The position numbers were made by a program, and so were the translations under genes. DNA of 30,596 nt from an uncultured archaeon (GTDB taxonomy: Archaea; Asgardarchaeota; Baldrarchaeia; Baldrarchaeales; DXJG01). Below the pieces are notes generated by a model. That model was not told the DNA's origin. It made no database searches and worked only from the letters and a program-made list of their open reading frames with translations. The DNA is taken from positions 1 through 30,596 of the forward strand of contig CAYYZD010000002.1 in the NCBI GenBank assembly GCA_964476035.1. The letters are read 5' to 3'. Of this stretch, positions 1-30,596 are shown piece after piece. Numbering within the stretch: position 1 is the stretch's first letter; each line of letters begins with the position of its first letter.

Positions 1-1302
1 ATGCAAATTCCACAAGTTTGCAAACCGTTCCCTAATGTACTGTACTACACCTTCCACACTTTCTAAACTTGCATTGCAAGTTAATGAAAGTTCTCCTCCC
101 ACCCTGACTCTTGGGTGATAAACGTTTTCCCTGCCCTTCCTTTCCTTATGCAAATATCCCTTTGCCACCAAACCTTCCAGTTTTTCATAGACTGTCCTCC
201 GTGAATAGCCAAGAAAACTTCCTACAAGGTCAAGTACTTCATTTACAGTTACTCCTCCATCTTGCCCGTCGCACACGTTTTCAACCGTTTTCAGAATGAA
301 CTTCTCTTCTTCGGTTAAATCGAATATCGTCCTCTCAATAGCCCTACTCCCCAACCTCAACGCAATGTACAAGTCTGTTAGGTCGGCTTCATCTCTCTTA
401 TCTTCTGGCTTCTGAAAATACCTACATATTGCGACGATTTTTATCAGTTCACATAGCTTGTCGGGGTCTCTTCGGGATTCGCTTCTATCAGTATTGAACA
501 AGTCGATTAACCTCTCAGCGTAAGGGATTTTCGGATCAACGTTCACTTCTTCAACAAGAATCTTAAATGCAGTTCTCCAAACCTTTAGTTCCTCACTGTC
601 GGGTGATAAAACACTCCTTTTTCCTTCATGTAATCGTAACTTCTCCAGCATTATTTTCTTGGTTAATTCTGGACTGCTTGAAGTTTCTAACCTCCACATT
701 CCACTTTTCAGTGACGGGGAAATGTTCATGACATTCGTAGTGGTAATGATCCCCTTGATTGGCATGTATACTGTCTCAGTAGTCATCCTTTGACTTCTCT
801 AATCCATATATGCATACTCTGAAATTATTCCCCCATCGTCCGCCCTATGTAACCTTAAAGTCCTGCCTATTTCTCCCTGCATCCTTTCAATGTCGGGAAC
901 ATAGAGTAGATCCACGTCTCTTAGGTTTTGAGAGTATCTAAGACTCGCTGGAGTGATGTAACCTCTTTCAATGTACTTTACTGCTTCTCGGAGTAGATCT
1001 AAACTTAGTCTGACCATAGTATCCTTTCCCGTGCCACTTTCACCAACTAACTGGATTAATCCCGTATAGCCTTTTTTTACCCCTAGTATTAGCAACGGTA
1101 GCAGTCTCTTGTTTTGTTCTTCTCCCAAAACAAATCTTGGTCTGTTTATTCTTTGGAGAACCCATCCTTTTTCGAGCAATTTGCCTAGTTCGTAGAAAAA
1201 CATGGGGGATTTAAGCAGTTCCAGTGCTTTTTTACGGATTCTATTTTCTTCCTCTTCTTCACTTCTTATAATGTGCCCCAACCGTCGATAACTTTGACTC
1301 AA
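1..1302 (-). pseudogene. P-loop (AAA+/MCM-like) ATPase, putative replicative helicase of the element, with C-terminal winged helix; 3'-truncated by the window edge; one in-frame TAG at 799-801 (pseudogene, read-through or sequence error)
   Basis: TTG start at 1302 with upstream GGAG(G). Walker A GESGTGKD. Manual translation past the TAG stays open for 266 codons to position 1: ...SEYAYMD*RSQRMTTETVYMPIKGIITTTNVMNISPSLKSGMWRLETSSSPELTKKIMLEK...GVTVNEVLDLVGSFLGYSRRTVYEKLEGLVAKGYLHKERKGRENVYHP... The ORF track shows only the first 167 aa. Confidence 0.75.
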
Positions 1303-1305
1303 CTT

Positions 1306-1527
1306 TTATCCCTCCACCGTGTTCCAAATACTATCTAGGTCTCTCCCGAGTGCAGTGATTTGTTCTTCCTTCTTTTTGGGTTCAATGTAGGGGTTTCTGT
1401 TCATCCAGGCACGGATTATAGCGCGGACGAATTCGCTTCTATTGGCGTAACCAAGTTTCTTGCGAAGATTTTCCAACTGGTCATACATCTCCCTGCTGAG
1501 CGAAATGGTGAGTGTAGTGATTTTCAC
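1306..1527 (-). CDS. Ribbon-helix-helix (CopG/NikR N-terminal-like) transcriptional regulator
   Basis: Beta strand TTLTISL followed by helix-turn-helix with NRSEFVRAII; GAGGTGA RBS upstream of the GTG; stop 3 nt before the ATPase start. Confidence 0.85.
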   Translation of the reverse strand: MKITTLTISLSREMYDQLENLRKKLGYANRSEFVRAIIRAWMNRNPYIEPKKKEEQITALGRDLDSIWNTVEG

Positions 1528-1675
1528 ACTACATCACCTCTATTAGCTGTATTCCATTTGAAAATTATTTTTAAAAGCGTTTATAAAATTATTGTTGTTG
1601 TCATACAATGAGCAGGATGGTTGATGATATATATGTTCGTTTAAACAAAAATATATATCTTGGAGGAAAGTTGAG
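1528..1675. promoter_or_regulatory. Divergent AT-rich promoter region between the two RHH genes
   Basis: AT-rich with TATA-like TTTATAAA and ATATATAT runs; imperfect palindrome TTGTCATACAA near 1597-1607; RBS on both sides. Confidence 0.5.
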
Positions 1676-2134
1676 ATGAGTCGAATCATAACATTCAGAT
1701 TGGAGGAAAAAACGAGAGAAAAATTGGAAAGCCTTTGCAAGAGTCTAGGGCTAACCATATCTGATTTTGTTCGACAGGCAGTCATGAGAGAACTGATGAG
1801 AGAAAGCATAGATTTCAATACGGTTCTCACTGAACTTCTGGTTAGAAACCAGCTAGATACTATATTTTTAGCGAAGCTTTTTGTACAGCAGGACACTGCA
1901 ATTAGGAAAATATTTACAATCCTGAATCGATTGCTGAAACAAATCGACGGAGAACAGTACAAGAGGCAAATGAAGGAAATAGATGAACGGGCAAAGAAAC
2001 TCGACGAAGAACTGACTGAAGAGTTAGACAAGTGGAAAACTGTTCTTTTCTACCTCGCAAATAGGGACTTTAAAGGGCTCAAGGACTATCTTGAGCGTCT
2101 AAGATATCCATTAAGAAGACATGGAGGAAATTGA
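1676..2134 (+). CDS. RHH DNA-binding protein with C-terminal helical/coiled-coil region
   Basis: MSRIITFRLEEKTREKLESLCKSLGLTISDFVRQAV fits the RHH pattern; GGAGG RBS. Confidence 0.8.
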   Translation: MSRIITFRLEEKTREKLESLCKSLGLTISDFVRQAVMRELMRESIDFNTVLTELLVRNQLDTIFLAKLFVQQDTAIRKIFTILNRLLKQIDGEQYKRQMKEIDERAKKLDEELTEELDKWKTVLFYLANRDFKGLKDYLERLRYPLRRHGGN

Positions 2135-2135
2135 C

Positions 2136-3158
2136 ATGGTTTCTAGTCTTCAACAACTCCCACAACAACGTCAACGTCATCATCGAGAGGTAGGGGACGA
2201 TAATAATATCGTAGTCGATCGACGTGACAACAGCGTTGATGACAGCGTCGATGTCTCCGATGTTGATAGACCAGAGTCCCAGTCCCAGCGATATGTCTGT
2301 CCCCACTGTGGAAAGAAATTTGACAGTGAAATGGCACTTGAGATGCATTCAATTAGAGTACATAAACGATCTGCAAAACCAAAAGAAACCAAGAAAGAAG
2401 TCAAGGTAACGAAGGTTCCCCCAATCCGCGAGGAAGGGGAAGCTTTAGTTCCAGACGCCGAGACGCAACTGAAGAATTTTCTAATAACCTTCGGCTTATC
2501 TGAGAGGGATGCGAATGCAACAATTGAATTTCTGAGAGCGTATGGTTTGGATAATTTAGAAAAGCTTAACGAAGCACTAACAGATTTAGGTGTCAGTCTT
2601 TCACGGAGGAAAATCATAATTGAAAGTTGGAGCAACCTTCGAAATATCAAAATTCCACCATCTTTGATGCAGAAGTTGGGGATAAGGCCGGTTATGCGTG
2701 AACAAGTTGAATACGGCTACTACGAATATCCGCAACCACAGAGAAGGACTAATGTTTCTGAAACTGCCGAATTGATACGCGCATTGGCAGAATATCAGAA
2801 AAGTATGAAGGAAAATGTTAATTCCTCCAATGACAACATGTTTTTACTCCAGCAAATACAGGAGTTGAGGCAGCAAAACGAACAGCTGCGTAAAGAACTT
2901 GAGGAACGGGAGAGGAAACGTGAACTTGAGGAAATAAGAAGGGAAATTTTAGATCTTAAAAACTCAACTATTAGGGTGCATAATCAATATACCGTGATTT
3001 CCGACGCAATCCGCGAATTGACTGGACTAATTAGGGAGTATTTTAATTTAGCACGAAGTCTCATTACGGGGAGGATTCGTCCCGAACTTGAAGAGAGCGA
3101 ATCTTCACGCTCATCTGTTTACAAATCTCTTCCCGAAGAACTTGTAGTGGAGGAATGA
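2136..3158 (+). CDS. C2H2 zinc-finger protein with acidic low-complexity N-terminus and C-terminal coiled coil (track start 2121; ATG 2136 preferred)
   Basis: YVCPHCGKKFDSEMALEMHSIRVH = C-x2-C-x12-H-x4-H; GGAGG at 2123-2127 precedes ATG 2136; E/R/Q-rich heptads. Confidence 0.8.
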   Translation: MVSSLQQLPQQRQRHHREVGDDNNIVVDRRDNSVDDSVDVSDVDRPESQSQRYVCPHCGKKFDSEMALEMHSIRVHKRSAKPKETKKEVKVTKVPPIREEGEALVPDAETQLKNFLITFGLSERDANATIEFLRAYGLDNLEKLNEALTDLGVSLSRRKIIIESWSNLRNIKIPPSLMQKLGIRPVMREQVEYGYYEYPQPQRRTNVSETAELIRALAEYQKSMKENVNSSNDNMFLLQQIQELRQQNEQLRKELEERERKRELEEIRREILDLKNSTIRVHNQYTVISDAIRELTGLIREYFNLARSLITGRIRPELEESESSRSSVYKSLPEELVVEE

Positions 3159-3517
3159 AAATGGAAGAGGTGAGAAGGTCTCTTATTGAAACGAGGAAGG
3201 TACTTGAAGATTTGAGAGAAGCACTCGGCATTCCTGTACTCAGAAGGAGATTTAGGGAAATGACGCCACAACTCTCTCCGTCTGTGGAAACACCGACACA
3301 GAAGACGGAGAGAGTGGTAGTGGAGCAACCGACGGAGGAAAGACAAGAAATTGTTGAGAGACCAGTGCAAATACTCAACTTTCCTATACGTAATGCAATT
3401 GCTGGTTTCATCCAATCTTTAGGTGAAGTAGCCAAAAAGAGAGTTGAGATCGAGGAGAAAAGGGTTGAACAGGCTCAGGAAAAAGAGAAATTTGAGTATA
3501 GATCCCTGAGGGGGTGA
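3155..3517 (+). CDS. Hypothetical protein, charged/coiled-coil
   Basis: ATGA overlap with the upstream stop, GGAGG RBS, 120 aa. Confidence 0.7.
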   Translation: MKMEEVRRSLIETRKVLEDLREALGIPVLRRRFREMTPQLSPSVETPTQKTERVVVEQPTEERQEIVERPVQILNFPIRNAIAGFIQSLGEVAKKRVEIEEKRVEQAQEKEKFEYRSLRG

Positions 3518-3523
3518 AGACGG

Positions 3524-3730
3524 ATGAATATTGATTGGAGGACAGTTCTTGAAGTTGGATTGATGGTTGTCACGACTATATTCGCTACACAATGGGGGAA
3601 ACTAAAAGAAAAATTCCACGATTTCAGGAAATTAATAGACACGCTTGATGACGCCGTAGCAGATGATAGGGTAACGAGAGAAGAACTCAAACAAATAATT
3701 CAGCGCATAAAAGAGTTGCTAAGGTGGTGA
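3524..3730 (+). CDS. Small membrane protein (one N-terminal hydrophobic helix plus amphipathic tail)
   Basis: TVLEVGLMVVTTIFATQW hydrophobic segment; GGTGA RBS. Confidence 0.7.
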   Translation: MNIDWRTVLEVGLMVVTTIFATQWGKLKEKFHDFRKLIDTLDDAVADDRVTREELKQIIQRIKELLRW

Positions 3731-3732
3731 AC

Positions 3733-3873
3733 ATGGAGGAAATTAAAAAGCCTGTCTTTTTCATTCTTGAGAGAGTGCATTCAGCATGGATACAGTTGAG
3801 GGAAGTATTTTGGAAGCGAGTGGAGGCTCGAGTGAAAAATGCTGCAGCGAGGATGCGGGAATTTCTACAGTAA
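3733..3873 (+). CDS. 46-aa hypothetical protein not in the ORF track (MEEIKKPVFFILERVHSAWIQLREVFWKRVEARVKNAAARMREFLQ)
   Basis: Manual translation; GGTGA RBS directly upstream; fills the gap between 3730 and the Alba gene exactly. Confidence 0.6.
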   Translation: MEEIKKPVFFILERVHSAWIQLREVFWKRVEARVKNAAARMREFLQ

Positions 3874-3874
3874 C

Positions 3875-4114
3875 TTGGTTGTGATCGGAAAGAAACCGTT
3901 ACGTAACTATATTTATGCTGTCCTTGAAAGACTGAGTCGAAGTGGTAAGGCAGTTGTCGCAGCGAAGGGAAATTTAATCGGGAAGGCATGTACCGTTGTG
4001 GAATTTATAAGGCAAAGGTACCCGCAAGTACGGGTTGAAAGGATTTTCCTTGACTCCGAAAACTACGAGAACCGCGTAATCCCTAGATTGCGAATTATTT
4101 TGCTACGCAGTTAA
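3875..4114 (+). CDS. Divergent Alba-family nucleic-acid-binding (chromatin) protein (track start 3839; TTG 3875 or GTG 3881 more likely)
   Basis: VVIGKKPLRNYIYAVL...VVAAKGNLIGKACTVVEFIRQRY matches the Alba consensus VxIGKKPvmNYVlAvl...ikARGraIskAVdvvEivrnrF. Confidence 0.8.
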   Translation: MVVIGKKPLRNYIYAVLERLSRSGKAVVAAKGNLIGKACTVVEFIRQRYPQVRVERIFLDSENYENRVIPRLRIILLRS

Positions 4115-4287
4115 AACTGCACGCACTTAAACCCGTTAGATGATGATTTTTTGATGTTCCGCATGCATTTAAACCGTTTTTTATCGGAGGTATTCACGCA
4201 AAACACGGAGGAAAATGGTTTAACACATTAAATTTCAATTGTGTAATTCTGGTAACATGATCATGGTCGGGTTTTAAGGTTTTTGTC

Positions 4288-4584
4288 GTGTGTTTTGAGG
4301 TAAGGGTAAGATTGTACATAAACTTTACACTGATTGGAGCATCAGAAGTAACAAGAAATTCGATGAGTTATTTGAAGAATACAAACTTCACATTTACCGA
4401 GTCATGGCTTTATAATAGCTATGAGACGTGGGTACAAGGGTCTGTGTGGAGGTTCCGTTTACCAACGGCTTACGATGCCTATTTCATCACCATACCTGCT
4501 GGAACCCATGTCTACTACATAGACTTCCAATTAAATACGCAATGCACAAGCTTGGAATATGCTGTGTGGTTCCAAAATGAATGA
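4288..4584 (+). CDS. Hypothetical aromatic-rich beta-strand protein, possibly the remnant of a gene starting at ATG 4215
   Basis: 98-aa ORF with protein-like composition but no RBS at 4288; GGAGG+ATG at 4215 is immediately followed by a stop. Confidence 0.35.
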   Translation: MCFEVRVRLYINFTLIGASEVTRNSMSYLKNTNFTFTESWLYNSYETWVQGSVWRFRLPTAYDAYFITIPAGTHVYYIDFQLNTQCTSLEYAVWFQNE

Positions 4585-4985
4585 ACCACTCCTATTTTAT
4601 TTTGTTGTGTTGGGTAAAACCATCGATTGCTGAGTATTTTTGTCGGTTCCAATTAGCAAGAATAGGGTATGCTTTACAAACGCAAAGAATGAATGAGTGT
4701 TTTCCTGCTTTTTTACTCGTTTCAAAGGTTTCTGGATGTCGTTTCGACATGCTCAGGGATGACTGAATTTTACTCGTTTTATCTATGTGCAACATGGCAG
4801 AATCAGCAATTTTTATACACTGCGGCGAGATTAATATATATGGGTGTGCAGGTTTGCTGATTGCAATTGAGAGAAAAGCCCATTCCTGTCGTCTCTTGCG
4901 GAAAGAAGAAAGGATATTCCGAGTCTAATTGTAATGTTTTGGTCACTACAAAATTATATGATTTTAGTATTGTGGTCGTGATTGC

Positions 4986-5609
4986 ATGTTCCCTCGTAAA
5001 AAGCTGGAGATGCTACTTGAAAAGTTAAGAGGACATCCTGATCCCCATGTGCTGCTTGAACAGTATACTATTCCAGCTAGAGTTGCTGCTAATATTCTTT
5101 TTATTGCTTGTTATGTTTATGGAGATATTAAAGGGAAAGTTGTTTATGATCTGGGTTGTGGTACTGGAAGACTGGCTATTGGGGCTGCTATTTTGGGTGC
5201 TCGTAGAGTGATTGGTGTTGATGTAGATCCAAAAGCCTTAAGAGTTGCTCGTATTAATTCTGTGATTGCTGGTGTGGTAAGTAAGGTTGAGTGGATATTA
5301 GGTGACGTTGAACATTTGAGTGGTAAATGTGACGTGGTGGTTCAAAATCCACCTTTTGGCGTACAGAGGCGTGGTGCAGATAGAAAATTTATTGTAAAGG
5401 CCCTAGAAATCGGGTCTGTAATTTATTCGTTACACAAATCTAATGAAGAAAGTAGGAAGTTTATTAGGAGACTTGTTAAAAAATATGGTGGTAGGATTGA
5501 TGTGATAATTTGTATGGATCTTCCTCTTCGCCCAGTCTTCCCGTTCCATCGGAAACGTATTCATGTAGTTAAAGTTGATCTCTATAGAATTGTTAAGGGG
5601 GGTATTTAA
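4986..5609 (+). CDS. METTL5-like (COG2263) SAM-dependent N6-adenine RNA methyltransferase
   Basis: LEQYTIP, DLGCGTG SAM-binding motif, NPPFG catalytic motif; conserved position upstream of csl4. Confidence 0.9.
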   Translation: MFPRKKLEMLLEKLRGHPDPHVLLEQYTIPARVAANILFIACYVYGDIKGKVVYDLGCGTGRLAIGAAILGARRVIGVDVDPKALRVARINSVIAGVVSKVEWILGDVEHLSGKCDVVVQNPPFGVQRRGADRKFIVKALEIGSVIYSLHKSNEESRKFIRRLVKKYGGRIDVIICMDLPLRPVFPFHRKRIHVVKVDLYRIVKGGI

Positions 5610-5610
5610 T

Positions 5611-6195
5611 ATGGAGAAAATAAAGACTGGAGATTTTGTATTACCAGGCGATAGACTGGGGACAATCGAAGAGTTTGTTCCCGGTGAAGGAACTTATGAA
5701 GAAAATAGTGAAGTTTATGCGGCATCAGTCGGTTTCGTATTAATAGATCATTTAGATAAGAAAATTAAAGTTTATAAGCCTGGAATCGTAAAACCTTTGA
5801 TGCCTCGAGTTGGTGACATTGTTCTGGGTAAGGTTTCACATGTTCAAAGTCAGATGGCTTCGGTAGAGATTTTTCAAATTAATAAGACTATAATTTCAAC
5901 TCCTTTTACAGGAGTTATTCATATCTCACAAGTTAGTAGAGCTTTCACAAATGTTATGCCAGATGCCTACAGAGTTGGTGACGTTATTAGGGCTAGGGTT
6001 ATAAAGGCAACAGTTCCAATACAGTTATCAACTATTGGCAGGAAGTTTGGTGTTCTTCTGGCATTTTGTTCATTTTGTGGCGGTGTTTTAGAGAAGCAGG
6101 GCGAAGATAAGCTTAGATGTTCAAATTGCGATCGTATCGAGACAAGAAAAGTGGCTATAGATTACAGAAGGAGTATAAAAGGTAGACGGGCATGA
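5611..6195 (+). CDS. csl4: Exosome complex RNA-binding subunit Csl4 (track start 5575; ATG 5611 preferred)
   Basis: FVLPGDRLG..EEF.PGEGTYE N-terminus, S1 domain, C-terminal CSFC...CSNC Zn ribbon, ETRK.A. Confidence 0.93.
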   Translation: MEKIKTGDFVLPGDRLGTIEEFVPGEGTYEENSEVYAASVGFVLIDHLDKKIKVYKPGIVKPLMPRVGDIVLGKVSHVQSQMASVEIFQINKTIISTPFTGVIHISQVSRAFTNVMPDAYRVGDVIRARVIKATVPIQLSTIGRKFGVLLAFCSFCGGVLEKQGEDKLRCSNCDRIETRKVAIDYRRSIKGRRA

Positions 6196-6830
6196 ATCTT
6201 AAGAGAGAAGTGGTTTTACATGTTAAAAGCGATCGTGAAGCGATGGAAGTATTAAGAGCAATACGTAAACATTTACGACCATTTAACGCCTATGTTCGCT
6301 ACGAAAAGGGAAAGATTCGCCTTACAATTTACGGTTCAAAGGATCACGTTAGGATTGCCTTAAACGAGATCAAGAGTATTTACAGGAAAATTAAAAATGC
6401 CCTATATAAGAATAAGGATGGTATGTACCAGTATGATGCTTCTCTTATTGCTGAAAAGAGTCAGGTAACTGTCTCTATTAAGGATTTGGGGAAAATCTTG
6501 GAGTTAAAGGGTTATAAAGGCAATGTTCAAGACACCCTACTTAGGACAGATGTTGAGCTTGAAGAAGTAATAAATCTTGCTCGCAAGTACCGAAAATTGA
6601 TCGACGAAATACAGGATGTTGGACCGAAAATTATAAGAAAGATCTTGTGCATGGCAACGATTATAACTGGTATGGACCATAAAAATCTCCTTAAAGTGGC
6701 TATTTCAAAGGGTCTAATTAAATATTTAGGTAACAACCGGTACGGATTGGTTGCCACACCAGATGAAACATGTAAAAAACTTATAAAGGAGGCTCTTAGT
6801 GGTGAAAATAAAAATTTTAGAAATAAGTGA
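6192..6830 (+). CDS. DUF2067-like conserved archaeal protein
   Basis: Position between csl4 and rpoL, length and general sequence character; ATGA coupling. Confidence 0.6.
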   Translation: MNLKREVVLHVKSDREAMEVLRAIRKHLRPFNAYVRYEKGKIRLTIYGSKDHVRIALNEIKSIYRKIKNALYKNKDGMYQYDASLIAEKSQVTVSIKDLGKILELKGYKGNVQDTLLRTDVELEEVINLARKYRKLIDEIQDVGPKIIRKILCMATIITGMDHKNLLKVAISKGLIKYLGNNRYGLVATPDETCKKLIKEALSGENKNFRNK

Positions 6831-7092
6831 TAAGGAGTTGGAATTTGAGTTAGAAGGTGAGGGTCACACTCTATGTAATTTGCTTAGAAAGGTTTTGCTT
6901 GAAGATGAAGACGTCACCTTTGCTGGTTATAGAATTGAACATCCACTTATCGGCAAACCTAAGATGTATGTCAGGACGAATGGAAAGAAAGATCCCCTTG
7001 ATGCTGTTATTGAAGCTGCTAAAAAAATTAAGGAAATGGCTGAAGGTTTTCGTGAAGCTTTTCTTAGATCATTAAAAGGGATCACATCATGA
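6799..7092 (+). CDS. rpoL: DNA-directed RNA polymerase subunit L (Rpo11)
   Basis: EGEGHTLCNLL...FAGYRIEHPL signature. Confidence 0.95.
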   Translation: MVKIKILEISDKELEFELEGEGHTLCNLLRKVLLEDEDVTFAGYRIEHPLIGKPKMYVRTNGKKDPLDAVIEAAKKIKEMAEGFREAFLRSLKGITS

Positions 7093-7574
7093 ATAATATG
7101 AACGATATAAGACAAATCATATGCAATGCAATTTTTTCTAGGGTCTCTTACAAGTCTTTGAGGGAAATTGCGCAGGATAAAGGGTTAGCTAAGCTTGGAG
7201 ATGCACTTGTAAATTTCATATATTCACTCGCTAAATCTCTTATCTTGGGGAAGTTGGATGCTTGGAAAGTTTCGGACGCTGTGTTGTCTCAAGCTTTAGA
7301 AAACGCATCTTTGCTCAAACTCTTACCTAAAAGAAGTGATAAACATAGTAGAGGAGACGCGGTTGAGGCGCTTTTAGCTTATGCATGGATCATGGGTATC
7401 TTTGATATTAAAAACGCAGTTATGCTTTTGAAAGATGAGATGAAGCGAGATGATTTTAGTAATAAAAGCTTAGAGAAAATTGCTGCAGTTAGAGCCTTTA
7501 AAAAGCTTCTTGAGGAGATAAAACCTAAAATTGAAACGTTTTTGATTATGCGAAAAGTTAAAAAGGAATTATAA
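7089..7574 (+). CDS. Archaeal ribonuclease III-like family protein
   Basis: DKGLAKLGDALVNFIYSLA and GDAVEALLAYAW motifs. Confidence 0.75.
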   Translation: MNNMNDIRQIICNAIFSRVSYKSLREIAQDKGLAKLGDALVNFIYSLAKSLILGKLDAWKVSDAVLSQALENASLLKLLPKRSDKHSRGDAVEALLAYAWIMGIFDIKNAVMLLKDEMKRDDFSNKSLEKIAAVRAFKKLLEEIKPKIETFLIMRKVKKEL

Positions 7575-7616
7575 TGCGTTTTAACGATGTACATTCATCT
7601 TTTTGGAGGAGATCTT

Positions 7617-7955
7617 ATGGAGTTTTGTCCCAAGTGTGGTGCCTTGCTAATGCCAGATGTGGATGAGGAAGGAAAAACTGTTCTTCGTTGCAAATCTTGC
7701 GGGTACGTCAAAAAAGTAGATAAGAGCGAGATAGAAGGCGAATATCGCATTGCTCATCACATAGCCCATGGGCCTCGTGATGAAATGGTTGTTGTGAAAG
7801 AAGAAGTTAGAACTTTGCCTATTGCTCGGGTAAAATGTCCGAAATGCAGTAATGACCGTGCTTACTATTGGCAACTTCAGACCAGAAGGGCTGATGAAGC
7901 TATGACCACTTTTTATAAATGTACTAAATGTGGACATACATGGAGGAGATATTAG
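7617..7955 (+). CDS. tfs: Transcription factor S (TFIIS-like transcript cleavage factor) (track start 7587; ATG 7617 has a GGAGGA RBS)
   Basis: MEFCPKCG...CKSC and CPKC...QTRRADE...FYKCTKCGHTW; acidic DE hairpin intact. Confidence 0.93.
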   Translation: MEFCPKCGALLMPDVDEEGKTVLRCKSCGYVKKVDKSEIEGEYRIAHHIAHGPRDEMVVVKEEVRTLPIARVKCPKCSNDRAYYWQLQTRRADEAMTTFYKCTKCGHTWRRY

Positions 7956-7967
7956 TAGGGATATAAC

Positions 7968-8168
7968 ATGCTAATTTATGAGATTGAAGCTCTATATAGA
8001 ATCCTAAGAAAAACTGTGAAGATTTTGGAGGAAGGCTATGAGCGTATTCCTAGTAGGTTTAATGCTAAGAACTATGTCTTTCGTTCTTTGCAAAATTTAA
8101 AAAGCGCAGAGAAAATTGCTACAAATATTTGGAGGAAAATATTTGAGCAGGAGAATTCCAGCTGTTAA
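7968..8168 (+). CDS. Small hypothetical protein (66 aa)
   Basis: Fills the gap between tfs and the RPA14-like gene; amphipathic helical character. Confidence 0.55.
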   Translation: MLIYEIEALYRILRKTVKILEEGYERIPSRFNAKNYVFRSLQNLKSAEKIATNIWRKIFEQENSSC

Positions 8169-8481
8169 TAGGAGGATAAGTGAGATAAAGCTTGAAGATA
8201 GGCGTGTTAGAATAGTTGGTATGGTGGTAGAGTCTAGACCTGGTATGTGTATTCTGGATGATGGCAGTGGTAGTGTTAAAGTTCGAACATCCCATAAATT
8301 ACATGCTGGAAAGTTAATAAGGGTGATAGGGCAAGTTTCTATAAGAACAGATGGCGAGATTGAAATAGATGCCGAATTACTTCAGGATATGGATAAATTA
8401 AAATTTGATCTTTATAAAGAAGTATATAGTTTGAAAAAGAAGTTTAAAAATGTTCAAGCTAAACATTTAGAGGAGGGATAA
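8143..8481 (+). CDS. Single OB-fold protein, RPA14/RPA3-like subunit of replication protein A (track start 8116; TTG 8143 has a GGAGGA RBS)
   Basis: RRIPAVNRRISEI...RVRIVG.V...LDDGSG...GKLIRVIG...IDAELLQD resembles Thermococcales RPA14 as I recall it. Confidence 0.75.
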   Translation: MSRRIPAVNRRISEIKLEDRRVRIVGMVVESRPGMCILDDGSGSVKVRTSHKLHAGKLIRVIGQVSIRTDGEIEIDAELLQDMDKLKFDLYKEVYSLKKKFKNVQAKHLEEG

Positions 8482-8484
8482 ATT

Positions 8485-9237
8485 GTGTTTAGGGCAGTAC
8501 TTTCAGATGCAAAAACTTGGACCTACATAGTTGATGCATTGTCAACTCTCGTTGACGAAGCAAATTTTGTTGCTAAGCCAGATGGGCTAAGTATGAGAGC
8601 TATGGATCCATCGCATGTTGCTATGGTGGATTTTGCATTACCGAGCGATGCATTTGATGAATATGAATGTGATCAAGAAACTCTGCTAGGCGTAAATCTT
8701 GATGAAATGAAGAAAGTTATGAGGAGGGCGAGGAGCGGAGATACTTTGGAAATGATCTACGAAGAAGTAGAAAAAAGACTTAAACTAAAATTAAGAGGGA
8801 AAACCGTAAGAACTTTCAGTATTCACTTACTTGACATTACTGCTGAAGAATTACCTGAACCGTCCGTGGAATTTAAAGCGTTCGCTATTGTTACAGCTGA
8901 TGCTCTACAAGAAGCTGTAAAAGATGCTGCAGTTACTAGTGATCACGTGAAAATTACAATTCAACCCGATAAGGTAACCTTTAGGGCTGTAGGCGATCTT
9001 GGAGAAGTTGTAGTAGAAATGGGCAAAGATTCTGAAGCGCTTCTTGACGTTCAAACCTCAGAAGAAGCTTCTGCAACATACACTCTAAATTACCTTGCTG
9101 ATATGATGAAGGTCGCAAAAGCTGCTGATACTGTAAAACTTCAACTTTCTACGGATATGCCTCTTCGGATGGATTTTAACCTTCCTGGTGGAGGTAGGGT
9201 AAGCTACTTCTTAGCTCCAAGAATCGAAGGCGAATAG
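8485..9237 (+). CDS. pcn: DNA polymerase sliding clamp PCNA
   Basis: AMDPSHVAMV, LGVNL..MKK, YFLAPRIE motifs; 250 aa. Confidence 0.97.
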   Translation: MFRAVLSDAKTWTYIVDALSTLVDEANFVAKPDGLSMRAMDPSHVAMVDFALPSDAFDEYECDQETLLGVNLDEMKKVMRRARSGDTLEMIYEEVEKRLKLKLRGKTVRTFSIHLLDITAEELPEPSVEFKAFAIVTADALQEAVKDAAVTSDHVKITIQPDKVTFRAVGDLGEVVVEMGKDSEALLDVQTSEEASATYTLNYLADMMKVAKAADTVKLQLSTDMPLRMDFNLPGGGRVSYFLAPRIEGE

Positions 9238-9286
9238 TTCTTAGGAAAGTTTTAAAATTGAAACCATTTATTTCATTTGATGTAGT

Positions 9287-10345
9287 ATGTTGACTAAAGA
9301 AGATTTAGCTAAGTACCCAAGTATTGAACTTGCACGGGAATATGTTAAACAATTTAATATTGATGTTGCGACTTTAGCTGATGAACTTCCAGGTGTTGCA
9401 AATAGAGCATATCAAATACTTAAAGATATTATTACGAGAGGAATTTACACTTATGTTTCCAGCGATGTTGAAACCGAAATTTTGGCATTCCCTGTTGTTA
9501 GACTTTTTATAGATGTTATTGGTGATGAATGGCTTAGACGTCGATTTGCTGTTGCTTTTTCGAAGAGAGTTGGTCGATTTTTGCAGGGAGAAAGCAATGA
9601 TAAAATATTGGAAATTGCGAAAACGCCCGGTAACGTAAGTGAGAGTGGTTGGGATTTGATATATGAGGTAAAGAGGATAGGTATTAAGTATTATGAATGG
9701 AAGCTACATTTCAAAGATTACCTAAGTGTCGCGGTTCATTTTCACGACATAGCATGGAAAATGTGTAATCATCCGGTTGCAAATGGTTATGTTAGATTAA
9801 CTAAACGTGAACTAGCTAGATTAATGGCAGAAGCCTTTAAAGAAAGAGTATTAGAAAGAAAGATTCCGAAAAGATTCATAGAGCTACCGGAAAAAATGAT
9901 GTCAATTATTAGGAAAATAGAAGAGTTAGTTAGAGAGTATAAGAAGGAAGTTATAAGAGAGGTTCCAATAAGAGTTGAAGTGTCAGGGGGTATTTACCCT
10001 CCATGTGTACAGTTTATTCTTGAGCGAACCGAAAAGGGGGAAAATCTGAGCCATGTAGAGAGATTATTTCTTATGTTTTTTATGTTAAATATCGGGAAAG
10101 GGGAAGAAGAAATCGTGAATTTGTTTCGAAAGATGCCAGATTTCAGTGAAGAAAGGACAAGATACTATGTTAGACATGCCAGAAACAAGGGTTATACAGC
10201 TCATAATTGTGATACATTAAAAACCTATGGGATTTGTAGACCTGCACATAGGTGGTGTTCTGAAGGGAAAATCAAAAATCCGCTTATATTTTATAACAGA
10301 ATGTTGTATGCCCGTGGAAAGAGGCGTAGTGAAAGTGAAGAATGA
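9287..10345 (+). CDS. priL: DNA primase large subunit PriL with C-terminal [4Fe-4S] domain
   Basis: YPPCVQ, GENLSHVER, F...PDF.EERTRY, NC..LK..GIC...C...KNPL.FY (four Cys). Confidence 0.92.
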   Translation: MLTKEDLAKYPSIELAREYVKQFNIDVATLADELPGVANRAYQILKDIITRGIYTYVSSDVETEILAFPVVRLFIDVIGDEWLRRRFAVAFSKRVGRFLQGESNDKILEIAKTPGNVSESGWDLIYEVKRIGIKYYEWKLHFKDYLSVAVHFHDIAWKMCNHPVANGYVRLTKRELARLMAEAFKERVLERKIPKRFIELPEKMMSIIRKIEELVREYKKEVIREVPIRVEVSGGIYPPCVQFILERTEKGENLSHVERLFLMFFMLNIGKGEEEIVNLFRKMPDFSEERTRYYVRHARNKGYTAHNCDTLKTYGICRPAHRWCSEGKIKNPLIFYNRMLYARGKRRSESEE

Positions 10346-11585
10346 AGCCAAAACGATCTTACTTTTGAAAAGTCTCTTTGGGGCTTATTACAGAGAGAAC
10401 GACATACCGCCACCTCCTCAATTTAGTAAAAGGGAGTTCGGTTTTATGCTCTGGGATAAAGAAGGAATGATCAGACATAAAACCTTCTATAACAGAACGG
10501 AGTTTCTAGCCTTTCTCAGAAAAAATGCGCCGAAAAATGCTTACAGATCTGCAGCCTATTATTTAGATCCTGAAGCTCAAAGCATGGAAGGGAAGGGTTG
10601 GGTAGGTGCTGACCTGATATTTGACATTGATGCTGATCATCTGATCACATCTTGCAAAGAAGTTCACGATAGATGGATATGCATAGATTGTGGAATCAGA
10701 GGTACGGGGAAAAAACCTGCCCAATGTCCAAGTTGTAAATCAACAAGAATTGATGAAGTGTCATGGATATGTGATCAATGTCTTAATTCCGCGAAAGAAG
10801 AGGTTTTTAAACTTTTAGATTTTCTCTTCGACGATTTTGGCGTTTCAGAAAAGGAAGTTAAGGTTGTATATTCTGGACACCGTGGTTATCATGTGCACGT
10901 AGATAATGAGACCGTAAGGGAATTAAGTAGCGATGGGCGACGAGAAATTATTAATTATATAACTGGAACTGGGATAAAAGTAGAGAATTTAGGTTTAATT
11001 GAAGTCTCTGCTGATGGACGTAAATTTCTCATCGGTCCCGATTTGACCAGTGAAGGTTGGGGGAAACGTTTAGTTAAATCCATAATCAGAATGTTTTCAA
11101 GCTCTGATCTAGAAGATACCTTAAGAAGTATTAGTATACCGGAGAGAAAAATCAAAATATTGTTGGCTAATAGGGAAAGACTTGTAGACGCATTAAGTTC
11201 AACTCCCTCAAAATGGGATTTTTTACATGGTATAGGTATTTCTATTTGGGAAAAAATCGCTTTAGCGGCCATAAAAAGAATGGCTGCTCAAGTGGACGAG
11301 CCTGTGAGCGTAGATGTTCATAGACTTATTAGACTTGAATATAGTTTACATGGTTCAACTGGTTTTAAAGTAACTCCGATTTCGGTTACAGATTTAGAAC
11401 GCTTTGATCCATTTAAAGATGCAATTGTTTTTAAAGGTGAAAAGGAAGTAATTTTTAGGGAATATTGTCCAGAGTTTAGAATAGGGGATGAACTTTTTGG
11501 ACCCTATCAACAGGGGGAAAAAGTAGAATTACCCCTTCCTGCCGTTGTGTTTACGCTTGCTAAAGATGTTGCGGAGCTACCATAA
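10329..11585 (+). CDS. priS: DNA primase small (catalytic) subunit PriS (track start 10227; GTG 10329 or 10335 more likely)
   Basis: REFGF, FDIDAD catalytic motif, YSGHRGYHVHV, DVHRLIRLEYSLHGSTG. Confidence 0.95.
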   Translation: MKVKNEAKTILLLKSLFGAYYRENDIPPPPQFSKREFGFMLWDKEGMIRHKTFYNRTEFLAFLRKNAPKNAYRSAAYYLDPEAQSMEGKGWVGADLIFDIDADHLITSCKEVHDRWICIDCGIRGTGKKPAQCPSCKSTRIDEVSWICDQCLNSAKEEVFKLLDFLFDDFGVSEKEVKVVYSGHRGYHVHVDNETVRELSSDGRREIINYITGTGIKVENLGLIEVSADGRKFLIGPDLTSEGWGKRLVKSIIRMFSSSDLEDTLRSISIPERKIKILLANRERLVDALSSTPSKWDFLHGIGISIWEKIALAAIKRMAAQVDEPVSVDVHRLIRLEYSLHGSTGFKVTPISVTDLERFDPFKDAIVFKGEKEVIFREYCPEFRIGDELFGPYQQGEKVELPLPAVVFTLAKDVAELP

Positions 11586-12170
11586 ATGGATTACGAAAAG
11601 CTGTTCTCGATATGGCTTAAAGAAAATGAGGAGGAAGAGTTGCAAGACCTACCTCCGGACTTTTATAGAGAAGTAAGTAGATACATCAGCGAGCTTAAAG
11701 CAGGACTAAATTATGAGAATTTAAATAGTATTGAATTGAAAGTCATTGAATTAGAATTAGAAAACATACAGTTCATCATTAAAGACTTGTGCAGTTTACG
11801 CTTAGAAAAAATTCTAAGAAATATCTTAAAGAGAAAAGAACAATTCGAAAGTAAGTTGAATCCAGACGAAAAGAAATTTTTTAACCCCTTAATGGATGCT
11901 TTAAGGAATTTTTATTCATTTATCTCTCGTACTCTTGAAGGGAAAGCTCTTGAAATAAAAGAAACTATAAGAGAGAGCAAAATAAAAACATTAGAAAGCG
12001 AAAGAGTTGCCGTGAGAATTCTTGAAAATCTGCCAGCTATTGTTGGAACTGATATGAAAGTATATGGACCTTTCAAGAAGGGAGATATTGTGGTGTTACC
12101 GAGGAAAAACTCTGAAACCCTAATAAGGAAAAAAATGGCTAAAATTATAGACGTGCGTATTATTACGTAA
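11586..12170 (+). CDS. gins51: GINS complex subunit Gins51 (Gins15)
   Basis: LQDLPPDFY, R..KI A-domain, C-terminal B-domain IVG.DMKVYGPFKKGDIV.LP; directly follows priS. Confidence 0.88.
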   Translation: MDYEKLFSIWLKENEEEELQDLPPDFYREVSRYISELKAGLNYENLNSIELKVIELELENIQFIIKDLCSLRLEKILRNILKRKEQFESKLNPDEKKFFNPLMDALRNFYSFISRTLEGKALEIKETIRESKIKTLESERVAVRILENLPAIVGTDMKVYGPFKKGDIVVLPRKNSETLIRKKMAKIIDVRIIT

Positions 12171-12291
12171 AGGGGATAACTTTATAGGTACCATGTTTTT
12201 GATTTCCTTACCTTAGGCAGTTAATGGGATAAGGTTAAAAGGGGAAACTCGCTGTGAAGTATGTAACTTTTAGGTACATGAGGCGATTTAA

Positions 12292-12567
12292 ATGAAGGTT
12301 CCAAAGCAAATAAGAACATACTGTCCGAAATGTAACACGTACACTATTCACTCGGTGTCACTCTACAAGAAGGGAGCTGAGAGAGAATTATCCCAAGGTC
12401 GAAGAAGGTATGAAAGAAAGAAAAAGGGATATGGCTCGCAACCAAAACCAGTGCAGAAAAAATTGGTTAAATCGACTAAGAAACAAACATTAAAGCTCAA
12501 GTGCAGGGAATGCGGGTATATTATTCATAAAAAGGGAATTAGAATTAAAGGCATAGAACTTGTTTAA
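12292..12567 (+). CDS. rpl44e: 50S ribosomal protein L44e
   Basis: RTYCPKC..YTIHSV, GYGSQPKP, KSTKK..LKLKCRECG. Confidence 0.96.
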   Translation: MKVPKQIRTYCPKCNTYTIHSVSLYKKGAERELSQGRRRYERKKKGYGSQPKPVQKKLVKSTKKQTLKLKCRECGYIIHKKGIRIKGIELV

Positions 12568-12668
12568 TTTTATATAAATGTACATAAATCCTCTTTGCCA
12601 TCGATATTTCATAAATTTTAAATAAGAAGTTTCAAGTTTAAAGACTGTTGTAGGATGGAGGACCGTAT

Positions 12669-12866
12669 ATGGGGCGAAAAAATTTATTGATCCCAGAACC
12701 AAGGTCGAGGTTTGTTAAAGTCTCATGTCCAGATTGCGGTAATGAACAGGTCATATTTGGCTGTGCAAGTACCAAAGTTCGATGTTTAGTTTGCAATCGT
12801 ATACTTGCGGTACCCAGTGGAGGTAAGGCAAAAATACAGGCTAAAATCATTAAAGTACTCGGATGA
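12669..12866 (+). CDS. rps27e: 30S ribosomal protein S27e
   Basis: [39 protein letters not shown]. Confidence 0.96.
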
Positions 12867-13069
12867 TAAAAGAAATTTAAATTGTAATTTAGCTTTTCCC
12901 TTTACCTAAAAGTAACATATATAGCCACGTTAGCTCCTACATTTTAAAACTGAATTATTGATTTAAGTTGATAACGTTTTTAGCTGCCAGAATCATCTCA
13001 ACATTTTTAAATACTTTTTATAAACGTTGTATCGTTCCCTTAAGGATACCCATATTGGAGGAAGTACTT

Positions 13070-13873
13070 ATGGTTAGGAAAAGACAAGAATGGCCTGAAG
13101 TCGGCGATATAGTAATTGGAACCGTAATTCGTATCGAGCACTATGGAGCTTACGTTAGACTAGACGAATACAACGGTAAAGAAGGCTTCATTCACATTAG
13201 TGAAATCTCGAGCACTTGGGTGCGTAATATCAGAGATTATGTACGAGAAAAGCAAAAAGTGGTTGCTAAAGTTCTAAGAGTAGATAAAACTAGAGGTCAT
13301 ATAGATTTATCCTTAAGGCGAGTAACGGACCAATGGAAGAGACAAAAAATCTCTGAGTGGAAACGAGCTCAAAAAGCTGAAAATCTACTTTTATTAGCAG
13401 CTGAGAAGCTAGGGAAAACTCTTGATGAGGCTTATGAAGAAGCAGGGTGGAAAATGGAGGATGCATTCGGCGAAATATATGCAGGATTTGAAGCTGCATT
13501 GGAAGAAGGACAGGACGCGCTTTTAAAAGCCGGTGTAGATGAAAAATGGGCAAAGGTATTAACTGAATTGGCAAAAATGTACGTGGAGATACCAAAAGTA
13601 AAGATCTCAGGCATACTCACGTTAAGATGTATGAAGCCGAATGGAGTTGAAACAATTAAAAAAACTCTAAAGGAAGCCATGAAAGCTGGTGAAAATATAA
13701 GAAACGGGGTAAAAGTTGATATATATTTAGCTGGAACTCCAAGATGGAGGGTAGAGGTAGAAGCAAAGGACTGGGAAACTGCAGAGGAAGTATTAAAGAA
13801 AGTGATAGATACTGCACTTACTGTAATTAAAGAGGAAGGAGGAGAAGGCGAATTTAAAAGAGAACCTAGGTGA
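13070..13873 (+). CDS. eif2a: Translation initiation factor aIF2 alpha subunit (track start 12968; ATG 13070 has a GGAGG RBS)
   Basis: EWPEVGDIVIGTV, LDEY..KEGFIHISEI.S.WVRNIRD, GHIDLSLRRV. Confidence 0.96.
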   Translation: MVRKRQEWPEVGDIVIGTVIRIEHYGAYVRLDEYNGKEGFIHISEISSTWVRNIRDYVREKQKVVAKVLRVDKTRGHIDLSLRRVTDQWKRQKISEWKRAQKAENLLLLAAEKLGKTLDEAYEEAGWKMEDAFGEIYAGFEAALEEGQDALLKAGVDEKWAKVLTELAKMYVEIPKVKISGILTLRCMKPNGVETIKKTLKEAMKAGENIRNGVKVDIYLAGTPRWRVEVEAKDWETAEEVLKKVIDTALTVIKEEGGEGEFKREPR

Positions 13874-14067
13874 AAACTTTGGGAAAGCTTTTACGTAAAT
13901 GTCAAAAATGCGGAAATTACACGCTAAAACAAGATAAATGCCCGTATTGTGGCGGGCCACTTAAGTCCCCTTATCCGCCTAAATTCTCTCCTCTTGACCC
14001 ATACGGTGAATATAGAAGAAAGCTAAAACGTGAATTAATAAAATATGGGGAAACAAGCAAAAATTGA
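13870..14067 (+). CDS. nop10: H/ACA RNP protein Nop10
   Basis: LRKCQKCGNYTLK..CPYCGG....PYPPKFSP.DPYGEYRRK. Confidence 0.95.
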   Translation: MKTLGKLLRKCQKCGNYTLKQDKCPYCGGPLKSPYPPKFSPLDPYGEYRRKLKRELIKYGETSKN

Positions 14068-14076
14068 GATATAGTT

Positions 14077-17000
14077 TTAATCCAGAACTATAACCCTGGT
14101 TTCTAAGGTATACCCCTTTGCAAAATTAATTGTTATAATTATTATTTTACTACCTATTACCGACGTACAATTGAATACTTTTAGTGTAGTTGAGTTCCCC
14201 GGATATATAATGGTCGACCCATTAAATTCGCAAACTGTACCGTTAATTTTAATTGTTGATATTTCTAGCTGCTCTATGCCAAGGTTTGTAACATTTATAA
14301 TCACTGTTCCATTTGTAAATGCTTTAGCACTAATATTGGCAAAAGGTACCACCGCGACCTTTGTTACTGAAGTTTTGTTCGACCACCGCGGTACAAAGCT
14401 GAAATTGTAATACACTGTAACATTCACTATCTGTGAAACGTTAAGAACAAGACCTGTACTCACCTTTAGTACAGCAGTTTCACCACTACTTAGCGTGGAA
14501 CTTCCACTAACTGTCTCAAAACTGTAAAGAGTTCCATTAACGGCAATGTTACTGATATTCAGCGGCAAATCCATGGGATTAGCAACTGTTATGGTTACGA
14601 CTCCGTTAGTATATGCTGTTGCACTCTTGACGTGAAGAATAAGTGATGGAGTTGGAGCAACGCTGACATTTGCGGTGGTTGTTAATGTTCTGTTTGGGGC
14701 ACCTACTGGATGATAAGTTACGTTTACTGCCACCGTTAGTCCCTTTAGTTTTGAAGTTTCGTTGAAACCTAGGTCTATTACAAAAACCGATTCCTCTTGC
14801 GGGAAAATCGCTAATGAACCATTAAATATATTAAAAACAGTCTCTGTTGAGTTTATTTTAATAGAATCAACTGTAACTGGATAGCCTCCAATATTTTTAA
14901 CCCGAATAAAGCCTATACCGTTATCATAAACTATAGACCTTGTTTCATCGATATCAAGAGATATCTGAGGAGTTTCAAGAATATTGGCGTTTACGGATTT
15001 ATAAATTCTGTAGCCAGGATACTCCGGAACATCTGCTATAACTTTAATTGATACATTATCACCAATAAACCATTTTTTTCCAGTATTAACGAAAAGATCG
15101 ATTGCTTCTTTTGGTTTTAGTGTTTGTTCGTCACCTATAATCTCAAAGCTATATGTTTTACCATCTATATAAACCTTTGAGAGAGAAATTTCATGAATGC
15201 CTGTATTATTGACTTTTATAATAAACAGTCCATTAGCATACGGATTAACCTCTACTATTTCCATCCTTGCTTCCAATATGCTATAGTTCACCTCGTATAT
15301 CTTAACAAATCGGTTACTCGAAAAGTAAGCTGGCTTAAATATTTTCTCGAAAAGCGTCCAGTGTCCCGGATCGACAATTAAAGTTAAGTATCCGTAGGGA
15401 TCCGAGCGGTAAAACAGGTACTTGTCAGCCAAATTATTTCTTTGTATGAAATCTATCAAGTATCCGCAATACCTACTACTACGATCAGGTTCCCCGTAGA
15501 AAAGCATTTTATAGATTGTAGAGTTAAGTAGTGTTCCAGTTGGATTGGTGATTTCTCCGTAAAGACTTTCATTTATTAGCTCTGGGAAATGGTCCTCCGC
15601 GATTCTAACCATCCATGGCCACTTAAACTCGTCACCACCAAGTCCTTGGTAGCAGTATCCGAAAAAGACAAGCACATGCGTTACGTTGTATCGTTTGTAG
15701 ATCTTTACCGCTTCTGTTTCATTTAGCGCAAATGCTGCCCCCATCCATGCGATTTGTGTACTGTTAAGGGTTGCATTGTCAACCAGTGTTGTTTTGTTGG
15801 CCACGGTGTTTATCCAATATCCATAGTCCCACCAAGAAGCTACTATCGCATCTTCTGGTAGATTATATCGCATCCACATAAGAGTTTCTTGCCAATCTGG
15901 CTCCCCGTTAGGTAACATTTCTACCCCGGCCATGTATTTTGACGAAACATAGGCCCCATAATATGTTGTTATGATAAGTAATGATGCGATGAAAATTAGA
16001 GTTATAATCGTATATTCTGTGCCGACAATACCTGAAATCCTCGCTCTTTTCCGTCTTGCCAAAGGCATACCTTCACGTATTTCTGTCAAGACGCCTACAA
16101 ATGGAGAGAGGATTTGATCGATGGCATATGCTGAAAGAAGACAGACTACTGGCGAAAGTATTAATACTAATCTTATCATTGATCCAGCAAAGTATGTGGC
16201 CGTTAACCCCAGAACTATAAGAAAGATGTCTTCATTTCTTAAACGTTTAAACGAAAAATATATTCCAAGTGGATATATAAACAAGAGAATGTGTAGATTG
16301 AAGTAGAATTCAGACCATGAAGTGGCTGCATGCTCTGCTACTGAAGCTATTATACGCGCTTTTTCCCTATATAAAGGATTTAATACCGTCAAGAATTTTC
16401 CACTTATAGGCTTTATATATTTCTCCAGGATTTCAACAAAAGAAAATCCAGTATACCATGAATATGTAAAAACGAAAGATACCATTACAGCGAAGGTCAA
16501 AATTATGTACCCTAGAATTCTTCTTTGAATCTTAACCTCTATAATTCGTTTAGCTACTGATGAATTATACACCGTTGGAATTGCTTCATAAATAAATAAC
16601 AATATTAGCATAGCTAGGGCTGGAAGCAGATCAGTTTTAGTTAATATAGCTGGTCCGAGTCTTGGTACCCTTGTAGCTATAAGGAAACCAATGCTTATCG
16701 TTGTAGTATAAGATAAAAGAAGTGATCTGGAATATCTATGCGAAATGAGAAGTAAGAACGCATAAACAGCTAGTAAACCATACACATACACATATGCTCC
16801 CCATGATGCCGATAAATATCCAAGAACGAGCCCCGCAATAACCCCTGAAAGTATTGACTCCCTTTTTAATGATCTTATAAAGAAATATAGAGTCGCTATT
16901 ATTAGTAAAATGCCTATTGCTTCGTTGTCGTAAAAACCTGCAGTTGTACGTTGAACATATCCTGGTACAAATGCAAGGAAGAAAGCTGCAAGTAATCCCG

Positions 17001-17475
17001 CCTTCGTACTATCACTTATCTCCTTAGCGAGGAAAAACATGGCAATTGATGCTAAAGCTCCCATAAATGCTGGGAAAAAGAAACAAAGAACTGTTGGATC
17101 TATTTCGATCCCCAAAAACTTAAGTATGAAGTATAGAGTTGCTGTTGTCCATGGTATTCCTGGGAAAGATGTTTTAGGCATATTACGGCCATAGGGGTAC
17201 CATGTTGAAATGTTCGGAGGTTTCTCTATCCAATTAAACCAAGCTGAAAAACCATGAGTTATAATGTATAAGGTTGATTTTAGTTGAAAATATGGATCAT
17301 ACGCCTTAAGTATTGCTCCGTACGAGAAATATGGATAAATTCTTATTAATAGGGCAAAAAAGAATACTAGAGTAAGTGAGAAATACAGGATTAGTTTATC
17401 CTTTCTAATTTTTGCTTTAGGTATGGTAATCAATGATTTTAATGAACTTCCAAGCTTCTTTAGTTTTTCGGCCAT
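14077..17475 (-). CDS. aglB: Oligosaccharyltransferase AglB/STT3 with four extra C-terminal beta-sandwich repeats
   Basis: Multi-TM N-terminus; YDPYF, GFYDNE, SVAEH, WWDYG and DNAT motifs; 1132 aa. Confidence 0.95.
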   Translation of the reverse strand: MAEKLKKLGSSLKSLITIPKAKIRKDKLILYFSLTLVFFFALLIRIYPYFSYGAILKAYDPYFQLKSTLYIITHGFSAWFNWIEKPPNISTWYPYGRNMPKTSFPGIPWTTATLYFILKFLGIEIDPTVLCFFFPAFMGALASIAMFFLAKEISDSTKAGLLAAFFLAFVPGYVQRTTAGFYDNEAIGILLIIATLYFFIRSLKRESILSGVIAGLVLGYLSASWGAYVYVYGLLAVYAFLLLISHRYSRSLLLSYTTTISIGFLIATRVPRLGPAILTKTDLLPALAMLILLFIYEAIPTVYNSSVAKRIIEVKIQRRILGYIILTFAVMVSFVFTYSWYTGFSFVEILEKYIKPISGKFLTVLNPLYREKARIIASVAEHAATSWSEFYFNLHILLFIYPLGIYFSFKRLRNEDIFLIVLGLTATYFAGSMIRLVLILSPVVCLLSAYAIDQILSPFVGVLTEIREGMPLARRKRARISGIVGTEYTIITLIFIASLLIITTYYGAYVSSKYMAGVEMLPNGEPDWQETLMWMRYNLPEDAIVASWWDYGYWINTVANKTTLVDNATLNSTQIAWMGAAFALNETEAVKIYKRYNVTHVLVFFGYCYQGLGGDEFKWPWMVRIAEDHFPELINESLYGEITNPTGTLLNSTIYKMLFYGEPDRSSRYCGYLIDFIQRNNLADKYLFYRSDPYGYLTLIVDPGHWTLFEKIFKPAYFSSNRFVKIYEVNYSILEARMEIVEVNPYANGLFIIKVNNTGIHEISLSKVYIDGKTYSFEIIGDEQTLKPKEAIDLFVNTGKKWFIGDNVSIKVIADVPEYPGYRIYKSVNANILETPQISLDIDETRSIVYDNGIGFIRVKNIGGYPVTVDSIKINSTETVFNIFNGSLAIFPQEESVFVIDLGFNETSKLKGLTVAVNVTYHPVGAPNRTLTTTANVSVAPTPSLILHVKSATAYTNGVVTITVANPMDLPLNISNIAVNGTLYSFETVSGSSTLSSGETAVLKVSTGLVLNVSQIVNVTVYYNFSFVPRWSNKTSVTKVAVVPFANISAKAFTNGTVIINVTNLGIEQLEISTIKINGTVCEFNGSTIIYPGNSTTLKVFNCTSVIGSKIIIITINFAKGYTLETRVIVLD
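14080..15270 (-). repeat. Four degenerate ~90-105 aa protein-level tandem repeats at the AglB C-terminus
   Basis: Repeat cores PYANGLFIIKVNNTG, VYDNGIGFIRVKNIG, AYTNGVVTITVANPM, AFTNGTVIINVTNLG, each followed by i..i.iNG/DG and l.P.E-like segments. Confidence 0.75.
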
Positions 17476-17599
17476 CTTAACCCGGCCTCGGTAAATGTTA
17501 ATTTACGTGTCGAAACTAAACTAATTTAACACTTATTAAAAATTTCTGATTCATCTACTAGCAATGATTAGTTATAAAGAAGAAGGGAGATATGAAACT

Positions 17600-18730
17600 A
17601 TGAAAGAAAAAACATGAAAGATAGGGTTTATCGTCAATCCCATAGCCGGAATGGGCGGAGTTGTGGGCTTAAAAGGTACGGATGAGGAAGTTATTTTGAA
17701 AAAAGCCCTAAAATTAGGGGCAAAACCAGTTGCTCCCAAAAGAGCAGAGGAAGCCCTAAAAAATCTATTGCCATTAAAAGAACACTTAGAATTAATTACT
17801 TACCCCCATAATATGGGTCAGGACGAAGCAGTTAGTGTCGGGTTTTCACCCATGGTAATCGGAAATATAACTCCAGGAAAAACATCGGCAAAAAGATACC
17901 AAGCAAGCAGCAAGAGAAATGAAGAAACTTAAAGTAGATTTGATTGTTCTTTGCGGCGGCTGCGGCGGCGACGGAACTGCTTGTGACATTTACGAGGCTA
18001 TTGGTGATAGCGTCCCTTTTATTGGCGTTCCAGCAGGAGTAAAAATGCATAGTGCAGTTTTTGCAGTAAACCCGAAAGCTGCAGCAGAAGTTGTAATCAA
18101 ATTTTTAACTGAGGGACTTCCTTTAAGGCAGGCAGAAGTTATGGATATAGATGAAGATGCTTTTAGAACTGGTGTACTTTCTGCAAAGCTGAAAGGTTAT
18201 CTTCTAGTCCCGTATGAACCTGAACTTATGCAAGGTGTAAAGACATCTAGCCCCTTAACGGCAAATGAAGAGGAAAATAAGATGGCCACAGCAAGATACA
18301 TTGTTGAAAATATGGATCCTGAAATATTTTACATTTTGGGTCCTGGTACAACTACTAAGGTCATTGCGGACCTTCTAGGCGTTAAAAAATCTTACTTGGC
18401 GTTGACATTATAAAAAACGGGAAAATAATTGCTAGAGATGTTGGAGAAAAGAAAATCTTAGAGGTAATAAGAGGTAAAAAAGCTAAAATTATTGTAACAC
18501 CCATTGGAAATCAGGGCTTCATCTTTGGTAGAGGGAATCAGCAAATAAGTCCCAAGGTCATTAGAGAAGTCGGCATCAAGAATGTTATTGTTATAGCGAC
18601 ACGGTATAAGCTTTCTACAATAAAATATTTGAGAGTTGATACCGGTGATGAAAGTTTAGATGAAGAATTAAGAGGATATACCCGTGTGATTGTTGATTAT
18701 AATGAAGAAAAAGTTGTTAAAGTAGTTTAA
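17600..18730 (+). pseudogene. ATP-NAD kinase / AcoX-like (COG3199) gene with several disruptions
   Basis: IGFIVNPIAGMGG.VGLKGTD, GGDGT, GVPAGVKMHS, GPGTTT and GQGF-like NQGFIFGRGNQQISP motifs spread over three segments. TGA at 17615-17617 (or an extra A after ATG 17614), +1 in the A-run 17890-17894, -1 near 18390. Confidence 0.85.
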
Positions 18731-18732
18731 AG

Positions 18733-19158
18733 CTATTCTTCTTCAAGTTTCTTTTTTAGATATTCGGCGTATTCTTTCGCTGTCATGAGATTTTTAAGGT
18801 CGTTTTCCAGGTCTGTTGGTTCTACAACGATCATCCAACCATTCCCGTAGGGATCATCCTCTACTATTTGCGGCATGTCTTCCAGTTCGGTGTTAACTTC
18901 AAGTACTTTGCCAGATACTGGAGAATAGAGATCTTCTGTAGCTTTTTCGGATTCTATCTCTCCGAATGGTTGGTTAAACTTTACTTCATCGCCCGCACTA
19001 ACTTCGAAACCAATGTAAGTTATGTTACCTAGCTGTTTTCTAGCATAATCCGTAATTCCCACTCTAACCTTCCCGTTCTCCTTTTTTAACCATTCGTGAG
19101 TATCGCTATAATATAAATCTTCAGGAATTTCATAGTCGTTTACTTTTATCTCTATCAC
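18733..19158 (-). CDS. gcvH: Glycine cleavage system H protein (start ambiguous: ATG 19191 or GTG 19158)
   Basis: YSDTHEW, RVGITDYA..QLG, EIESEKA lipoyl-Lys motif, DPYGNGW. Confidence 0.95.
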   Translation of the reverse strand: MIEIKVNDYEIPEDLYYSDTHEWLKKENGKVRVGITDYARKQLGNITYIGFEVSAGDEVKFNQPFGEIESEKATEDLYSPVSGKVLEVNTELEDMPQIVEDDPYGNGWMIVVEPTDLENDLKNLMTAKEYAEYLKKKLEEE

Positions 19159-19162
19159 CCTC

Positions 19163-20311
19163 CTACGTATCTTTTTTTCTATTATAGCCATATCTTTCTA
19201 TATCGTAAAAGGGCCATTTAACTATTTTTGCATCCACAAGTTTACCCCTAATATTTATTTTAACGGCCTCGTTCACCTGTGCATATTCAGAATTTATAAG
19301 CCCAAACCCTATCCCTCTTTCAAGTATTGGTGAAAAAGCGCCACTTGTAACATATCCGATCTTTTCATGATCTTTCAGTATTTCGTAGCCATGTCTCGGG
19401 ACCCTACGTCCAGAGAGTTTTAGTCCCACCCTCTTCCTCTTTACACCTTCTTCTTTCTGTTTTAATAACGCACTTCGCCCAATGAAGTCTCCCTTCTTAA
19501 ATTTTACAACAAACCTCAGTCCAGCTTCAAGTGGAGAAATCGTCTCATTGATATCGTTCCCGTATAAAACCATTCCAGCTTCAAGTCGTAGAGTGTCCCT
19601 TGCACCCAATCCACAGGGTTTAATTCCATGCTCCGTGCCAGCTTCCAAGATTTTCTCCCACAAATCAATTGCCTTTTCTTTTTCTGAGAATGGAACATTT
19701 AACATAATTATTTCAAAGCCGTCTTCTCCGGTATATCCAGATCTGGATACTATGGTATCATATCCTCCCAATTTTGTCAACATGCACCAATATCTCTTTA
19801 TCCCGCTAAGATCGTCGCTAGTAAGCTTCTCAAGCGTAGATTGAGCTTTTGGCCCTTGAACTGCAAACATACAGGTTACATCAGAAACATCCTCAATTTT
19901 AACATTAAAATTTTGTGATTTTTCCTTAAACCAATTGTTTATTTTTTCTCTATTCACAGCATTAACGACTACAACATATTTGTTATCTTCGATCTTAAAT
20001 AGGGTTATATCGTCTTTTATCCCACCTCTGTCATTACAAACAACGGAATATTGTCCCTGTCCAAGTTTTTTTAGCCTTTTAACATTGTTTGTAGTAACAT
20101 ATTGTAGAAAGTCTTCTGCATCACTTCCGCTAACCATAAAACGCCCCATATGCGTTACGTCGAAAATTCCCACATTTTCCCGAACAGCTAAATGTTCTTT
20201 AATTATTCCACCTGTATCCTCATACCAGAGGGGCATGCACCAACCAACAAATTCAACCATCTTCGCCCTTTTTTTATGCCACTCATACAAGTGAGTTTTA
20301 TGAAGATCCAT
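19163..20311 (-). CDS. gcvT: Glycine cleavage system aminomethyltransferase T
   Basis: KTHLYEWH, EHLAVR..VGIFDVTHMG, SRSGYTGEDGFE, GLGARDTLRLEAG. Confidence 0.96.
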   Translation of the reverse strand: MDLHKTHLYEWHKKRAKMVEFVGWCMPLWYEDTGGIIKEHLAVRENVGIFDVTHMGRFMVSGSDAEDFLQYVTTNNVKRLKKLGQGQYSVVCNDRGGIKDDITLFKIEDNKYVVVVNAVNREKINNWFKEKSQNFNVKIEDVSDVTCMFAVQGPKAQSTLEKLTSDDLSGIKRYWCMLTKLGGYDTIVSRSGYTGEDGFEIIMLNVPFSEKEKAIDLWEKILEAGTEHGIKPCGLGARDTLRLEAGMVLYGNDINETISPLEAGLRFVVKFKKGDFIGRSALLKQKEEGVKRKRVGLKLSGRRVPRHGYEILKDHEKIGYVTSGAFSPILERGIGFGLINSEYAQVNEAVKINIRGKLVDAKIVKWPFYDIERYGYNRKKDT

Positions 20312-20512
20312 GACATGTCACCAATTTAAATTTGTTATCATTTACACTTAACAACATTTTTAAAATTTTCATCGTGAAGAAAACAAAACGGTCAAATATC
20401 TCGATGGACTAAATTAACTCCGTATCCGTTAAGTATGTTAAATCTGCAATGCTTTAAATCTCCAGTAAATACTGTAAATTACTGAATGTGGTTTGTTTTA
20501 AAGTGATGAAAT

Positions 20513-21742
20513 ATGAAAATACGAGGGGAAATCGCTAATATTCCAGTAGGCGATGATTATGATGTAGTCGTTGTAGGAGTTATAAATGTTAGTCCTGAGT
20601 CGTTCTATAAGGGTTCTATTGTTAAATCGAAAAAAGAAATAGAAGAAAAAGCACTAGAAATGGTTGAAGAAGGAGCCAAAATATTAGATGTAGGTGCAAT
20701 GTCCACCGCTCCAGGGGTTCCTCCCATATCTCTGAAGGAAGAAAAGAAACGTATGCTTTTTGCTATGAAAGCATTGCGAGATATCATTGATGTACCGATA
20801 AGTGCCGATACGTTTAGGGCGGAAGTTGCAAATGTTGCATTAAAGGAGGGGGCTGAGATCATAAATGATGTTAGTGGCTTAAAGGCCGACAAGAAGATGG
20901 CTAAAATAATTTCAGAGTACGATGCGTCAGTTATTGTTATGGCTGCTGAAAAACGCCCAGGAGATGTAGGAAAAATTTTGAAAATAAAACATGCACTTAG
21001 ACAAAGTTTACAAATCGCAAAAAGCAGTGGCATTTCTGAGGAGAAAATTGCTGTAGATCCCGGAATCGGCTTCGGGAAAAAGGTTACGGAGGACCTTCAT
21101 ATACTTAGAAATTTAAATAGGTTGAGAAGTCTTTGCAGACCTATTTTAGTAGGAGTTTCAAGAAAGTCTTTTATAGGGAAAATCCTTAATCTGAAAGATC
21201 CGAGGGAAAGACTAATTGGTAGTCTAGCGGCAACAGCTATCGCAGTATACAACGGCGCCCACTTAATAAGGACTCATGATGTTAGAGAAACTCTGCAAGC
21301 TGTTAAAATAGCTGAATCAATCAGGAGAAATGTTTTAAGCTTAGATGCGGATGGAATAAAAGTTACACTATTATACACTTCCAGCTATTTCGGCGACCTA
21401 GAAGATTTATTTGTTAAGATAGGTGTTGACAGATGGGCATTGAACATATTCAATCAAAAATCGATATATCTTGCTGTACTTGTTGAAAACATTAGTACTC
21501 CAGCTGCATTAATTATTAAACAGGAAATGTTAGCATGTGGCGGTGACGCTGCTCTGCCCAAGGAAATGATAGATTTCCATTTAAAGAAAGGATCTATCAT
21601 TATTTTTGGAACTTATGCCCAATATAGGAAATTAGTAAAAAAAATTAGAAAAATGCCTTTCCATCTTTCTGTTGTTGCAAAACTTTTGAAAAGGATATTA
21701 GGAGTGTGTAAGGAAAATGACTATGACTCTTATACCCATTAA
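20513..21742 (+). CDS. folP: Dihydropteroate synthase with extra ~130-aa C-terminal domain
   Basis: GVINVSPESF, GAKILDVGAMST.PG, ISADT, INDVSG, DPGIGFGK, GVSRKSFIG, RTHDV. Confidence 0.9.
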   Translation: MKIRGEIANIPVGDDYDVVVVGVINVSPESFYKGSIVKSKKEIEEKALEMVEEGAKILDVGAMSTAPGVPPISLKEEKKRMLFAMKALRDIIDVPISADTFRAEVANVALKEGAEIINDVSGLKADKKMAKIISEYDASVIVMAAEKRPGDVGKILKIKHALRQSLQIAKSSGISEEKIAVDPGIGFGKKVTEDLHILRNLNRLRSLCRPILVGVSRKSFIGKILNLKDPRERLIGSLAATAIAVYNGAHLIRTHDVRETLQAVKIAESIRRNVLSLDADGIKVTLLYTSSYFGDLEDLFVKIGVDRWALNIFNQKSIYLAVLVENISTPAALIIKQEMLACGGDAALPKEMIDFHLKKGSIIIFGTYAQYRKLVKKIRKMPFHLSVVAKLLKRILGVCKENDYDSYTH

Positions 21743-22508
21743 GACTAGGATGATTACTCCAGGTGACGATATAGTTGAAGTGGTACTCAAGTCCCTAAAG
21801 AAAGTAGGTGGGAGAATTAAAAATAGAGATATACTAGTTTTGGCTGAAACTGCTGTTGCAACAGCCGAAGGGAGAATCATCGAACTAAATAAAATAAAAC
21901 CTAGTTCTGAAGCATTAAAACTATCAAAAATGTATGATATTGTTCCAGAACTGGCTGAATTGATTTTGCGAGAAGCTGATGAAATTCTGGGTGGTGTTCC
22001 CCACGTTGTTCTCACTTTAAAGAATGGTGTTTTGATTGCTAATGCTGGTATTGATAAATCTAATGCCCCACCGGGCTGTGTTGTACTACTTCCCCAGAAT
22101 CCTATGAAAACCGCTCAGGAAATTAGAAAGAAAGTTTTTGAAAAGACCGGGAAGAAAATTGGTGTTATAATTGCTGACAGTAGAACTCAACCTTTGAGAC
22201 TTGGAACCATAGGTGTCGCTTTAGGTGTTGCTGGTTTTATTCCAGTATCTGATGAACGAGGAAAATTGGATATCTTTGGAAAACCTCTAATGATAACGAG
22301 ACGAGCAATAGCTGATAATCTGGCATCAGCTGCGGAAGTTTTAATGGGTGAAGCAGGGGAGATGGTACCAGCAGTCTTGATCAGAGGTGCACCTGTTGCA
22401 TTCACCGATTGCCCCATTAACCTTGAAAGTATGTTAATATCCCCAGAGGAATGTCTTTATATGTCCATCTTTAAAAACGTATTTAAAGACTTTAAGAATA
22501 AAAAATAA
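21717..22508 (+). CDS. cofE: CofE-family gamma-glutamyl ligase (F420:glutamate ligase or alternative folylglutamate synthase)
   Basis: ANAGIDKSN, IADS, GVALGVAG, D.RG..D.FG..L.IT..AIAD.LASAA...MGE..E..P..LIRG. Confidence 0.8.
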   Translation: MTMTLIPIKTRMITPGDDIVEVVLKSLKKVGGRIKNRDILVLAETAVATAEGRIIELNKIKPSSEALKLSKMYDIVPELAELILREADEILGGVPHVVLTLKNGVLIANAGIDKSNAPPGCVVLLPQNPMKTAQEIRKKVFEKTGKKIGVIIADSRTQPLRLGTIGVALGVAGFIPVSDERGKLDIFGKPLMITRRAIADNLASAAEVLMGEAGEMVPAVLIRGAPVAFTDCPINLESMLISPEECLYMSIFKNVFKDFKNKK

Positions 22509-22631
22509 TACTCTTTCCATTACTTGTATCAAATATTGTAGGCTTTATTAATGTCGCTCAACGCTTATGACGTGTAGTGATATTGACTGTTCCATAGAAG
22601 TTGCAGGAGTGAGGTGTAAAAGTAAAGCTAT

Positions 22632-23627
22632 CTACGGATCTCGAATACCCTCTTCAGCTATTATGAAAACAATTTCCCCTTCGGGTAGATATGGCGAATC
22701 AACAAGCCTACAAATTCTCCTATTATTTTTACTACGCCTTAAGTACAGTCTAGTTTGGGGCACGTGCGCTAATACGTGACCACCTACAGGTTCGGTAGGG
22801 TCTCCAAAAAACACATCAGGTCTAGCCATTACCTGATTTGTTACAAATACAGCTATATTTTCTATGTCCGCAATTCTCTGCAGAGTATGCAAATGCTTGT
22901 TTAATTTTTGTTGACGTTCCGCTAACATCTCTCTTCCTGGATATTCAGCTCTGAAATGGGACATTATTGAATCAATTATTAGAAGCTTTACATTTTGCTC
23001 AGATATTATTTCCTGTGCTTGCTGAGCTAATAACATTTGATGATCGGAATTATACGCTCTCGCAAAAATTATATTCTTTAATGCTTGTTTAGGATCCAAT
23101 CCCACAGCCTGGGCCATTTGATATATTCTTTCTGGTCTGAAAGTCCCTTCCGTATCTATGTAAATAGCCTTTCCCTCTAATCCTCCCTTTTCTGGAGGTA
23201 ACTGAACATTTACAGCTAGTTGATGCGCAAGTTGCGTTTTACCGGTTCTATATGCTCCAAATACTTCAGTTATGGCCTGAGTTTCCACTCCTCCGCCAAG
23301 TAATCTGTCTAGATTTTTTGAACAGGTAGTTATTTTCCCGACATACTGTCTTCGCTCGTAAATTTTATCTGCAGTTTCAAATCCGAATTCAAGAACTTGT
23401 CTTGCAGCTTCAATAATCTTTTGGGCTGTTGTCTGCCCGATATCCGCGGCGGCAGCAAGTTCAGATGGCGTTGCGACCGCAATCGAGGCTACGCTTTTAT
23501 ACCCTGCTTCACTTAGTTTCTTGGCTATGGATGGCCCAACTCCCGGCAGATCCATTATTTCTTTGACTCTTTTCTTTTCTTTAGAAATTTTGGACCCTCC
23601 ACTTATTTCTATTTTTATCGGTGTCAT
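22632..23627 (-). CDS. radA: DNA repair and recombination protein RadA
   Basis: N-terminal Hh[16 protein letters not shown] Walker [21 protein letters not shown]; no intein. Confidence 0.97.
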
Positions 23628-23654
23628 ATATGTTTATGAGTTTTTCTAATACAT

Positions 23655-23682
23655 TATGTGCTTAACCGTTTCGGTTCACATA
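23655..23682. promoter_or_regulatory. Imperfect inverted repeat TATGTG-ctt-AACCG-ttt-CGGTT-CACATA between divergent radA and OSTC-like genes
   Basis: 11 complementary pairs with a 3-nt bulge and a 3-nt loop, read directly from the sequence; function unknown. Confidence 0.35.
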
Positions 23683-23770
23683 GTTAATAGTTCAGCTGAA
23701 GATATTCTTATAAACTTAAAAAAATTGTATAGATGTATAGAGATTCATGGATTATTATGGAGGGTTTCGA

Positions 23771-24196
23771 TTGGTTCGTCTTTGGTGGCCGAAAATACTA
23801 AAGAAGCCTAGACTGCGTTTAGAGAAGCCTAGACTAAAAATACCTAGAAAAACACCATCACCAGATGCACTTTTTATACTTGCGATGTCATTTATTCTAT
23901 TTATACTTGGTGGAGGTATGTTTGTTGTTGTGAACTATGAATCTTTGCCAGAGGGGTTCATGGTCATAGGGGAATTAACTCGGCAAACTGTAATCGAGGG
24001 ATTAGTTGCTTTCACTTTCATGATAATTGGATTCATCGGGTTTATAGTGATTTATCAAAGTACAAAACACGTATACAGACCAAGTTATGCAAAAACTCTA
24101 CTCCTAATAGGAATCATACTGGCACTTGTAGGATATGTAGGCCTAAATTGGTTATTTTTTAAAAAGGCGCCCGGACTTCTTGGAAGACGAAGATAA
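23771..24196 (+). CDS. OST3/OST6-family, OSTC/DC2-like oligosaccharyltransferase accessory subunit (track start 23747; TTG 23771 has a GGAGG RBS)
   Basis: Three TM helices; LKKP...PS...F..GG, Q.VIEGL..F..IGF.GFI, C-terminal K.PG resemble eukaryotic OSTC as I recall it. Confidence 0.75.
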   Translation: MVRLWWPKILKKPRLRLEKPRLKIPRKTPSPDALFILAMSFILFILGGGMFVVVNYESLPEGFMVIGELTRQTVIEGLVAFTFMIIGFIGFIVIYQSTKHVYRPSYAKTLLLIGIILALVGYVGLNWLFFKKAPGLLGRRR

Positions 24197-24200
24197 CATA

Positions 24201-24761
24201 TTACCATGGTTCCCTTTTTAATTTTAGCATATAACCAATGATGTTTGCACTTAGATGAATTAAAGGCGTTATTATTAGAAGAATAGCTACATACTTTAGT
24301 TGTAAGGATCCTATAAGATTAGTGAATACTATGGCACCAAGAAGGAAATCTAATTGATCTAATAAAGGCGCAGGTGCTCCTCTTTTCAAGCCAAATCTCC
24401 TTTTAATAAATGAACCAATAAGGTCACCAAACATTGCTCCAAACGAAAGAAGAAAACCTCTTAAAACTGATGCTTGAATGAGAAAAACTTCATGAAAGCC
24501 TATGACATAATAAATTGAGACTACTTTCACGAGGTATGGCGACATAATTACTTGTACCAAGCTTGCCGCAACACCCGTAATAACGCCGCCTATAAAACCT
24601 CCGACAGTTTTCCCATCTCCAAATATTCGTTTTCCATCTATGAAAATTTTACCGAAGTCTATGGGAGGTCCCCCGCTGAATACAACAGCAAGAGCGTTTG
24701 CGATATATGCGGGTAAAATAAACCATAAGGCTAATAATACTTCGAGCCAGAGTGGTAACAT
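24201..24761 (-). CDS. carS: CDP-archaeol synthase (DUF46)
   Basis: LPAYIANA, PID.G...DG.RIFGDGKT, GDLIGSFIKRR.G..RG..AP.LDQLDF. Confidence 0.92.
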   Translation of the reverse strand: MLPLWLEVLLALWFILPAYIANALAVVFSGGPPIDFGKIFIDGKRIFGDGKTVGGFIGGVITGVAASLVQVIMSPYLVKVVSIYYVIGFHEVFLIQASVLRGFLLSFGAMFGDLIGSFIKRRFGLKRGAPAPLLDQLDFLLGAIVFTNLIGSLQLKYVAILLIITPLIHLSANIIGYMLKLKREPW

Positions 24762-24771
24762 TTCATCACCT

Positions 24772-25449
24772 CTACCTTAAGCCACTCGATGTTATAGAGA
24801 ATGATGTTGAGATCCCTAACGGTTTATTATAATGCTTCATTATCTCTGCTTTTCGCTTGATACCTTTTTCCCGAATAAATTTGACAACTATGCTAGCCCA
24901 CCAGTTTATAATATTAGATGCAACAGCCTCTAAATTTTCTTCCTCAAAGGAAGATCTAACTTGATTTGTCAGGAGAATTGCTACATTTTTCTTTTTAGCT
25001 GTCTTAAAAAGAAAAGCCATTTGCCGATTAAGTTCATGCTGCAAGACATGAGTATCTCTATATTCTAGTAATTCTGCCCGATATAACCCAGTTATCGTGT
25101 CAAAAACTACAAGACGAACACTTCTTTCACACATTTCGTCAAGAATATCGATTAAATCGGACTGTTCCGTAAAGGTGGAAGGGCGGAATATCATAATTCT
25201 TTCCATTACAGACTGAAAAGAGTGTTCAGAAACTTGTTTAAGTCTTTCGATAGAAAAAGAGCCTTCAGTATCTACAAAAATAGTCTTATAACTATTTAAA
25301 GCGGAATTAACAGCACATTGTAGAGCAAAGGTTGTTTTTCCGACACCTGCAGGACCATATATGTGAGTTATATGTCCAACTGGCAGTCCTCCGCATAATA
25401 GCTTGTCTAATTTCTTACAACCAGTCATCACTGATGTTAACATTTTCAT
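24772..25449 (-). CDS. radB: RadA paralogue RadB
   Basis: LCGGLPVGHITHIYGPAGVGKTT, FVDTEG.FS.ERL, LLTNQV; no N-terminal HhH domain. Confidence 0.88.
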   Translation of the reverse strand: MKMLTSVMTGCKKLDKLLCGGLPVGHITHIYGPAGVGKTTFALQCAVNSALNSYKTIFVDTEGSFSIERLKQVSEHSFQSVMERIMIFRPSTFTEQSDLIDILDEMCERSVRLVVFDTITGLYRAELLEYRDTHVLQHELNRQMAFLFKTAKKKNVAILLTNQVRSSFEEENLEAVASNIINWWASIVVKFIREKGIKRKAEIMKHYNKPLGISTSFSITSSGLR

Positions 25450-25545
25450 TTCCTCGTCTCAAATATTTTCAGTAAGAAATGGAAACAAATATATTTAACT
25501 GTAGAACCTATTATGGAATTCTGTAAAATGTGGAGCAGTGAAGAT

Positions 25546-26355
25546 ATGGCAAAGGTAGCAGTGGTAACAGAAAAGCCAAAAATTTTCCATTTAGTCTCAA
25601 AAAAACTTAAAGAACTTGGTATTCCATTTTACAGTCTGCTTCCCGTAGAAAAAATACCTCAAGATGTAGTTATAATTCTTACGAGTATAGAAGAGGTAGA
25701 AAAAATACAAAAAAATATTAATGCACATATTATAGCGACAAGCGCCAATATGGACGATATTAAAAAAGCAATTTTAAAGATGAAGGTTTTGCTAACTGGA
25801 TACAGAAGGAAAGCCCAGGTTGTAATAGGTATAGACCCCGGCGACATATATGGCGTTGTTGTGACCTTTGAGGGAAAAGTAATTGATACGGGTCTCTTTC
25901 ATTCACCCCACGAGGTTGCTAATTACATAAAACTTGTAGAAAATGCTTTACTATCGTTTTCAAAAGGTGAATTGATTATTAAAATCGGTAATGGCTCCCC
26001 TTTACATCAAAGATGGCTTTTTAGATACCTTAAGAACGCCCAATTACGTGCCAGTTATGAGATTGTTGATGAAACTTATACTACAATGACCAGGACTAAA
26101 TTCAGGAAAAGAGACATCACGGCTGCTATGCTTATATCAAAAAAGAAAGGAAGGATCATAGATCTCGATCAAACCGATATATCGTTAAAACCTGGAGAAA
26201 TAAAACATATTCAAGCAAGAAGCAGAGTATTATCTAATGGAAAGATAACAATAAGCTGGAATCTTGCAGAGAAGGTAGCTAAGGGGGAAATATCGTTAAA
26301 AAAGGCTGTGAAGATTATGGAAGACCGCATGAAACCTGGAGGTAAAAATGTCTGA
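25546..26355 (+). CDS. Conserved hypothetical protein with RNase H-like (YqgF/RuvC-type) motifs (track start 25513)
   Basis: VVIGIDPG, IVDETYTT, RDITAAMLI motifs. Confidence 0.65.
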   Translation: MAKVAVVTEKPKIFHLVSKKLKELGIPFYSLLPVEKIPQDVVIILTSIEEVEKIQKNINAHIIATSANMDDIKKAILKMKVLLTGYRRKAQVVIGIDPGDIYGVVVTFEGKVIDTGLFHSPHEVANYIKLVENALLSFSKGELIIKIGNGSPLHQRWLFRYLKNAQLRASYEIVDETYTTMTRTKFRKRDITAAMLISKKKGRIIDLDQTDISLKPGEIKHIQARSRVLSNGKITISWNLAEKVAKGEISLKKAVKIMEDRMKPGGKNV

Positions 26356-26707
26356 GATTATTTTTGAAGAGAAAATAGAAGAAAGGGGTTATAAGATTTC
26401 CATATTGGGTATAAAACTCACCAATGGAATAATAGTAGTTGTTACAGATACCACATACAAAATTGGAACAATTGCGCTTGCAACTCCCTCAAGGATCCCT
26501 GAAGTAGGGAAAAGAGCAATTTCGTCACTGCTTACAGCCTTCGACATGACGAAAGAAGCAGTTACACGCGCTATTGCAGAAAGATTAGCTAGTGAACTTA
26601 ATACGGTCGTTCTAGCCATAGTTAACATAAGAGAAAAGAACTTAGATCGATACAAAACTATAGTTAAGGGTATCAACAATTTAATCAAGAAAATCAAGGG
26701 ACAGTGA
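26348..26707 (+). CDS. Proteasome assembly chaperone 4 (PAC4/Pba4)-fold protein, possible LpdD-like prFMN chaperone
   Basis: Beta-rich N-half with KIGTIALATP, then AIAERLASELNTVVLAIVNI resembling the PAC4 'la.rLark....vfvs.n' helix; stop overlaps the ubiX GTG. Confidence 0.55.
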   Translation: MSEIIFEEKIEERGYKISILGIKLTNGIIVVVTDTTYKIGTIALATPSRIPEVGKRAISSLLTAFDMTKEAVTRAIAERLASELNTVVLAIVNIREKNLDRYKTIVKGINNLIKKIKGQ

Positions 26708-27270
26708 TAGATTTGGAATTAATTGTAGCATTAACTGGGGCAAGTGGAGTAATATACGGTGTTCAACTACTGAAGACTTTAAAAAGAATAAAAGCAAAAA
26801 TTCACTTAATTATTTCAGAGCCAGCCAAGGTAATCATTAAACACGAATTAAATTTAGATATAGAGGAAATAGAAAAGCTTGCAGACTTCACTTATGATCC
26901 CTGGGATTTCACAGCGCCTATCGCTAGTGGTTCTTATCAATCGGATGGGATGGTAGTTATACCTTGCAGTATGAAGACCCTCTCTGCAATAGCTAATGGT
27001 TACGCGGATAATCTTATTGTTAGAGCTGCTGAATGTATGCTAAAAGAAAAGAAGCCATTAATTCTTGTCCCTAGAGAAACCCCTCTGTCCTTGGTTCATT
27101 TAAGAAATATGGTTAAGGCTGCGGAGGCAGGTGCAATAATAATTCCCGCAATGCCAGGATTTTACCACAAACCTGAAACCATCGAAGATCTTGTAAACTT
27201 CATAGTGGGGAAAATTCTTGACATACTGGGTATCCAACACGACTTATATAGGAGATGGGGAGGAAAGTGA
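26704..27270 (+). CDS. ubiX: Flavin prenyltransferase UbiX
   Basis: ALTGASGVIYG, APIASGS, PCSMKTL, DNLIVRAA, LVPRETPL, PAMPGFYH.P. Confidence 0.96.
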   Translation: MIDLELIVALTGASGVIYGVQLLKTLKRIKAKIHLIISEPAKVIIKHELNLDIEEIEKLADFTYDPWDFTAPIASGSYQSDGMVVIPCSMKTLSAIANGYADNLIVRAAECMLKEKKPLILVPRETPLSLVHLRNMVKAAEAGAIIIPAMPGFYHKPETIEDLVNFIVGKILDILGIQHDLYRRWGGK

Positions 27271-28610
27271 GCTTAAGGAATTTTATATTAGAACTGGAGA
27301 AAGATGCAGAATTAATAACCATTAAAAAGGAATTAAGTACCAAGTATGAGATAGCTGCTGTAATCAAAAAGTTCGATAATGGTCCGGCTCTTTTTTTTAA
27401 AAAAATTAAACAAAAACGCGGCTCGATAGTTGCAAACATTTGTGGCACTAGAGAAAGAGTCTGCAAAGCCCTAGGAACTAGTATTGATAAATTACATAAA
27501 AAAGTATCAAATGCTATTAAAAACCCAAAAAAACCGAAACTTACAGAATTCCTTCTCTCCAAATATGCTCAAAATCCTCCAAACATAAACAGTCTTCCAA
27601 TACTTACCCACTACGAAAAGGACCCCGGACCTTACATAACAGCTGGAATCGTATTTGCAAGAGACCCAGAGACTGGAATTCAAAACGCATCAATACACAG
27701 AATGTTAGTTATTGACGAAAAACATCTAGCTATAAGAGTTGTACCTAGACACTTGCATAGAATAATAACAGCTTACTGGAAGGAAAAAAGAGATGTACCC
27801 GTAGCCATTGCCATTGGAACCCACCCAGCGGTTCTAATTGCTGCATCATCGCCAGTCCCCTACGGTGTAAATGAACTTCATGTAGCAAACACTCTTCTTA
27901 AGGAATCTATGGAAGTTGCTATATGTCCAAATACGGAACTGGAAGTTCCAACAAATGCAGAAATAATTATTGAAGGAAAAATTTTATACGGTAAAGAAGT
28001 TGATGAAGGGCCGTTCGTCGATTTAACGGGAACCTACGATGTTGTAAGAAAACAACCTGTAATAAAAATAGAAAAAATGTATTTTAATCGGGATAACTTT
28101 ATTTATCAGGCTATTTTGCCTGGGGGAAGCGAACATAAATTGTTAATGGGCCTTCCGAGGGAGGCACAAATATGGACTGCTGTTAAGTCTGTTGTTCCCG
28201 ATGTAAGAGGAGTGCATTTAACTTTAGGCGGTTGTGGATGGCTGCATGCAGTCGTTTCCATTAAAAAGCAAACTGATGGAGATGCTAAAAATGTTATATT
28301 GGCTGCTTTCGCAGCTCATCCAAGCCTTAAACATGTTGTTGTAGTTGACGACGACATAGATCCTTATGATATGGAAGAAGTGGAATGGGCAATTGCAACG
28401 AGATTTAATGCTTCCCGAGACTTGGTGATAATACAAAATGTTAGAGGCTCAAGTCTGGATCCTTCTGCGGACCAAATTACTCTTATGACTACAAAAATGG
28501 GAATTGATGCTACAAGACCATTTACTAAACCTAAAGAAAAGTTCGAAAAAGCAAAAATACCCATCGAAGAGAAAATCGACATTAATAACTTAACAGAGGA
28601 AGACAATTAA
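27255..28610 (+). CDS. ubiD: UbiD-family prFMN-dependent decarboxylase, probably trans-anhydromevalonate 5-phosphate decarboxylase
   Basis: DPGPYITAG, NASIHR, EGPFVDLTGTYD, EH..LM, VVVDDDIDP...EVEWAIATR, KMGIDAT; adjacent to acnX. Confidence 0.9.
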   Translation: MGRKVSLRNFILELEKDAELITIKKELSTKYEIAAVIKKFDNGPALFFKKIKQKRGSIVANICGTRERVCKALGTSIDKLHKKVSNAIKNPKKPKLTEFLLSKYAQNPPNINSLPILTHYEKDPGPYITAGIVFARDPETGIQNASIHRMLVIDEKHLAIRVVPRHLHRIITAYWKEKRDVPVAIAIGTHPAVLIAASSPVPYGVNELHVANTLLKESMEVAICPNTELEVPTNAEIIIEGKILYGKEVDEGPFVDLTGTYDVVRKQPVIKIEKMYFNRDNFIYQAILPGGSEHKLLMGLPREAQIWTAVKSVVPDVRGVHLTLGGCGWLHAVVSIKKQTDGDAKNVILAAFAAHPSLKHVVVVDDDIDPYDMEEVEWAIATRFNASRDLVIIQNVRGSSLDPSADQITLMTTKMGIDATRPFTKPKEKFEKAKIPIEEKIDINNLTEEDN

Positions 28611-29830
28611 TGTTTCTAACTAAAGAAGAGGAAAAAATGTTCGATGGAGAATATGGAGAAGCTACTAGGCTAGCAGTGAGGTTAATTGTTAAAGTTGGAG
28701 AAGCTTTAGGCGCTCAAAAATTAATTGACGTAAGTAGTGCGCAAGTTTCGGGGGTATCGTATAAGAACATCGGAGATCCGGGCATCCAGCTCCTAGAAGA
28801 CTTAGTTAAACTTGGAGGGAAAAGTAGAATACTATCAACGCTTAATCCAGCTGGTATGGACTTAAAAAACTGGAAAAAAATGAAAATCGATAAAGATTTT
28901 GCAGAAAAACAACTAAAAATAATTAATTTGTACATACAAATGGGCATCCTCCCAACATGTAGCTGTATACCTTACTTAATCGGTAATTCGCCAAAATATA
29001 GGGCACATATAGCATGGGCAGAATCCTCTGCAGTAACGTACGCTAATTCGGTTTTAGGTGCGAGAACAAATAGAGAGGGCGGACCATTAGCCCTTGCATC
29101 AGCTTTAACCGGGAAAACTGCTTTTTATGGGTTTCATATCGAAGAAAATAGATTCCCAACACACTACATAGAGTTAAGGACTAAGTTGCACAATCCAGCT
29201 GATTACAGCATTTTAGGTTATGTAGTTGGTAAAATAATAAAAACTGGTGTCCCCTTGTTTTCAAACCCTAGAGTGCCCCTAAATGTAGATTGCTTAAAAG
29301 CTTTATCGGCCGGTCTGGCAACTTCAGGAAGTATATCTCTATTCCATATAGAAGACTGCACAATAGAAGCTATGATCGAAAAAAGGCGATTACAGATCGA
29401 AAAAGGCCATATGGAGAAAATAATAATAGAAAAAGAAGAAATAAAGTCTGTTTATGAAGAATACGCATTAACCTCTAGCCCAGATCTCATATACATCGGG
29501 TGTCCTCATGCAAGCATACAAGAAATAGGAAAAATTGCCAAGATGTTAAGAAATAGGAAAATAAAAGGAGATATCGAACTGTGGGTTGGAACTGCCGCTA
29601 ATGTAAAGACACTCGCAGACAGAGCTGGTTATACGGATATAATAGAGAAATCTGGTGGCAAAATTATTACAGATACGTGTATAGTGGTTTCGCCTTTAAA
29701 GTCGCTTGGATTTCAAAAAATTCTTACAAATTCCGCAAAGGCATGTTACTACCTGACAGGTTTAGAAAGATTAAACGTGGGAATAACGACATTAGAAGAC
29801 AGCGTTAAAACTGCCATAGAAGGGTCATGA
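28610..29830 (+). CDS. acnX: Aconitase X large (catalytic) subunit, probably phosphomevalonate dehydratase subunit 1
   Basis: QVSGVSY, TCSCIPY, AWAESSA..YANSV.GARTNREGG, IGCPHAS, DTC.VVSP (Fe-S Cys ligands). Confidence 0.9.
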   Translation: MFLTKEEEKMFDGEYGEATRLAVRLIVKVGEALGAQKLIDVSSAQVSGVSYKNIGDPGIQLLEDLVKLGGKSRILSTLNPAGMDLKNWKKMKIDKDFAEKQLKIINLYIQMGILPTCSCIPYLIGNSPKYRAHIAWAESSAVTYANSVLGARTNREGGPLALASALTGKTAFYGFHIEENRFPTHYIELRTKLHNPADYSILGYVVGKIIKTGVPLFSNPRVPLNVDCLKALSAGLATSGSISLFHIEDCTIEAMIEKRRLQIEKGHMEKIIIEKEEIKSVYEEYALTSSPDLIYIGCPHASIQEIGKIAKMLRNRKIKGDIELWVGTAANVKTLADRAGYTDIIEKSGGKIITDTCIVVSPLKSLGFQKILTNSAKACYYLTGLERLNVGITTLEDSVKTAIEGS

Positions 29831-29831
29831 T

Positions 29832-30275
29832 ATGCATAAAGAAAACAAAAAAGTAGTATTGAAAGGTAGAGGACTAGTTGAGGGGTTAGTCGAGGGAAAA
29901 GCCCTTGTTACCTCTCAGCCTATCTCATTTTACGGTGGTGTTGACCCATTAAGTGGTGTTGTTACCGAAAGAGGACATGAACTTGAAGGAAAAGTAATAT
30001 CTGGTAAAATTTTGGTTTTTCCTTACGGTAAGGGCAGCACAGTGGGCTCGTATGTTATTTATCATATGGCAAAGATAGGATCAGCCCCTTTAGCAATAAT
30101 TAATTTAGAGTCAGAGCCAATAATTGTTGCGGGATGCGTGCTTGCAAACATACCTCTAGTAGATAAGTTAGATAAAGATCCGATTAAAACGATTGAAACA
30201 GGGGATATAGTTCAGGTAGACGGAACTCATGGATTTGTGGTCATATTATCAAAGCCTCAGAAACATAAACAATAA
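29832..30275 (+). CDS. Aconitase X swiveling-domain small subunit, probably phosphomevalonate dehydratase subunit 2
   Basis: ISFYGGVDP.SG, GHEL.G..I.GKILVFP.GKGSTVGSYV. Confidence 0.92.
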   Translation: MHKENKKVVLKGRGLVEGLVEGKALVTSQPISFYGGVDPLSGVVTERGHELEGKVISGKILVFPYGKGSTVGSYVIYHMAKIGSAPLAIINLESEPIIVAGCVLANIPLVDKLDKDPIKTIETGDIVQVDGTHGFVVILSKPQKHKQ

Positions 30276-30345
30276 AAGGTGTTTTTAATTCAAAATATGT
30301 GCAGACTTATAAAACATTTTAAAGAGTATTTTAGGGAGATCAGAA

Positions 30346-30596
30346 TTGAGGAAGAGAACATATTGGGGATTCATTAAAGATCCTATCCATGGCTATGTTC
30401 ACATAACAGAGTTGGAAAAGGAACTTATAGACACCCGTGTAGTTCAAAGACTTAGAAGATTAAGGCAACTAGCAGGAGCAGAATACGTATATCCGGGTGC
30501 CAACCATACAAGATTTGAACATAGCATTGGTGTAATGTATCTCGCTGGCGTTTTAGCAGAAAGCTTACCCGTAAATTTAACCGATGAAGACATTCA
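30346..30596 (+). CDS. HD-superfamily phosphohydrolase (COG1078, SAMHD1-like dNTPase family), 3'-truncated; not in the ORF track
   Basis: Manual translation from TTG 30346: IKDPIHGYVHI...QRLRRLRQL....VYPGANHTRFEHSIGV. Confidence 0.9.
   Translation, partial: MRKRTYWGFIKDPIHGYVHITELEKELIDTRVVQRLRRLRQLAGAEYVYPGANHTRFEHSIGVMYLAGVLAESLPVNLTDEDI

Follow-up and report, generated by a model that had tools for sequence, protein, structure and literature searches.

The window, by which we mean the whole 30,596-nucleotide stretch analysed, corresponds to contig C2, bases 1 to 30,596, of a metagenome-assembled genome (MAG; 1.38 Mb, 161 contigs, 82% complete, 36.9% GC) and begins inside a mobile element whose replication gene, rep, is interrupted by an in-frame amber codon. 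The rep frame runs on the minus strand from a TTG start at 1302-1300 to TAG at 801-799, codon 168, and past the TAG a further 266 codons stay open to window base 1, where the contig, too, begins. The remainder of the gene is visible on a second contig, L018, which is 99.9% identical to window 1-1580 and then carries the rest of rep, an 82-aa ORF (orf82), the gene of a 422-aa tyrosine recombinase (PF00589, E 3.9e-12), and enolase; there, 392 codons after the TAG stay open up to the natural rep stop. The positions reported in the earlier note (TTG 1302, TAG 799-801, 266 open codons, and GGA 700-702), together with the motifs that it quoted, proved correct, the GGA at 702-700 being G201 of LKSGMW.

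Joining the two contigs gives an element of roughly 7.1 kb (window 1 to ~4958 plus L018 1581 to ~3755), the features of which are collected in Table 1. The TAG and a downstream ATG, at 786, are separated by a gap of 12 nt, and the homologue alignment indicates that the Met encoded there, M173, is ancestral in the Rep family.

Table 1. Coordinates of rep, its motifs, and the other features of the element (window positions unless a contig is named)
Feature	Location	Strand	Remarks
Window part of the element	1..4958		Remainder (rep 3' end, orf82, 422-aa tyrosine recombinase) on L018
rep, codons 1-434 of 560	1..1302	-	Cut by contig end; interrupted at codon 168
In-frame TAG, codon 168	799..801	-	CAG (Gln) in closest relatives
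N-terminal 167-aa ORF	802..1302	-	Helical N-domain, Walker A, Walker B-like motif, first strand of pre-sensor-1 hairpin
Walker A GESGTGKD	1021-1044	-	Within N-terminal 167-aa ORF
Walker B-like LLYVPD	892-909	-	Within N-terminal 167-aa ORF
Predicted pre-sensor-1 beta-hairpin, residues 159-180	763..828	-	TAG in turn; strands 159-166 and 173-180
ATG (M173)	784..786	-	Five codons past TAG; start of 388-aa C-terminal ORF, separately annotated
Sensor-1 strand GIITTTN	733..753	-	N190 nearly invariant; downstream of TAG
SGMW motif	694..705	-	G201 invariant in family; MCM SRFD Arg-finger position by motif order
Winged helix-turn-helix, Penicillinase_R/TrmB-like, AspA-like	103..261	-	Profile and PDB sequence searches
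Ribbon-helix-helix (RHH; CopG) gene	1306..1527	-	Immediately upstream of rep
orf152, RHH/NikA-like	1676..2134	+	Intact in window
Alba-family protein of the element	3839-4114		PF01918, E 1.6e-7; also in L002 and L019 copies
Small ORFs	4288-4584, 4581-4766		No family match
Left junction core AAAATCA	4959..4965		Also in right junction, L018 3755-3761
Recombinase, 465 aa	L002 5215-6612
Recombinase, 422 aa	L018 2252-3520
Recombinase, 452 aa	L036 2415-3773

An integrated element built of exchangeable modules

The element sits between a methyltransferase-csl4 operon and enolase. Specifically, the host sequence begins again at about 4950-4971 and leads into the methyltransferase gene (4986) from its upstream side, and in three genomes of the same genus (G001-G003) the corresponding site is empty, with the methyltransferase gene and enolase as divergent neighbours ~100 nt apart; hence, the window copy is an integrated one. 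The flanks of the occupied site match the G001-G003 spacer at 84-92%, with an overlap of 22-25 nt between the two blast alignments, and the junctions share an exact core of at most 7 nt, AAAATCA. The TAG copy is thus integrated in the chromosome, in an intergenic spacer and not in a tRNA gene. Only the window and L018, among the TAG-bearing assemblies, extend into a flank, and together they show one chromosomal site; no second rep copy that could serve as a helper was found in the MAG. A search of the L002 and L019 copies for long direct repeats (at least 18 nt) that could act as att sites found none.

Defective integrated plasmids and proviruses are familiar in archaea, among them the TKV elements of Thermococcus kodakarensis and the pTN3-like and pT26-2-like elements. 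Like these, the element described here is small, was inserted by a tyrosine recombinase, brings its own replication ATPase along with RHH and winged-helix regulators, and is inherited with the chromosome, where individual copies carry inactivating mutations. It is unlike them in its Baldrarchaeia (Asgard) host, in its insertion into a promoter-rich intergenic spacer with a 7-nt core, where the others use a tRNA gene or a site inside the integrase gene, and in a Rep whose ATPase part belongs to no Pfam family.

Comparison with related copies revealed that the rep module, from the RHH gene through rep to orf82 and at least 98% identical in DNA, is joined to three tyrosine recombinases (Table 1) that are mutually 22-28% identical. 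The genes of the 465-aa and 422-aa integrases have only their last ~33 codons in common, which places a recombination joint within the integrase gene, at its 3' end. At the other extremity, window 4284-4958 is a variable cargo end, which the L002-type element does not match in DNA and resembles only weakly in protein (44% over 57 aa with L002 95-265). Further, a 63-kb contig, L019, holds a CAG-bearing element (6723-14963, rep 99.5% identical to that of the window) that adjoins small GTPase and proteasome genes, and identity between its host genes and those of the MAG (G000 C9:15334-19553, C26) reaches only about 81-83%, a pattern in the sequences that suggests recent horizontal spread of the element between species. 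The MAG counterpart of this L019-type site, at ~C9:15317-15346 (29 of 30 bases shared with L002 25-54), may be unoccupied.

These findings give the amber codon a context of modest value, namely, a small element that integrates in Baldrarchaeia and Bathyarchaeia-type archaea, for which the exact borders and an empty site are now defined and of which near-identical intact copies occur in hosts with flanking genes only ~81% identical and in company with three different integrases.

The fold of Rep and the place of the stop within it

Rep is an AAA+ ATPase of MCM-like type that also carries a winged helix, the ATPase being classified by fold search alone. In searches by sequence, the intact protein matched neither the Pfam MCM family nor any other ATPase family at E <= 0.01, and its split fragments gave only sub-threshold generic AAA matches (E <= 0.1). 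Likewise, for the ATPase domain, the PDB sequence search, PHROGs, and Pfam returned winged helices or weak generic AAA matches only; in Pfam, residues 348-400 match a winged helix (Penicillinase_R/TrmB), and the PDB sequence search found the winged helix only, as AspA-like. An AlphaFold2 model of the intact allele (pLDDT 78.8, pTM 0.70), submitted to Foldseek against the PDB, found eukaryotic MCM2-7 subunits and archaeal MCM as its best matches, followed by RuvB and RavA; the top 26 were MCM chains only (E down to 2.5e-9, probability 1.0, TM 0.3-0.4).

The model proceeds from a P-loop strand (82-86) through a Walker B strand (132-135) and a hairpin (159-166/173-180) to a sensor-1 strand (184-187), an order that puts residue 168 at the tip of the predicted pre-sensor-1 hairpin. 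Among 21 homologues, G87, T91, K93, and D94 of the Walker A motif GESGTGKD are invariant, N190 of the sensor-1 TTTN is nearly invariant, and Y134, P136, D137, S200, and G201 are invariant or nearly so. The unusual Walker B, LLYVPD, and the SGMW sequence, which had earlier been counted as signs of decay, are family-wide traits in these 21 homologues and are hence silent on decay.

The resemblance to MCM helicases (archaeal MCM, MCM2-7, and the MCMs of mobile elements) lies in the matching fold of the AAA+ core and C-terminal winged helix and in the shared order of Walker A, Walker B, pre-sensor-1 hairpin, and sensor-1 Asn. Rep departs from them in having no Pfam MCM match, a sequence identity of 10-16% at TM-scores of 0.3-0.4, no OB-fold or zinc N-terminal domain, a Walker B of the form YxPD, and, going by motif order, an invariant Gly at the position of the SRF arginine finger. 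If the motif order is a good guide, then the Rep family would have Gly where MCM has this finger. A trans-acting arginine might come instead from residues 276-278, an invariant SRR. Some Rep homologues carry an N-terminal PrimPol (PF09250) and PriCT_1 (PF08708) ahead of the same ATPase, an arrangement that identifies this as a family of replication proteins from mobile elements. Several homologues thereby resemble the PrimPol-helicases of the pRN1 ORF904 type, unlike which the window Rep has no PrimPol and its ATPase is MCM-like, not a superfamily 3 helicase. Rep can accordingly be described as a divergent MCM-like ATPase that has no existing family model.

Against this fold, truncation at codon 168 keeps the N-domain, Walker A, and Walker B and removes half of the hairpin, sensor 1, the conserved SRR(D)PDK motif, and both the lid and the winged helix.

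The TAG allele is derived

The TAG is present in five assemblies, specifically the window, L016 (JGI Ga0190363_1016616), L018 (GCA_054386355.1, JBQSHQ010000143.1), L033 (ENA ERZ27248349 k141_102122), and L035 (Logan SRR7051320_10993), which were produced by differing pipelines, with some of them possibly sharing raw data so that their full independence is unproven. Its N-terminal 167-aa and C-terminal 388-aa ORFs also appear as separate gene calls in other collections, while an exact 38-mer had no match in IMG/VR. All five copies carry one identical rep haplotype and divide into two genotypes at a patch farther along the element (1850-1939). A one-base difference on a metagenome-assembled contig is the sort of change that a sequencing or assembly artefact of the MAG could produce, and the earlier note had held sequencing error to be a serious candidate; this we now consider very improbable. 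The same T recurs in five assemblies from different pipelines (again, with the possibility of some shared raw data), it is found in two genotypes of the element, and it is always accompanied by the same five further differences in rep relative to the L002-type allele; the recurrence of the base across assemblies and genotypes makes a base-calling error very unlikely. The contigs themselves end close together, the window and L033 at window base 1, L035 at base 22, and L016 at base 29, that is, ~100-130 nt before a three-SNP cluster at rep nt 1403-1409, and these breaks would be explained by an assembly-graph branch arising from co-occurring variants.

A search of 5.8 billion proteins, with Rep translated through the stop as the query, recovered P0002, an uninterrupted protein of 560 aa with 99% identity and with Gln as residue 168. 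Seven assemblies (L002, L003/L004, L015, L017, L019, L036, L037, L038) yielded CAG-bearing rep DNA, in near-identical copies with rep DNA 99.3-99.6% identical and the 560-aa frame intact. Relative to the L002-type allele, the window rep differs at 6 of 1,302 bases, comprising three synonymous changes, two missense changes (E9G and M145I), and the change of Q168 to a stop, which amounts to a single C-to-T transition, CAG to TAG. In the alignment of 21 homologues, column 168 holds Q, P, K, T, E, S, N, or R; none of ten distant loci examined by tblastn, and thus independently of gene calling, has an in-frame stop, and a split gene or stop was seen in no other Rep family member checked. The variability of this column and the stop-free distant loci indicate that an in-frame amber is no feature of the family. 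Aligning homologous elements, the check that the earlier note had proposed, thus gives a clear result: near-identical copies have CAG, and the TAG allele is derived, not conserved.

The age of the lesion can be gauged from the remainder of the element. All of its other genes in the window, plus the integrase gene and orf82 on L018, are intact, and this, together with the frame that remains open past the TAG, implies that the lesion is very young. In two of the TAG copies (L016 and L033), orf152 has a one-base deletion in an A-run, a -1 frameshift that splits it into 54 and 82 aa; orf152 is intact in the CAG copies L015 and L037, which have the same version of a 90-nt patch within this gene. 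The patch, window 1850-1939, exists in two versions with ~33 differing positions between identical flanks, and several contigs terminate right at the patch boundary, L035 at window base 1849 being one. The patch has the appearance of a gene-conversion tract formed between elements that occur together. Within rep, the changes private to the TAG lineage (M145I, Q168 to stop, K462R, and T530K) all alter the protein, giving a non-synonymous to synonymous ratio of 4:0, versus 4:6 among the CAG haplotypes (Fisher p ~0.07, hand calculation). This is no more than suggestive of relaxed selection in the TAG lineage, since a divergence of 0.5% is too low to prove it.

Decoding of UAG and the fate of the interrupted gene

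The earlier note had proposed that replication of the element is gated by read-through of the amber codon, and programmed recoding of this kind, with UAG read as pyrrolysine (Pyl) or by a dedicated suppressor, has in its favour the 266 open codons beyond the TAG and the existence of some Asgard lineages with Pyl decoding (PMC9723677). The genomic evidence speaks against it from several directions. First, TAG is an everyday stop codon in this host, terminating 18% of the ORFs that reach 200 aa, and in these ORFs the next stop after TAG follows at a median of 11 codons, as it does after TAA and TGA. More than 100 open codons follow the stop in 16 of 152 ORFs ending in TAG versus 35 of 675 ending in TAA or TGA, so that long extensions are somewhat commoner after TAG. 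There are 21 other long open frames after TAG, of which the ten longest were read and represent adjacent, separate genes. Read-through of TAG across the host was consequently rejected as a candidate, given that the ten longest extensions are neighbouring genes that share a frame, as in the pairs SBDS-Rrp4, OppD-OppF, and CoA-transferase A-B.

Second, the element does not shun the codon. It had been pointed out that the element's genes in the window lack TAG stops and that six host genes there have them; both observations are borne out, with eight element ORFs in the window ending in TAA or TGA and six host genes ending in TAG. At 18% usage, the chance of finding no TAG among 8 ORFs is about 0.2, and the pattern breaks down outside the window, where TAG terminates rep itself at its natural stop and the genes of both the 465-aa and the 422-aa integrases. 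The element thus shows no TAG avoidance.

Third, the decoding machinery was not found. The search for pylS that the earlier note had called for found no PylS in the MAG (G000), in the three same-genus genomes, or in a genome of the same order (G004); the PylS_Cterm profile (TIGR02367), with a cut-off of 178 bits, scored no higher than 23.9 in G000 and 27.4 in G001-G004. Methanosarcina, where amber is decoded as pyrrolysine, was the control and passes this cut-off. No tRNA was detected in the window or at the element loci, the window had no Rfam match, and ARAGORN found no CUA anticodon in the 82%-complete genome, the window, or the element loci. ARAGORN reported 4 tRNAs in the 1.38-Mb MAG without its intron option and 14, mostly intron-containing, with it, and RF00005 reported about 9 in the whole MAG, with anticodons not given. 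At 82% completeness and with ~9 tRNAs, the missing suppressor tRNA is weak evidence; either the tRNA contigs went unbinned, or many of the tRNAs are interrupted or atypical. One ARAGORN call, a 'tRNA-Stop (tta)' with a 78-nt intron, would read UAA, not UAG, and was set aside as false.

Finally, no stimulatory RNA structure was found around the codon, the 151 nt surrounding the TAG folding with z = -0.66 and 45 of 200 shuffles folding as well. With seven near-identical copies and all distant homologues free of the TAG, a variable column at the site, no PylS in any of the five genomes, frequent TAG stops in the host, rep and integrase genes that themselves stop at TAG, no tRNA detected on the element, and no RNA structure, a recoding switch is extremely improbable, and its pyrrolysine form is close to refuted.

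We also regard as unlikely, if less so, that the allele is leaky or hypomorphic. This could come about by near-cognate read-through, where tRNA-Gln decoding UAG would, by analogy with other systems, restore exactly the wild-type Gln, or by reinitiation at ATG 786, where fragments of 167 and 388 aa would reassemble across the hairpin turn and yield low Rep activity. In yeast and E. coli, tRNA-Gln(CUG) can misread UAG through a G-U pair at the first codon position, and the leaky UAG of MuLV gag-pol is read with insertion of Gln; to our knowledge, near-cognate read-through has been measured in no Asgard archaeon. An ancestral CAG codon, a stop located in a surface hairpin turn and a variable column, an ancestral ATG 12 nt past the TAG with a frame open to the natural stop on L018, and the intactness of the remaining element genes in the window would all suit a leaky allele. 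Yet M173 is ancestral and not newly evolved, the RNA structure around the TAG is unremarkable (z = -0.66), no other family member is split or stop-bearing, two TAG copies have acquired the additional orf152 frameshift, and the TAG-haplotype flanks, in the two assemblies that show them, are both at one chromosomal site. Compared with established amber-decoding and leaky-UAG systems, rep has the same arrangement of a UAG followed by a long open frame, and its ancestral Gln is the residue that near-cognate suppression would insert. It is unlike them in the absence of PylS, the undepleted TAG usage, the unconserved stop, the lack of downstream structure, and the termination of rep itself by TAG. 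Were the allele leaky, an integrated Asgard element would be keeping a throttled capacity to replicate that its host tolerates.

Instead, the TAG probably reflects a true nonsense mutation of recent date in a copy of the element that the chromosome carries, and it represents ordinary pseudogenisation; the plain nonsense mutation that the earlier note kept as its fallback is the reading that the evidence supports. Under this model, a C-to-T transition would have turned Gln codon 168 (CAG) of rep into an amber codon in one lineage of the ~7.1-kb tyrosine-recombinase element, and termination there would leave a fragment of 167 residues. Deprived of sensor 1, the lid, and the winged helix, such a fragment would have lost, or nearly lost, replicative ATPase function, and the TAG copy would persist because the chromosome replicates it. 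We infer a loss of Rep function and the onset of decay, of which the orf152 frameshift in two TAG copies and the protein-altering rep changes of the TAG lineage would be signs.

Taken alone, the amber codon is of little importance, since nonsense mutations in mobile elements carried on a chromosome are ordinary decay. Of more use are the definition of the element's borders, the MCM-like Rep, and the shuffling of integrase modules. For a study of Rep, the intact 560-aa allele is the form to express. The 3' third of rep also contains a 29-nt inverted repeat (27 of 29 bases; window 64-92, L002 4674-4702), the arms of which lie ~200 nt apart.

Follow-up and report, generated by a model that had tools for sequence, protein, structure and literature searches.

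A probable plasmid-like integrative element, cut by a contig end, beside a conserved gene cluster of a Baldrarchaeia archaeon

The window, by which we mean the whole stretch of 30,596 nucleotides analysed here, is in full one entire contig (G000:C2) of a metagenome-assembled genome (MAG). Its left end is thus an assembly end and not the end of an element. G+C content is 0.41-0.43 across positions 1-4500 and about 0.37 in the remainder of the window. The features from the left end to the first gene of the host cluster are listed below; L042, L066 and L067 are other loci that carry related DNA.

1-1302, minus strand: Rep gene for a 560-aa helicase, codons 1-434 only; 3' end lost at the contig start
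799-801, minus strand: in-frame amber TAG in Rep, between Walker B and sensor 1
1306-1527, minus strand: RHH protein (CopG-type), 73 aa, directly upstream of Rep (PF01402, E 2.7e-9)
1528-1675, no strand: putative AT-rich divergent control region between the RHH genes, so named from its position
1676-2134, plus strand: 152-aa protein, RHH/NikA-like, opening the rightward operon (PF21983, E 4.7e-6; PF01402, E 5.5e-6)
2121/2136-3158, plus strand: protein of 340-345 aa with a C2H2 zinc finger and a long coiled coil (zf-C2H2 models)
3155-3517, plus strand: coiled-coil protein of no known family, 118-120 aa, also in L042 and L067
3524-3730, plus strand: 68-aa protein with one N-terminal hydrophobic helix, also in L042 and L067
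3724/3733-3873, plus strand: ORF of 46-49 aa overlapping the Alba start (46 aa in L067, 39 aa in L042)
3839-4114, plus strand: element-borne divergent Alba, 91 aa (PF01918, E 1.6e-7)
4115-4283, no strand: non-coding stretch in common with the complete element; similarity to L042 stops at 4283
4288-4584, plus strand: remnant of a cargo gene, C-terminal 96 aa; 5' part deleted
4750-4815, no strand: block like the right-end region of the complete element (75% over 63 nt)
4816-4958, no strand: zone bound to hold the right junction; empty-site contigs of relatives diverge left of 4959
4986-5609, plus strand: class I methyltransferase, first gene of a conserved host cluster

The original prediction, made from the sequence alone, had described a module of an ATPase, RHH proteins, a C2H2 zinc finger, a coiled coil, a membrane protein, a 46-aa product and Alba, and every one of these genes was found where it had been placed. 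The rightward genes are as compact as it had described: they overlap or lie at most 6 nt apart, with GGAGG/GGTGA-type sites before nearly every start. The position of the 73-aa RHH gene is kept in L024, L042 and L066; the gene was not called in L042 and was seen in the identical L024. The stretch 1528-1675, which separates the RHH genes, contains an AT-rich near-palindrome; it presumably holds promoters and could possibly hold an origin. Matches of the zinc-finger protein to zf-C2H2 models (E 4e-4 to 2e-3) fall under the cut-offs of those models. A homologue of 354 aa is encoded by a related element, L029, and the C-terminal half is just 70-81% identical to the L042 variant. The 68-aa protein gave only a weak PHROG match. 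Alba scored 31.4 bits against PF01918, for which the gathering cut-off is 25; its gene is 73-77% identical in nucleotide sequence to the L042 variant, and the protein is a paralogue of the host Alba (G000:C37), to which it is 35% identical.

Rep is 99% identical, along all 434 residues, to a 560-aa homologue (P0002), in which the position of the amber codon is occupied by Gln. This codon reads CAG in contigs of sequencing runs X1, X4 and X5, and TAG in X2 and in a JGI contig (L066). Since 7 of the 32 long ORFs of the window end in TAG, TAG is an ordinary stop here. In the structural model, Rep consists of an MCM-fold AAA+ core and a winged helix. All of the 50 top fold matches were MCM chains (VIA Z 16.9-18.3; rmsd 3.4-4.6 Å for most; 270-308 residues aligned), and the part of the model aligned to MCM spans residues ~15-420. 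The ATPase core starts at about residue 47, preceded by two helices, and the matches begin at MCM residues ~260-480, past the MCM N-terminal domain; the N-terminal OB-fold/zinc DNA-binding domain is absent from the model. Sequence models did not pick up the resemblance: Pfam MCM (PF00493) had no match to the window Rep at E<=1, nor, at E<=0.01, to any of 20 Rep homologues, and the sole match of a Rep profile to PDB sequences was the winged helix. By our reading of the alignment, the SRF arginine-finger position is not occupied by Arg. As modelled, Rep is predicted to be a divergent MCM-fold helicase with a winged helix. We call a Rep of this kind, without the N-terminal domain and invisible to MCM sequence models, "headless". 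The family comprises 91 clusters at E<=1e-30 and had no match in PLSDB, INPHARED or IMG/VR. Fusions to Prim-Pol or PriCT occur in two of the 20 close homologues and fusions to Prim-Pol in four of the ten long ones, the Prim-Pol domain being N-terminal in the relatives that carry it. Archaeal plasmids and proviruses that encode an MCM have an AAA+ helicase with a C-terminal winged helix as their sole replication protein, and the Reps of pRN1-type plasmids fuse Prim-Pol and PriCT-1 to an SF3 helicase. The relatives of Rep resemble the pRN1 type in that the helicase is fused to Prim-Pol and PriCT-1, whereas the window Rep has an MCM fold rather than an SF3 one, with no MCM signature and no OB-fold/zinc domain.

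The missing left part of the module is supplied by L042, a 63-kb metagenome contig from a sister species that holds a whole element of 6.64 kb. Identity to the window is at least 97% (mostly 99-100%) over 1-2600 and 100% over 3200-3800. Between host flanks, the order is int, a gene of 82 aa, Rep, the 73-aa RHH, the 152-aa RHH, the zinc-finger protein, small genes and Alba. Because the window contig starts inside the element, at base 1, only about two-thirds of the element lie in the window. A search leftward for an integrase and for a flanking direct repeat had been proposed; both are present at the complete copy, and neither was found for the copy in the window, the window contig holding no integrase. 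The integrase of L042 and L024, a tyrosine recombinase, has 465 aa (PF00589, E 3.1e-16; PF02899, E 7.2e-6). The repeat, ATAAAGAATG, is 10 bp long and bounds the L042 element at 9921-9930 and 16558-16567. In this copy the crossover lies in an AT-rich core of 10 bp, a short way upstream of a host gene. The corresponding attB is uninterrupted at G000:C9 15338-15346, with flanks matching on both sides, and also in G001 and G002. When attP was rebuilt, two inverted 18-bp arms (16/18) were seen around the 6-nt spacer AGAATG; no equal inverted repeat exists across the linear 16.6-kb L042 locus. The core lies 70 nt upstream of int, and int is whole in the integrated copy; consequently, the integrase is not of the SSV type. 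No excised circle was seen: L024 represents the integrated state, flanked on both sides by 45 nt of host sequence, and has no terminal overlap, and the predicted attP junction was not found in IMG/VR.

To the right, the host DNA at 4959-5609 (plus strand) consists of 27 promoter-proximal nucleotides followed by the methyltransferase gene. This gene and its cluster are in complete synteny in G001-G003, at 82-89% amino-acid identity. One contig of the same-genus genome G002 (G002:C6) is identical to JAEOSG010000012.1 of Ca. Baldrarchaeota Yap30.bin4.67, genus assignments here being the labels given by the classification tool, and G000 carries an ESCRT-II EAP30 gene that scores above the cut-off. 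On sequence grounds, these results identify the host as a Baldrarchaeia (Asgard) archaeon, and the Asgard host that had been proposed earlier is borne out. In three same-genus genomes and one genome of the same order, an enolase gene stands divergent from the methylase gene at a distance of about 90-100 bp, with complete synteny to the right. The comparison with an empty-site genome that had been called for thus found the site empty in the three same-genus genomes, and contigs of relatives in runs X2, X4 and X5 likewise carry empty-site sequence left of 4959. Neither element DNA nor Rep was found in G001, G003 or G004; G002 has only a distant relative of the element, on another contig. Enolase and its neighbours were not found anywhere in G000, which is an 82%-complete MAG, and the left junction of the window copy is neither in the window nor elsewhere in that MAG. 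For this reason, a plain insertion is not separable from an insertion accompanied by rearrangement or deletion. The related element L029 is inserted in yet another AT-rich spacer, the empty counterpart of which is at G000:C54, position ~3284. The original prediction had seen neither a tRNA 3' fragment nor a piece of integrase, and neither was found in the window: ARAGORN detected no tRNA or tRNA fragment there, and Rfam none at E<=1 over 1-5300. Nor is there a tRNA in L042, L029, L031 or L027, or in the empty sites L020-L022, making three insertion sites without one.

At its right side, the window copy departs from the complete one. The original prediction had let the element end some 400-850 bp before the methylase gene; however, element-derived sequence continues past 4114 and past 4584, and clear host homology begins at ~4945-4958, only 27-40 nt ahead of the methylase start. 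The remnant at 4288-4584 belongs to a gene that in full encodes a membrane-anchored beta-sandwich protein of 166-172 aa. Its homologues P0053-P0057 (60-93% identity) have an N-terminus longer by 70-76 residues, the full gene follows an Alba-like gene in L069, and a contig of run X1 continues from 4304 into sequence resembling the upstream region of the full gene. This cargo gene is optional in the element family. The similarity at 4750-4815 is not significant against shuffles and gives a hint that the element may reach ~4815. In 4816-4958 no arm or core of the L042 type is recognisable, and most of 4284-4958 is unalignable to the intact L042 copy. Among the contig pieces listed, none bridges 4878-4958, and pattern scans of metagenomes returned no match. 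The window copy is probably defective: an amber codon interrupts Rep, the cargo gene has lost its 5' part, and neither the right att arm nor the core can be recognised.

We consider it likely, at a probability of roughly 0.72, that the window from 1 to ~4815-4958 is the right-hand two-thirds of a plasmid-like integrative element of 6.6-7.2 kb, lodged in a Baldrarchaeia chromosome in the spacer between enolase and methylase. The earlier view of the module as foreign integrated DNA agrees with the empty site in relatives and with the complete copy, equipped with integrase and att sites, in the sister species. Of the two options then suggested, virus or plasmid, the second fits better, in the form of a plasmid-like cryptic integrated element; no capsid or packaging gene was found, which leaves "virus" without positive support. 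The integrase would recombine at the 10-bp core, the arms being its putative binding sites, and Rep would replicate the excised circle, probably binding the origin by means of its winged helix and recruiting the host primase and polymerase, a step proposed since the window-type Rep is without the Prim-Pol domain of its relatives. The RHH proteins might set copy number or the balance between integration and excision, and the window copy, being apparently defective, is probably fixed in place.

The element could instead be the provirus of a small archaeal virus, with a structural protein too divergent to recognise that is encoded by one of the small genes or by the zinc-finger/coiled-coil gene. 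The gene set (a C2H2 zinc finger, RHH proteins, a small membrane protein, an integrase) is likewise typical of small archaeal viruses, and PHROG matches were weak only. We nevertheless regard a provirus as unlikely, for Pfam and PHROGs show no capsid, portal, terminase or packaging ATPase, IMG/VR and INPHARED gave no match to Rep or the integrase, what is conserved across the wider family is Rep (with the integrase in some relatives) and not the rightward operon, and the cargo beta-sandwich gene is optional and, in the window, truncated. It is improbable as well that the assembler linked the element to the methylase contig by mistake, the element being in truth episomal or integrated at another place or in a different strain. 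Its place at a contig end, the coexistence of several mosaic variants and of sister species in the same samples, the missing right arm and core, and the unbridged 4878-4958 would all suit such an artefact; however, a k-mer misjoin would not create the ~140 nt of unique sequence (4816-4958) between the element-like block and the host, window-identical element contigs and host contigs have equal depth in run X2 (5.4-7.6 and 4.5-8.9), and the same family is integrative at two other spacers in the host genus. That these are simply conserved host genes beside the information-processing cluster is refuted by the empty sites: the core-gene synteny named at the outset as the opposing case is not borne by the data, as the module was not found in three relatives, G002 has its distant relative elsewhere, enolase occupies the place, and a near-identical copy sits at a different site in the sister species.

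The closest published likeness is Yucahu-i, described with other integrated elements of the Asgard Atabeyarchaeia, for which no nucleotide similarity to earlier elements was reported (Valentin-Alvarado et al. 2024, Genome Res, PMC11529989). Like the window element it is small (10.9 kb), plasmid-like, integrative and Asgard-hosted, with a tyrosine integrase as first gene, HTH/RHH proteins, a replicative helicase and an 11-bp AT-rich non-tRNA att; compared by description, it differs in belonging to another Asgard class, in a helicase reported as SF3 rather than MCM-fold, and in lacking Alba while encoding a Holliday junction resolvase together with a type IIG R-M gene (PMC11529989). The cryptic integrated elements (CIE) of Thaumarchaeota, which were studied, as here, by comparing occupied with empty sites in relatives (Krupovic et al. 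2019, PMC6563490), share an integrase, a replication protein (MCM, Orc1 or primpol-helicase), poorly annotated genes and the absence of a capsid. They belong to another phylum, and their MCMs are full-length and host-derived (PMC6563490), in contrast to window-type Reps, which are without the N-terminal domain and unseen by the Pfam MCM model. Integrases of the SSV and pNOB8 types are likewise tyrosine recombinases of archaeal mobile elements with site-specific integration (PMC8371274), but box II of the L042 integrase reads H-x-x-R on inspection of the sequence (K-x-x-R in SSV, Y-x-x-R in pNOB8) and its target, unlike theirs, is a promoter-proximal spacer. The original prediction of an undescribed family with an unusual target site appears to hold in its first part, with a Rep without match in Pfam MCM, PLSDB, INPHARED or IMG/VR, and falls in its second. 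Short AT-rich intergenic att sites have been published for Asgard archaea (11 bp in Atabeyarchaeia, PMC11529989) and for Thaumarchaeota, where 15 of 68 elements are intergenic with att sites as short as 8 bp (PMC6563490), and they are treated in a review (Badel et al. 2021, PMC8371274). The family seems to be undescribed, but similar elements are already known, as is insertion outside tRNA genes.

More broadly, and as a tentative proposal that we hold at somewhat less than even odds, small integrative replicons of archaea that share a "headless" MCM-fold Rep, with or without a fused Prim-Pol, may make up a fairly widespread family not described before. Its members would pass between Baldrarchaeia, Bathyarchaeia and Methanophagales, use 10-bp AT-rich cores just upstream of host genes and carry their own Alba. 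The complete copy provides a small, fully delimited integrative element with exact attP, attB, attL and attR, and its Rep is a compact MCM-fold helicase that works, if at all, without the N-terminal domain that loads and orients cellular MCM. The Rep family ties together the mobilomes of Asgard archaea, Bathyarchaeia and Methanophagales and is not in plasmid or virus reference sets. For annotation, the genes in the contig's first 4.8 kb do not belong to the host, and it would be a mistake to count this Alba, this zinc-finger protein or this ATPase among the Asgard core or "eukaryote-like" genes.

Because the window is the whole of contig C2, in a metagenome-assembled genome (MAG) of 1.38 Mb, 161 contigs and 82% completeness, its first base is an assembly end. 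Every gene that the original prediction listed at this end is present, as are the tight gene spacing and the GGAGG/GGTGA-like sites ahead of nearly all starts, so the observation itself is confirmed; its interpretation is partly supported.

Genes of the element in the window
1-1302, leftward: ATPase/wHTH frame (Rep), preceded by an RHH gene of 73 aa
Rightward operon, gene 1: RHH/NikA-like protein, 152 aa
Rightward operon: C2H2 protein with coiled coil, 340-345 aa
Rightward operon: coiled-coil protein, 120 aa
Rightward operon: 68-aa protein bearing one hydrophobic helix
Rightward operon: ORF of 46-49 aa
Rightward operon: Alba, 91 aa

We read these genes, with a probability of roughly 70%, as part of a plasmid-like element of Baldrarchaeia that is integrated and defective. 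The G+C content of the element is 0.41-0.43, compared with ~0.37 in the remaining window. A single gene, its one reading frame interrupted by a TAG at 799-801, accounts for both the "ATPase" and the wHTH ORF; its product, Rep, is the replication helicase of the element. Going by family membership only, the pair of ribbon-helix-helix (RHH) regulators would control the divergent promoters, and the zinc-finger/coiled-coil proteins and Alba would act in DNA binding and maintenance. A comparison of the zinc-finger protein with the atlas gave chance-level scores only. The spacer between the divergent RHH genes holds an AT-rich near-palindrome (1547-1592), with matches of 34-46 nt (83-89%) in at least 8 other genomes of the phylum (five of genus g9; G002, G026 and G254), all outside CRISPR arrays. 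This motif may be chance AT-richness or a common promoter-like motif; the recurrent 46-nt match, an AT-rich stretch, was rejected as a CRISPR spacer. The reported absence of a tRNA also held, since neither ARAGORN over the window nor Rfam at E<=1 over 1-5300 found one.

When the TAG was read through (as X), Rep had a 99% identical homologue of 560 aa with Gln at the stop position. It is encoded on a 6737-bp ENA contig of a sister species (L024), which carries all of the window genes and, additionally, an 82-aa gene and the gene for a tyrosine integrase of 465 aa with the usual SAM-like and catalytic domains. The same integrase occurs on a 63.5-kb JGI contig (L042), where host sequence flanks the element on both sides: one flank has the genes for RadA, two proteasome alpha subunits and an Arf/Ras-type GTPase, and the other is 90 nt long. 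L024 equals L042 9876-16612 at 100% identity, and the host part of L042 is 80-82% identical to contigs C26 and C9 of the window's MAG (G000), C9 being continuous through the insertion point. Comparison of the three sequences gave the att sites: a 10-bp direct repeat, ATAAAGAATG, at L042 9921-9930 and 16558-16567, and an attB, TAAAGAATG, at G000:C9 15338-15346. The complete element is 6637 bp long; the GTPase gene starts 36 nt downstream of its insertion site, and int 70 nt downstream. When its ends are rejoined, inverted arms CAACAGGTTGAATGATAA and TTATCATCCAACCTATTG (16/18 complementary) flank the spacer AGAATG; the linear 16.6-kb locus holds no inverted repeat of equal quality. Unlike in the SSV type, the integrase gene stays whole upon integration. 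A terminal repeat that would point to circularity was absent from L024, and an IMG/VR search for the attP junction found no match. The attB is also uninterrupted in two same-genus genomes, G001 and G002. In the third, G003, the ends of contigs C72 and C177 (L064, L065) both fall within ~55 nt of it, and the site may be occupied or mixed in that population.

Relatives of the element were found at other loci. One (L029), with a 65% Rep and a different integrase, sits in another AT-rich spacer, the empty form of which is seen at about 3284 on G000:C54. No tRNA was present in the L042, L029 or related loci examined. The genus has a second member of the family: in Yap30.bin4.67 (G002), C6:1387-5040 (L037) encodes a related Rep of 599 aa that is 50% identical, and after it come an 80-aa gene and an integrase of 499 aa with 35% identity. 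A 646-kb contig of the Thermoproteota MAG S9B7_HD70 (JAPDJW010000002.1; L027) carries an integrated relative whose Rep is 56% identical. It also has genes for a SHOCT-domain protein of 889 aa and the Holliday junction resolvase Hjc, and an integrase-like gene of 459 aa; the resolvase adjoining the integrase resembles Yucahu-i.

Integrated elements of this kind have been described before. From Atabeyarchaeia, Valentin-Alvarado et al. reported plasmid-like elements that encode a tyrosine integrase, a helicase and RHH/HTH proteins and whose att, of 11 bp, is AT-rich (PMC11529989). Krupovic et al. defined "cryptic integrated elements", which in thaumarchaea have MCM or primpol-helicase Reps, are intergenic in 15/68 cases and use att sites as short as 8 bp (PMC6563490); a review also lists intergenic AT-rich att sites (PMC8371274). 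Therefore, the kind of element is known and the choice of target is not unusual, and the "unusual target site" of the original prediction has to be given up. Its other part, an undescribed element family, seems to hold: Rep had no tblastn match in PLSDB plasmids or INPHARED phages and archaeal viruses and none in IMG/VR, and no earlier description appears to exist of the family, of its headless MCM-fold Rep or of its Alba. A 2026 paper reports Asgard mobile genetic elements with an integrase and without capsid genes, and may or may not include this family (PMC13700489). Of the two identities first offered, virus or plasmid, we consider a provirus unlikely.

To the right of the window copy, the first host gene encodes a methylase (4986-5609). 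G001-G003 contain this gene (82-89% amino-acid identity) and the entire rightward cluster with its order kept; on its left they have enolase, divergent and about 90-100 bp apart, an arrangement shared by the single genome of a neighbouring family. Enolase hence adjoins the methylase gene in empty-site genomes where the window has the element, which supports the integration first proposed. At the nucleotide level, the window is homologous to these genomes only from about 4945-4958 onward, and in three public runs sister-species contigs match the window from 4959, with empty-site sequence before it. Neither element DNA nor Rep was found in G001, G003 or the same-order genome G004. We checked the junction in public runs by assembled Logan contigs; among the contig pieces listed, these stop at 4807-4877 and restart at 4959 with sister-species sequence, and metagenome pattern scans of the junction zone and of 4722-4749 found no match. 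That the element was joined to the host by an assembly error is less likely still than a provirus.

Searching G000 by tblastn recovered neither enolase nor its neighbours; only a gene ~7.5 kb past enolase was present, cut at the end of C6. Because these genes are missing from the assembly, the left junction is not visible and was not rebuilt; the contig start had no k-mer overlap with any other G000 contig. The element's own integrase is absent from the MAG, which has only a 32%-identical tyrosine integrase (C36:3276-4244, L046), adjoined by small ORFs and a weak RHH match and probably belonging to another mobile element. The whole MAG has only 3 tRNA genes (ARAGORN, bacterial settings), and the assembly is without much of what att-site testing needs.

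The window copy follows L042 unevenly. Identity per 200-nt bin is 97-100% (mostly 99-100%) over 1-2600, 70-81% over 2600-3200 (the C-half of the zinc-finger protein), 100% over 3200-3800 and 73-77% over 3800-4200 (Alba); past 4283 the two are unalignable except for a weak 63-nt block at 4750-4810. Public runs held more cassette variants. In X1, X4 and X5, 3569-4121 (the small genes and Alba) is swapped for 542 other letters, a cassette-like variation of the element's right arm. The ORF at 4288-4584 has five homologues (60-93% identical, 117-172 aa), and the full-length ones (166-172 aa) have an N-terminal membrane anchor that is missing in the window. On contig L069, the full cargo gene comes after an Alba-like gene, and a contig of X1 passes 4304 into sequence resembling the upstream region of that gene. 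Therefore, ORF 4288-4584 is a 5'-deleted cargo gene from a variant of the element. Its protein was modelled, at low confidence (mean pLDDT 62.7), as a generic beta-sandwich, and nothing in the PDB matched it at E<=0.001. A 4276>4778 "joint" in the Logan contigs, with sides of no more than 18-30 nt, was rejected as an excision; an L042-type variant is the best reading of it. No L042-type arm or core rose above chance in window 4284-4990, whether sought by exact words, by local alignment or against shuffles. Given the Rep amber, the truncation of the cargo gene and the lack of a recognisable right arm or core, the window copy is best read as defective; its right boundary is somewhere within 4816-4958.

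The amber position is CAG in X1, X4 and X5, and TAG in X2 (contigs identical to the window) and in the independent JGI contig L066. This Rep codon (799-801) is polymorphic, and the L066 genes there are of 167 and 252 aa. TAG as a sense codon was not supported, given CAG in other runs and TAG ending ordinary window genes. L066:1648-2105 (window 1676-2134) has the 152-aa RHH gene split into 82 and 54 aa; in X4 and X5, window positions 1932/1936 carry +1/-1 indels that compensate each other.

The suggestion of a possibly Asgard host was right: G000 is assigned to the genus of Ca. Baldrarchaeota archaeon Yap30.bin4.67 (G002:C6 is JAEOSG010000012.1 base for base) and encodes an ESCRT-II EAP30 protein that scores above its Pfam cut-off. 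G000 contains no CRISPR array, and a spacer search of 400 phylum genomes gave no spacer-like match; all matches had E>1e-6 and, save one 22-nt exact word, <94% identity.

Sequence methods recognised the winged helix alone in Rep. In a model built on 20 homologues (pLDDT 76.5), residues about 15-420 align with the AAA+ domain and winged helix of archaeal/eukaryotic MCMs; all top 50 fold matches are MCM (Z 17-18, rmsd about 4 A, 270-300 residues aligned), and the MCM N-terminal domain has no counterpart. An exhaustive profile search found 91 clusters at E<=1e-30, rising to 431 at E<=1e-10; in many of them the protein reaches 800-1100 aa and its C-terminal part is the Rep. The named genomes that have the family are mostly of Bathyarchaeia and also of Baldrarchaeota, a Thermoproteota MAG and Methanophagales. 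Prim-Pol is at the start of 4/10 of the long proteins and 2/20 close homologues, and one relative bears a PriL-like domain; these fusions fix the role of the family in replication initiation. The useful products of this analysis are the compact MCM-fold helicase family and, for the intact copy, exactly defined att sites; both can be tested at the bench.

Follow-up and report, generated by a model that had tools for sequence, protein, structure and literature searches.

Does a mobile element of an Asgard archaeon encode a chromatin protein of its own, and what might it do with one? The question is raised by a short reading frame near one end of a 30,596-nucleotide stretch of DNA (the window), which is the whole of contig C2 in a 161-contig metagenome-assembled genome (G000) that is 82% complete. 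The NCBI proteins that match the PCNA and TFS of G000, or the TBP and Alba of a relative in its genus, at 90% identity or more bear the name Candidatus Baldrarchaeia (Odinarchaeota on a few older records), which makes the host an Asgard archaeon. An earlier note, made by reading the window, had attributed this frame to a divergent Alba carried by a mobile element. We examined the gene, the element around it, and its relatives. All of the genomes compared were metagenome assemblies.

The Alba gene and its product

The features discussed below are listed here. L025, L036 (a 63-kb JGI contig) and L037 (a 6.7-kb ENA contig) carry further copies of the element, the latter two in complete form, and G001 to G003 are three genomes of the same genus as the host.
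1..1302, minus strand: P-loop (GESGTGKD) and winged-helix gene, presumed replication protein, cut by the contig start
1306..1527, minus strand: 73-aa RHH (CopG) gene, divergent from the operon (RHH_1, 37 bits); coordinates taken over from L037 3500-3721 (window = L037 minus 2194)
1676..2134, plus strand: 152-aa RHH/CopG-NikA-like protein, gene 1 of the operon (RHH_1, 26.6 bits; NikA-like, 27.1 bits)
2121..3158, plus strand: 345-aa C2H2 zinc-finger protein (weak C2H2 Pfam matches)
3155..3517, plus strand: 120-aa ORF conserved in the element family (98% amino acid identity to the L025 copy)
3524..3730, plus strand: 68-aa ORF, position conserved in L025, L036 and L037
3724..3873, plus strand: small ORF of 49 aa (39 aa in L036), overlapping the Alba start
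3822..3826, plus strand: GGAGG ribosome-binding site, read from the sequence, 12 nt upstream of ATG 3839
3839..4114, plus strand: Alba gene, last cistron of the rightward operon (Pfam, AF2, Foldseek, pN/pS)
4121..4277, no strand assigned: conserved non-coding block just 3' of the Alba gene (one mismatch to L025)
4284..4700, no strand assigned: window-specific replacement in the element tail (about 110 nt of other sequence in L025 and L036)
4700..4862, no strand assigned: right-end tail of the element (local alignment to L036 12203-12355, ending at the att repeat)
4950..5609, plus strand: beginning of the conserved host chromosome (homology to G001-G003 starts exactly at 4950 in all three)
4986..5609, plus strand: methyltransferase (Pfam)
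G000 contig C36, about 10097-10546 (locus L002 1447-1896), minus strand: host zinc-ribbon-like/Alba gene

The plus-strand frame ending at 4114 proved to be a real gene, but the start that had been assigned to it, TTG 3875, did not hold up. Read from that codon the product has 79 aa, and from ATG 3839 it has 91 aa. The ATG is the likelier start because the GGAGG lies 12 nt upstream of it, because L036, which carries the other allele, is identical through this codon (AAAAATG) and diverges at codon 2, and because the similarity to L025 extends N-terminal of the TTG. The gene ends a rightward operon in the order RHH, C2H2, 120-aa ORF, 68-aa ORF, small ORF and Alba, and oligo-T tracts lie 3' of it at 4147-4153 and 4176-4182.

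The product matched Pfam family PF01918 with 31.4 bits (E 1.6e-7; gathering cut-off 25), and a phmmer search of all PDB sequences returned only Alba proteins as top matches, the best being Mja10b (1nh9, E 5e-11); on these two results the match is not a chance one. The L036 allele scored 34.2 bits against the same Pfam cut-off of 25. No match to the gene was found in PHROGs. An AF2 model built on a 71-sequence alignment had a pLDDT of 90.8 and the topology b1(13-15)-a1(21-35)-b2(37-43)-a2(44-60)-b3(64-76)-b4(79-90). Because so many canonical Albas in the alignment might by themselves impose the Alba fold, the model was rerun with the four subfamily sequences alone, giving a pLDDT of 84.6 with secondary structure unchanged. 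The structure search proposed in the earlier note returned the Alba fold with both models (TM 0.8-0.9). At least the 20 top Foldseek matches of each were Alba structures (TM 0.79-0.91); 1nh9 matched with a TMt of 0.90-0.91 and an rmsd of 0.8-1.2 Å, followed by Sso10b (1h0x), the Alba-RNA complex 3wbm and the Alba2-DNA complex 3u6y, while the Rpp20/25 and Pop6/7 relatives and SpoVS were far weaker matches.

The sequence features by which the protein had been called divergent were all recovered in a 14-sequence alignment. The GKKP motif is kept (VIGKKPL; residues 17-20), aligning with GKKP of Mja10b and the family GxKP, and its Lys-Lys pair in the b1-a1 loop corresponds to K16/K17 of Sso10b. The segment ARGRAISKAV has become AKGNLIGKAC (AAKGNLIGKACTV). 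The basic RGR loop at the b2-a2 junction, R42/R44 in Sso10b, is thereby not preserved in either allele: residues 43-45 read KGN, Lys standing in place of the first Arg and Asn in place of the second. The canonical RF reads RY (IRQRY), placing Tyr61 of RQRY (RQKY in the second allele, P) at the dimer-dimer stacking position, a conservative change from the Phe that is F60 in Sso10b. The C-terminal hairpin is shortened, its beta3-beta4 loop being six residues shorter than in most canonical Albas, and in the AF2 model a 2-residue turn links strand 64-76 to strand 79-90. In the alignment beta4 reads IPRLRI where the conserved motif is VSxIEI. The net charge is +11 (pI 10.5), compared with +2/+3 for the canonical Albas encoded by the host and by a relative in its genus.

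The element Alba thus resembles Sso10b/Alba1 (1h0x) and Mja10b (1nh9) in fold and topology (TM 0.8-0.9, rmsd 0.8-2.0 Å), in GKKP, in the aromatic dimer-dimer residue and in size, but differs from them in being 28-33% identical, in AKGNLIGKAC, in the hairpin shorter by six residues, in IPRLRI, in its charge of +11 and in being encoded by an element. Asn45, where RGR has its second Arg, and the short hairpin arms predict a binding mode unlike that of the host Alba, and with these two changes DNA binding could be weakened or shifted to RNA.

The integrative element and its chromosomal junction

That the gene lies on a mobile element, as had been claimed, was borne out by an integrase, a 9-bp repeat, an empty site on contig C9 of G000 and the lack of the element at the syntenic site in three genomes. 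A homologue of the C2H2 protein (P0053, 87% identical) led to the full element, of about 6.6 kb, on L036 and L037. Both carry, in order, a tyrosine integrase of 465 aa, an 82-aa ORF, the 560-aa P-loop/wHTH protein (minus strand), the 73-aa RHH protein (minus strand), the 152-aa RHH protein, the C2H2 protein, ORFs of 118, 68 and 39 aa, an Alba of 84 aa and a non-coding tail, and they are 93% identical to positions 1-4283 of the window. The integrase is XerA-like (Phage_integrase, 60 bits); the window contig ends before the corresponding position. The L036 element is flanked on both sides by the 9-bp direct repeat TAAAGAATG. Both L036 flanks are contiguous on G000 contig C9 (15317-15460), joined across a single copy of TAAAGAATG at 15338-15346, and this stretch is therefore an empty site. 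The L036 copy adjoins GTPase and proteasome genes and the window copy adjoins the methyltransferase gene, and both sites are empty elsewhere.

The 560-aa protein of L036 is 99.3% identical over 434 aa to the P-loop/wHTH product of the window and has wHTH Pfam matches; searches of PDB and NCBIfam gave nothing beyond the wHTH and the P-loop. In the window this gene contains an in-frame TAG at 799-801 (minus strand), where L036 has CAG, and the window copy of the element may be immobilised or decaying, though its Alba ORF is intact. The C2H2 protein was found in none of the 40 relatives searched, and a gene was called at the position of the 120-aa ORF in L025, L036 and L037. The window-specific replacement at 4284-4700 consists of about 400 nt of unrelated DNA and includes a 98-aa ORF (4288-4584) with no family match.

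Most element ORFs had no match in PHROGs, and none of them, the small unassigned ORFs included, had a Pfam or PHROG match to a capsid or packaging protein. We therefore regard the element as integrative rather than as a provirus, and the earlier suggestion that its Alba might package the element's genome, if taken to mean packaging into virions, is without support in an element of this size with no recognised capsid gene. A tRNA att site was considered and rejected, as the window contains no tRNA gene.

The host part of the window aligned with the three same-genus genomes at 78-83%, the alignment ending at 4950. From 4986 the core genes are those for the methyltransferase, Csl4, DUF2067, RpoL, an RNase III-like protein and Tfs, continuing with an OB-fold gene, pcna, priL, priS and gins51. 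Upstream of the equivalent of 4950, G001-G003 have a divergently transcribed enolase gene, and the element is absent at the enolase/methyltransferase site of all three. The G+C content of positions 1-4949 is raised (0.42-0.435, versus about 0.37). A second metagenome-assembled genome, GCA_054386355.1 (locus L005), is 99.9% identical and has the same element-host junction. On the enolase side contig C6 ends about 8 kb short, and the left end of the element lies outside the G000 assembly.

Small integrative plasmids or cryptic elements with tyrosine recombinases are found in Sulfolobales, among them pXZ1 and pSSVi. The element resembles them in its small size, intact terminal tyrosine integrase, RHH regulators, P-loop/wHTH replication-type protein and short direct repeats. 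It differs from them in having an Asgard archaeon as its host and in that no tRNA target was found in the window, and the Alba gene resembled no record of the phage or plasmid collections.

Relatives, alleles and a conserved non-coding block

Two other Alba genes were found in G000. One, on C37, encodes a canonical Alba of 106 aa with ARGRAISRAV; the other, on C36, encodes a 149-aa paralogue in which a Cys-rich, zinc-ribbon-like N-terminal domain is fused to an Alba domain, and it has an orthologue of 147 aa (P0005). The same-genus genomes each have three chromosomal Albas, one of which adjoins TBP. The element Alba is 33-36% identical to the host Albas and at best 39-40% identical to the chromosomal Albas of the same genus. 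On the two NCBIfam AlbA models, NF003088 (cut-off 90 bits) and TIGR00285 (88.25 bits), it fell below threshold with 47.3 and 44.0 bits. The C37 Alba scored 137.7 and 139.1 bits and the TBP-adjacent Alba of the same genus 134/122 bits, over the cut-offs, and the C36 paralogue scored 73/68 bits (72.6), under the cut-off.

A maximum-likelihood tree of 106 sequences, three of them from the element, was built from few columns and has many unresolved forks. The element Albas form a long-branched clade of their own (support 100/98; stem of 1.84 substitutions per site). The C37 Alba pairs with its same-genus orthologue G001_C17b and the C36 paralogue with P0005, and the element clade joins neither. 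The tree shows separation from the host copies and has no bearing on origin. The phylogenetic check suggested in the earlier note, which weighed a grouping with chromosomal Alba at a core locus, thus came out in favour of divergence: the element Alba does not group with a host chromosomal Alba, and its gene is at no core locus. The sole supported neighbour of the clade, P0010, is also long-branched, and this grouping may reflect long-branch attraction. The P0010 gene adjoins a TnpB-like gene. Two other short-hairpin Albas, P0007 and P0018, are on contigs too short for gene context; P0003 (210 aa) has two tandem Alba domains, and P0036 (987 aa) has five Alba-like stretches.

Like Alba2/Sso10b2 (1udv, 2h9u, 3u6y), the element Alba is a diverged Alba that accompanies a canonical one, and it gives a comparable structural match. 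Alba2, however, is a chromosomal core gene of Thermoproteota that heterodimerises with Alba1, whereas the element Alba groups with no host paralogue.

An early word-indexed homologue search had found only a 98% identical copy. An exhaustive search of 1.84 billion representative proteins (E <= 1e-3) revealed a single cluster of true orthologues, P0002, at 71% identity; every other match was at most 44% identical, and no close chromosomal relative was present among these proteins. Scans of genome contigs and viral contigs with the single protein, and an alignment-based scan of viral contigs, gave no match. A scan of metagenome contigs for the motif KGNLIGKACTV yielded three further contigs. The same element context was seen in all seven additional contigs carrying the subfamily, two of which (L026 and L037) are duplicates within the L025 and L036 set. 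The Alba ORF was intact in seven of seven copies read, with one truncated by the contig end, and Alba is the last gene of the element in every copy. As judged from these contigs, the subfamily is confined to one element family.

The survey of Alba in mobile elements that the earlier note had called for showed such genes to be rare, with none in the GenBank virus and plasmid sets but with two examples on tailed-virus contigs of IMG/VR. Neither the element Alba nor the canonical host Alba, used as tblastn queries, matched any of 72,556 plasmids or of 50,697 phage and archaeal-virus records from GenBank. At E <= 1e-3, a library of predicted viral protein structures likewise gave no Alba match. 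A profile-derived scan of IMG/VR identified Alba genes on two viral contigs, L044 and L045. On L044 (UViG_3300030616_000103) a 92-aa Alba (1806-2084) lies between the large terminase and portal genes; on L045 the Alba gene (5986-6282) is near those for a Sak annealase and a ParB-methylase. Like the element Alba, these are Alba-family genes on mobile genomes, and their scores of 41 and 79 bits do not reach the NCBIfam cut-offs. L044 and L045, however, are head-tailed viruses, whereas ours is an integrase element with no capsid gene recognised, and the Albas are only about 31-32% identical. "Alba_2" in Acidithiobacillia elements was considered as a precedent and set aside as a different family, the AlbA_2 domain (PF04326) being distinct from Alba. 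Our search of the Asgard mobile-element and virome literature found no mention of Alba, nor is Alba mentioned in the thaumarchaeal integrated-element survey of Krupovic et al. (2019). An "Alba" label appears without discussion in the haloarchaeal or nanohaloarchaeal virus maps of a 2025 preprint (10.1101/2025.02.15.638363). Alba genes on mobile elements are therefore uncommon and have hardly been studied, though there are precedents.

The subfamily comprises two Alba alleles, W (the window, L005 and L047) and P (L025, L046, L036 and L048), which are about 70% identical in protein sequence. Between W and P, pN was 0.19 and pS was 0.79, with synonymous sites saturated, and dN/dS within allele P was 0.10; on these values Alba is a real protein under purifying selection. 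Over most of the length they share, the elements of the window and L036 agree at 99-100% identity, the clearest exceptions being the C-terminal half of the C2H2 protein (48-73%), the Alba CDS (65-69%) and the non-coding tail downstream of it (75-82%). The breakpoints of the Alba block fall directly after the ATG and a few bases beyond the stop codon. Given such sharp breakpoints within near-identical flanks, we conclude that the Alba CDS has been swapped as a cassette between diverged elements by recombination. A second recombinant block, at about 2700-3150, covers this half of the C2H2 protein and diverges from L036. The window also has twelve clustered substitutions at 3403-3441 relative to L047, to which it is otherwise identical over 1018 nt; this patch within the 120-aa ORF looks like micro-recombination. 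Between the window and L005 there are seven differences in 10.8 kb, two of which, E77G (4068) and I81V (4079), are non-synonymous and fall in the hairpin of Alba. With counts so tiny, these changes are suggestive only.

Just downstream of Alba, the non-coding block at 4121-4277 (about 157-160 nt) is about 99% identical to L025, compared with about 79% for the neighbouring genes, and differs from L036 in three small variable patches only. Rfam gave no match in the whole window or in 4050-5000, folding of either strand of the block gave a z of about -1, no compensatory pairs were seen among three sequences, and an exact search of viral contigs for the block found nothing. A non-coding RNA was considered and is unsupported. 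As there is no Rfam match, the fold is at random level and covariation is absent, the block is more likely a DNA-level site, and it is probably cis-acting: an att arm, the promoter of the integrase gene or an origin. In an excised circle the order would be Alba, block, att core and integrase on one strand.

Candidate functions of the element Alba

The explanation we favour, and hold to be probable, is that the gene encodes a diverged Alba-fold nucleic-acid-binding protein that belongs to the integrative element and serves as its own architectural protein, outside the host's core chromatin. It would form Alba-type dimers that bind DNA (or RNA) with little sequence specificity, and these would coat or bridge the element's DNA in support of maintenance, replication or site-specific recombination. 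Nucleoid-associated proteins borne by bacterial plasmids have an architectural role of the same kind. One such protein is Sfx of IncX plasmids, a plasmid-encoded H-NS paralogue (PMC11796372). The likeness drawn in the earlier note, in which a mobile element carries a diverged paralogue of a nucleoid protein abundant in its host, holds, but the element Alba is of an unrelated fold and from another domain of life, and the comparison is one of analogy only.

A more specialised role, as an accessory factor in recombination or replication, is possible if unlikely; here Alba would bend or bridge the block near attP, in the manner of IHF or Xis, or remodel an origin there. The gene order expected in the circular form fits this reading, as does the conservation of the block above that of the genes with no RNA-structure signal, which suits a cis element at the DNA level, and the protein is small and very basic. 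The block is, however, without defined repeated binding sites, and alleles 30% apart beside a constant block argue against tight sequence-specific co-evolution. A function in recombination is not known for Alba. It is rather doubtful that Alba acts as a swappable specificity cassette, with two ancient alleles exchanged at the CDS borders; the swap could be driven by balancing or diversifying selection on contacts with host chromatin (counter-silencing through host Alba), on contacts with a host defence or on rivalry between elements (incompatibility or immunity).

The earlier note had proposed that the protein heterodimerises with host Alba and so retunes host chromatin or xenogeneic silencing, by analogy with Alba1/Alba2 heterodimers and with the H-NS paralogues of plasmids. 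The Alba dimer interface is formed by helix alpha2 and strands beta3-beta4, which are kept in the AF2 models; the Tyr for Phe at the dimer-dimer position is consistent with the proposal, and besides the element protein there are two or more Alba paralogues in the host and three in its relatives. Alba1/Alba2 heterodimers limit filament growth (PMC11894787). Against this stand the low identity to the host Albas (33-36%), the change of VSxIEI to IPRLRI in beta4 and the altered RGR loop, and with these the heterodimer or anti-silencing idea is possible but decidedly unlikely. Many Alba-superfamily proteins bind RNA, and the models match the Alba-RNA complex as well as the RNA-binding relatives Rpp20/Rpp25 and Pop6/Pop7, so a protein that binds transcripts of the element or its host, and thereby regulates how stable they are or how they are translated, might be envisaged. 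We think this very unlikely, since neither Rfam nor folding found a structured RNA nearby and the sequence features fit DNA binding equally. Most improbable is that the gene is not specific to the element at all, being either a passenger copied from a host Alba and now decaying, or an ordinary chromosomal paralogue near an island. The broken presumed replication gene of the window element is the point in its favour; against it are the intact ORF in all seven copies and strong purifying selection, the constant place of Alba as last gene of the same element and the failure to find it at the equivalent site in three genomes of the genus, and the lack of a close chromosomal relative among the 1.84 billion representative proteins.

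It is well known that the carriage of bacterial plasmids is eased by paralogues of host nucleoid proteins encoded on them; archaeal counterparts are barely documented. Here Alba is the only recognisable chromatin-type gene of a compact, fully delimitable Asgard element, and it is constrained, highly basic and structurally altered. The system is small and expressible, with a 91-aa protein, two natural alleles, a conserved block of about 160 bp and an integrase, and its loop and hairpin vary naturally at sites believed to govern how Alba binds DNA. It is suited to asking whether mobile elements of archaea bypass the chromatin of their hosts or manipulate it. If the reading of Alba as a swappable cassette were true, it would point to a conflict between mobile elements and host chromatin in the archaeal lineage closest to eukaryotes.

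Follow-up and report, generated by a model that had tools for sequence, protein, structure and literature searches.

The gene that overlaps folP in a Baldrarchaeia-like Asgard archaeon, designated here cofE-B, most probably encodes a FolC2-like (tetrahydro)pteroate/folate gamma-glutamyl ligase that would be the Asgard replacement for FolC (probability about 0.8). Judged from its sequence, it is a CofE paralogue which has kept the catalytic core while its F420-ring contacts are replaced. The window, that is, the whole stretch of 30,596 nt that was analyzed, comes from an assembly that is 82% complete and contains the following features.

18733..19191, minus strand: gcvH, glycine cleavage H protein (TIGR00527, 140.3 bits against a cut-off of 115.85)
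19163..20311, minus strand: gcvT, folate-dependent aminomethyltransferase (TIGR00528, 394.5 bits against 235.85)
20312..20512, no strand: divergent gcvT-folP spacer, 201 bp, head to head, kept in four congeners
20357..20370, minus strand: candidate archaeal BRE and TATA box for gcvT-gcvH (GAAAA then TTTTAAAAA), read from the sequence
20453..20459, plus strand: candidate TATA box (TTTAAAT) for folP-cofE-B, read from the sequence
20513..21328, plus strand: folP, dihydropteroate synthase (DHPS) barrel, residues 1-272 (TIGR01496 above cut-off)
21329..21742, plus strand: C-terminal domain of FolP, residues 273-409, predicted flavin-dependent dihydropteroate reductase (profile, Sulfurovum match, structure model)
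21717..22508, plus strand: cofE-B, paralogue within the CofE family of gamma-glutamyl ligases and predicted substitute for FolC (PF01996, fold, clade, folP linkage)
22176..22199, plus strand: DSRTQPLR motif, CofE-B residues 154-161 (alignment to AfCofE, group counts)
22437..22463, plus strand: CofE-B C-terminal segment 241-249, ISPEECLYM (group counts)

An earlier note on this DNA had described the CofE-like gene as overlapping folP by 26 bp and the pair as divergent from gcvT-gcvH, and both statements are borne out by the coordinates: folP (20513-21742) and cofE-B share 26 bp, or 20 bp if the start is the second ATG (21723), and the two pairs stand head to head across the 201-bp spacer. The identities it gave also hold, with gcvH, gcvT and folP all above the NCBIfam cut-offs and the CofE-like product matching PF01996. 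The true start of gcvH probably lies lower, at GTG 19158 or at ATA 19149, which aligned with the Met of 138-aa orthologues in a start comparison. The gcvH-gcvT/folP-cofE-B arrangement is identical in 4/4 genomes of the genus and, as the folP link also recurs across the phylum, it is not attributable to chance. In place of the shared promoter region that had been suggested, the spacer looks like two back-to-back promoters, the candidate BRE/TATA block on the gcvT side being conserved in 4 congeners and the TTTAAAT candidate box less so. A sigma-70 promoter scan gave no matches, this model being irrelevant to archaea.

CofE-B belongs to the CofE/COG1478 family (PF01996, 257.9 bits), and its structure model matches 2PHN (Foldseek E 5e-27, TM 0.86, rmsd 2.2 Å, 32% identity). 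Databases name it F420-0 ligase. It scores above the cut-off of the F420 cofE model TIGR01916 (209.6 bits; cut-off 180.65), below that of NF009809 (211.6; cut-off 274) and far below that of the FolC2 model TIGR04132 (132.6; cut-off 350); its homologues in CPR bacteria are likewise under this last cut-off. The same genome carries on contig C102 a canonical cofE that passes both TIGR01916 and NF009809. On TIGR01916 this paralogue reaches 319 bits against 210 for CofE-B, and on TIGR04132 the order is reversed (88 against 133), a trend repeated in other pairs of A-type (canonical) and B-type copies. The comparison of CofE and FolC2 phylogeny that had been proposed placed the folP-linked CofE in a clade of its own: in quick, unrooted trees, in which CPR proteins were the only TIGR04132-like members, A-type proteins stood apart from a group of these and the B-type proteins (SH-aLRT 95-98).

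The residues follow the same division. In CofE-B the catalytic positions D113, N116, D154, R161, D185 and D200 are invariant and E212 is conserved; the protein shares with Archaeoglobus fulgidus CofE (AfCofE; AF2256; 2PHN, 7ULD) both the fold and the acidic/Asn catalytic core. The F420 ring is contacted in AfCofE by the G153-C155 segment and R234 (PMC10861534). DSRTQPLR stands in CofE-B for the DTxGRxxR segment that faces the ring, with T-Q in place of G153-R154 (GR in 28/29 A-type, TQ-type in B), and the ring-stacking Arg234 is replaced by Ile (Arg occurs here in 21/29 A-type proteins but in 0/34 of the B type). Cys246 is clade-specific, being present in 33/34 B-type proteins, whereas the position of AfCofE F92 is variable among A-type and B-type proteins alike and does not tell them apart. 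The B-type kind of motif also occurs in CPR bacteria, where the gene adjoins a DHFR-like gene and a formyltransferase. The real AfCofE counterpart in this host is the C102 copy.

The earlier note had relied on the lack of cofC, cofD, cofG and cofH. These genes are indeed absent from the window, with no cofC or cofD match there and no ORF with the radical-SAM motif CxxxCx[FY]C on its contig. As an argument, however, this absence was rejected and is weak evidence, since cofD was found in all three congeners and the own genome has a canonical cofE, an F420-dependent mtd and a mer-like gene. The host's genus produces F420, and the case therefore rests on paralogue specialization and not on F420 absence. 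A check for a second cofE accompanied by F420 genes had also been proposed: the canonical copy is there, in favor of the proposal, and neither cofC nor cofD was matched anywhere in the 82%-complete assembly. Neighbors resembling cofD/cofC were seen solely at A-type loci and not beside CofE-B, and folP was absent from the A-type loci fetched.

The proposal of an alternative folate glutamylase is in this way supported, though by evidence other than that first offered. No folC above the cut-off was found in 61 Asgard genomes, complete ones included (the control matched in 11/14), and folA was not found in the same set. CofE-B and folP are both present in 42 of these genomes, with B alone in 4, folP alone in 2 and neither in 13, that is, 6 mismatches; these counts include related genomes that are not independent, and Fisher tests, which overstate the association, were given no weight. 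The two genes lie within 1 kb of each other in 23/42 genomes and within 5 kb in 28/42, in three different orientations, and part of this linkage may be inherited synteny. The B-type profile has matches in 165/190 good Asgard genomes, and in both cultured species, Promethearchaeum syntrophicum (QEE16374.1/QEE16373.1) and Lokiarchaeum ossiferum (UYP48297.1/UYP48296.1), the B-type gene overlaps folP. MptE adjoins B or folP in other families.

FolP itself is, by its scores, of the bacterial FolP type and not the archaeal MptH (TIGR01496, 253.8 bits against a cut-off of 162.6; TIGR00284, just 33.6 bits). It is a DHPS family member with the pterin/pABA-site motifs SRKS, RTHD and DPGIGF, and the best PDB matches of its barrel are DHPS. 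The C-terminal domain resembles the N-terminus of Sulfurovum mangrovi FolP (29%, E 2e-5) and by this alignment corresponds, in permuted position, to the N-terminal domain that many bacterial FolP proteins carry, those of the Campylobacterota type among them; its profile matched 911 representatives, with the domain before DHPS in 39 long ones and after it in 15. In its model (pLDDT 83.7) the top matches are ThyX (Z 8.9/8.3/7.6; the best with rmsd 3.1 Å over 92 aligned residues), a fold compatible with a flavin pteroate reductase, and the domain is predicted to be a flavin-dependent dihydropteroate reductase. Foldseek returned nothing at E<=0.001, with ThyX solely among the weak rows, an Atlas feature search gave leads all under 0.9, the domain is not covered by any Pfam or NCBIfam model, congeners were all that a word-seeded search recovered, and no stand-alone copies were found in the 61 genomes. 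An SDR that adjoins folP in the Odinarchaeia-like family was considered as the missing reductase and rejected, as by eye it is without the TGxxxRxG start of FolM-type reductases.

From these genes we infer the following route. MptA and MptE, encoded elsewhere (of five genomes checked, all have MptA and three have MptE), would provide a pterin pyrophosphate, which the FolP barrel would couple to p-aminobenzoate, probably imported; no chorismate-binding pABA enzyme was found in the genus. The ThyX-like domain would reduce dihydropteroate using flavin, and CofE-B, presumably dependent on GTP and a metal, would then add the first gamma-linked glutamate to (tetrahydro)pteroate/folate and probably further ones, F420 maturation being left to the separate canonical CofE-A. 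Of the compact non-canonical pathway envisaged earlier, the reductase-like extra domain of FolP is retained, but the locus is not self-contained. Its product would feed more than the glycine cleavage that had been proposed: the folate would serve ThyX as well as GcvT, and possibly more. Neither folD nor fhs was found in the genus, and an SHMT motif search of the own genome gave no match.

The closest precedent is Chlamydia trachomatis FolC2 (CT611; COG1478; TIGR04132), which complements E. coli folC (PMC1971073, PMC4161248) and is likewise a CofE-family protein from a folate gene cluster in a lineage without folC; the TIGR04132 scores and the grouping with CPR proteins add to the likeness. CofE-B differs in being far below the TIGR04132 cut-off, archaeal and phylum-wide, and in coexisting with a true F420 CofE, F420 being absent from chlamydiae. 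Its partners are FolP with the reductase-like domain and MptA/MptE, those of CT611 folB-folKP-folA-CT610. The bifunctional FolP of Helicobacter pylori, a DHPS with a flavin-dependent dihydropteroate reductase (DHFR2/Prd; Levin et al., 2007, as cited in PMC1971073), has the reverse domain order and is accompanied by FolC; homology of the Asgard domain was traced through Sulfurovum FolP and not through the H. pylori protein itself. In haloarchaea, whose Mch and Mer are presumed to act on tetrahydrofolate (PMC8305020), methanopterin-type C1 enzymes also occur in genomes without methanopterin-specific synthesis genes; these organisms, however, have FolC and FolA, whereas the present genome has the whole Fwd-Ftr-Mch-Mtd-Mer branch and no folD.

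The same genes could be read as making a pterin carrier, methanopterin-like or modified in some other way, that CofE-B glutamylates, with FolP substituting for MptH. A full fwd-ftr-mch-mtd-mer block and mtrH are present in the genome, which is without MptH, folD and fhs, the hydroxy-acid phosphodiester end of such a carrier resembles that of F420-0, and in the Thorarchaeia-like family f7 the B-type gene adjoins mtrH/mtrA/DUF2114 and not folP. Loop 2 of FolP is STAP in place of STRP (Arg to Ala) in nearly all Asgard copies, but sul-type DHPS are also without this Arg and yet use pABA. This reading is made unlikely by the lack of any match for RFAP synthase (MptG), needed for methanopterin, in the genus and in families f3, f5, f7 and f20, all with B; by CofE-B not tracking MptH, which is missing from 22 genomes that carry it; by family f14, with B, folP and folD but without mtd; and by a RimK/MptN-type ligase that already adjoins mch.

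That CofE-B is a second F420 ligase, acting for example in tail extension, with its folP adjacency inherited as synteny, would agree with its TIGR01916 score and database name, with cofD in most Asgard genomes and with unrelated conserved neighbors such as radA in the same block. It is nevertheless highly improbable, as the ring contacts are replaced in every B copy beside a coexisting canonical A copy, the folP link outlasts several rearrangements, B-like proteins lie beside folate genes in CPR bacteria, and the FolP product would be left without a glutamylase. A narrower version of the FolC replacement, rather than its opposite, would restrict CofE-B to salvage, extending imported folates while de novo synthesis is incomplete. 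B occurs without folP in four genomes, three of them in the Atabeyarchaeia family, and in the two of these that are complete it stands head to head with gcvT; no pABA pathway was found, in most genomes with folP, folA and the C-terminal domain are both missing, and P. syntrophicum was cultivated with folic acid (PMC9931769). The translational overlap with folP, the near-perfect co-occurrence and the presence of MptA and MptE leave this restriction with hardly any likelihood.

If CofE-B is the FolC replacement, a protein now annotated as an F420 ligase would fill the last step of Asgard folate synthesis, and the overlapping pairs in both cultured species make the question testable; an archaeal FolC2 may already have been predicted in an earlier publication. 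Baldrarchaeia have the Mtd/Mch/Mer/Ftr branch and are without MptG/MptH and, together with Odinarchaeia-like and some other Asgard families, they have mtd without MptG and MptH and mostly without folD. It is tentatively suggested that the pteroylglutamate made by FolP, its C-terminal reductase and CofE-B is the sole self-made pterin C1 carrier there, running the whole branch of Fwd, Ftr, Mch, F420-dependent Mtd, Mer and MtrH; against this, family f15 has mtd but neither route, so that carrier import is possible, and MptG/MptH substitutes of other kinds could exist. The ThyX-like model offers a first fold hypothesis for the reductase domain fused to FolP, and two CofE paralogues in one cell provide a model for cofactor switching of the CofE fold. 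The finding would also imply that the eukaryotic FolC-type FPGS did not come from the Asgard host.

Four genes lie where the earlier note had placed them, including the 26 bp overlap between folP and the cofE-like gene, whose product had been read as an alternative folate glutamylase:

18733-19191, minus strand: gcvH
19163-20311, minus strand: gcvT
20513-21742, plus strand: folP
21717-22508, plus strand: cofE-B, the PF01996 gene

The nearest named relatives (78-84% identity) are Baldrarchaeota/Odinarchaeota-labelled MAGs with identical gene order, and thus the host is an Asgard archaeon; its assembly is 82% complete. The 201 bp gcvT-folP spacer contains a conserved BRE/TATA-like block toward gcvT and a weaker TATA toward folP, which suggests two putative promoters. 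A NAD-kinase-fold gene (17597-18731, plus strand) precedes gcvH in three pieces, with frameshifts near 17900 and 18400 relative to a 378-aa orthologue; it is also split in one other congener (L035), and the breaks may represent an assembly error. Since two other families have intact copies, located between gcvH and cofE-B, this gene may belong to the module.

The genome encodes three PF01996 proteins. The second cofE that the earlier note proposed to look for was found on contig C102: its product is a canonical CofE (TIGR01916, 319 bits, above both cofE cut-offs), alignable to A. fulgidus CofE with the ring-stacking Arg234 included. Asgard copies divide into type A (canonical) and type B in quick, unrooted trees of 82-88 proteins, where the window protein falls in its own clade B, apart from A (SH-aLRT 95-98 on the branch to type A). 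Both types keep D113, N116, D154, R161, D185 and D200, whereas at the F420 contacts described for A. fulgidus CofE (PMC10861534) the binding segment reads DTxGRxxR in type A and DSRTQPLR in type B, and Arg234 occurs in 21/29 type A and 0/34 type B proteins. A C-terminal Cys-x-Tyr is particular to type B, and its predicted structure has the CofE fold (TM 0.86). The kept residues, the changed F420-binding positions and the fold therefore suggest that type B is an intact ligase whose cofactor pocket has been remodelled.

The third, very divergent protein (329 aa; contig C6, 18870-19859; L003:1162-2151, minus strand) adjoins ftr in the C1 cluster, as it does in 4/4 congeners, and is a candidate glutamyl ligase for methanofuran or another carrier. 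Another candidate cofactor glutamylase is the RimK/MptN-type ATP-grasp ligase immediately following mch (C6, 4083-4982, minus strand). A fourth CofE-like group of ~300 aa (L057:4088-4990, L066, L070, L114), present in congeners and three other families, has an insertion of ~30 residues and lacks the GR/TQ motif.

The FolP barrel is of the bacterial DHPS type and is not MptH. Residues 273-409 have no match in Pfam; a profile built from 14 Asgard copies of this C-terminal domain, present in 13/61 Asgard genomes, matched 911 representatives, among whose named clusters are Deltaproteobacteria and Bacillota FolP, and in long matches the domain lies ahead of DHPS in 39 and behind it in 15. It aligns with the N-terminus of FolP from Sulfurovum, in whose phylum the flavin-dependent pteroate reductase fusion of H. 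pylori has been described (PMC1971073). ThyX accounts for 5/6 top structural matches of the domain model (Z 8.9 to 6.2); these scores are moderate, yet they point to one flavin- and folate-binding family. Loop 2 (20696-20710) reads STAP/SSAP in Asgard FolP and STRP in most DHPS, a change that may affect aryl-amine specificity or sulfonamide response.

Among the 61 Asgard genomes compared, type B and folP occur together in 42, are both absent in 13 and mismatch in 6; B is found without MptH in 22. The search for folC advised earlier returned none above cut-off in these 61 genomes, and folA was not found in them, sporadic Asgard folA being known from the literature. The distance from B to folP is at most 1 kb in 23/42 and at most 5 kb in 28/42; whether B lies downstream, upstream or head to head differs between families. 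MptE adjoins B or folP in other families. The A-type loci fetched contain no folP, and several carry cofD or cofC. Head-to-head gcvT-folP pairs were seen at 17 of 30 folP loci, in five families; in Atabeyarchaeia gcvT faces B itself. FolP of P. syntrophicum and of L. ossiferum carries the C-terminal domain, and in both species its gene overlaps cofE-B, which is annotated as F420 ligase. Of 190 Asgard genomes with a completeness of 90% or more, 165 matched the B-type profile at a strict threshold that loses divergent copies and may let in a minor sister group. In CPR bacteria, proteins with the B-type motif adjoin a DHFR-like gene and a formyltransferase.

Other neighborhoods were also observed. 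In family f7 (L086, L098, L111, L112) CofE-B consistently follows mtrH/mtrA-like genes and DUF2114, which suggests a folate-linked methyltransferase module. In Nanoarchaeia and in one CPR genome (L045:3171-3887, L046, L047, L133:717-1415), the B-like ligase comes after an unannotated membrane protein, possibly a folate-transport S component. Genes resembling argG/argH by N-terminal sequence flank B-type genes in a Bathyarchaeia MAG and in family f8 (L040 and L065).

CofE-B resembles Chlamydia CT611/FolC2 in its proposed function, but by score it is not a member of FolC2 (TIGR04132), and it departs from canonical CofE in residues and genomic context. No paper assigning it this role in Asgard archaea was found in the literature searched, which did not include two key reviews.

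The genome also carries a fwd-ftr-mch-mtd-mer cluster and mtrH, while MptG, MptH, folD and fhs were not found in the genus; families f3, f5 and f20 likewise have mtd without MptG/MptH. Folate made here might, tentatively, carry C1 units through these methanopterin-type enzymes, as haloarchaeal Mch and Mer are presumed to do with folate (PMC8305020). The alternative is that these cells import methanopterin, a live option as shown by family f15, which has mtd with neither route.

As for the CofE-B pathway, gene identities, paralogy, residue changes, linkage and gaps are directly established, and the deduced route, from pterin supply through FolP, reduction and glutamylation to GcvT, is considered likely (probability about 0.8). 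Pterin would come from MptA and MptE, present in 5/5 and 3/5 genomes (MptE is absent from the window's assembly). FolP would attach pABA, probably imported because no chorismate-binding enzyme was found in five genomes, and its C-terminal domain would reduce the pteroate. By analogy with CofE, CofE-B would activate the pteroate carboxylate with GTP and then add glutamate, and the product would be used by GcvT along with the products of GcvP-like and ThyX-like genes, located elsewhere in the genome by motif evidence.

Follow-up and report, generated by a model that had tools for sequence, protein, structure and literature searches.

Sequence comparison confirms the C-terminal domain of a dihydropteroate synthase (DHPS, FolP) from an uncultured Asgard archaeon as a true homologue of the reductase domain found at the N-terminus of Helicobacter pylori FolP. 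The protein, here termed FolP-Prd, is probably a two-domain folate-synthesis enzyme whose tail would act as a flavin-dependent dihydropteroate reductase and which, together with a CofE-like ligase, would bypass both FolA and FolC. Its gene lies in the window, i.e. the whole stretch of 30,596 nt that was analysed (contig CAYYZD010000002.1 of assembly GCA_964476035.1), which belongs to the lineage Asgardarchaeota; Baldrarchaeia; Baldrarchaeales; DXJG01. An earlier note on this DNA had given the extent, strand and length of the open reading frame exactly (Table 1); the tail peptides that it quoted are present in the translation, and its barrel end at "~21330" matches residue ~272 (nt 21328), the end of the DHPS domain.

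Table 1. Features of the folP locus, in positions of the window
Feature	Position	Strand	Remarks
folP ORF (FolP-Prd)	20513..21742	+	409 aa; DHPS with C-terminal Prd/DHPR-like domain
DHPS TIM barrel	20564..21328	+	residues 18-272; PF00809, TIGR01496
Inter-domain connector, ordered	21329..21364	+	residues 273-284; beta-strand 276-279; AF2 model
C-terminal Prd/DHPR-like domain	21365..21727	+	residues 285-405; homology to H. pylori FolP N-terminus
Family signature KQEMLACGGDAA	21518..21553	+	residues 336-347; conservation table
CofE-family gamma-glutamyl ligase, candidate FolC2-like folate glutamate ligase	21717..22508	+	263 aa; PF01996
gcvT, glycine-cleavage aminomethyltransferase	19163..20311	-	PF01571 E 1e-92, PF08669; divergent from folP
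gcvH, glycine-cleavage H protein	18733..19191	-	PF01597 E 1.3e-38

The barrel and the tail are encoded by one open reading frame and thus form a covalent fusion. An assembly or fusion artefact is ruled out, as the same layout recurs in over 120 independent sequences, among them those from complete genomes such as CP061209 (Methanosarcinales) and CP147778 (Freyarchaeum). For the full-length protein AF2 gives a compact and confident model (pLDDT 93.4, pTM 0.90), and the connector between the domains is modelled with a pLDDT of 91-94, with strands at residues 276-279 and 282-289.

Judged by profile matches and alignment, the DHPS part of the protein is intact. Residues 22-255 match the Pfam family Pterin_bind (PF00809) with an E-value of 3e-66 and 223.9 bits (cutoff 25.5), residues 20-269 match the NCBIfam equivalog TIGR01496 with 253.8 bits (cutoff 162.6), and the top matches of the barrel in a PDB sequence search are DHPS throughout. 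The barrel is 36% identical to E. coli DHPS, the sequence of which was checked against 1aj0. In this alignment N25, D99, N118, D182, K218, R253 and H255 correspond to E. coli N22, D96, N115, D185, K221, R255 and H257, the pterin- and diphosphate-binding residues of the 1aj0 structure, and all seven are invariant in 65 sequences of the C-type, i.e. with the extra domain behind the barrel. The S-T-R-P motif of loop-2 (E. coli R63) is not matched, as the window protein reads S64-T65-A66-P67. This Ala is nearly invariant across the archaeal DHPS clade, in tailed and tail-less members alike, and the family HMM cutoffs are passed despite it; the exchange of Arg for Ala in this clade could be accompanied by altered substrate handling.

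The homology of the tail is supported by several comparisons. The pairwise alignment with the H. pylori FolP N-terminus that the earlier note had suggested yields 31% identity over 111 aa (BLASTP, E 2e-14), a second pairwise alignment of the window protein with H. pylori FolP yields an E-value of 2e-11, and a profile of archaeal tails matches residues 2-118 of H. pylori FolP at E 2e-21 (local search of 288 sequences). The H. pylori motif given in the earlier note is real: when 596 Gb of genomes were searched with back-translated KQEAISVGGDFATP, the matches were confined to 24 contigs of H. pylori and one of H. cetorum, and the ORF with this motif contains LILKQEAISVGGDFATP followed by QLERLIVKCHSQPFGLKNLA. 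Furthermore, when 7.3 Gb of plasmids were searched by tblastn with the tail as query, the sole match was to a FolP from Sulfurovum (Campylobacterota), in its N-terminal ~130 aa (E 1e-5); the haloarchaeal FolC-Prd-FolP fusion, also sought in this plasmid collection, was not found.

Neither the tail nor the H. pylori N-terminus could be assigned to a family by sequence searches of Pfam (E<=10), NCBIfam and PDB; weak matches to MAP10_N, ankyrin repeats and Gfh1 were judged to be noise. As sole query against a word-indexed set of 5.8 billion proteins the tail found nothing, and its relatives were obtained with a full-length query and an exhaustive profile search. These null results are what could be held in favour of a chance or compositional resemblance, the tail then being an unrelated lineage-specific extension. 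That reading, which retains practically no credibility, is already refuted by the alignment and profile statistics, and the co-linear alignment over the whole domain, the common signature and the single specific match among the plasmids speak against it as well.

In the alignment, the window protein has its DHPS at residues 20-273 and its tail at 296-403, whereas in H. pylori FolP the tail equivalent spans residues 11-118 and the DHPS residues 121-379. Tail and barrel have thus changed places between the two proteins. The description of the enzyme as "permuted" therefore applies to the order of the domain and the barrel, but not to the domain itself: the tail is co-linear with its H. pylori counterpart, and a circular permutation within it is ruled out.

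All FolP-fused Prd domains published to our knowledge are located immediately N-terminal to the barrel (Prd-FolP and FolC-Prd-FolP). A reductase domain fused to FolP is thus already known, and the window protein departs from the published cases in its C-terminal placement, a difference of architecture and not of the domain itself. The family, called "DHFR2" or "Prd", includes the FMN-dependent dihydropteroate reductase domain of H. pylori FolP, for which PMC1971073, citing Levin 2007, uses the words "flavin-dependent dihydropteroate reductase fused to DHPS"; PMC2474590 and, under "FolC-Prd-FolP", PMC3403918 document the function as well. H. pylori FolP (HP1232-type; Levin et al. 2004, 2007, cited after PMC1971073 and PMC2474590) contains the same two domains as the window protein, and the signature residues are common to both. 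The barrels are 30% identical, and both proteins are annotated merely as "dihydropteroate synthase". However, the reductase domain precedes the barrel in H. pylori, whereas the reductase-like domain follows it in the window; the barrels belong to different clades, and loop-2 carries Arg in H. pylori FolP but Ala in the window protein. In addition, a table in PMC1971073 lists FolC for H. pylori, whereas the window folP is coupled to a CofE-family ligase. The H. pylori type is backed by biochemical data, while the C-type is known from sequence.

Another archaeal enzyme in which Prd is joined to FolP is the haloarchaeal FolC-Prd-FolP fusion, for example Natrialba magadii Nmag_2554, which is presented as an alternative route to reduced folate in PMC3403918 and PMC3235422. 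According to the same two sources, the Halobacterium and Haloarcula FolC-Prd-FolP genes rescue a Haloferax DHFR deletion. In this fusion Prd lies N-terminal to FolP with FolC in front, whereas in the window Prd is C-terminal and the CofE-family ligase is a separate gene, as judged from the published descriptions of the fusion.

The domain is widespread. A profile search collected about 965 protein clusters (clustered at 50% identity), 762 of them at E<=1e-10 and with both the N-type and the C-type layout among them, which again argues against a chance resemblance. It is found in front of DHPS or behind it, as a protein of its own, and in fusions with FolB, HPPK (FolK) or PurN; the last three fusion partners are bacterial and each scores above its own NCBIfam equivalog cutoff. 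The idea that all tail-only matches are fragments is partly true, as one such match (P0123) clusters with a 407-aa protein, but another (L040) is a complete stand-alone ORF of the domain and a counterexample. Judged by this distribution, it is a mobile module of the folate pathway.

N-type and C-type forms have a signature in common, consisting of K316, KQEML (336-340), GGDAA (343-347), GT (366-367), Q370 and PFxL (382-385). In a sample of 123 C-type and 48 N-type proteins, conservation in the C-type and N-type, respectively, amounts to 100% and 100% for K336, 98% and 96% for Q337, 100% and 96% for G343, 97% and 96% for G344, and 96% and 96% for A347, and the window protein has every invariant signature residue of this sample.

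The C-terminal order is no peculiar trait of the archaeon described in the earlier note, but the standard form of a large archaeal DHPS clade, of which 123 full-length examples were sampled and which includes Asgard archaea, Methanosarcinales, Methanothrix, Methanocellales, Hydrothermarchaeota and others. From the sequences, this order appears to have a single origin in one archaeal DHPS clade. Close relatives of the window DHPS, found in Hodarchaeaceae loci, have no tail, and it seems reasonably likely that the tail was lost later in a Hodarchaeaceae-like lineage. As these relatives do without it, the tail is dispensable within the clade.

That the Hodarchaeaceae relatives function without a tail would also fit a different role for it, namely that of a structural, oligomerisation or pterin/folate-sensing module of DHPS that shares its ancestry with the H. 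pylori domain without being a reductase in this clade, with another enzyme carrying out the reduction. The fact that the tail and the characterised domain from H. pylori are only 31% identical points the same way, and no classical flavin-binding motif is recognisable in the tail. However, K316, K336, Q337, E338, D345, T367 and Q370 are kept equally in N-type, C-type and stand-alone forms, and this equal conservation of a polar signature favours a shared ligand-binding or catalytic site over a scaffold. Fusions to FolB, FolK and PurN would, moreover, be odd for a regulatory or oligomerisation domain specific to DHPS. A non-reductase role is therefore considered unlikely, and a reductase remains the preferred reading of the tail.

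The gene context of folP is folate-related. The ATG of the CofE-family ligase gene lies inside the 3' end of folP, the two overlapping by 26 nt, and on the other side folP is flanked by the divergent gcvT, the product of which uses tetrahydrofolate, and by gcvH behind it. This divergent gcvT-folP arrangement is also found in the Hodarchaeaceae loci. The pairing of folP with the ligase is kept across phyla in 4-5 distant lineages (Hecatella, Freyarchaeum, Methanosarcinales, Hodarchaeaceae), and in Methanosarcinales the pair lies within a glyA-folD-purN-purH cluster. The ORFs of the 30.6-kb window that were scanned against Pfam include no folA, folM, folC, thyA or thyX.

The ligase matches PF01996 with an E-value of 9e-77 and scores 209.6 bits against TIGR01916 (F420 CofE), over the cutoff of 180.65, but 132.6 bits against TIGR04132 (folate gamma-glutamate ligase), under the cutoff of 350. 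Its putative folate role is hence derived from context, i.e. from synteny and from paralogue comparison: where two CofE paralogues exist, the window ligase is closer to the folP-adjacent than to the cofD-adjacent type. A precedent is Chlamydia CT611 (FolC2, a CofE-family protein of COG1478), for which PMC1971073 describes the replacement of FolC and complementation of an E. coli folC mutant. Both ligases belong to the CofE family and are clustered with folP, with no folC in the organism or locus, respectively; the window ligase differs in scoring as an F420 CofE in NCBIfam.

The C-type clade is rich in methanogens (Methanothrix, Methanosarcinales, Methanocellales), and together with the clade-wide replacement of the loop-2 Arg by Ala this could indicate that the enzyme serves the pathway of methanopterin, sarcinapterin or another modified pterin. 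The barrel would then accept an arylamine other than pABA, and the tail would reduce an intermediate of the dihydromethanopterin type. Such a role is quite improbable, as the barrel passes TIGR01496 and obtains just 33.6 bits with the archaeal DHPS-like model TIGR00284, under its cutoff of 256, and as bacterial FolB, FolK and PurN have this tail domain as a fusion partner too. The location of the Methanosarcinales gene beside glyA, folD, purN and purH also argues against it, this cluster reportedly being tetrahydrofolate-specific in Methanosarcina. The favoured role thus is one in folate synthesis.

The tail domain modelled on its own reaches a pLDDT of 90.3. The best structural match to this model in both PDB and BFVD is ThyX, an enzyme that binds flavin and folate, with query-normalised TM-scores of 0.57-0.66 and probabilities of up to 0.99-1.00, yet with E-values of 0.007-0.3 and mostly large RMSD values. 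Matches to KH domains and to Rpb11/L-like RNA polymerase subunits (TM 0.25-0.38) were judged to be generic alpha/beta similarity. A kinship with ThyX at the sequence level was rejected: an HMM search with the tail against PDB gave no ThyX match, hhalign returned a probability of 0.07% for the tail against Thermotoga maritima ThyX and of 0.33% for 171 tails against nine diverse ThyX sequences, and the ThyX motif RHRxxS is absent from the tail, which is also about half the size of ThyX. What remains is a resemblance at the level of the predicted fold, and the likeness of the model to a flavin and folate binder was counted as support for the reductase reading.

A bolder reading, offered tentatively and with considerable doubt, would see in Prd/DHPR an ancient and minimal relative of the core of ThyX, a flavin- and pterin-binding module of ~110 residues. 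It would form a mobile "pterin reductase" cassette, attached independently to FolP (at either end), FolB, FolK and PurN, which together with a FolC2-like CofE paralogue may supply the DHFR and FolC steps in Asgard archaea and folate-using methanogens. The dihydropterin ring of the substrate would be stacked on the reduced flavin, as folate is on FAD in ThyX. If true, both known DHFR-free lifestyles would share one fold, with ThyX avoiding dihydrofolate and Prd reducing dihydropteroate. The modelled ThyX-like fold would offer a first structural hypothesis for the reductase mechanism and the flavin site.

In the proposed folate pathway, the N-terminal barrel would be a working DHPS and carry out the condensation of 6-hydroxymethyl-7,8-dihydropterin diphosphate and p-aminobenzoate. 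The product of the barrel, 7,8-dihydropteroate, would most likely be converted to tetrahydropteroate by the tail with a reduced flavin. The translationally coupled CofE-family ligase, in a role analogous to FolC2, would subsequently add glutamate to yield tetrahydrofolate, so that reduction would precede glutamylation and DHFR would be dispensable. The tetrahydrofolate formed may then be consumed by the adjoining glycine-cleavage system.

In many archaea, and in some bacteria, tetrahydrofolate is made or used although no DHFR or FolC can be recognised. FolP-Prd and the CofE-type ligase would be a concrete two-gene candidate solution for this gap in Asgard archaea, Methanosarcinales, Methanothrix, Hydrothermarchaeota and others. 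Given the reversed order, the module is predicted to work both in front of the barrel and behind it, as well as in fusions with FolB, FolK or PurN, and this would constrain the ways in which substrate might travel from one active site to the other. The candidate bypass is hidden in current annotation, because members of the family are labelled just "dihydropteroate synthase" and Pfam and NCBIfam have no model for the domain. As a consequence, metabolic reconstructions of these lineages probably report a false DHFR gap, and a domain model built from the tail alignment would correct hundreds of annotations.

The folP gene of the window encodes an N-terminal dihydropteroate synthase (DHPS) barrel that is recognized by Pfam Pterin_bind (residues 22-255, E 3e-66) and by the DHPS equivalog model TIGR01496 (residues 20-269, 253.8 bits, above its cutoff of 162.6). 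Every significant match of the protein in a sequence search of the PDB was a DHPS chain, none extending past residue ~275. The gene coordinates and tail peptides quoted in the earlier note proved correct on checking the ORF, and so did the end of the barrel at ~21330, since residue 272 ends at nt 21328. In an alignment with E. coli DHPS (36% identity; sequence checked to be identical to PDB 1aj0), residues N25, F31, D99, N118, D182, K218, R253 and H255 correspond to E. coli N22, F28, D96, N115, D185, K221, R255 and H257, and all eight are invariant across 65 proteins with the tail after the barrel (C-type). The exception is loop 2, where E. coli S61-T62-R63-P64 is replaced by S64-T65-A66-P67 (nt 20702-20713). 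This alanine is almost invariant in the archaeal DHPS clade, in tailed and tail-less members alike, whereas H. pylori FolP keeps S-R-P; the substitution might change how pABA or sulfonamides are handled, or which substrate is chosen.

The last ~135 residues have no sequence match in Pfam (E<=10), NCBIfam or the PDB. The domain scans are blank because Pfam and NCBIfam have no model even for the N-terminal extension of H. pylori FolP, with which the earlier note had compared this tail. The H. pylori motif that it gave, KQEAISVGGDFATP, was back-translated into a degenerate DNA pattern, and in a 596-Gb genome collection this had matches solely in contigs of Helicobacter pylori (24) and H. cetorum (one); the motif agrees exactly with the sequence of an H. 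pylori ORF, a FolP with an extension of ~120 residues reading ...LILKQEAISVGGDFATP...QLERLIVKCHSQPFGLKNLA... The pairwise alignment suggested as a check gives 31% identity over 111 residues between tail and extension (BLASTP, E 2e-14). Compared at full length, window residues 20-273 pair with H. pylori 121-379 (E 1e-37) and residues 296-403 with 11-118 (E 2e-11); these alignments cross over, and therefore the two proteins consist of the same two domains in opposite order. Furthermore, an HMM built from 19 archaeal tails matches H. pylori FolP residues 2-118 (E 2e-21, local search of 288 sequences), and a tblastn search of 7.3 Gb of plasmid DNA with the window tail yielded one match only, to the first ~130 residues of the 382-aa folP product of Sulfurovum mangrovi (Campylobacterota; E 1e-5). 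A chance resemblance between tail and extension is practically negligible. A small gene precedes the folP genes with the tail first (N-type) in both H. pylori, where the two overlap by 4 nt, and Sulfurovum, where it is annotated as DNA polymerase III delta-prime; this synteny bears no relation to the archaeal folP context.

The swapped bifunctional enzyme that had been proposed for this archaeon stands as to its reversed order, but it is not unique, being standard in a large archaeal DHPS clade. Hundreds of relatives (397-431 aa) cover 93-100% of the window protein, the nearest named one (83% identity) coming from Candidatus Baldrarchaeia. They occur in Baldrarchaeia, Freyarchaeota, Jordarchaeia, Odinarchaeota and other Asgard lineages, as well as in Hydrothermarchaeota, Methanothrix, Methanosarcinales, Methanocellales and Hecatella, and all named ones are labelled just 'dihydropteroate synthase'. 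An exhaustive profile search with the tail only gave 965 clusters, each represented at 50% identity, at E<=1e-3, and 762 of them lie at E<=1e-10. The best 150 of the 965 comprise 63 with the tail before DHPS (32 with a complete barrel), 20 with the tail after it (16 complete), 50 with the tail only (<=160 aa) and 17 with the tail and another part. N-type proteins occur in Deltaproteobacteria and, among archaea, in Thermoplasmata. Other partners, each above its NCBIfam equivalog cutoff, are FolB (P0147; seven cluster members, which come from Peptococcaceae and Desulfotomaculum and lie on contigs as long as 95 kb), HPPK/FolK (P0231) and PurN (P0223), and P0121 carries two tails in tandem. The tail-only entries are partly fragments, one of them (P0123) falling in a cluster with a 407-aa protein; that every such match is a fragment is ruled out by at least one complete stand-alone ORF of 119 aa, which has upstream stops in every frame and is not followed by a DHPS. 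The domain has no Pfam or NCBIfam model in its FolB, FolK and PurN fusions, nor in its tandem and stand-alone forms. Judged from its fusions to DHPS, FolB, HPPK/FolK and PurN, the tail is a mobile module that is partnered almost exclusively with folate enzymes.

In simple neighbour-joining trees, with a C-type sample collected by similarity to the window protein, the DHPS barrels place 123 of 123 C-type proteins in a single clade with no N-type inside (one architecture change needed), and the nearly congruent tail tree groups the 123 with one N-type (two changes). Six tail-less DHPS of 274-290 aa, from Hodarchaeaceae and relatives, nest within the C-type clade, and because of this nesting their tail was probably lost secondarily. 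Aligning the full-length proteins, 123 C-type and 48 N-type, reveals positions conserved alike in both, namely K316 (100% in each), A332, I334, K336-Q337-E338-M339-L340, G343-G344-D345-A346-A347, G366-T367, Q370 and P382-F383-x-L385, all of which are present in the window protein. As the polar signature is kept whatever the domain order, it argues for a putative ligand-binding or catalytic site common to both types; that the tail is instead a non-catalytic structural or regulatory part we consider unlikely, with a minor but real chance.

The tail alone is modelled at a pLDDT of 90.3, in the order beta-alpha-alpha-beta-alpha-beta-alpha-beta-alpha-alpha. The full-length model is confident (pLDDT 93.4, pTM 0.90) and its connector is ordered (strands at 276-279 and 282-289), pointing to a compact enzyme of two domains. 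Given the tail model, Foldseek returned nothing at E<=1e-3. PBCV-1 ThyX was the top match in the PDB, and the ThyX of T. maritima and of M. tuberculosis followed lower down (E 0.02-0.3, probability as high as 0.99, query-normalised TM 0.57-0.66), and all non-ThyX matches reached TM 0.25-0.38. Phage ThyX also came top in BFVD, an independent library (E 6.6e-3 and 1.7e-2, probability 1.00, TM 0.57-0.60; RMSD 3.9 A for one). The resemblance is suggestive because ThyX binds flavin and folate. At the sequence level the outcome was negative: a tail profile search of the PDB found no ThyX chain, and hhalign gave a probability of 0.07% for the tail against T. maritima ThyX (sequence verified) and of 0.33% when 171 tails were set against a panel of nine diverse ThyX, made up of the T. 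maritima enzyme and eight from phages. The predicted likeness, reproducible at the fold level, is taken as a lead and not as homology.

A CofE-type ligase gene is a conserved partner of folP, the two being paired in five distant archaeal lineages. The window ligase gene starts inside the final 26 nt of folP; in Hecatella 13 nt separate the ligase gene from the 3' end of folP, in Freyarchaeum it adjoins folP divergently, and in a Methanosarcinales genome it stands two genes 3' of folP, within a cluster of radical-SAM, glyA, folD, purN, thiC, purH and folP. The ligases of these three loci share 50-53% identity with that of the window. A toxin-antitoxin-like nucleotidyltransferase/HEPN pair sits between folP and its CofE-like partner in the Methanosarcinales locus. 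Tail-less Hodarchaeaceae loci retain gcvT, folP and the ligase and have a second F420_ligase beside cofD; by sequence, the folP-linked copy is clearly the closer relative of the window ligase (49-50% identity, 231-243 bits), the cofD-linked paralogue reaching 39-40% and 121-145 bits. A precedent is FolC2, the CofE-family Chlamydia protein CT611, which is clustered with folate genes and complements an E. coli folC mutant (PMC1971073). The folP-paired ligase is likely a FolC2-like folate glutamate ligase, although NCBIfam scores alone would name it CofE (F420). In both Hodarchaeaceae-type loci a radical-SAM/SPASM gene is inserted immediately upstream of folP, and F420-linked genes, for a Bac_luciferase-family oxidoreductase and an FrhB/FdhB-like protein, lie between gcvT and the cofD-cofE pair; an F420-dependent reductase as a substitute for the lost tail is pure speculation.

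Coordinates of the features discussed (L-handles are comparison loci)
Feature	Location	Strand	Remarks
folP ORF	window 20513..21742	+	409 residues
CofE-family ligase	window 21717-22508	+	263 aa, downstream of folP
Partial NAD_kinase match	window 17919-18413	+	164 aa
UbiX, UbiD, AcnX genes	window 26704-30275	+	four contiguous genes
Motif-bearing FolP, H. pylori	L024:5373-6527		384 aa
Small gene, H. pylori	L024:4720-5376		
Small gene, Sulfurovum	L041:2268-2729		
Stand-alone tail ORF	L040:39-398		
folP-paired ligase	L030:9273-10064		F420_ligase
folP-paired ligase	L028:7147-7914	-	F420_ligase
folP-paired ligase	L026:10471-11280		F420_ligase
folP-paired ligase	L042:6872-7642		F420_ligase
folP-paired ligase	L043:6890-7642		F420_ligase
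Nucleotidyltransferase/HEPN pair	L026:9330-10306		Methanosarcinales
Hodarchaeaceae-type locus	L042:1-7642		
Hodarchaeaceae-type locus	L043:1-7642		

The window is a piece of ordinary archaeal chromosome with Csl4, PCNA, primase, GINS, aIF2-alpha, AglB, RadA, RadB, CarS, UbiX, UbiD and AcnX. Upstream of folP, gcvT and gcvH are divergent, and folA, folC, thyA and thyX are absent among the ORFs of the 30.6 kb. The contiguous genes for a UbiX-type flavoprotein, UbiD and the large and small AcnX subunits make up the gene set of the modified mevalonate pathway of archaea (phosphomevalonate dehydratase and prenyl-FMN-dependent decarboxylase); L043 likewise has AcnX genes close to folP. One ORF matches the NAD_kinase N-terminal domain model over its end alone (profile positions 71-127 of 130) and is possibly an NAD kinase gene that is truncated or has been given a wrong start. 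The stretches 3518-4985 (~1.5 kb) and 12171-12967 (~0.8 kb) hold no ORF >=110 aa on either strand.

PMC1971073, citing Levin 2007, describes the H. pylori domain as a flavin-dependent dihydropteroate reductase joined to DHPS and lists H. pylori without FolA and FolM, and the same reductase-fusion logic has been applied to Methylacidiphilum FolP (PMC2474590). The haloarchaeal architecture is given as 'FolC-Prd-FolP' (PMC3403918), and a Haloferax DHFR deletion is rescued by Halobacterium and Haloarcula genes (PMC3235422). The reductase domain is directly N-terminal to the barrel in every published case found, whereas it is C-terminal in the window protein; a full-text literature search found no description of the FolP-Prd order or of a ThyX-like fold, and earlier notice in primary papers is possible. 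In the tetrahydrofolate route that we hold to be fairly probable, the barrel, as its homology shows, makes 7,8-dihydropteroate, and the tail, by homology to the H. pylori domain, would bind flavin and reduce this product to tetrahydropteroate. The coupled CofE-type ligase, going by synteny and the FolC2 precedent, would then add glutamate to give tetrahydrofolate, of which the neighbouring glycine-cleavage system would be a consumer. A role in methanopterin-type pterin synthesis has only a slim chance. Sequence, structure prediction and context support the predicted reductase fusion as far as they reach. Taken together, FolP-Prd is the standard, though unannotated, architecture within a large archaeal DHPS clade and not a peculiarity of the source genome, and its tail belongs to a large family outside the Pfam and NCBIfam models, with promiscuous fusion to folate enzymes, a conserved CofE-type ligase partnership and, as a lead, a ThyX-like predicted fold.

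Follow-up and report, generated by a model that had tools for sequence, protein, structure and literature searches.

A 119-amino-acid protein, encoded immediately upstream of ubiX and ubiD in an uncultured archaeon, is probably an accessory factor dedicated to UbiD, by context the anhydromevalonate-phosphate decarboxylase (AMPD). It belongs to an archaeal branch, found in Bathyarchaeia and Asgard archaea, of the fold shared by PAC3, PAC4 and LpdD. The gene (26348..26707, plus strand, ATG start) lies in the window, that is, the whole 30.6-kb stretch of DNA analysed. A Shine-Dalgarno-like motif, GGAGGT (26338..26343, plus strand), is read from the sequence 4 nt 5' of the ATG. The junction with ubiX reads ...ggacaGTGAtag: the TGA of the small gene (26705-26707) overlaps the GTG of ubiX (26704-26706), forming a GTGA at 26704..26707 on the plus strand. 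This arrangement, directly before ubiX-ubiD-acnX-acnX, had been claimed by a reading of the DNA made without database searches (the sequence-only reading) and was confirmed by ORF call, sequence and Pfam/NCBIfam matches. The gene calls of Baldrarchaeia loci L001-L004 show the same 4-nt overlap with ubiX. Measured on three Baldrarchaeota orthologues (about 77% amino acid identity), dN/dS of the small gene was 0.155-0.169, with 0.081 for ubiX as a comparison; the ORF is a real gene under purifying selection. The sequencing runs matching the window were DNA metagenomes only, from hydrothermal vents and sediments, with no RNA run among them, and a profile search of genome contigs with alignment A6 returned two Baldrarchaeota MAG loci only.

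The stop/start overlaps pack six genes of this operon head to tail. The first (25513..26355, plus strand; ORF call) encodes a 280-aa protein; between its stop and the ATG of the 119-aa gene there is an overlap of 8 nt. Downstream of the small gene follow ubiX (26704..27270, plus strand; TIGR00421, E = 1.4e-80; PF02441, E = 2.8e-49), the flavin prenyltransferase making prFMNH2, and the ubiD-family decarboxylase gene (27255..28610, plus strand; TIGR00148, E = 1.3e-138), whose product has all three Pfam domains (UbiD_N, UbiD and UbiD_C). An alternative ubiD GTG at 27267, overlapped by the ubiX stop in another 4-nt GTGA, may be the true start; the ubiD genes of relatives were called with a 4-nt overlap to ubiX. 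The ubiD stop in turn overlaps, in a TAATG junction, the start of the gene for the large AcnX subunit (phosphomevalonate dehydratase, large; 28610..29830, plus strand; PF04412, E = 4.9e-149), which precedes that for the small or swivel subunit (29832..30275, plus strand; PF01989, E = 2.6e-33; NF003046, E = 3.8e-49). The clustered ubiX, ubiD and two acnX genes constitute the modified archaeal mevalonate module, and the order ubiX-ubiD-acnX recurs in L001-L004, L013, L020 and L022. By this context, together with published knowledge of the pathway (PMC11052028), the UbiD of the window is AMPD. On the minus strand, carS (CDP-archaeol synthase, 24201-24761) and radB (24772-25449), both with Pfam and NCBIfam matches, are divergently transcribed and mark (24201..25449) the left edge of an ancient block of synteny common to Bathyarchaeia and other Asgard archaea (L014, L020, L028).

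The AF2 model of the 119-aa protein reached a pLDDT of 86.6 and a pTM of 0.83. Structure prediction followed by Foldseek had been put forward as a check on the likeness to LpdD and PAC4, and it returned the PAC3/PAC4/LpdD fold and nothing else: all 18 PDB matches with a probability of at least 0.97 were PAC3, PAC4, Pba3/4 or LpdD. Eukaryotic PAC4/PSMG4, PAC3 and yeast Pba3-Pba4 (PF16093; PDB 8QYJ, 5WTQ, 2Z5E, 2Z5B) gave the best structural matches, with chain 8qyj_L at E = 5e-7 (TM 0.70) and chain 8qyj_M at E = 9e-7 and the best TM, 0.78/0.82. LpdD of Lactiplantibacillus plantarum (lp_0272; PDB 8PO5/8PZO/8PZH; PF21758) has the same fold and was matched at E values of 7e-6 to 6e-5 and TM of 0.63-0.66 (8pzh, 8pzo, 8po5, 8p4w). 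The PAC4 resemblance noticed from the sequence alone is real (PF16093, E = 3.7e-5), although its 24.1 bits stay below the Pfam cut-off of 31. The score against PF21758 (PAC_bac, named LpdD_chaperone in newer Pfam) was 24.9 bits (E = 1.7e-5), also below the cut-off, 27, and other ubiD-linked archaeal members scored 26.2 or 26.4 bits or gave no match to it.

A phmmer search with the single protein against the PDB gave nothing useful. With hhalign, the profile of the archaeal branch, which we call His-less for reasons given below, aligned to the canonical LpdD profile at 99.1% (E = 1.6e-18, 122 columns). Searched against the PDB, the pure archaeal profile matched human PAC4 (E = 1.4e-5), with the common stretch SSxLLGD...A.RLA.K..K..VS.NL, and did not retrieve LpdD. 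The ranking of LpdD as top PDB match of another profile, A2, was discarded as an artefact because A2 included one canonical member (P0008). Judged by hhalign and these profile matches, the previously undescribed His-less branch links bacterial LpdD to eukaryotic PAC4, which bears out the suggestion that the gene would bear on the origin of PAC3/4. The broad family alignments A3 and A4 held no conserved stretch of 7-10 columns.

The precedent is LpdD, which binds prFMNH2 and helps to activate UbiD (PMC10865409); the sequence-only reading described it accurately as a prFMNH2-binding chaperone resembling Pba3/4. Both proteins are small (about 120 aa) and encoded with UbiX/UbiD genes. They also differ: lpdD shares a transcript with lpdB, the homologue of ubiX, at a distance from lpdC, whereas the archaeal gene is coupled to ubiD, and the partner of LpdD is an aromatic acid decarboxylase, that of the archaeal protein an aliphatic-substrate UbiD. 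A further difference concerns the residues tied to metal and cofactor binding. In LpdD, His35, His61 and Asp63 form a Mn2+ site, and His35 is needed for prFMNH2 binding in vitro, which was abolished in H35A (PMC10865409). Canonical LpdD-family members, which are found fused to CTP-dependent riboflavin kinase, have the invariants GG, PH.G, GH and GIH. The window protein carries K38 at the position of His35 and neither His nor Asp at those of His61, Asp63 and the third invariant His (that of GIH). The same residues are absent from all 41 non-redundant archaeal members, where His35 is replaced by K/R38 and His61 by an acidic or other residue. Since the metal and prFMNH2 residues are missing from the whole archaeal branch and H35A lost binding, LpdD-style cofactor binding cannot simply be transferred to these proteins.

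The branch has conserved positions of its own, namely N26, D34, K38, G40, T41, P47, R74, A77 and E78. Most members carry G at position 66 and K/R at position 68, where the window protein has D66 and T68, with K69 adjoining. Conserved in both the archaeal family and canonical LpdD are G40, P47, G66, K/R68, R/K74, A77 and E78. Within the archaeal family, conservation is strongest in the loops that carry the functional site in LpdD, an indication that a site for a ligand or contact was kept and that the protein is not a mere scaffold.

The genomic partner of the small gene could be determined from 80 metagenomic AMPD-type ubiD loci, surveyed with about 6 kb of flank each. It lay directly upstream of ubiD in 34 of them, overlapping it by 4 nt in 26 of these pairs, and 33 of the 34 lacked a ubiX between the two genes or in their vicinity. 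It is with ubiD that the pairing is conserved, and not with ubiX. The pairs make up 9 clusters at 50% identity, in Bathyarchaeota/Bathyarchaeia and Asgard archaea, across three UbiD clades. Viewed from the small gene, a position directly upstream of ubiX or ubiD was found in 5 of 9 informative lineages, including the non-syntenic L019, and homologues at 16-28% identity keep this place in both Asgard archaea and Bathyarchaeia. Canonical member P0008, the sole one checked, was not UbiX/UbiD-linked. Since the pairing sits within the old carS-radB synteny block, its conservation may in part reflect a gene order that was inherited. The remaining 46 of the 80 loci had no small gene within the flank of about 6 kb, and a search upstream of these ubiD genes with an enlarged HMM (--max, E<10) found no divergent homologues. 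They give no pointer to a general AMPD requirement, and the proposal of a general fifth gene of the modified mevalonate module had to be abandoned.

Our preferred explanation, in which we place about even confidence, is that the 119-aa protein is an AMPD-dedicated factor that binds UbiD and helps the apo-enzyme gain or mature prFMN. The small gene is inherited, mostly in translational coupling, with AMPD-type UbiD, and its product would help apo-UbiD to acquire or mature the prFMN made by UbiX; physical contact with UbiD, prFMNH2 binding and the direction of hand-over are putative. With other residues in place of the His/Asp metal site of LpdD, any contact to the flavin phosphate would be direct, by the conserved basic residues K/R38, K/R68 and R/K74, and not mediated by Mn. 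Shuttling of prFMNH2 in the manner of LpdD is a plausible hypothesis, with the proviso that the chemistry must differ. The original proposal of an LpdD-like accessory, as opposed to a proteasome factor, is partly supported: it has LpdD homology, fold, position beside ubiX/ubiD and a window without proteasome genes on its side, but not His35, His61, Asp63 and the third His.

Binding to UbiD may possibly involve the C-terminal tail of the enzyme. In the window this tail, IEEKIDINNLTEEDN (28563..28607, plus strand), follows the conserved ..AKIP and is a candidate docking element. A UbiD tail of at least 9 aa was found in 38 of 39 paired loci vs 3 of 40 unpaired ones, phylogeny being ignored in this count. 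The charge of the tail and that of the C-terminal helix of the small protein were anticorrelated (rho -0.50, phylogeny again ignored and with some clades breaking the rule), so that charge complementarity between the two is suggestive only.

Functional analogues exist in which a small protein is encoded with a UbiD enzyme and is needed for, or helps, its activity: active VdcCD includes VdcD as an integral subunit (PMC10865409), and PhdC is described as a prFMN maturase (PMC13040415). No sequence or fold match to either turned up in any search, and the analogy would be one of function only. VdcD nevertheless provides the model for a competing explanation that we consider possible but rather unlikely, namely that the 119-aa protein is a stoichiometric structural or regulatory subunit of AMPD, which would stabilise the UbiD oligomer or cap its tail and never bind the cofactor. 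Such a role would fit a gene that stays with ubiD rather than ubiX, usually with the 4-nt overlap typical of complex subunits, and that co-occurs with the UbiD tail. The loss of the LpdD metal and prFMNH2 residues would fit as well, as would the use of the PAC3/4 fold as a protein-binding scaffold in eukaryotes (PMC13022661). A subunit that never meets the cofactor is, however, at odds with the conservation of the LpdD functional-site loops, K/R68, R/K74 and E78 included, and the 46 of 80 AMPD-type ubiD loci without the gene in their flank of about 6 kb indicate that such a subunit is not generally needed.

The structural and profile matches to PAC4 given above also raise the question whether the protein is an archaeal PAC4-like proteasome assembly chaperone, its adjacency to ubiX-ubiD being inherited synteny without functional meaning; we regard this as improbable. 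Comparison of the two neighbourhoods, which the sequence-only reading had named as a check, gave a divided answer. Against the 34 of 80 ubiD loci with a paired small gene stand four informative relatives from Asgard archaea whose genes do not adjoin ubiX/ubiD; two of these lie directly after psmB or PAN, the other two beside neither ubiD nor a proteasome gene. The Helarchaeota relative (L010), named a PAC4 family protein by NCBI, lies 138 nt after the proteasome beta gene (psmB), the L009 relative about 400 nt after PAN, and one further Asgard relative has PAN 4 kb away. The gene of the window is coupled to ubiX-ubiD, there are no proteasome or PAN genes in the 30.6-kb window, and PAN or psmB adjoined the small gene in none of the 34 ubiD-paired loci, a pairing which spans two phyla. 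Archaeal 20S proteasomes, moreover, are reported to assemble without chaperones (PMC13022661), and no PAC3-like second full-length paralogue was found in about 100 loci; a second match in L009, considered as such a partner, was rejected as a truncated duplicate. The proteasome-adjoining relatives keep the conserved site of the ubiD-paired ones (G40, P47, G66, K68, E78), whereas human PAC4 is without G40, P47, K/R68 and E78. Pfam leanings had hinted at separate ubiX/D-linked and proteasome-linked paralogues. This was set aside and the two groups were treated as orthologues in changing contexts, since they share the conserved site and are mixed in one Asgard subclade of an NJ tree, itself weak at this divergence; the four relatives not adjoining ubiD belong to the subclade that includes the window protein.

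We give just as little credence to a third alternative, that the protein has a role connected with neither UbiD nor the proteasome and that its gene, being small, simply never separated from ubiD in the ancient block. In its favour, the block TopoI-OST3-carS-radB ... small gene ... HD-PUA/PAPS persists whether or not it contains the ubiX-ubiD-acnX cassette, the Atabeyarchaeum gene is still at its place adjoining HD though ubiD is not there, and the window operon also holds the unrelated-looking 280-aa gene. Against it, L019 and L060 have the small gene paired with ubiD among other neighbours (RFC, Sec61beta, MazG, primase), 4-nt overlaps are kept down to 16% identity, the UbiD tail co-varies with gene presence across sister clades, and LpdD, a homologue of the protein, is a proven helper of UbiD.

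A family that is similar to both bacterial LpdD and human PAC4 and present in Asgard archaea makes the origin of the eukaryote-specific PAC3 and PAC4 directly testable. A tentative scenario, which we hold to be unlikely though worth stating, is that the UbiD-coupled archaeal family was the direct prokaryotic ancestor of PAC4, with PAC3 arising by duplication, and that a chaperone maturing a prenyl-flavin decarboxylase in the synthesis of isoprenoid lipids was exapted by Asgard archaea to assemble the proteasome alpha ring. If so, living intermediates would survive in those genes of Helarchaeota and other Asgard archaea that adjoin psmB or PAN, and human PAC4 would have kept the SSxLLGD/ARLA.K motif and lost the ancestral ligand site.

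For the AMPD-dedicated factor that we favour, the consequences would be more practical. Work is under way to transfer the archaeal mevalonate pathway, an ATP-saving route, into production hosts, and activating UbiD enzymes in a foreign host is notoriously difficult (PMC10865409). If such a helper is encoded beside AMPD in Bathyarchaeia and Asgard archaea, it would be an obvious part to co-express, and it would be only the second LpdD-type UbiD helper, with a different chemistry lacking the His/Mn site. In the literature searched, neither AMPD nor the archaeal mevalonate pathway was connected with LpdD or with proteins resembling PAC4.

A last observation concerns the 280-aa protein at the head of the operon. 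It had no significant match in Pfam or NCBIfam, and its AF2 model, made from the single sequence, was poor and unusable (pLDDT 47.9). In relatives the gene starts at the codon that corresponds to the ATG at 25546, and loci of Asgard archaea and Bathyarchaeia carry homologues in this same neighbourhood. The protein carries a VIGIDPGD motif, from which it may be RNase H/RuvC-like.

The 119-aa open reading frame called by the sequence-only reading is present at 26348..26707 on the forward strand with an ATG start, and its TGA is indeed interlocked with the GTG of the next gene in a GTGA at 26704-26707. The genes proposed to follow were all identified by Pfam and TIGRFAM models: ubiX directly 3' of the small gene (TIGR00421, E 1.4e-80), then a UbiD-family decarboxylase gene (TIGR00148, E 1.3e-138) and those of the large (PF04412, E 4.9e-149) and small (PF01989, E 2.6e-33) AcnX subunits. 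These are the genes known for the archaeal mevalonate pathway (PMC11052028), and from this gene context the window's UbiD was assigned as an anhydromevalonate-phosphate decarboxylase (AMPD). Packing is even tighter than had been noted, with overlaps at further junctions on both sides: the small-gene ATG at 26348, preceded by a GGAGGT motif at 26338-26343, overlaps the stop of a 280-aa ORF (25513..26355) by 8 nt, ubiX ends in a TGA that shares bases with an alternative ubiD GTG at 27267, and TAATG joins the ubiD stop to the acnX start. Purifying selection acts on the small gene: compared with three orthologues of ~77% identity, its dN/dS is 0.155-0.169 (0.081 for ubiX). Its nearest relatives (64-99% identity) belong to Candidatus Baldrarchaeia/Baldrarchaeota MAGs that keep the gene order, and metagenomes of sediments and hydrothermal vents contain the window sequence. 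L018 (JAGGSW010000017.1), a MAG under the label Candidatus Odinarchaeota, matches the Baldrarchaeota MAGs in its six-gene arrangement and, like them, shows 77% identity to the window in the small protein; its label may be wrong. The 280-aa protein encoded by the first operon gene (25513-26355, +) carries an invariant [VI]G[IV]DPG motif; a family search gave no match, and its beta-beta-beta-alpha-beta-alpha-beta pattern suggests an RNase H/RuvC-like core. Its homologues (e.g. L028:2890-3582 and L008:2503-3318(-)) lie divergent from radB in Asgard and Bathyarchaeia loci.

The PAC4/LpdD-like fold that had been proposed was borne out by structure prediction. A confident AF2 model built from 150 sequences (pLDDT 86.6, pTM 0.83) shows five strands, a helix, a strand and a C-terminal helix. 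Matches in a PDB fold search were confined to PAC3/PAC4/Pba3/Pba4/LpdD: 8qyj_L (E 5e-7, TM 0.70), PAC4 (8qyj_M, E 9e-7, TM 0.78/0.82), LpdD, the prFMNH2-binding UbiD-activation chaperone of Lactiplantibacillus plantarum (8pzh, E 7e-6, TM 0.63), PAC3 (2z5e, E 1e-5) and Pba3/4 (2z5b, E 3e-4), the first fold outside this group having E > 0.1. The Pfam models PF21758, currently named LpdD_chaperone (24.9 bits, cut-off 27), and PAC4 (24.1 bits, cut-off 31) score near-equally on the window protein, both under their cut-offs.

An exhaustive profile search (E ≤ 1e-3) returned 523 clusters, of which the window clade forms a single one at 50% identity, with the next match at 68 bits. The matches are of two kinds, canonical LpdD-like proteins, which make up 134 of 158 sorted sequences (the window protein being one of the 158), and an archaeal-looking group, here called His-less, which includes the window protein. 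Canonical members have the invariant motifs GG, PH.G, GH(K) and GIH, which contain LpdD His35 and His61; Asp63 lies in an adjoining GHK[DE] motif. The three canonical histidines are absent from the His-less group, whose 41 non-redundant members conserve N26, G40, T41, P47, G66, K/R68, R/K74, A77, E78 and K86. D/E34 stands at a canonical G position, K/R38 at that of His35, and the residue at the His61 position is variable and often acidic; the window protein has K69 for the family's K/R68. G40, P47, G66, K/R68, R/K74, A77 and E78 are common to both groups, which conserve the same loops. The loss of all three histidines is significant because the H35A variant of LpdD lost prFMNH2 binding in vitro, although metal binding was not essential according to the LpdD authors (PMC10865409). 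LpdD_chaperone matches some His-less members weakly, and databases label these proteins "hypothetical protein" or, once, "PAC4 family protein". Four canonical clusters (P0035, P0086, P0097, P0121) are fused to a CTP-dependent riboflavin kinase (PF01982), which independently ties the canonical subfamily to flavin metabolism and FMN synthesis; in one further cluster, P0153, the LpdD domain is fused to DUF6485. The sole canonical member checked for context, P0008, had no UbiX/UbiD nearby, and LpdD is reported to be rarely found alongside UbiD, in a paper that does not mention archaea (PMC10865409). Our literature search found no paper tying AMPD or the archaeal mevalonate pathway to an LpdD- or PAC4-like protein.

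The conserved partner of the small gene is ubiD, not ubiX. A metagenome scan with five AMPD-type UbiD queries gave 80 loci (45-79% identity), 74 of them extending 400 nt or more upstream. ORF calling and HMM searches placed a His-less gene directly 5' of ubiD, and in the same orientation, in 34 loci; 26 of these have a 4-nt stop/start overlap with ubiD, and ubiX stands in between in only one. With an enlarged HMM and filters off, the remaining 46 loci yielded no hidden homologue, and in the UbiD tree (like all trees here a simple NJ tree) pairing is limited to three clades, namely a large Bathyarchaeia clade, an Asgard clade including the window and the pair of loci L019/L060, and is absent from sister and methanogen-like clades. 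The small gene is therefore not a universal component of the pathway, contrary to its proposed role as a fifth gene of the mevalonate module. Paired small proteins are labelled Candidatus Bathyarchaeota or Asgard; together with those retrieved from the small-gene side they make up nine clusters at 50% identity.

From the small-gene side, 11 divergent His-less clusters were looked up, and nine were informative. In five the gene lies directly 5' of ubiX or ubiD: the window/Baldrarchaeia clade (5' of ubiX), P0015 (then ubiX), P0046 (27-28% identity; MoxR-VWA-small-ubiX-ubiD-acnX-acnX), P0134 (a second Baldrarchaeia lineage, 28% identity) and P0099, where it lies 38 nt 5' of ubiD, with ubiX absent, in an unrelated neighbourhood (RFC, Sec61beta, MazG, primase). 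Two adjoin only an HD-domain gene, P0159 (PAN 4 kb off) and P0063 from the complete genome of Candidatus Atabeyarchaeum deiterrae (CP147780.1). In the remaining two the gene directly follows proteasome genes: 138 nt 3' of the beta subunit in P0009 (Helarchaeota, MHA1381139.1; "proteasome assembly chaperone 4 family protein" at NCBI) and ~400 nt 3' of PAN in P0017.

Part of this conservation could be inherited gene order. The window, the second Baldrarchaeia lineage and Atabeyarchaeum share the carS-radB border beside the small gene, which places the pair within a very old block. This block, TopoI-OST3-carS(-)-radB(-) followed by the small gene and ubiD on the opposite strand (window 24201-25449; L014, L020, L028), is ancient and common to Bathyarchaeia and several Asgard classes. 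In the Bathyarchaeia locus L028, radB is followed by the 280-aa-gene homologue, a Clp1-like gene, EndoIII(-), the small gene and ubiD; the Asgard version continues with an HD/HD_assoc_2 gene and a PUA-PAPS-reductase-like gene. The slot for the ubiX-ubiD-acnX cassette is filled in some lineages and empty in others (L008 and Atabeyarchaeum, in the latter between the small gene and HD). Three observations nevertheless favour selection for the pairing as such: L019/L060 keep the pair in another neighbourhood, 4-nt overlaps are kept at 16-28% protein identity, and a UbiD tail co-occurs with the small gene.

In an alignment of UbiDs from the 80 loci, those adjoining the small gene are ~20 residues longer and carry a C-terminal tail beyond the conserved ..AKIP; in the window it comprises IEEKIDINNLTEEDN (residues 437-451, nt 28563-28607). 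Tails of 9 residues or more were present in 38/39 paired versus 3/40 unpaired loci (Fisher p = 8e-18, kinship ignored). This tail and the C-terminal helix of the small protein tend to carry opposing net charges (Spearman -0.50; naive p = 0.002, kinship ignored), with tail/helix values of -5/+6 in Baldrarchaeia and +1..+5 / -1..-4 in the main Bathyarchaeia clade. The charges switch inside one clade at L054, and the rule is broken in several clades. We take both results as a lead towards a direct contact between tail and helix, without regarding it as proven.

The likeliest reading, to which we give about even odds, is that the small protein is an accessory factor dedicated to UbiD/AMPD, assisting prFMN loading or maturation. 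It would bind UbiD, perhaps via the tail, and bind or hand over prFMNH2. If the cofactor is bound, K/R38, replacing the metal-binding His35, together with K/R68 and R/K74 might contact its phosphate directly, without Mn2+, which is speculation. A purely structural subunit of UbiD/AMPD would account just as well for the coupling to ubiD and for the loss of the histidines; we regard this as possible but rather unlikely.

For the window gene, a role as a PAC4-like proteasome assembly chaperone seems improbable to us, even though PAC4 gives the best match both in structure and in PDB sequence, and chance is an unlikely explanation for the neighbouring psmB or PAN genes of two Asgard lineages. No proteasome gene was found in the 30.6 kb of the window or beside the small gene in any of the 34 ubiD-paired loci, and no PAC3-like partner paralogue was seen, a second match in L009 being a truncated duplicate. 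The conserved site is shared by proteasome-adjacent and ubiD-paired proteins, the former falling into the window's Asgard subclade and not a separate paralogue group (NJ tree, weak resolution). Self-assembly has been reported for archaeal proteasomes (PMC13022661). The L009 duplicate (8312-8566), a near-identical copy of residues ~17-69 of the PAN-adjacent small gene 3 kb downstream of it, is followed by LRR-like repeats in another frame and is probably a pseudogene fragment.

The small protein is homologous to both LpdD and PAC4. The His-less profile matches the canonical LpdD profile with 99.1% probability (E 1.6e-18, 122 columns); against the PDB, the canonical profile retrieved LpdD as sole match (E 5e-19), whereas the His-less profile retrieved human PAC4 alone (E 1.4e-5) and not LpdD. 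An LpdD-first ranking from another profile was rejected, since that profile had included one canonical sequence. Human PAC4 has the stretch SSxLLGD...A.RLA.K..K..VS.NL in common with the His-less branch but lacks its G40, P47, K/R68 and E78. These links make the archaeal branch a genuine sequence bridge from the bacterial LpdD family to eukaryotic PAC4. Together with the psmB/PAN adjacency in Asgard, they leave room for a reading in which the His-less family may have been exapted into PAC4/PAC3 along the Asgard lineage.

Other features of the window include a small OB-fold protein (8116-8481) with weak Ten1/RPA3-like matches, encoded 5' of the genes for PCNA, primase and GINS, and an unusually long STT3/AglB oligosaccharyltransferase (14077-17475, 1132 aa), both eukaryote-like traits typical of Asgard genomes. 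The NAD kinase gene (17651-18413; 373 aa in relatives) is broken up into two or more frames (ORFs of 93 and 164 aa) and terminates prematurely, reflecting either a pseudogene or frameshift errors of the assembly.
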